A DNA stretch of 4,454 bases, from the IMG/VR virus record IMGVR_UViG_2728369553_000002; one strand, 5' to 3'. The translations under genes were made by a program, and so were the position numbers. The DNA is from a virus (lineage: Duplodnaviria; Heunggongvirae; Uroviricota; Caudoviricetes). Shown here piece after piece: positions 1 through 4,454 of this stretch. Within the stretch, counting starts at the first letter, position 1. Each line of letters starts with the position of its first letter. A model generated the notes under the pieces. That model had not been told where the DNA came from, did not search any database, and saw only the letters and a list, made by a program, of their open reading frames with translations.

Positions 1-980
1 CCCACCAGCTCACCGGTCTGCGTGGGACGTGCCGGATCGTTGCGAATAAACACCGCTGCGCGGGCGGTACGGCTTGCCGCCAGTTCGTCGGCAGGCGTCT
101 GGGTCTCTTTTTCGTACCCCGCCAGGGTAATGTGCTGCTGGTTAAACTGGTCACCTGCGGTCACCAGTTCTGACAGCGTGCCGATCTTTGCCGTATACAC
201 ATGACCATACAGCTGACGCGCATAGCTCCAGCGACCGCTGGTATCGTTCATCTCGGTCACCAGCGTGTTAACGGAGGCCGTGTCGTTGAACGGCAGGCCG
301 ATATAATCAAACGGCTCATCCGCCATTGCAGCCACCACGCCGGTGAGAACCGGAGCACCCGTTCCGGCGGTACCCGTCGCCACGGCAATCTGTACGCCCG
401 CTGGCAGCACTTCGCCCCCACCAAAGCCGTAGTAATTGAGGCTGACAGGAATTTCATTCCCGCAAAGCCCCTTATGACGCGCGGTCAGTGTGACCACACC
501 TGCCGAAGATGAAGCCGTAAACGGCAGGGCCGGAACGGCATTGATGGCATCTTTGATACTGCTGGCAATCGTCGTGACGTTATCGCCGTTGGTCACCGGA
601 GCCTGCACGCGGGTACGTCCCACATAGACATTCACCGTGCCGCTTTCGGTTGCTTCCCCGGTCACCGTCAGCGTAACCGTTGCCGCCGCGCCTGTGGCTT
701 CCGGAACGGCAATCACATACAGCTCACCAAACGGGTCGGTCTGGCGATAAGCCTCGACCATACGCGCCAGCTGACTTCCCGCACCACAAATCTGGCGTGC
801 ATAGTCTGCCGACGGCATCAGCACCAGACTGTTGGCAACAATCTCTGCACCGTTATTGGCATGACCAATCAGCAGCGATGCTCCGCTGTCCTGTGCAGTA
901 TTCGCAGCCTGGTTATCCATTTCCGCATAAAACAGCGGAACCAGCGTATTCGACGGAATGGTGTTAAAGCTTATCGTCAT
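1..980 (-). CDS. Probable phage tail sheath protein (contractile tail), 5' portion; ORF continues past the window start
   Basis: ATG at 978-980 with Shine-Dalgarno AGGTGA at 987-992 (6-nt spacer). I translated the minus strand by hand from 980 down to position 3 and found no in-frame stop (326 codons, MTISFNTIPSNTLVPLFYAEMDNQ...). Not in the ORF track because it has no stop inside the window. Length of at least 326 aa and position directly after a tail completion gene fit a sheath rather than a tube protein; the family assignment itself is inference. Confidence 0.6.
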   Translation of the reverse strand, partial: MTISFNTIPSNTLVPLFYAEMDNQAANTAQDSGASLLIGHANNGAEIVANSLVLMPSADYARQICGAGSQLARMVEAYRQTDPFGELYVIAVPEATGAAATVTLTVTGEATESGTVNVYVGRTRVQAPVTNGDNVTTIASSIKDAINAVPALPFTASSSAGVVTLTARHKGLCGNEIPVSLNYYGFGGGEVLPAGVQIAVATGTAGTGAPVLTGVVAAMADEPFDYIGLPFNDTASVNTLVTEMNDTSGRWSYARQLYGHVYTAKIGTLSELVTAGDQFNQQHITLAGYEKETQTPADELAASRTARAAVFIRNDPARPTQTGELV

Positions 981-1057
981 CGGTGTTCACCTTTTTATTC
1001 ACGCGCCGGATATCACCCGCTGCTTCACGGCGCAGCCAGTAGTTGTTCTCGTCAACA

Positions 1058-1113
1058 TTTCGCCCTTCGGCGGGCAAAAGGTCGCTGCGGGCAGGGTCAG
1101 GCACTGACCGCCC
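1058..1113 (-). promoter_or_regulatory. Two adjacent stem-loops in the 162-bp intergenic region between the tail completion gene and the sheath gene
   Basis: 1089-1113: GGGCAGGGTCAG / loop GCA / CTGACCGCCC (6-bp perfect core stem plus a 4-bp GGGC/GCCC extension with a 2-nt bulge). 1058-1079: GCCC / loop TTCGGC / GGGC flanked by partly paired TTT/AAA. This is the only sizeable non-coding gap in the operon. Confidence 0.4.
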
Positions 1114-1142
1114 TTTAACAGGTTTCACAAACATGAGGATCC

Positions 1143-1619
1143 TCAGGAAGGAATGGTTATTTCTGTGTGATGTTCGATATCGCCGTCAGGCCCGTTACCT
1201 GGATCGAGATAATCAACATCAATCGCCAGCGTTTGCAGTTCATCCAGACTGTTCAGATCATCCTGCTGGCGGGTATCGTCTTCAGTCAGCTNNNNNNNNN
1301 NTTCCGGGTTCCAGCCCAGCAGGGCCTTAAAGAGCATCTGCCGGACATCGTCCACCACATCATACGAGGCAAACTGACCGCGCTCATCACGCCCGTTACT
1401 CAGTATGACAACCACGGAGAAGCCCTCTTTCAGCTCCTGCCAGTAGTCGGTCTGGCTTTTGTTTTCTCCCGGAGAGTCATCACCCGGTACCACATACGCC
1501 GCCGGGAGTCTCAGCTTTCCGACCTCCGGCAGATTTTTGAACTGTGCCGCGCCTGCCACCCGGTTTTCAAAATACGGGCAGCGGGCACGCAGCGCAGCAA
1601 TAACAGGCGTCAGTTTCAT
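1143..1619 (-). CDS. Phage tail completion/terminator-like protein (Mu gp37 / DUF1834-like), copy 1, interrupted by an N-run
   Basis: 158-aa ORF in the track with XXXX at the 1292-1301 N-run; otherwise near-identical to the intact 186-aa copy at 1979-2539. The N-run stands in for about 94 nt present in copy 2. Start ATG 1617-1619 overlaps the stop of the upstream reading frame (ATGA). Confidence 0.5.
   Translation of the reverse strand: MKLTPVIAALRARCPYFENRVAGAAQFKNLPEVGKLRLPAAYVVPGDDSPGENKSQTDYWQELKEGFSVVVILSNGRDERGQFASYDVVDDVRQMLFKALLGWNPEXXXXLTEDDTRQQDDLNSLDELQTLAIDVDYLDPGNGPDGDIEHHTEITIPS
1292..1301. other. Assembly gap (10 N)
   Basis: Run of N; by comparison with copy 2 it replaces about 94 nt of the tail completion gene. 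Confidence 0.95.
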
Positions 1620-1681
1620 CTGTGTCGTCGCTCCGGCTTCAGTGATTTACGCAATTCCCGCGCCAGAAAATAGCGTGTCCA

Positions 1682-1691
1682 NNNNNNNNNN
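1682..1691. other. Assembly gap (10 N) exactly at the junction between the two repeat copies
   Basis: Sequence before the N-run matches the 3' end of the gp10-like gene (as at 2540-2601); sequence after it matches codon ~41 of the sheath gene (as at 857 onward). Confidence 0.95.
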
Positions 1692-1816
1692 CTGGCATGA
1701 CCAATCAGCAGCGATGCTCCGCTGTCCTGTGCAGTATTCGCCGCCTGGTTATCCATTTCCGCATAAAACAGCGGAACCAGCGTATTCGACGGAATGGTGT
1801 TAAAGCTTATCGTCAT
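1692..1816 (-). pseudogene. Duplicated 5' fragment of the sheath gene (first ~41 codons), truncated at the N-run
   Basis: ATG at 1814-1816 with the same AGGTGA Shine-Dalgarno at 1823-1828; encodes MTISFNTIPSNTLVPLFYAEMDNQAANTAQDSGASLLIGHA, identical to the N-terminus of the 1-980 gene. The track ORF 1616-1816 fuses it across the N-run to the last 21 codons of the gp10-like frame. Confidence 0.55.
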
Positions 1817-1893
1817 CGGTGTTCACCTTTTTATTCACGCGCCGGATATCACCCGCTACTTCACGGCGCAGCCAGTAGTTGTTCTCGTCAACA

Positions 1894-1949
1894 TTTCGCC
1901 CTTCGGCGGGCAAAAGGTCGCCGCGGGCAGGGTCAGGAACTGACCGCCC
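1894..1949 (-). promoter_or_regulatory. Second copy of the intergenic stem-loop pair
   Basis: 1925-1949: GGGCAGGGTCAG / loop GAA / CTGACCGCCC. Stem identical to copy 1; the loop differs by one base (GCA vs GAA). Confidence 0.4.
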
Positions 1950-1978
1950 TTTAACAGGTTTCACAAACATGAGGATCC

Positions 1979-2539
1979 TCAGGAAGGAAGGGTTATTTCG
2001 GTGTGATGTTCGATATCGCCGTCAGGCCCGTTACCGGGCTCGAGATAATCAACATCAATCGCCAGCGTTTGCAGTTCATCCAGACTGTTCAGATCATCCT
2101 GCTGGCGGGTATCGTCTTCAGTCAGCTCGCTGATGACCGAAAAATCGAACTGATAAATCAGCTCATGACGATTCAGATCCAGCAGCGTGCCGCCGTCATA
2201 GGTAATCGGGTTACCGCACGCCTCCGGGTTCCAGCCCAGCAGAGCCTTAAAGAGCATCTGCCGGACATCGTCCACCACATCATACGAGGCAAACTGACCG
2301 CGCTCATCACGCCCGTTACTCAGTATGACAACCACGGAGAAACCCTCTTTCAGCGCCTGCCAGTAGTCGGTCTGGCTTTTGTTTTCTCCCGGAGAATCAT
2401 CACCCGGTACAACATATGCCGCCGGGAGTTTCAGCTTTCCGACCTCCGGCAGATTTTTGAACTGGGCCGCACCTGCAACCCGGTTTTCAAAATACGGACA
2501 GCGGGCACGCAGTGCAGCAATAACAGGCGTCAGTTTCAT
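1979..2539 (-). CDS. Phage tail completion/terminator-like protein (Mu gp37 / DUF1834-like), intact copy
   Basis: 186-aa ORF. N-terminus MKLTPVIAALRARCPYFENRVAGAAQF...LPAAYVVPGDD fits the general pattern I associate with tail completion/terminator proteins. Start ATG 2537-2539 overlaps the gp10-like stop at 2536-2538 (ATGA coupling). Sits between head-completion genes and the sheath. Family assignment is from memory of motifs, not a search. Confidence 0.6.
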   Translation of the reverse strand: MKLTPVIAALRARCPYFENRVAGAAQFKNLPEVGKLKLPAAYVVPGDDSPGENKSQTDYWQALKEGFSVVVILSNGRDERGQFASYDVVDDVRQMLFKALLGWNPEACGNPITYDGGTLLDLNRHELIYQFDFSVISELTEDDTRQQDDLNSLDELQTLAIDVDYLEPGNGPDGDIEHHTEITLPS

Positions 2540-3103
2540 CTGTGTCGTCGCTCCGGCTTCAGTGATTTACGCAATTCCCGCGCCAGAAAATAGCGTGTCC
2601 AGCTGCGGTTCTTTTCAAGCGTTTCCATCATGAAGTTATTACGTGGAGCCAGTCGCCAGCCGCTGCCACCGGATGCACCACGATGATGGCTGCGACGACG
2701 CTTTGCCCCTCGCCTCACGCCATAGAACAAAAAAGCCGGATAAAAATCACCAGTGATACGGCGGTTTCCCTCTCCATTACGCTGGTTAGGGGCTATACGT
2801 GCCATAAAACCAGGGCGATGTTTACTGGCTCTGGGTACCATGTAACCAATCGAACGAGCCAGGCGTCCGGTCTGATAACCGGGGTTTTCACCCGGTGCCG
2901 ACCGCGCACGGCGCATCACCAGCCGACGGGNNNNNNNNNNNNNNNNNNNNNNNNNNNNNNNNNNNNNNNNNNNNNNNNNNNNNNNNNNNNNNNNNNNNNN
3001 NNNNNNNNNNACCAATCGTGACAAACGCCCGCCGGACACGGGCGCGGTTAAAGCGCATCTCCGTGGGCTGCTGAAAATCAACGTGCAAAAAGGAAGTCGC
3101 CAT
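2536..3103 (-). CDS. HK97 gp10-like head-tail joining / virion morphogenesis protein, interrupted by an 80-N gap
   Basis: ATG at 3101-3103 preceded by GGAGG at 3109-3113 (5-nt spacer); N-terminus MATSFLHVDFQQPTEMRFNRARVRRAFVTIG. After the gap the frame ending at stop 2536-2538 encodes ...QTGRLARSIGYMV...DFYPAFLFYGVRRG...APRNNFMMETL, resembling the TG-L-SI ... YA-E-GT ... PF-PA pattern of gp10-family proteins. The two sides are in different frames as written, so true gap length and gene length are unknown. Confidence 0.5.
2931..3010. other. Assembly gap (80 N) inside the gp10-like gene
   Basis: Run of N; reading frame differs across it. Confidence 0.95.
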
Positions 3104-3488
3104 TGCTGCCTCCGTGACTCTGCCTACATTCGCCCAGCTCCGTACACTCCAGCAGCAGAAAGCGCCGCGCTCCGTTCAGATCGCGCTGACGTTTCACCCG
3201 GTACACACTGTCACCGCAGACCACCTCATAATCAGAGGTGATCCCCCGGCGGTAACGAATGGTGATGTAATGGGTGATGGCGTCTCCGGTCTGCGCGGTT
3301 TCCTGCCAGGTGGTGGCACTGGTCTGGATAACCTTCGCCCATGTACTGAACGCAACCGGGTATTGAGGCTCCACGCCAAAGTTATCTGCGGGCATATCCA
3401 CCCGCTGGCGGATCAGGACGCGTTTATTCAGTTCACCGGGGTCCGGCAGAATGTAGGTTGCGCTGGTCTGTGCCTGGCTAATTTTCAT
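3078..3488 (-). CDS. Phage head closure / head-tail adaptor protein (Phage_H_T_join-like)
   Basis: 136-aa ORF. Core WAKVIQTSATTWQETAQTGDAITHYITIRYRRGITSDYEVVCGDSVYRVKRQRDLNGARRFLLLECTEL matches the characteristic adaptor pattern (WA-v ... IRYR ... Y-v ... L-L-C-E). Start ATG 3486-3488 overlaps the connector stop at 3485-3487 (ATGA). Confidence 0.75.
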   Translation of the reverse strand: MKISQAQTSATYILPDPGELNKRVLIRQRVDMPADNFGVEPQYPVAFSTWAKVIQTSATTWQETAQTGDAITHYITIRYRRGITSDYEVVCGDSVYRVKRQRDLNGARRFLLLECTELGECRQSHGGSNGDFLFAR

Positions 3489-3808
3489 TGCGGAAAGTAC
3501 CTGTACGGGCTGACAAGCCAGCCAAAACTCTGCGGCATGTCGAGTTTCTCCACTTCCGTAACCGACGAGCGGTTTTCGTAAAAGTGGCTGATAAGCATCA
3601 GCATCCCAAGACGAATATCATCCGGCAGGTGCAGCCCGTCCGGATCGCTGTCCGGAATGGATTCATCCGGTGCATAGAGCTTCCGGTTCAGATACGTTTC
3701 CGTCCGCTTTTGCGCCGCACAGGCCAGCAGTTGCAGATGGCGGTCATCGGCATCGAAATCCTCATCCAGCCGGAGTTGGGCTTTAATCTCTTCCAGTGTC
3801 AGAAGCAT
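3485..3808 (-). CDS. Phage gp6-like head-tail connector protein
   Basis: MLLTLEEIKAQLRLDEDFDADDRHLQLL... is the typical N-terminus of gp6-like connector proteins. I place the start at ATG 3806-3808 (GAGGG at 3815-3819, 6-nt spacer) rather than the track's upstream ATG at 3812-3814, which has no spacer after the Shine-Dalgarno. Confidence 0.75.
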   Translation of the reverse strand: MLLTLEEIKAQLRLDEDFDADDRHLQLLACAAQKRTETYLNRKLYAPDESIPDSDPDGLHLPDDIRLGMLMLISHFYENRSSVTEVEKLDMPQSFGWLVSPYRYFPQ

Positions 3809-4010
3809 TCTCATCCCTCTTTACTGGCCGTGGCTTTTTCTCTTTTGCCGCTTTACTGCTTTTTGCACTGGTTCCGCGCTCTGCTAACCCGGCCTGAAGT
3901 GCAATCTCCTGCACCCGGGCAGGAAGCGCCCCGTCGTCATACTCACCGGCCCGAATGACCTCAACACGCATACCGTCCGGTGACCATTTAAGATCTTGTT
4001 TCAGGATCAT
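3783..4010 (-). CDS. Hypothetical small protein (75 aa) between the capsid and connector genes; function unknown
   Basis: ATG at 4008-4010 with GGGTGA at 4017-4022 (6-nt spacer). Codon usage looks enterobacterial (CTG, AAA, CCG, GGT, CGT). Acidic N-terminal half and a Lys-rich tail (SAKSSKAAKEKKPRPVKR). Its last ~26 nt overlap the connector start in another frame. I recognise no family. Confidence 0.45.
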   Translation of the reverse strand: MILKQDLKWSPDGMRVEVIRAGEYDDGALPARVQEIALQAGLAERGTSAKSSKAAKEKKPRPVKRDENASDTGRD

Positions 4011-4033
4011 GATTCTTCACCCTTCAGAACAGG

Positions 4034-4051
4034 GGGCGCGGAACCGCGCCC
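4034..4051 (-). promoter_or_regulatory. GC-rich stem-loop just downstream of the capsid stop codon (possible partial terminator or mRNA 3' stabiliser)
   Basis: Perfect inverted repeat GGGCGCGG / AA / CCGCGCCC on the plus strand (8-bp stem, or 7 bp with a 4-nt loop), 9 nt after the capsid stop as read on the minus strand. It is followed on the transcript by CCUGUUCUG, not a clean U-tract. Confidence 0.4.
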
Positions 4052-4059
4052 ATGAGCGA

Positions 4060-4454
4060 TTACTTCTCTGCAATCTTCAGCAGTTTGATGGCCTGCGAAT
4101 CGACCAGCATTCCGCCGGTGCGCTTGGTGGTATAAAAACCGACAAACGGTTTATTGGTGTACGGGTCACGCAGAATGCGGGTGCCGATACGGTCAACGAT
4201 GGTGTAACCCCGTTTGAAGTTACCAAATGCGATGGCTTTCGCATCCGCAGCAATATCCGGCATCTGTTCGTTTTCAGCAATACCGTACCCCAGCAGAGAA
4301 GAAGGCTGCCCCAGTTCCAGCCCCGGACGCCACAGATAGTTACCCTCGTTGTCTTTCAACAGACGAATGGCAAACAGGCTGTTGTTGTTCATCATGAACT
4401 TCGCGCCAGTGCGGTGTGCCTTACGCAGCGTGTAAATCAGTTTGATAATGGCGT
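4060..4454 (-). CDS. Phage major capsid protein, C-terminal portion; ORF continues past the window end
   Basis: Stop TAA at 4060-4062. My translation stays open upstream of the track's Met through the window end (...AIIKLIYTLRKAHRTGAKFMMNNNSLFAIRLL...). C-terminal sequence ...RDPYTNKPFVGFYTTKRTGGMLVDSQAIKLLKIAEK and position immediately upstream of the connector gene fit a major capsid protein. Confidence 0.7.
   Translation of the reverse strand, partial: AIIKLIYTLRKAHRTGAKFMMNNNSLFAIRLLKDNEGNYLWRPGLELGQPSSLLGYGIAENEQMPDIAADAKAIAFGNFKRGYTIVDRIGTRILRDPYTNKPFVGFYTTKRTGGMLVDSQAIKLLKIAEK

Follow-up and report, generated by a model that had tools for sequence, protein, structure and literature searches.

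The question raised by this locus is whether a prophage carries part of its neck and tail operon twice. In the window analysed here (4,454 nt, the entire NCBI draft contig LRXV01000150.1 of assembly GCA_001571685.1), a 0.83-kb direct repeat suggests that it does. The repeat is an assembly artefact and not biology, and the extra tail genes are false. It is almost certainly a false heterotype duplication that arose when a short-read de Bruijn-graph assembler and its scaffolder handled two related SfII/SfV-like prophage alleles. This reading is carried by the single-copy structure of the locus in nature, by its two-allele composition, and by piece boundaries that coincide exactly with graph nodes at k = 89.

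The window consists of four assembly pieces (A, B, C and D) separated by three N-runs:

1-1291: piece A, with the 5' 980 nt of the sheath gene, DUF2635 copy 1 and the 3' part of the tail terminator 'copy 1'
1292-1301: N-run 1 (10 N), inside copy 1, a proxy for a 94-nt shared node that is written once, at 2128-2221
1302-1681: piece B, the allele-B branch, with the 5' portion of the terminator gene and the final 62 nt of the 168-aa gene
1682-1691: N-run 2 (10 N), between copy 1 and copy 2, the false duplication junction of pieces B and C
1692-2930: piece C, with a 5' stub of the sheath gene, DUF2635 copy 2, the complete tail terminator and the 3' part of the 168-aa gene
2931-3010: N-run 3 (80 N), inside the 168-aa gene, with a true content of 19 nt
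3011-4454: piece D, with the start of the 168-aa gene, head closure, head-tail connector, small ORF and the 3' end of the capsid gene

The geometry given in the preliminary description, a repeat of 857-1681 at 1693-2601, holds on re-alignment. Positions 857-1291 differ from 1693-2127 at 8 of 435 sites, and 1302-1681 from 2222-2601 at 13 of 380 (position 1302 included). The earlier count of about 21 differences in about 815 positions, with mixed transitions and transversions, is thereby reproduced (11 transitions and 10 transversions). The true homology starts one base earlier, at a T/C difference (856/1692), giving 22/816. With 97.4% identity across 0.8 kb, the copies far exceed chance similarity. 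Copy 1 lacks 94 nt of copy 2 (2128-2221) and has a 10-N run at 1292-1301 in their place, as had been described. The second 10-N run, at 1682-1691, does mark the reported jump from the gp10-like gene into the sheath gene: at 1681/1692 the sequence passes from the 168-aa gene, 66 nt (22 codons) short of its end, to sheath codon 42. The repeat starts on the first inter-copy SNP (856/1692) and ends 88 nt past the last one (1593/2513).

The genes duplicated here belong to a neck-tail operon and are a tail terminator, a DUF2635 gene and a stub of the sheath gene. The annotated features of the window are:

1-980, minus strand: 5' 980 nt of the tail sheath gene (PF04984/PF17481)
964-1134, minus strand: DUF2635 gene, copy 1, 56 aa (PF10948)
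1143-1291, minus strand: 3' part of the tail terminator 'copy 1'
1692-1816: 5' stub of the sheath gene, a false second start, in piece C
1800-1970, minus strand: DUF2635 gene, copy 2, 56 aa (PF10948)
1979-2539, minus strand: complete tail terminator gene, 186 aa (PF23840)
2536-3103, minus strand: 168-aa neck gene, interrupted by the 80-N gap
3078-3488, minus strand: head closure gene (PF05521)
3485-3808/3814, minus strand: head-tail connector gene (PF05135)
3783-4010, minus strand: small ORF
4060-4454, minus strand: 3' end of the major capsid gene

The preliminary description had listed a tail completion gene, intergenic stem-loops and the sheath start as the duplicated content. The sheath start is retained here. 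The duplicated 186-aa gene matches PF23840 (92.5 bits) and is a phage tail terminator rather than a tail completion gene. The stretch taken for intergenic stem-loops is in fact the 56-aa DUF2635 gene (PF10948, 57-58 bits at a cutoff of 26.6), which follows the terminator gene at a distance of 8 nt and has a 17-nt overlap with the sheath start. It is the 168-aa gene that carries the RefSeq label 'tail completion or Neck1 protein' in phage SfII; a Pfam search with its product gave no match.

Two natural loci account for the sequence of all four pieces. The prophage locus of E. coli ECONIH4 (L001) supplies the reference coordinates and the locus of IMG/VR UViG 2563366951_000001 (L120) serves as reference for the second allele. 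Piece A aligns to L001 3001-4291 with 3 mismatches (337, 856 and 906), each of them the L120 allele, and its end at 1291 is a k = 89 node end, 88 nt past the final allelic site at 1203. Piece B is allelic to 2222-2601; its first base is the allelic site 1302 and its last base lies 88 nt past 1593. Two natural loci, L059 and L127, match it at 100% identity. At 13 of 13 variable sites it has the L120 allele, and it differs from ECONIH4 by 12 mismatches in 379 aligned nt, plus site 1302. Piece C begins on the allelic site 1692, ends 88 nt past the allelic site 2842, and shows 7 mismatches to L001 3856-5094, all within 1858-2039 and all L120 alleles. Piece D, whose first base is the allelic site 3011, is 100% identical to L001 5114-6557. 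On these coordinates pieces B (L001 4386-4765) and C (L001 3856-5094) are not adjacent: they overlap by 380 nt, with B lying entirely within C.

Every called base of the window (4354/4354) agrees with L001 or with L120 at the homologous position, and none is foreign to both; the L120-only allele occurs at 23 sites. The A at position 337 is rare, being found in 1 of 95 natural loci, and that one is L120. The sites at which the two copies differ are polymorphic among approximately 120 natural loci, none of them being private to the window. Allele A is approximately 100% identical to the ECONIH4 prophage, and allele B is nearly identical to L120.

As assembled, the copies show at least 7 mismatches in 910 nt against every complete E. 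coli genome. Exchanging the blocks 965-1291 and 1801-2127 leaves 0 mismatches to ECONIH4 and 1 to L120. Each copy is likely a chimera in which the phase changes from one allele to the other within the identical stretch 907-1021; this switch is regarded as no more than likely because two short-read metagenome/Logan contigs (L129 and L131) match copy 2 as assembled with 2 mismatches. For the same reason re-phasing, strong as it is (from 7 and 7 to 0 and 1), was not kept as decisive proof. A 'chimeric' 134-mer considered as a scaffold-unique marker was likewise discarded, as L102 and L127 carry it too, site 3906 not being diagnostic. We note that the matches of L129 and L131 leave the verdict of an artefact unaffected.

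The piece boundaries follow from the arithmetic of the graph. In a simulated de Bruijn graph of L001 versus L120, with coordinates given as the last base of each k-mer, the nodes at k = 89 are limited at 3856, 4291/4292, 4385/4386, 4765, 5094/5095, 5113/5114 and 6557. These limits coincide exactly with the ends of the pieces inside the contig, six in number, and with its right end (4454 of the window). A scan of odd k from 21 to 127 was run on three internal piece ends, which fit only k = 89; the right contig end agrees in the k = 89 run. The left contig end (reference 3001) is not predicted with L120 as proxy, and a polymorphism at reference 3001 or 3089 as its cause gave no fit. The graph also accounts for what is missing. 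The true interval under the gap at 1292-1301 is L001 4292-4385, and these 94 nt form a shared node in the simulated k = 89 graph. The sequence beneath the 80-N run, L001 5095-5113, is CATCACGCATATGACGCTG, exactly a shared node of 19 k-mers. Because the 80-N gap is 61 nt oversized, the reading frame of the 168-aa gene is broken.

Relatives of the window carry the region once. In the top-scoring complete E. coli genomes the 4,454 nt align onto 3,557 nt in single copy, and at least 80% of the window is present in 834 complete E. coli genomes. Phages SfII, SfI and SfIV match across approximately 3,557-3,590 nt, also in single copy, and the corresponding region of SfV is likewise single copy. The identical 186-aa terminator is encoded on nine other contigs, all with the single-copy gene order. 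None of the fetched IMG/VR loci has N-runs and none has both alleles; the matches are natural single-copy alleles. As a probe for the junction we used a synthetic sequence joining 1562-1681 to 1692-1811, scored as positive where at least 80% of it is covered by one place. Of 5426 complete E. coli genomes none scored positive, although 1076 contain both halves at separate locations. Among genome contigs, a degenerate pattern fitting either allele had 0 hits. No publication on LRXV or the GCA accession came up in a literature search.

The account of these observations that we regard as almost certain runs as follows. The sequenced DNA would have contained two closely related SfII/SfV-like prophage alleles, A and B, giving rise to graph bubbles where the alleles differ and to shared nodes where they are identical over at least 89 nt. 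The assembler would have retained both branches of several bubbles, with read pairs tying all retained branches to identical neighbours. Unable to overlap the branches, the scaffolder would have placed A, B, C and D serially with minimum-length N gaps, and each shared node would have been used a single time. From this single use would arise both the 94-nt deficit of copy 1 and the 19-nt deficit beneath the 80-N run. Gaps written by Velvet are at least 10 N long. The assembler was probably Velvet or a similar program, since the pieces open on a variant and stop 88 nt after one. Velvet names a node by the final nucleotides of its k-mers (PMC3488206), and the pattern fits such labels. The suggestion of the preliminary description that the repeat reflects scaffolding redundancy between two prophage alleles is supported by the two-allele composition, the k = 89 boundaries and the absence of the junction from 5426 genomes. 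Its proposed route, overlapping contig ends joined without being merged, gives way to bubble branches of two alleles with shared nodes used once. In the real operon of either prophage, the 168-aa neck gene, the tail terminator, the DUF2635 gene and the sheath gene each occur a single time.

The preliminary description had also allowed for a real tandem duplication, in which one prophage would carry, twice in succession, a segment reaching from codon 42 of the sheath gene to the final 22 codons of the 168-aa gene. Under this reading the tail terminator and DUF2635 genes would both be doubled. The scaffolder did join the pieces in that order and the Ns conceal the junction, but we consider a real duplication very improbable. 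The junction is unsequenced and absent from the 5426 complete genomes, and every natural relative examined is single copy. A novel junction would moreover consist of unique k-mers, which are expected to assemble rather than to yield an N-run. The limits of the duplicated block coincide with the positions of inter-copy SNPs instead of being independent of them; as they fall on the first SNP and on the last SNP plus 88 nt, they are set by k-mer arithmetic and are not recombination endpoints. Every inter-copy difference is a pre-existing natural allele, which argues against divergence in situ. There is likewise only a very slight chance that the tandem segment (terminator, DUF2635 and sheath start) was born by recombination between co-resident SfII-like prophages, with a junction that the assembler did not read. 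A homotype false duplication, in which a single allele is under-collapsed through sequencing errors, would also leave two repeat copies parted by a gap. Errors are expected to be random and private, whereas all 22 of the 22 differences are natural polymorphisms grouped on known haplotypes, none of them private, and this origin has a negligible probability.

A different matter is where the two alleles of the false heterotype duplication came from. The same artefact would arise if they belonged to two strains sequenced together, whether because the culture was mixed or contaminated or because the assembly was a metagenome bin; the graph signature is identical for either origin and the window cannot separate them. 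We regard two strains as an unlikely source. Multiple prophages of this family are common (1528 places in 1302 complete genomes, with up to 4 per genome). The contig, number 150, belongs to an ordinary NCBI genome assembly, and a whole-genome mixture of strains would normally shatter into far more contigs. The alleles most likely come from a single E. coli or Shigella genome with two prophages.

False duplications of this kind have been described for other assemblies. Criteria published for them include a gap that separates the two copies within a scaffold, and haplotype-specific k-mers (Ko et al. 2022, Genome Biol 23:205; PMC9516828). The 10-N run at 1682-1691 separates the two copies of the window, with another 10-N run within copy 1, and all differences are L001 or L120 alleles; complete E. 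coli genomes and phage genomes show a single copy. As in that work, allelic versions adjoin on one scaffold with a gap between them and result in false gene gains. Unlike the diploid vertebrates studied there, the present case involves two prophages or strains in a bacterial draft, and the node arithmetic can be reconstructed (k = 89). The pieces also behave like those of Velvet-type graphs (PMC3488206), in that their first base is a variant and their last base lies k-1 = 88 nt past one, with short shared nodes dropped or used just once. The lengths of the N-runs do not follow the true distances: 10 N is too short for 94 nt and 80 N too long for 19 nt, so that the account does not yield the gap sizes quantitatively.

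In its content the window is an SfII/SfV-like neck-tail module; 98% of its length aligns to SfII and SfI with 97.1% identity. It resembles SfII, SfI, SfIV, SfV and the matching E. coli prophages at 97% DNA identity, and shares their gene order: capsid, small ORF, connector, head closure, 168-aa neck, terminator, DUF2635 and sheath. Unlike the window, these references carry each gene once, the second set being the artefact. The record LRXV01000150.1 annotates these false gains as a 41-aa sheath stub, a 106-aa truncated terminator fragment and a second DUF2635 gene, together with a broken neck gene that appears as a truncated 130-aa gene at the 80-N gap. Counts of phage genes or of tandem duplications in draft assemblies are misled by such a record. 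No new biology is implied, except that one strain probably harbours two related prophages, a common situation. The arithmetic offers a cheap test that needs no reads: a repeat that extends from the first SNP to the last SNP plus k-1, with N-runs at its seams, is a graph bubble written in series.

The direct repeat of about 0.83 kb is present in the window, as the preliminary description stated, and is an assembly artefact without biological novelty. Because of three N-runs, at 1292-1301 (10 N), 1682-1691 (10 N) and 2931-3010 (80 N), the window is split into four pieces, which map to the prophage locus of E. coli ECONIH4 (L001; allele A) as follows.

Piece A: window 1-1291; L001 3001-4291
Piece B: window 1302-1681; L001 4386-4765
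Piece C: window 1692-2930; L001 3856-5094
Piece D: window 3011-4454; L001 5114-6557

The stretch 857-1291 corresponds to 1693-2127 with 8 mismatches in 435 positions, and 1302-1681 to 2222-2601 with 13 in 380, together 21 of 815 (11 transitions, 10 transversions). The 94 nt at 2128-2221 of copy 2 are missing in copy 1. Homology sets in one base earlier than described (856/1692): 856 (T) pairs with 1692 (C), so that piece C already opens with a difference. On L001, pieces A and C have 436 nt in common, B lies entirely within C, the real spacing between A and B is 94 nt, and that between C and D is 19 nt (CATCACGCATATGACGCTG), against the 80 N written.

In complete genomes and phages the region is single-copy. 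The window is matched in 1302 of 5426 complete E. coli genomes (at least 80% of its length in 834), and in the top-scoring ones its 4454 nt correspond to 3557 nt of genome, hence to one copy. Phages SfII, SfI and SfIV are 97% identical to the window over matched spans of approximately 3557-3590 nt, and phage SfV reaches about 96% in the part it has in common with the window. All nine further contigs that encode an identical terminator protein have the single-copy gene order. A synthetic junction query, composed of 1562-1681 and 1692-1811, was found as one place in none of the 5426 complete E. coli genomes; both halves are present but separate in 1076 of them.

At variable sites, both copies alternate between the allele of ECONIH4 and another one. 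As assembled, each copy has at least 7 mismatches in 910 positions to any complete E. coli genome, and the same minimum holds against 126 natural loci. When block 965-1291 is exchanged with 1801-2127, one re-phased sequence shows no mismatch to ECONIH4; the other has 1 mismatch to the virus record IMGVR_UViG_2563366951_000001 (L120, a proxy for allele B) and 3 to E. coli ECCHD184. Every called base of the window (4354/4354) agrees with ECONIH4 or with L120 at the homologous site, with 0 of 4354 matching neither, and the L120-only allele occurs at 23 sites. Among these alleles, the A at 337 is found in one of 95 natural loci, namely L120, while ECONIH4 and SfII have G, as do 94 of the 95; a simple SNP bubble is the apparent cause, its allele-B branch having been retained within an otherwise allele-A stretch. 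Two short-read metagenome/Logan contigs (L129 and L131; terminator-DUF2635 segment) differ from the assembled copy 2 by only 2 mismatches, for which reason a phase switch between the alleles within 907-1021 is graded as likely but not proven. The two contigs are either natural recombinants of both allele types or short-read assemblies that are chimeric in the same way.

The piece ends follow the same variable sites. Piece A stops 88 nt past its last variable site (1203), piece B begins on a variable site (1302) and stops 88 nt past its last one (1593), and piece C begins on a variable site (1692). A k-mer graph was simulated for the ECONIH4 and L120 alleles.

Nodes of the simulated graph at k=89 (L001 coordinates; a k-mer is placed at its final base)
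Shared nodes: up to 3855; 3995-4021; 4292-4385; 4496-4505; 4766-4791; 5095-5113
Branches: 3856-3994; 4022-4291; 4386-4495; 4506-4765; 4792-5094; 5114-6302; further on, a branch ending at 6557

These limits reproduce all internal piece ends (end of A, 4291; B, 4386-4765; C, 3856-5094; start of D, 5114) as well as the right contig end (6557). Two of the shared nodes, 4292-4385 and 5095-5113, coincide exactly with the 94 nt absent from copy 1 and the 19 nt hidden by the 80-N run. When odd k values between 21 and 127 were scanned against three of the internal piece ends, k=89 alone matched them. With the L120 proxy, no node limit falls on the left contig end (window 1, ref 3001), while the other seven ends fit. 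Polymorphism is not common at ref 3001 or at ref 3089, and L120 may at this end depart from the real allele B, or from a third copy.

Velvet uses the final nucleotides of the k-mers in a node as that node's label (PMC3488206, section 6), and labels of this type give the asymmetry of pieces that start on a variant and end at variant + k-1. The two related prophage alleles would form bubbles in the graph; a Velvet-like assembly with k=89 would have retained both branches of several bubbles, the phases would have crossed at the 27-k-mer shared node, and the scaffolder would then have placed the branches one behind another, separated by placeholder gaps. In Velvet, a gap estimated at less than 10 nt is written as 10 N. 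Among the published marks of a false heterotype duplication are haplotype-specific k-mers and a gap that separates the two members on one scaffold (PMC9516828); the window has both, the gap lying between the two copies. Scaffolding redundancy of two prophage alleles, the reading favoured at the outset, is thus borne out by the two-allele composition, the k=89 node limits and the single copy in nature.

The two alleles might stem from a mixed culture. Carriage of more than one prophage of the SfII/SfV-like family is common, however, with 1528 places in the 1302 matching complete E. coli genomes and up to four per genome, and the assembly behind the contig is of the ordinary isolate type. The alleles therefore more likely derive from two prophages that share one E. 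coli or Shigella genome. The genes are then probably present twice in the source genome, in two separate prophages and not in tandem.

Genes were assigned from the RefSeq annotation of matching prophages and phage SfII, together with a Pfam scan. All are on the minus strand, in the following order.

Major capsid, minus
3783-4010, minus, small ORF
Head-tail connector, minus (PF05135)
Head closure protein, minus (PF05521)
2536-3103, minus, 168-aa neck protein (no Pfam family; 'tail completion or Neck1' in the SfII annotation)
1979-2539, minus, tail terminator, 186 aa (PF23840)
1800-1970 and 964-1134, minus, DUF2635, 56 aa (PF10948)
Tail sheath, minus (PF04984/PF17481)

The gene previously termed tail completion is thus the tail terminator, and the stretch taken for intergenic stem-loops codes for the DUF2635 protein, whose gene shares 17 nt with the sheath start. 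Through the terminator protein (186 aa), the window was recognised as the complete NCBI contig LRXV01000150.1 of assembly GCA_001571685.1, in reverse orientation. Gene calls in its record that result from the assembly artefact are a sheath stub of 41 aa, a terminator fragment of 106 aa, a duplicate DUF2635 gene and a neck gene truncated to 130 aa. The 80-N run is 61 nt too long and, 61 being no multiple of 3, breaks the neck gene. A 181-aa ORF at 2536-3081 was rejected as spurious.

The small ORF has a T5 run at 3835-3839 where SfII has T6. The T5 allele shifts the 3' end of this post-capsid gene, giving 75 aa ending in ...KEKKPRPVKRDENASDTGRD versus 66 aa ending in ...KEKKATTSKEG, and the shifted end overlaps the connector gene. 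The allele also occurs in the complete genome of ECONIH4, where PGAP flags a frameshifted pseudogene; the T5 run is therefore a natural variant and no error of the draft.

Two database records deserve mention. NZ_CP081716.1 (E. coli CX04, 37,667 bp) carries the whole region at 99.5% identity as a separate replicon of a complete assembly whose chromosome (NZ_CP081713.1) carries it too; the record is probably an excised circular phage genome assembled beside the integrated prophage. OR844966.1, 'Enterococcus phage Efm 3-10' (1429 bp), is 86.6% identical to the enterobacterial capsid region at 3373-4440, a level also shown by Salmonella phage ST64B, and its Enterococcus label or host assignment looks doubtful.

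Follow-up and report, generated by a model that had tools for sequence, protein, structure and literature searches.

We report that the stretch at 981-1142 of a 4,454-nt viral sequence (hereafter the window), which a first-pass annotation had read as a structured 162-bp intergenic region, is coding. It is the body of a small, conserved, translated minus-strand gene under purifying selection, the DUF2635 gene at 964-1134(-), and this gene is already known as gp38 of phage Mu and orf10 of phage SfV. Embedded in the gene, at 1089-1113, is an mRNA hairpin for which selection on RNA pairing is strongly supported by the pattern of synonymous changes among homologues. That the two go together, a coding gene and a selected mRNA hairpin within it, is in our estimation highly probable. 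The whole explanation, which adds to these a cis-acting, post-transcriptional role for the hairpin, is given a probability of roughly 0.6, and any single mechanism for that role is at best tentative.

Gene content of the window

The minus strand carries every gene of the window, and the module is that of an SfV-type lambdoid myovirus, in which an HK97-like head goes together with a Mu-like tail and with Q antitermination. The features referred to below are as follows:

4060-4395, minus strand: major capsid gene, 3' end (ORF list and Pfam)
3783-4010, minus strand: 75-aa ORF between the capsid and head-tail connector genes (no Pfam match)
1979-2539, minus strand: tail terminator gene, copy 2, complete, 186 aa (Pfam PF23840, E=3.1e-26)
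1925-1949, minus strand: mRNA hairpin, copy 2, with the loop UUC, not UGC (covariance-model match 1922-1952(-), 54.5 bits)
1800-1970, minus strand: DUF2635 gene, copy 2 (Pfam E=1.2e-15, 57.3 bits)
1143-1619, minus strand: tail terminator gene, copy 1, broken by the N run 1292-1301 (ORF list)
1135-1145, minus strand: terminator-DUF2635 junction (read from the sequence)
1089-1113, minus strand: mRNA hairpin, copy 1 (ORF nt 22-46, codons Gly8-Arg16, peptide G-R-S-V-P-D-P-A-R)
1058-1079, minus strand: second predicted stem-loop (ORF nt 56-77, codons Leu19-Asn26)
964-1134, minus strand: DUF2635 gene, copy 1, 56 aa (Pfam PF10948, E=5.5e-16)
1-980, minus strand: tail sheath gene, 5' part, 326 codons, running off the window (Pfam Phage_sheath_1 and Phage_sheath_domII)

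In descending coordinates, the 75-aa ORF is followed by a head-tail connector gene, a head closure gene and a gene broken by N runs, and these by the terminator gene at 1979-2539, the 56-codon ORF at 1800-1970, a sheath fragment, an N run and then the second set. E. coli ECONIH4 has a counterpart of the 3783-4010(-) ORF, annotated there as a pseudogene with a frameshift. Annotations of the 1979-2539(-) protein are in conflict, with Pfam naming it 'Phage tail terminator protein' and PHROG 209 'portal protein'; gp37 of Mu (957-1505 of locus L120) belongs to the same family, and the RefSeq record of Mu says 'portal protein'.

With N runs at 1292-1301, 1682-1691 and 2931-3010, the window is a scaffold. 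Two pairs of repeats, 857-1156 / 1693-1992 and 1303-1602 / 2223-2522, are 96-98% identical and give the appearance of a duplication of ~0.84-0.92 kb that spans the sheath start, gp38 and the terminator gene. Closed E. coli genomes carry a single copy only, and the 4454-nt window maps to 3557 nt in them; the assembler has probably fused two prophage alleles into the apparent 'two copies'. Given that the copies are joined across N runs and are absent as a pair from closed genomes, they are not independent biological replicates within one phage, and the earlier use of the repeats as evidence that stems had been preserved falls with them as a scaffold artefact. Where the copies were compared (848-1291), they differ within the region at 1022, 1086 and 1102. 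The last is a synonymous change in Val11 (GTG/GTT), the remaining two being S17G and A38V; it is also the sole difference inside the hairpin at 1089-1113, and it does fall in the loop, as had been observed.

The region had further been described as the only substantial non-coding gap in the operon. This is wrong, since the largest true gap in the window is at 4011-4059. Those 49 nt of the minus strand, between the capsid stop and the next ORF, hold a GC-rich hairpin, GGGCGCGG-UUCC-GCGCCC, and the annotation of SfV places a putative rho-independent terminator at the equivalent site after the capsid gene. A simple terminator scan missed the 4011-4059 hairpin because there is no clear U-run behind the stem.

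The DUF2635 gene ahead of the sheath

The ORF at 964-1134(-) matches PF10948 at 58.5 bits, against a cut-off of 26.6, over profile positions 1-45 of 46, and its protein matches PHROG 208 (E=2e-25). The product is 98% identical to that of SfV orf10 ('similar to phage Mu GP38'), the counterpart in Mu being Mup38. A DUF2635 CDS is also annotated in SfV, SfI, SfII, ST64B and Mu. In closed E. coli genomes, a 'DUF2635 domain-containing protein' is annotated between the 'phage tail terminator protein' and the sheath, and the gene order terminator - DUF2635 - sheath is common to E. coli, SfV and Mu. Matches were found in 1074 of 5426 E. coli genomes, or ~1 in 5 complete genomes.

Homologous loci from different species all retain an intact ORF (38/38), with lengths of 51-70 aa. 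Entropy by codon position is 0.47/0.42/1.17, with the third position the most variable, and pN/pS is 0.28. The most conserved peptide block of the family is GRSVPDPAR, which is where the hairpin lies. The gp38 protein is small and basic, and its AlphaFold model is confident (pLDDT 84), with short strands, one helix and a disordered basic C-terminal tail. No sequence relative of the protein was found in the PDB, and a Foldseek search with the model gave as its best match the B. subtilis prophage protein YqbF at E=1.4, which is not significant. A literature search on DUF2635, Mup38, SfV orf10 and sheath stem-loops turned up nothing useful.

The genes at this site are tightly packed. The terminator gene ends in a TGA at 1145-1143, which is overlapped by a Shine-Dalgarno sequence, GAGGA (1144-1140), located 5 nt upstream of the DUF2635 ATG (1134-1132); the true untranslated spacer ahead of this ATG amounts to 8 nt (1135-1142). 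At its other end, the DUF2635 ORF has its stop codon at 964-966 and overlaps the sheath gene by 17 nt, with the sheath ATG at 980-978 and the AAGGUG that precedes it sitting within the DUF2635 ORF. In 111 related loci, most upstream gaps measure 3-9 nt and downstream overlaps 1-17 nt, and weak GAG/GAGG Shine-Dalgarno motifs adjoin the upstream stop in the homologues. The terminator-gp38-sheath layout is the usual one for genes of a lambdoid late operon that are translationally coupled.

Selection for RNA pairing in the hairpin at 1089-1113

Both of the inverted repeats proposed earlier, at 1058-1079 and 1089-1113, were recovered, and the hairpins that they form are on the mRNA (minus) strand. 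The 25-nt hairpin at 1089-1113 (copy 1, GGGC-GGUCAG-UGC-CUGACC-CU-GCCC) consists of a 6-bp inner helix (window 1095-1109), a 3-nt loop, a 2-nt bulge and a 4-bp outer helix. Its folding energy is -13.9 kcal/mol (z=-2.6); a 71-nt stretch with both stem-loops gives z=-3.7 and the whole 162 nt only z=-1.8, all of these z-scores being for segments picked after the fact. The hairpin begins 21 nt past the weak-SD AUG and extends from +22 to +46, just beyond what an initiating ribosome usually covers.

Of the 10 hairpin pairs, 6 are dictated by first and second codon positions. Two pairs are formed between third positions, Arg9.3-Asp13.3 and Ser10.3-Pro12.3, while Val11.3 is in the loop and Pro14.3 in the bulge. 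The loop can be written U-N-C, where U and C are set by codons and N is free. Given that the peptide fixes most pairs, the covariation rests on the two third-position pairs plus the conserved Gly8 and Ala15 codons.

A homologue set was assembled with third positions left unconstrained. Its sources were 38 loci from a one-genome-per-species collection and three scans in which degenerate DNA patterns for the octapeptide were run over viral contigs, the degenerate patterns having been adopted because a locus search of the viral contigs gave near-identical loci only. The resulting 232 loci reduce to 113 distinct sequences, in which the third positions are occupied as follows:

Arg9.3-Asp13.3, pair: GC 74, AT 26, GT 11, CC 2 (mismatch)
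Ser10.3-Pro12.3, pair: AT 64, GC 20, GT 10, TA 8, CG 7, TG 3, TT 1 (mismatch)
Val11.3, loop: T 82, G 18, A 11, C 2
Pro14.3, bulge: T 74, G 19, C 13, A 7
Gly8.3: G in 111/113
Ala15.3: C 108, T 5

Both third-position pairs are complementary in 98-99% of the 113 sequences, compared with 23% and 42% expected from the codon usage of SfV late genes. Six pair types occur at Ser10.3-Pro12.3, all four Watson-Crick types among them. Gly8 is held at GGG and Ala15 at GCC, while the unpaired Val11.3 and Pro14.3 drift freely. In the 113-sequence alignment, 99.3% of cells are paired, compared with 93.3±0.5 in shuffles, and 47 cells are changed on both sides, compared with 13.1±2.8; not one of 500 shuffles matches the observed pairing or the observed double-sided changes. 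A control in which the partner was slid gave 19-56% pairing. By parsimony, the Ser site has undergone at least 22 changes and the Pro site at least 16, with only 23 joint changes, on a rough neighbour-joining tree built from the rest of the ORF (~100 nt) in which many sequences are related. Given that joint changes are about as numerous as single-site changes, changes at Ser and Pro coincide.

RNAalifold recovers the hairpin. In an 800-nt alignment that runs from the terminator 3' end through gp38 and 330 nt into the sheath gene, the only helix with substantial covariation is that at ORF nt 26-40, and neither local nor any-distance scans of this alignment for helices of at least five stacked pairs found a larger structure or a long-range partner.

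Wobble pairs bear on which strand is involved. Of the 226 cells, 24 hold a sense-strand wobble pair (G·T or T·G) and none holds A·C or C·A; going by the marginal frequencies, ~17 A·C would be expected at the Arg/Asp pair by itself, where 0 are observed. Parsimony assigns at least 17 independent origins to the sense-strand wobble pairs. Since wobble occurs only in the orientation that pairs in mRNA, we conclude that the selected object is an RNA hairpin of message polarity; the asymmetry speaks against an antisense RNA.

The second stem-loop, at 1058-1079, has a folding energy of -11.0 kcal/mol (z=-3.0) and shows no real covariation (90.3% paired versus 90.0% in shuffles). Its pairs 61-72, 57-76 and 60-73 are unpaired in 25%, 32% and 12% of homologues, respectively, with no compensation, and the stem-loop appears to be largely a by-product of the encoded peptide. 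The earlier suggestion of selection on structure is thus borne out for 1089-1113, by compensatory synonymous changes in 113 distinct homologues, and not for 1058-1079.

We also record some variants in the two stems. In the second stem, Arg25 (window 1060-1062(-)) is the rare codon CGA in 91 of 104 distinct homologues, and CGA pairs with U58 of Leu20; a single compensatory event is suggested by the presence of C58 together with G75 in three sequences, which is too little to call the stem conserved. In the hairpin at 1089-1113, a 5-bp stem with a 5-nt loop remains in the Pro12-to-His variants (L087-L089, L097, L104), and in the Ala15-to-Val variants (L099, L113, L114, L116) a G-C pair becomes G·U, with the stem still workable.

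Distribution of the hairpin

Covariance-model and regex searches, which covered SfV and 1.2 Mb of related contigs, gave exactly one hairpin for each phage, the next-best covariance-model matches (16 bits, E about 5) being noise. On this count, a repeated, boxB-like operator appears less likely. The GRAVPDP subfamily serves as an internal control: its Ala10 introduces a G·A mismatch into the stem, and only 3/10 sequences are paired at the corresponding third positions. Mu gp38 (KAIRDP) does not form the inner stem, and the relatives of Mu in the viral contigs, at 97-100% identity, are too close for covariation. Although DUF2635, Mu gp38 and SfV orf10 are the same gene, with 45/46 HMM positions covered and the same synteny, the hairpin is confined to the GRSVPDP subfamily. 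On these comparisons, it is a feature of that subfamily (Enterobacterales and a few others, e.g. Chromobacterium) and not essential to the gene family. A cmscan of the whole window against Rfam 15, on both strands at E<=1, returned 0 matches, and the embedded hairpin appears to be undescribed, as far as Rfam and the searchable literature show.

Proposed role of the hairpin

We favour a role in cis, at the post-transcriptional level, because of the message polarity of the hairpin, its fixed position, the coupled layout of the genes and a site just ahead of the tail genes in highest demand. The hairpin would act at the terminator-gp38-sheath junction. In the version that we prefer, a stable helix 21 nt past a weak-SD AUG would limit or pace ribosome entry and flux on gp38, a protein presumably needed in few copies. 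Alternatively, or in addition, the hairpin may protect from decay a part of the long late transcript that is poorly translated and lies just before the sheath and tube genes, for which demand is high. Against a cis-acting role, disruption of the hairpin is predicted to leave the accessibility of the gp38 RBS unchanged and barely to alter that of the sheath RBS, and a start at +22 makes an effect on initiation not obvious. Melting by translating ribosomes would weaken a pure stabiliser model. The RNA processing site or stabilising structure that the first-pass annotation had listed may nevertheless apply to the hairpin at 1089-1113.

An 'insulator' that keeps the gp38 or sheath RBS open is not supported, as synonymous in-silico disruption of the hairpin in 110 homologues had no meaningful effect. 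In this comparison, predicted accessibility was 0.513 vs 0.513 for the gp38 RBS and 0.511 vs 0.498 for the sheath RBS, a shift of 0.013.

The main rival, which we regard as unlikely, is that the hairpin serves as an operator through which an RNA-binding protein of the phage or the host, perhaps gp38, the sheath protein or the terminator protein, feeds back on gp38-sheath translation. The hairpin is small, stable and close to a start codon, its position and shape are strictly conserved down to the bulge, and gp38 is a small, basic protein with a confident predicted fold, all of which would suit an operator. RNA-phage coat-protein operators (MS2, PP7) and the like are hairpins near start codons, and the present one resembles them in being a small bulged hairpin that overlaps coding sequence near the start codon and shows base-pair covariation. 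However, theirs include the start codon or RBS, and the loop and bulge that the protein reads are conserved, whereas the hairpin described here lies at +22 to +46, outside the ribosome-binding site, and its free bases vary. Its middle loop base and second bulge base are free and the other loop and bulge bases are codon-fixed, so that there is no independent sign of sequence-specific recognition. Each phage has one copy, and relatives of the same protein family (Mu gp38 and the GRAVPDP subfamily) do without the hairpin.

Other known systems resemble the hairpin in part. Stabiliser and processing hairpins occur as REP-type elements, in the puf and pap operons and at T7 RNase III sites. Like these, the hairpin is a single stable one in a polycistronic message, at a boundary of genes needed unequally; unlike these, which are in untranslated spacers, it is inside a translated ORF. 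RNase III sites need ~20 bp, whereas the hairpin at 1089-1113 is bulged and pairs over 10 bp. Short cis-acting hairpins of nascent phage transcripts are also known as lambda nut boxB and HK022 put, and the likeness is in being short hairpins of a phage transcript; theirs, however, are untranslated, sit a short way downstream of early promoters and have conserved loops. Intrinsic terminators and attenuators, such as the SfV site after the capsid gene and the hairpin at 4011-4059 in the window, are likewise GC-rich mRNA-strand stem-loops in a late operon, although the hairpin at 1089-1113 is without a U-tract and within coding sequence. It would belong among cis-acting RNA structures embedded in coding sequence.

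Two terminator readings were rejected. An intrinsic terminator at 1089-1113 has no U-tract, the stem being followed by CGCAGCGACC. An antisense terminator, for which UUUAA lies behind the stem on the plus strand, is ruled out by the wobble asymmetry and by the variable downstream sequence.

Alternatives to a selected hairpin in a coding gene

Upkeep of the inverted repeat at the level of DNA is a quite improbable explanation. Template switching, an established mutational mechanism, can 'correct' inverted repeats, and either quasipalindrome upkeep of this kind or the binding of GGTCAG-N3-CTGACC by a dimeric DNA-binding protein would bring about symmetric half-site changes that mimic covariation. 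The asymmetry of 24 G·T/T·G to 0 A·C/C·A, however, fits an RNA of mRNA polarity and not duplex DNA, and one position accepts all four base-pair types, which would not be tolerated in a half-site contacted by a protein. Constraint extends to Gly8 GGG and Ala15 GCC of the bulged outer helix, and there is a single copy per genome.

It is highly improbable that RNA selection is absent and that the stem is a by-product of the invariant GRSVPDPA peptide and of shared ancestry. Gly/Pro and Ser/Asp codons are complementary to each other, and many of the sequences are close relatives; random synonymous recodings of the peptide, with 6/10 pairs fixed by codon positions 1 and 2, fold at a mean of -8.9 kcal/mol, and 3% of them reach the native value. 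The third positions nevertheless go well beyond what the peptide imposes, with 98-99% complementarity, four Watson-Crick types and many independent joint changes, and those of the loop and bulge are free. In 16 unrelated sequences with the same octapeptide, only 7/16 are paired at each third-position pair, and their median fold is -8.5 kcal/mol versus -15.3 for the homologues. Furthermore, Arg9 avoids the common codons CGT and CGC in favour of rare ones (CGG 77, CGA 25, CGC 2, CGT 0), whereas Arg16, Arg35 and Arg36 of the same gene are mostly CGC/CGT. This explanation is already largely refuted.

The first-pass annotation had also entertained an activator-dependent late promoter, which in a non-coding intergenic region would raise transcription of the sheath gene. 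A need to step from the low-copy terminator to the high-copy sheath is plausible, and P2 has a late promoter ahead of its sheath gene. The stretch is, however, a conserved ORF under purifying selection, and only 8 nt are truly intergenic (3-9 nt in homologues). The scan of 800-1290 found no sigma-70-like promoter, in agreement with the earlier failure to identify a sigma-70 promoter, and no terminator-like site either. According to annotation, SfV-type phages rely on one late promoter and on Q antitermination from it. A late promoter here is very unlikely indeed.

Finally, programmed frameshifting or bypassing within gp38, with the hairpin as downstream stimulator, can be dismissed: such frameshifting is known for tail chaperone genes and the hairpin is inside an ORF of a tail gene cluster, but codons 6-7 upstream are variable with no conserved slippery heptamer, both alternative frames hit stops before the sheath ATG, and the full-length 0-frame protein is conserved to its end region.

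Implications

The His12 and Val15 variants hint that protein evolution in the hairpin region has been channelled by the RNA structure. A bolder reading, for which we see only a small chance, takes the GRSVPDP motif and the hairpin as one dual-coded element in which the RNA is primary, and thereby as an unrecognised post-transcriptional control point of SfV/Mu-type contractile-tail modules. If so, the element might, for example, be an operator to which an unassembled tail protein binds, or a processing or decay barrier through which the ratio of terminator to sheath is set, and it would be common to hundreds of enterobacterial prophages.

Two general points follow from the analysis as a whole. 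An annotated small ORF can readily pass for a regulatory spacer, and RNA elements that are hidden in coding sequence can be brought to light by covariation at synonymous sites.

Beyond differences in RBS strength, it is poorly understood how the long late transcripts of temperate phages yield some tail proteins in a few copies and others in hundreds. The hairpin at 1089-1113, which is single-copy, fixed in position, strongly selected and located in a tiny gene ahead of the sheath, offers an easily mutated handle on tail-protein dosage, in a prophage family that is very common in E. coli, Shigella and Salmonella.

Follow-up and report, generated by a model that had tools for sequence, protein, structure and literature searches.

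The window studied here, a stretch of 4454 bp that makes up the entire record LRXV01000150.1 of assembly GCA_001571685.1 (an E. coli draft genome, deposited as isolate), raises the question of why a phage structural gene appears in it twice, in two similar versions placed one after the other. The record is built of four pieces (p1 to p4) separated by three runs of N, and its genes, all on the minus strand, form a myovirus head-neck-tail module according to Pfam and PHROG matches. Positions 857-1681 recur at 1693-2601, with an offset of 836 before the first gap and of 920 after it. From the analysis reported below, the two versions are natural alleles of the same gene, and their side-by-side placement is very probably a scaffolding artefact. 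The elements of the window are the following, A and B designating the two versions.

1-1291, minus strand: piece p1, with the 5' part of the sheath gene, the allele-A DUF2635 gene and the 3' end of the allele-A terminator gene
3-980, minus strand: 5' part of the tail sheath gene in p1 (Pfam/PHROG)
964-1134, minus strand: allele-A DUF2635 gene in p1 (Pfam/PHROG)
1143-1291, minus strand: 3' end of the allele-A tail terminator gene in p1 (Pfam/PHROG)
1292-1301, no strand: first N run, 10 N
1302-1681, minus strand: piece p2, made of the first 318 nt of the terminator gene in its allele-A form (1302-1619) and the final 62 nt of Neck1, the gene upstream
1682-1691, no strand: second N run, 10 N, the presumed false join between allele-A p2 and allele-B p3
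1692-2930, minus strand: piece p3, allele-B path, with a sheath stub, the DUF2635 gene, the full terminator gene and the 3' part of the Neck1 gene
1694-1816, minus strand: first 41 codons of the sheath gene in p3, part of the allele-B path
1800-1970, minus strand: allele-B DUF2635 gene in p3 (Pfam/PHROG)
1979-2539, minus strand: complete allele-B tail terminator gene, 186 aa (PF23840, 92.5 bits)
2536-2930, minus strand: 3' part of the Neck1/tail completion gene in p3 (phrog_879)
2536 to about 3081, minus strand: Neck1/tail completion gene overall (phrog_879), split by 80 N
2931-3010, no strand: third N run, 80 N
3011-4454, minus strand: piece p4, continuation of the allele-B path, with the 5' end of the Neck1 gene, Hc1, Ad1, a small ORF and the 3' end of the major capsid gene
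3078-3488, minus strand: head closure Hc1 gene (Pfam/PHROG)
3485-3814, minus strand: head-tail adaptor Ad1 gene (Pfam/PHROG)
3783-4010, minus strand: small ORF after the capsid gene (phrog_1020)
4060-4395, minus strand: 3' end of the major capsid gene (PF05065)

On sequence grounds, the duplicated gene is a predicted tail terminator (PF23840). Its product matched this family with 92.5 bits (gathering cut-off 27; E = 3.1e-26) over residues 3-135, and orthologues in closed genomes are named “phage tail terminator protein” by the NCBI pipeline. In the window as in all reference loci, the gene sits between Neck1 and sheath, the order being Neck1 (phrog_879), terminator, DUF2635, sheath and tube. 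The initial annotation had called it “tail completion”, a label that belongs to its neighbor: phrog_879 matched 2536-2928 (E = 1e-71) and not the duplicated gene, and in the RefSeq annotation of phage SfI the tail completion label is also carried by the gene upstream of the terminator. A search of the PDB for sequence relatives of the terminator protein gave none at E <= 1. Besides, the best PHROG match of 1979-2539 (minus strand) was phrog_209 (E = 4e-62), labelled “portal protein”; this label looks wrong, as both Pfam PF23840 and the NCBI naming point to a tail terminator.

Two further observations concern the capsid end of the module. The small ORF at 3783-4010 (phrog_1020; 6310-6509 in L030) is called with a length of either 75 or 66 aa, depending on the relative, and is annotated as a frameshifted pseudogene in ECONIH4 and CX21. 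A GC-rich hairpin (GGGCGCGG/CCGCGCCC) occupies 4022-4045 on the minus strand, immediately after the major capsid gene, in the interval that separates the stop of this gene from the small-ORF start at 4010; no U run follows it, and its folding energy is not unusual when compared with shuffled sequences (z = -1.3).

The two copies were then compared base by base. Across the whole repeat, 21 differences were counted over 815 aligned bases. The codon-aware alignment of the terminator coding sequences (1143-1619 against 1979-2539, minus strand) gave 17 differences, 13 synonymous and 4 replacements, where the initial annotation had counted about 16 substitutions and was thus nearly right. The replacements, from copy A to copy B, are R37K, E62A, D167E and I184L. 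These are exactly the four pairs (R/K, E/A, D/E and I/L) that had been reported earlier; they had also been described as all conservative, which does not apply to E/A. Differences caused by errors would be spread randomly over codon positions, whereas the 17 observed here fell 1, 2 and 14 times at the first, second and third position, respectively, so they are not randomly distributed. The Nei-Gojobori estimates were dS = 0.129 and dN = 0.011, that is a dN/dS of 0.089, and the binomial probability of obtaining 4 or fewer replacements among 17 under neutrality was 6.7e-6. For natural allele pairs of the terminator gene, the median pN/pS was 0.10 (range 0-0.31), and the ratio between A and B is typical of such pairs. 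The view that both versions evolved under purifying selection is borne out by these values. Elsewhere in the repeat, three changes separate the DUF2635 copies (1 synonymous, 2 replacements), a single synonymous one was counted in the sheath stub of 41 codons, and the 62-nt Neck1 tail has none.

The way in which the pieces begin and end bears on how the two copies came to lie next to each other. The boundaries of the repeat coincide with N runs: the last base of copy A (1681) and the first of copy B (1692/1693) flank the N run at 1682-1691. When placed on phage SfI, p1 occupies 2145-3435, p2 3530-3909 and p3 3000-4238, while p4 extends from about 4257; p3 therefore overlaps the end of p1 and the whole of p2. 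According to mapping on SfI, on Escherichia phage vB_EcoM-720R4 (hereafter 720R4) and on ECONIH4, the 10 N at 1292-1301 replace 94 nt, which are identical in ECONIH4 and in copy B of the window, and the 80 N at 2931-3010 replace only 19 nt. All four piece ends lie exactly 88 nt past the last variant site (sites 1203, 1593, 2842 and 4366), and all three internal starts lie on a variant site (p2 at 1302, p3 at 1692, equivalent to 856, and p4 at 3011).

This geometry was compared with a k = 89 model, in which a node of a de Bruijn graph is written as the last base of each of its k-mers. Under this model, variant sites are predicted at 2842 (2930 - 88), at window position 3011 and at 4366 (4454 - 88), and 720R4 differs from the window at all three. 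Between 2842 and 2950 (corresponding to window position 3011), 720R4 showed no difference from p3/p4, and none from p4 was aligned past 4366, the alignment ending at 4452, two bases before the scaffold end. The model further predicts 94 shared k-mers between sites 2039 and 2222 and 19 between sites 2842 and 2950, values that equal the two missing lengths. The left scaffold end did not fit the rule, site 89 being invariant in all panel sequences. As for the N counts, 10 and 80 differ from the true gap lengths of 94 and 19; under the graph model, such numbers would have to be ascribed to noisy paired-end estimates or to minimum fillers. From the geometry of the pieces, the assembler was deduced to be Velvet-like and run with k = 89; a literature search on LRXV / GCA_001571685 returned no paper describing the assembly.

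The mismatch between N counts and true gaps also has consequences for the reading frames. The 158-aa ORF of copy A runs through the 10 N, and stays open only by chance, because the difference between 94 nt and 10 N is 84 nt, i.e., 28 codons. Conversely, the 80 N standing for 19 nt shift the Neck1 frame by 61 nt, and the record can therefore yield only a truncated Neck1 of 130 aa.

In the explanation that we favor, the scaffold would stem from a short-read draft of an E. coli isolate whose DNA held two related SfV/SfI-like myovirus prophage haplotypes. In a k = 89 graph, these haplotypes would merge in identical stretches and split into parallel arms at their differences. The scaffolder would then have placed the arms in series, with the sheath and the allele-A arms (p1 and p2) coming first and the full allele-B path (p3 and p4) following, while the shared two-copy nodes would have been skipped and N runs written instead. 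As a result, the sheath 5' end, DUF2635, the terminator and the Neck1 3' end would seem to be duplicated in tandem. It had been suggested earlier that the contig ends of one allele were chained onto the other, and this proposal is strengthened by the N-run boundaries, by the k = 89 geometry and by the absence of the junction from closed genomes. The two terminator versions are ordinary natural alleles under purifying selection. Their product is a conserved structural component, predicted to cap the completed tail tube and sheath and to meet the neck, and recombination among prophages also reshuffles their polymorphisms.

The second haplotype requires a source. The initial annotation had proposed that the source genome or sample held two related prophages or strains, in agreement with the natural character of both alleles and with the existence of closed genomes carrying two such prophages. 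The gene was found at 1200 places in 1076 closed E. coli genomes (about 20% of 5426), with at most 4 per genome. E. coli strain 165 (NZ_CP020509.1) carries one A-like and one B-like prophage at a distance of 377 kb; 13 differences, 11 of which are silent, separate the two terminator genes, and K37R is among the replacements, as in the window. In Shigella flexneri SFBU0723 (CP182557.1), two copies of the module (L003 and L004, at 28-39 kb and 4684-4695 kb) lie on either side of the origin, with about 49 kb between them, and, in contrast to strain 165, have identical terminator genes. Polylysogeny would thus be sufficient to explain the second haplotype, and a second complete prophage is inferred in preference to a contaminating strain. 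That two E. coli strains in a mixed or contaminated culture brought one SfV-like prophage each, before the same scaffolding artefact took place, is possible but rather doubtful. Sequence alone cannot tell this case from polylysogeny and, with such a prophage in about 20% of closed E. coli genomes, two strains could each bring one; nevertheless, the record was deposited as an isolate genome, and closed genomes with two to four copies are so well documented that contamination is not needed. In an exact-protein look-up of a second prophage protein set from the same assembly, no KXL accession appeared among the matches listed (at most 4 per protein).

Some records place this phage outside a chromosome or outside E. 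coli. In E. coli CX04 (NZ_CP081716.1, a record of 37,667 bp, and NZ_CP081713.1), the phage is found both in the chromosome and in a separate phage-sized record, and 13 of the gene places across the collection are on “plasmid” records. These cases suggest that phage DNA, excised or replicating, came out of the assembly as a separate replicon. In Edwardsiella hoshinae NBRC 105699 (L005; NZ_BAUC01000041.1, Hafniaceae), DNA 96.6% identical to p3 was found, a likeness that could reflect either a recent spread of the prophage across genera or an assembly contamination.

That the source chromosome carries a true tandem partial duplication of about 0.9 kb (sheath 5' end, DUF2635, terminator and Neck1 3' end), whose copies have since diverged, is very unlikely. 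The deposited scaffold does present the copies in direct orientation, 836-920 nt apart, with both DUF2635 ORFs intact and the terminator frame of copy A open, though via 10 N. However, the junction consists of an N run without any sequenced novel join, and both ends of the repeat as well as its internal break fall on N runs that obey the k = 89 node geometry. A 243-nt junction query was found, at a coverage of at least 80%, in none of the 5426 closed E. coli genomes, including the 1076 with the gene. The tandem arrangement was also absent from the 9 other contigs that encode the identical allele-B protein, in all of which Neck1, terminator, DUF2635 and sheath are single-copy. Moreover, a recent event predicts identical copies, whereas each copy here matches a different natural lineage, and direct repeats of 800 nt with 97% identity would be expected to be lost fast by recombination. 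It is likewise highly improbable that recombination between two co-resident SfV-like prophages produced a rearranged prophage, with a partial tandem duplication bearing diverged terminator and DUF2635 alleles and with N runs hiding real junctions.

The alleles themselves were traced in other sequences, and at each variant site the A state as well as the B state was recovered from phages or closed E. coli genomes independent of the window. On the A side, p2 is 100% identical to 720R4, and several closed E. coli genomes match 1105-1291 at 100%, among them ECONIH4, CX strains (CX21) and 0H strains. On the B side, p3 shows 2-3 mismatches (99.8% identity) to uninterrupted metagenome and Logan contigs, with 2 to L019 and L020, and p4 matches L020 at 100% identity along 1389 nt. 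The stretch 1-855 of p1 is identical to the B-lineage contigs L019, L020 and L025. Among 16 independent sequences taken as a panel, 18 of the 21 variant sites showed both states. The notion that the 21 differences are sequencing or base-calling errors at low-coverage contig ends of one prophage could draw on the T at 1154, 1164 and 1200, all G-to-T changes near a contig end that were missing from this first panel, but it retains next to no probability given that 1105-1291 matches closed E. coli genomes at 100% with these three T included, that p2 matches 720R4 at 100%, that 14 of the 17 coding differences are at third codon positions (P = 6.7e-6), and that the reconstructed copy-A protein is the commonest natural variant (at least 1000 contigs). 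Sequencing errors were ruled out by the exact matches in independent genomes. Hence the description of the two copies as diverged functional alleles rather than sequencing errors, made initially from the window itself, finds direct support in the exact or near-exact match of each piece and in the third-position bias.

The composition of copy A deserves separate attention, as this copy spans a gap and its parts p1 and p2 could come from more than one haplotype. This is illustrated by ECONIH4, which carries the allele-A states at 1022-1203 and the allele-B states at all 13 sites under p2, and which is otherwise identical to p3 over 2040-2930 and to the compared 290 nt of p4 (3011-3300). When the composite copy-A DNA (end of p1, the 94 nt and p2) was searched in closed genomes, no exact match was obtained and the best identity was 99.3%. 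At residues 37/62/167/184 of the terminator, the following combinations were found.

R-E-D-I: reconstructed copy A, at least 1000 contigs
K-A-D-I: ECONIH4, 504 contigs
R-E-E-L: 720R4-type combination, 8 contigs
K-A-E-L: copy B, 14 contigs

All four left/right combinations of the replacements therefore exist in nature, which indicates that recombination shuffles these sites. The idea that the versions evolved in separate lineages was correct as far as purifying selection on natural alleles is concerned, but is too simple in view of these four combinations.

From these results, the tandem duplication displayed by LRXV01000150.1 would be false. The record also contains a terminator ORF that is truncated, a sheath stub of 41 codons and a Neck1 gene whose frame is broken, and automatic annotation, pangenome counts and duplication scans would accept all of these features as real. 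The geometry also offers a test for such artefacts that requires nothing but the deposited letters: piece ends lie at a constant distance past the last variant, and missing lengths equal the runs of shared k-mers. The biology is ordinary and corresponds to already known allelic variation in a common prophage family; it restates that SfV-like prophages are common in E. coli and often multi-copy, that their structural genes are under purifying selection and that their segments recombine.

The nearest known relatives are the serotype-converting SfV-like phages of Shigella and E. coli. Their terminators (SfI gp11, YP_009147457.1; SfV orf9; SfII; vB_EcoM-720R4, URC09687.1) share 94-100% DNA identity with the window, their genes follow the same order (capsid, Ad1, Hc1, Neck1, terminator, DUF2635 and sheath), and the terminator gene has the same length (561 nt, 186 aa). 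In each of these phage records the terminator is single-copy, two copies being present only in the draft scaffold. Strain 165 and SFBU0723 do possess two copies of the module per genome, but at separate loci and not adjacent to each other. In short-read drafts, scaffolders of the Velvet type linearize the arms formed by haplotypes or repeats, which leads to false segmental duplications beside N gaps. Although the assembler and k were deduced here from geometry and the N counts differ from the true gaps, the window resembles such linearized-arm artefacts in its N-bounded duplicates, in pieces that end at the last variant plus (k-1), and in pieces that start on variants.

Follow-up and report, generated by a model that had tools for sequence, protein, structure and literature searches.

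A 75-codon gene between the capsid and connector genes of an SfIV/ST64B-like phage module is a frameshift allele of a small head-module family

The small open reading frame (ORF) between the major capsid and connector genes of this phage DNA is a member of a conserved family whose canonical product is 66 amino acids (aa) long, and its 75-codon form arises from a run of five A residues where the canonical gene has six. We analyzed a stretch of 4454 nucleotides from a tailed phage (IMG/VR record IMGVR_UViG_2728369553_000002), referred to here as the window. With moderate confidence, we favor an overall explanation in which the ORF is a real family gene, is carried here as an A5 frameshift allele, and encodes a low-copy tether used in head assembly or packaging. 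Part of this picture is already on record, as the family is catalogued among phage proteins of unknown function and identical DNA is called a frameshifted pseudogene in RefSeq. What we add is the cause of the odd C-terminus and of the overlap with the connector gene, a three-part protein architecture, a fixed genomic slot, and an analogy with lambda gpFI and Bacillus subtilis YqbF.

The window holds a minus-strand head-neck-tail module of a temperate phage resembling SfIV, SfII and ST64B. The head is of the HK97 type and the contractile tail is Mu-like. Along that strand from 5′ to 3′, the window begins with the 3′ end of an HK97-family major capsid protein gene (4060..4454; Pfam PF05065, E 2.6e-34; stop TAA at 4062..4060), followed by the 75-codon ORF (3783..4010), a gp6-like head-tail connector gene (adaptor Ad1; 3485..3808 in PGAP's coordinates; PF05135, E 6e-11; TIGR01560, E 1e-19) and a head-closure gene (PF05521). 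Further downstream come a gp10-like gene broken by Ns, a tail terminator gene (PF23840) and a DUF2635 gene, and then the first part of the sheath gene. The connector has its own Shine-Dalgarno (SD) sequence, AGAGGGA, at 3820..3814 on the minus strand within the small ORF; PGAP starts the connector at the ATG at 3808, which is conserved in ST64B, and an alternative ATG lies upstream at 3814. Positions 3011–4454 are 100% identical to Escherichia coli ECONIH4, where the capsid gene is annotated as ‘phage major capsid protein’ and the head, neck and tail genes other than the small gene are all intact. A 1055-nt query around the ORF, running from the 3′ end of the capsid gene through the small gene and the connector into the first part of the head-closure gene, found matches in 1263 of the 5426 complete E. 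coli genomes; the same region is 87–96% identical to phages SfIV, SfII, SfI and ST64B. The head module is thus common in E. coli, yet its small gene has no name and is missing altogether from the SfIV annotation.

Several lines of sequence evidence identify the 75-codon ORF as a genuine protein-coding gene and not noise. The first-pass annotation had placed an unassigned 75-aa gene between capsid and connector, directly after a stem-loop and with a plausible ribosome binding site of its own; we recovered the same coordinates and exactly the translation that it quoted, an SD-like AAGGGTGA at 4024..4017 on the minus strand, 6 nt 5′ of the ATG at 4010, and a hairpin at 4051..4034. Compared with ST64B, pN/pS in the ORF frame is 0.083/0.319, and in the other two frames 0.116/0.187 and 0.144/0.096. 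Judged by this comparison, the ORF frame is under purifying selection, and the possibility that the signal belonged to a different frame received no support, as it was seen in the ORF frame only. The frame is also kept in most relatives, which share the slot between capsid and connector.

The earlier statement that the gene could not be placed in a family no longer holds. In a profile search, residues 1–64 of the ORF aligned to positions 1–64 of the 66-position profile PHROG_1020 (E 4.4e-41), and the ORF also matched PHROG_21989 (E 4.7e-16); the function of both PHROGs is unknown. Examples include ST64B Sb7, SfII_07 and SfI_007, which have the same slot, N-terminal domain and basic tail as the window copy. 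A word-index search returned ∼40 clusters from E. coli, Salmonella and E. albertii, dominated by 66-aa clusters of 660, 126 and 32 members. An exhaustive HMM search gave 96 matches, of which the short ones share the N-terminal domain, and a second indexed search gave 89; the long, multi-stretch HMM matches were discarded as artefacts of a WSPDG motif that is common to beta-propeller repeats. The wider relatives are 53–125 aa long and occur in Pectobacterium, Serratia, Klebsiella, Endozoicomonas, Achromobacter and Bordetella prophages. All are labelled ‘hypothetical’, lack a Pfam domain and map to PHROG_1020 or PHROG_21989. Neither Pfam nor NCBIfam matched the ORF itself, and Pfam searched at E values up to 10 with 42 family members returned only noise. 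Likewise, when the family profile was run against PDB sequences, it hit only WSPDG motifs of beta-propellers and glycosidases, all at E 0.15 or worse, which we do not regard as relatives, and a Foldseek search of BFVD gave nothing better than E 0.76.

Family members consist of a folded N-terminal domain of ∼45 aa, a very variable disordered linker of acidic or low-complexity sequence, and a C-terminal polybasic patch. The N-terminal domain occupies codons 1–45 of the window copy (3876..4010, minus strand) and carries the motif WSPDG...AGEY..LPxRxxEIAxxxG. Alignments of 25–42 diverse members give the consensus x-L-x-W-S-P-[DN]-G-x-x-V-E-T-x-x-A-G-E-Y-x(2-4)-L-P-x-R-A-x-E-I-A-x-Q-L-G for this block. 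An AlphaFold2 (AF2) model built from 42 sequences predicts a small beta-sheet whose short strands pack against a helix at residues 31–39, with a pLDDT of 89 over the domain; residues 46–66 of the full-length model fall below 50, as expected of a disordered tail. The mini-fold resembles the bL9 N-terminal domain and the GINS B-domain, which are likewise small beta-sheet and helix folds, with scores below the usual confidence level; the resemblance is generic and implies no functional or evolutionary link. Beyond the N-terminal domain, the remaining segment ranges from 7 to 78 residues across the family. Its linker part is 17% D/E, 6% K/R and 61% P/A/G/S/T/Q, often in PEQ, PEP or EAKAK repeats, and its last 15 residues are 31% K/R. 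At least four K/R residues are found there in 51 of 53 members, typically as KKxKK or GRRRNR. In the window, codons 46–59 (3834..3875, minus strand) encode TSAKSSKAAKEKK, a native, basic and disordered tail with a pI of 10.2 whose patch reads KSSKAAKEKK. The contrast drawn earlier between an acidic N-terminal half and a basic tail is therefore borne out, with pI values of 4.8 for the mildly acidic residues 1–45 and 10.0 for residues 46–75. For annotators, the combination of N-terminal domain, variable spacer, polybasic end and fixed capsid-to-connector slot offers a handle on this family across gamma- and betaproteobacteria.

The window copy departs from the canonical gene near its 3′ end. The canonical product is 66 aa long and ends in KEKK[AS]T[TA]S[KQ]EG, with its stop codon abutting the connector ATG. 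For example, ST64B Sb7 ends in KEKKSTTSQEG, encoded by GAG AAA AAA TCC ACG and onward to a TGA, with the connector ATG 2 nt further on, and the common E. coli form ends in KEKKATTSKEG, encoded by GAGAAAAAAGCC with a run of six A residues (A6). Phages SfIV, SfII and SfI also carry the 66-aa form; we translated the SfIV gene, which is intact but unannotated, and read those of SfII and SfI from their annotated 201-nt coding sequences. The window instead reads GAGAAAAAGCC, with a run of five (A5; 3835..3839, minus strand; GAG AAA AAG CC), as comparison with ST64B, SfIV and IMG/VR alleles makes clear. Translation leaves the native frame after Lys59, and codons 60–75 and the stop (3783..3833, minus strand) form an out-of-frame extension, PRPVKRDENASDTGRD, that ends at a stop codon at 3785..3783 inside the connector gene. 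The ancestral C-terminus, ATASKEG followed by a stop, is still legible in the −1 frame (3811..3834, minus strand); its TGA at 3813..3811 overlaps the ATG at 3814 and lies 2 nt before the ATG at 3808. On identical DNA, the PGAP annotation in RefSeq gives ‘hypothetical protein, frameshifted’ as a pseudogene that corresponds exactly to window positions 4010..3811 and so ends at this ancestral stop.

Because A5 replaces the canonical A6, residues 60–75 and the 26-nt overlap with the connector are both products of the frameshift. The overlap of about 26 nt described in the first-pass annotation is present in the window when counted from the ATG at 3808 (it is 32 nt from the ATG at 3814), but it is not native. 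Similarly, the basic patch of the Lys-rich tail described there is native, but the 75-aa length and the C-terminal PRPVKRDENASDTGRD are not. The odd C-terminus and the overlap are thus properties of one allele and not of the protein. An overlap of this size is not abnormal in itself, since the junction varies naturally: other members show overlaps of 8, 20 and 1 nt, and Serratia has a 17-nt gap.

The A5 form is a minority allele. We tabulated the run in 126 unique 1-kb contexts drawn from IMG/VR and reference loci, a set enriched for A5 by pattern scans. The run is A6 followed by G in 116 contexts, all encoding 66 aa, and A5 in seven, encoding 74–75 aa; ST64B alone has A6 followed by T (66 aa), and two further contexts encode 66 aa but do not match the A-run pattern. 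Forms of the 75-aa type make up ∼3–6% of the alleles sampled. Pattern scans needed filtering, as a 17-nt A5 pattern hit 30 stretches of viral contigs, of which only ∼13 lay in the small gene and the rest were chance matches, and a strict peptide-pattern scan of genome contigs returned just three loci. The seven A5 contexts represent several clearly different backgrounds, and one of them is a single SNP from an A6 allele. The A6 alleles in IMG/VR that end in ATASKEG are 4–5 SNPs from the window allele. A Salmonella protein of the A5 type, P0004, matches Sb7 exactly as far as the run; beyond it, the protein has the tail that we derived by hand from ST64B minus one base. Alleles ending in KEKKSHDQ also exist and would be explained by expansion to A7. 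The occurrence of A5 in several backgrounds, together with these apparent A7 expansions, marks the run as an indel hotspot.

The window allele is also real and heritable: a 90-nt segment with its A5 run recurs letter for letter in 23 complete E. coli records, whose isolates come from human, panda, mouse, chicken and seawater sources. Approximately 790 other records carry divergent alleles of 90–96% identity, and among the matches listed every one of these aligns over 91 nt, the length that A6 predicts. The frameshift itself is mild, exchanging only the last seven of 66 residues (ATASKEG) for 16 out-of-frame residues. Both conserved elements, the N-terminal domain and the basic patch, are retained because the patch lies upstream of the shift, and the extension adds a further PRPVKR. 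The frameshift allele is probably still at least partly functional.

The position of the gene is as constant as its N-terminal domain. In the window, ECONIH4, ST64B, SfII and four distant loci (Bordetella, Endozoicomonas, Serratia and a metagenomic contig), the small gene is flanked by an HK97-type capsid gene on one side and the first connector gene on the other. The distant loci share the order TerL, portal (PF04860), S78 protease, capsid (PF05065), small gene, connector and head closure. Their tails differ: Serratia has a sheathed tail, as does the window, whereas those of Bordetella, Endozoicomonas and the metagenomic contig are lambda-like or otherwise siphoviral. As head order is constant while tail type varies, the small gene travels with the head module. 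The connectors also vary among these loci, matching PF05135 at some and no Pfam model at others, while the head genes stay constant.

A second constant feature precedes the gene. In the window, RNAfold predicts a GC-rich hairpin with a 7-bp stem, GGGCGCG-GTTC-CGCGCCC (4034..4051, minus strand), 8 nt past the capsid stop. Perfect GC hairpins of unrelated sequence occur just past the capsid stop in six of six loci (the window, ST64B, Bordetella, Endozoicomonas, Serratia and the metagenomic contig). Only a weak U-tract follows. These hairpins are consistent with a terminator-like attenuator, or with a 3′-stabilizer, that would set capsid expression above that of the low-copy genes downstream.

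We tentatively propose, by analogy, that the protein is a low-copy accessory of head morphogenesis or DNA packaging that acts as a tether from capsid to DNA. A folded domain, an unconstrained spacer and a conserved polybasic end are what would be expected of a tether with two binding ends, and we prefer low copy because the gene is downstream of the attenuating post-capsid hairpin. In such a scheme, the N-terminal domain would dock on the prohead or capsid side of the head module, and the polybasic end, on its flexible spacer, would be free to reach DNA or else an acidic partner (the terminase-DNA complex, for instance). The contact would be made during packaging or head completion.

The closest functional parallel that we see is lambda gpFI (PF14000). 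Its gene occupies the same slot, as capsid gene E is followed by FI and then by the head-completion gene FII. One end of gpFI reportedly binds the capsid protein. Like the small protein, gpFI is small and non-enzymatic, and its two modules are joined by a long, flexible acidic linker, a likeness of layout. It has been called a packaging chaperone linking terminase-DNA complexes to proheads (PMC4493119, citing Popovic et al. 2012). Homology can be set aside, since Packaging_FI gave no match at E values up to 10 among 42 members and hhalign returned a probability of 0.3%; the fold of the head-binding C-terminal domain of gpFI (PDB 2LSM) likewise shows no similarity to the family. A second parallel is YqbF of the B. 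subtilis skin prophage (PF14553 plus PF21488, YqbF_HeH; PDB 2HJQ). YqbF combines a small domain with an HeH DNA-binding motif, sits between capsid gene and connector in a skin-like element whose downstream genes run in the same order, and shares with the small-gene family a local strand-RAG-x-[VL]P-x-[KR]-helix pattern. Here profile comparison does not support homology, as PF14553 did not match and the hhalign probability was 0.3–0.5%, below 1%; a search for YqbF homologs yielded only eight sequences, nearly identical to one another and too few to build an informative profile. The C-terminal HeH motif was also sought in the small-gene family, where neither PF21488 nor Rho_N matched and the disordered tail has a Lys/Arg cluster instead. 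YqbF is itself without known function, so the resemblance transfers none. We therefore treat gpFI and YqbF as analogs and not as relatives. If the analogy with gpFI is sound, the small protein may be a functional counterpart of that chaperone in HK97-type phages, which have no recognized FI.

The guesses made in the first-pass annotation, that a small protein at this position might be a head accessory or decoration factor or bind nucleic acid, are compatible with these data, except that the position of the gene disfavors high-copy decoration. For the same reason we think it unlikely that the protein is a virion component, whether one that decorates or cements the capsid or one that contacts the DNA inside and neutralizes its charge with the basic tail. 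A head-module gene adjoining the capsid gene could well encode such a component, and polybasic disordered tails are typical of DNA-condensing peptides; the family also has a weak match in BFVD to a protein labelled ‘virion structural protein’ from Achromobacter phage AchV4, which is not significant (E 0.92). However, a place downstream of the conserved hairpin and among low-copy neck genes fits a protein needed in 60–420 copies less well than it fits a catalytic factor or one present in 12 copies, and a linker of 7 to 78 aa would be unusual for a lattice-bound cement protein. Moreover, none of 27 phage records carries a proteomic annotation for the protein, and a literature search found no virion proteomics or cryo-EM for the ST64B/SfIV group.

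It is about equally doubtful that the window copy is a dead pseudogene in a prophage lineage that has lost the function. PGAP's ‘frameshifted’ mark points that way, as do the 66-aa A6 forms of the isolated phages that we checked and the loss of the native termination-reinitiation geometry with the connector. Nonetheless, the N-terminal domain and basic patch are intact, with seven of 66 residues replaced, in a region that is highly variable throughout the family. The connector retains its own strong SD, the structural module is otherwise intact, and the allele persists in 23 records from varied sources. More broadly, where a homopolymer run falls in a short disordered tail, a ‘pseudogene’ call may not signal that function has been lost.

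A neck or portal-vertex factor would help load the gp6-like adaptor onto the filled head, or would use its basic tail to hold the DNA end in the portal channel. The gene does lie immediately 5′ of the connector and is often translationally abutted to it (ATGA or TGAxxATG in the canonical arrangement, overlaps of 1–20 nt elsewhere). We consider this role rather improbable, as connector type varies between loci while the head genes are constant, and the neck set is already complete without the small gene (adaptor, head closure, gp10-like protein and tail terminator).

It is very improbable that the peptide is irrelevant and that the ORF is merely a cis-acting translated spacer that takes ribosomes to the connector start from the hairpin behind the capsid gene. 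The abutting canonical stop and start codons would fit such a spacer. So would a local hairpin in the window (3793..3827, minus strand; −13.7 kcal/mol, z −3.4), which begins 6 nt past the AAG at 3836..3834 and encloses the connector SD and both ATGs, so that upstream translation would open it. But this hairpin is absent from SfIV and from the distant loci, so its significance is doubtful and a conserved coupling device based on sequestering the ribosome binding site is ruled out. The 17-nt gap in Serratia, the purifying selection on the protein, and a confidently folded N-terminal domain conserved from gamma- to betaproteobacteria all argue against a spacer as well. Finally, although the window is a composite scaffold of low quality, with N runs and a duplicated segment, and homopolymers are error-prone, we reject faulty sequencing or assembly as the reason for the missing A, given the 100% identity to ECONIH4 over 3011–4454 and the exact A5 allele in the 23 complete-genome records, which come from unrelated projects.

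The A5 run has one further property. In the zero frame it reads G_AAA_AAG, which recalls the −1 slippage sites of the dnaX/IS911 type (A_AAA_AAG): the local hairpin follows 6 nt on, and the −1 frame restores the native tail. It differs from those sites in having G as its first base. The A-site shift from AAG to AAA would be ideal, but re-pairing of the P-site tRNA, from AAA to GAA, would be imperfect. Slippage in the A5 state may yield the native 66-aa protein beside the 75-aa form, and it would alter the arrival of upstream ribosomes at the connector start. Although it is tempting to see the run as a contingency site, a reversible population switch that tunes the head-completion step, we regard this as quite improbable. 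Relatives do not keep the slippery arrangement: in 116 of 126 contexts the run is A6, which puts the heptamer out of frame, and the hairpin lacks conservation as well. To judge from these sequences, the arrangement is a by-product of the mutation that is absent from the canonical A6 gene. Incidental low-level slippage is nonetheless plausible on the sequence of the A5 allele, and A-rich DNA of this kind encodes basic peptide in more than one frame.

Beyond the A5 allele, in which contraction of the A6 run by one A shifts the C-terminal frame, the A-rich tail region of the small gene carries further indels in other alleles (P0015, P0041, P0007 and P0038), some of whose tails end in SHDQ. One form, SAKAVKRQKKKATTSKEG, is apparently doubly shifted, and in another allele the shifted tail of the ORF runs on into a connector-like N-terminus (MLLTMEEI...). 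We infer that this A-rich DNA remains Lys/Arg-rich in several reading frames, so that frameshifts leave the tail basic. Comparison of the family members P0024 and P0047 indicates that P0024 is a recombinant: residues 1–33 match E. coli members, the remainder (AEEIATELGIIKFGGGG...PEPEPEP...KTK) matches a different subfamily, and the junction falls inside the N-domain helix. The family profile additionally matches long proteins (P0052, P0056, P0058 and others) via many short stretches. These matches are caused by the WSPDG motif, which PD40/WD40-type beta-propeller repeats share, and were rejected as spurious and no sign of homology.

Phage SfIV carries the small gene intact as a 66-aa ORF (KC814930/NC_022749, 5624–5824; positions 744–944 of the SfIV locus L243), and it is unannotated in both the GenBank and RefSeq records.

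An entire prophage with the A5 allele is deposited as the circular, 37,667-bp ‘plasmid unnamed3’ of E. coli CX04 (NZ_CP081716.1; L246). In this record the integrase adjoins a dusA fragment, and the ‘plasmid’ is apparently the prophage captured as an excised circle. The record suggests that a prophage bearing the A5 allele is still able to excise. Many frameshift calls occur throughout the record, consistent with a low-coverage long-read consensus.

Upstream of the small gene, a perfect GC-rich hairpin (window 4051..4034, minus strand) lies a few nucleotides past the capsid stop codon. A perfect GC-rich hairpin occupies the same position in all loci examined (the window, L002, L236, L238, L239 and L240), including distant beta- and gamma-proteobacterial loci. 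The stem sequences are unrelated between loci and the U-tract that follows the stem is weak; conservation at this site is of structure, not of sequence. This pattern therefore suggests a partial terminator or an mRNA 3′ stabiliser that sets the capsid:neck expression ratio. Downstream, the connector has two in-frame ATGs on the minus strand, at window 3814 (MRMLLT...) and 3808 (MLLT...). The ATG at 3808 is conserved in ST64B and is the start chosen by PGAP, whereas neither holds for the ATG at 3814, which forms an ATGA overlap with the small gene's native TGA stop.

The window itself is a composite scaffold whose pieces are parted by three N runs (1292–1301, 1682–1691 and 2931–3010). The tail terminator, DUF2635 gene and sheath start are duplicated within it (857–1681 versus 1693–2601, 97–98% identity), whereas E. 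coli ECONIH4 has a single copy of this segment. The duplication looks like an assembler joining of two related prophages, or of haplotypes.

Several of the head modules that carry the small gene have another conserved small gene as well, located after the one for the large terminase and before the one for the portal. Its product (YmfR in E. coli) is 60–82 aa long, and the gene lies at 6124–6306 in L001, 671–862 in L239 and 628–876 in L240.
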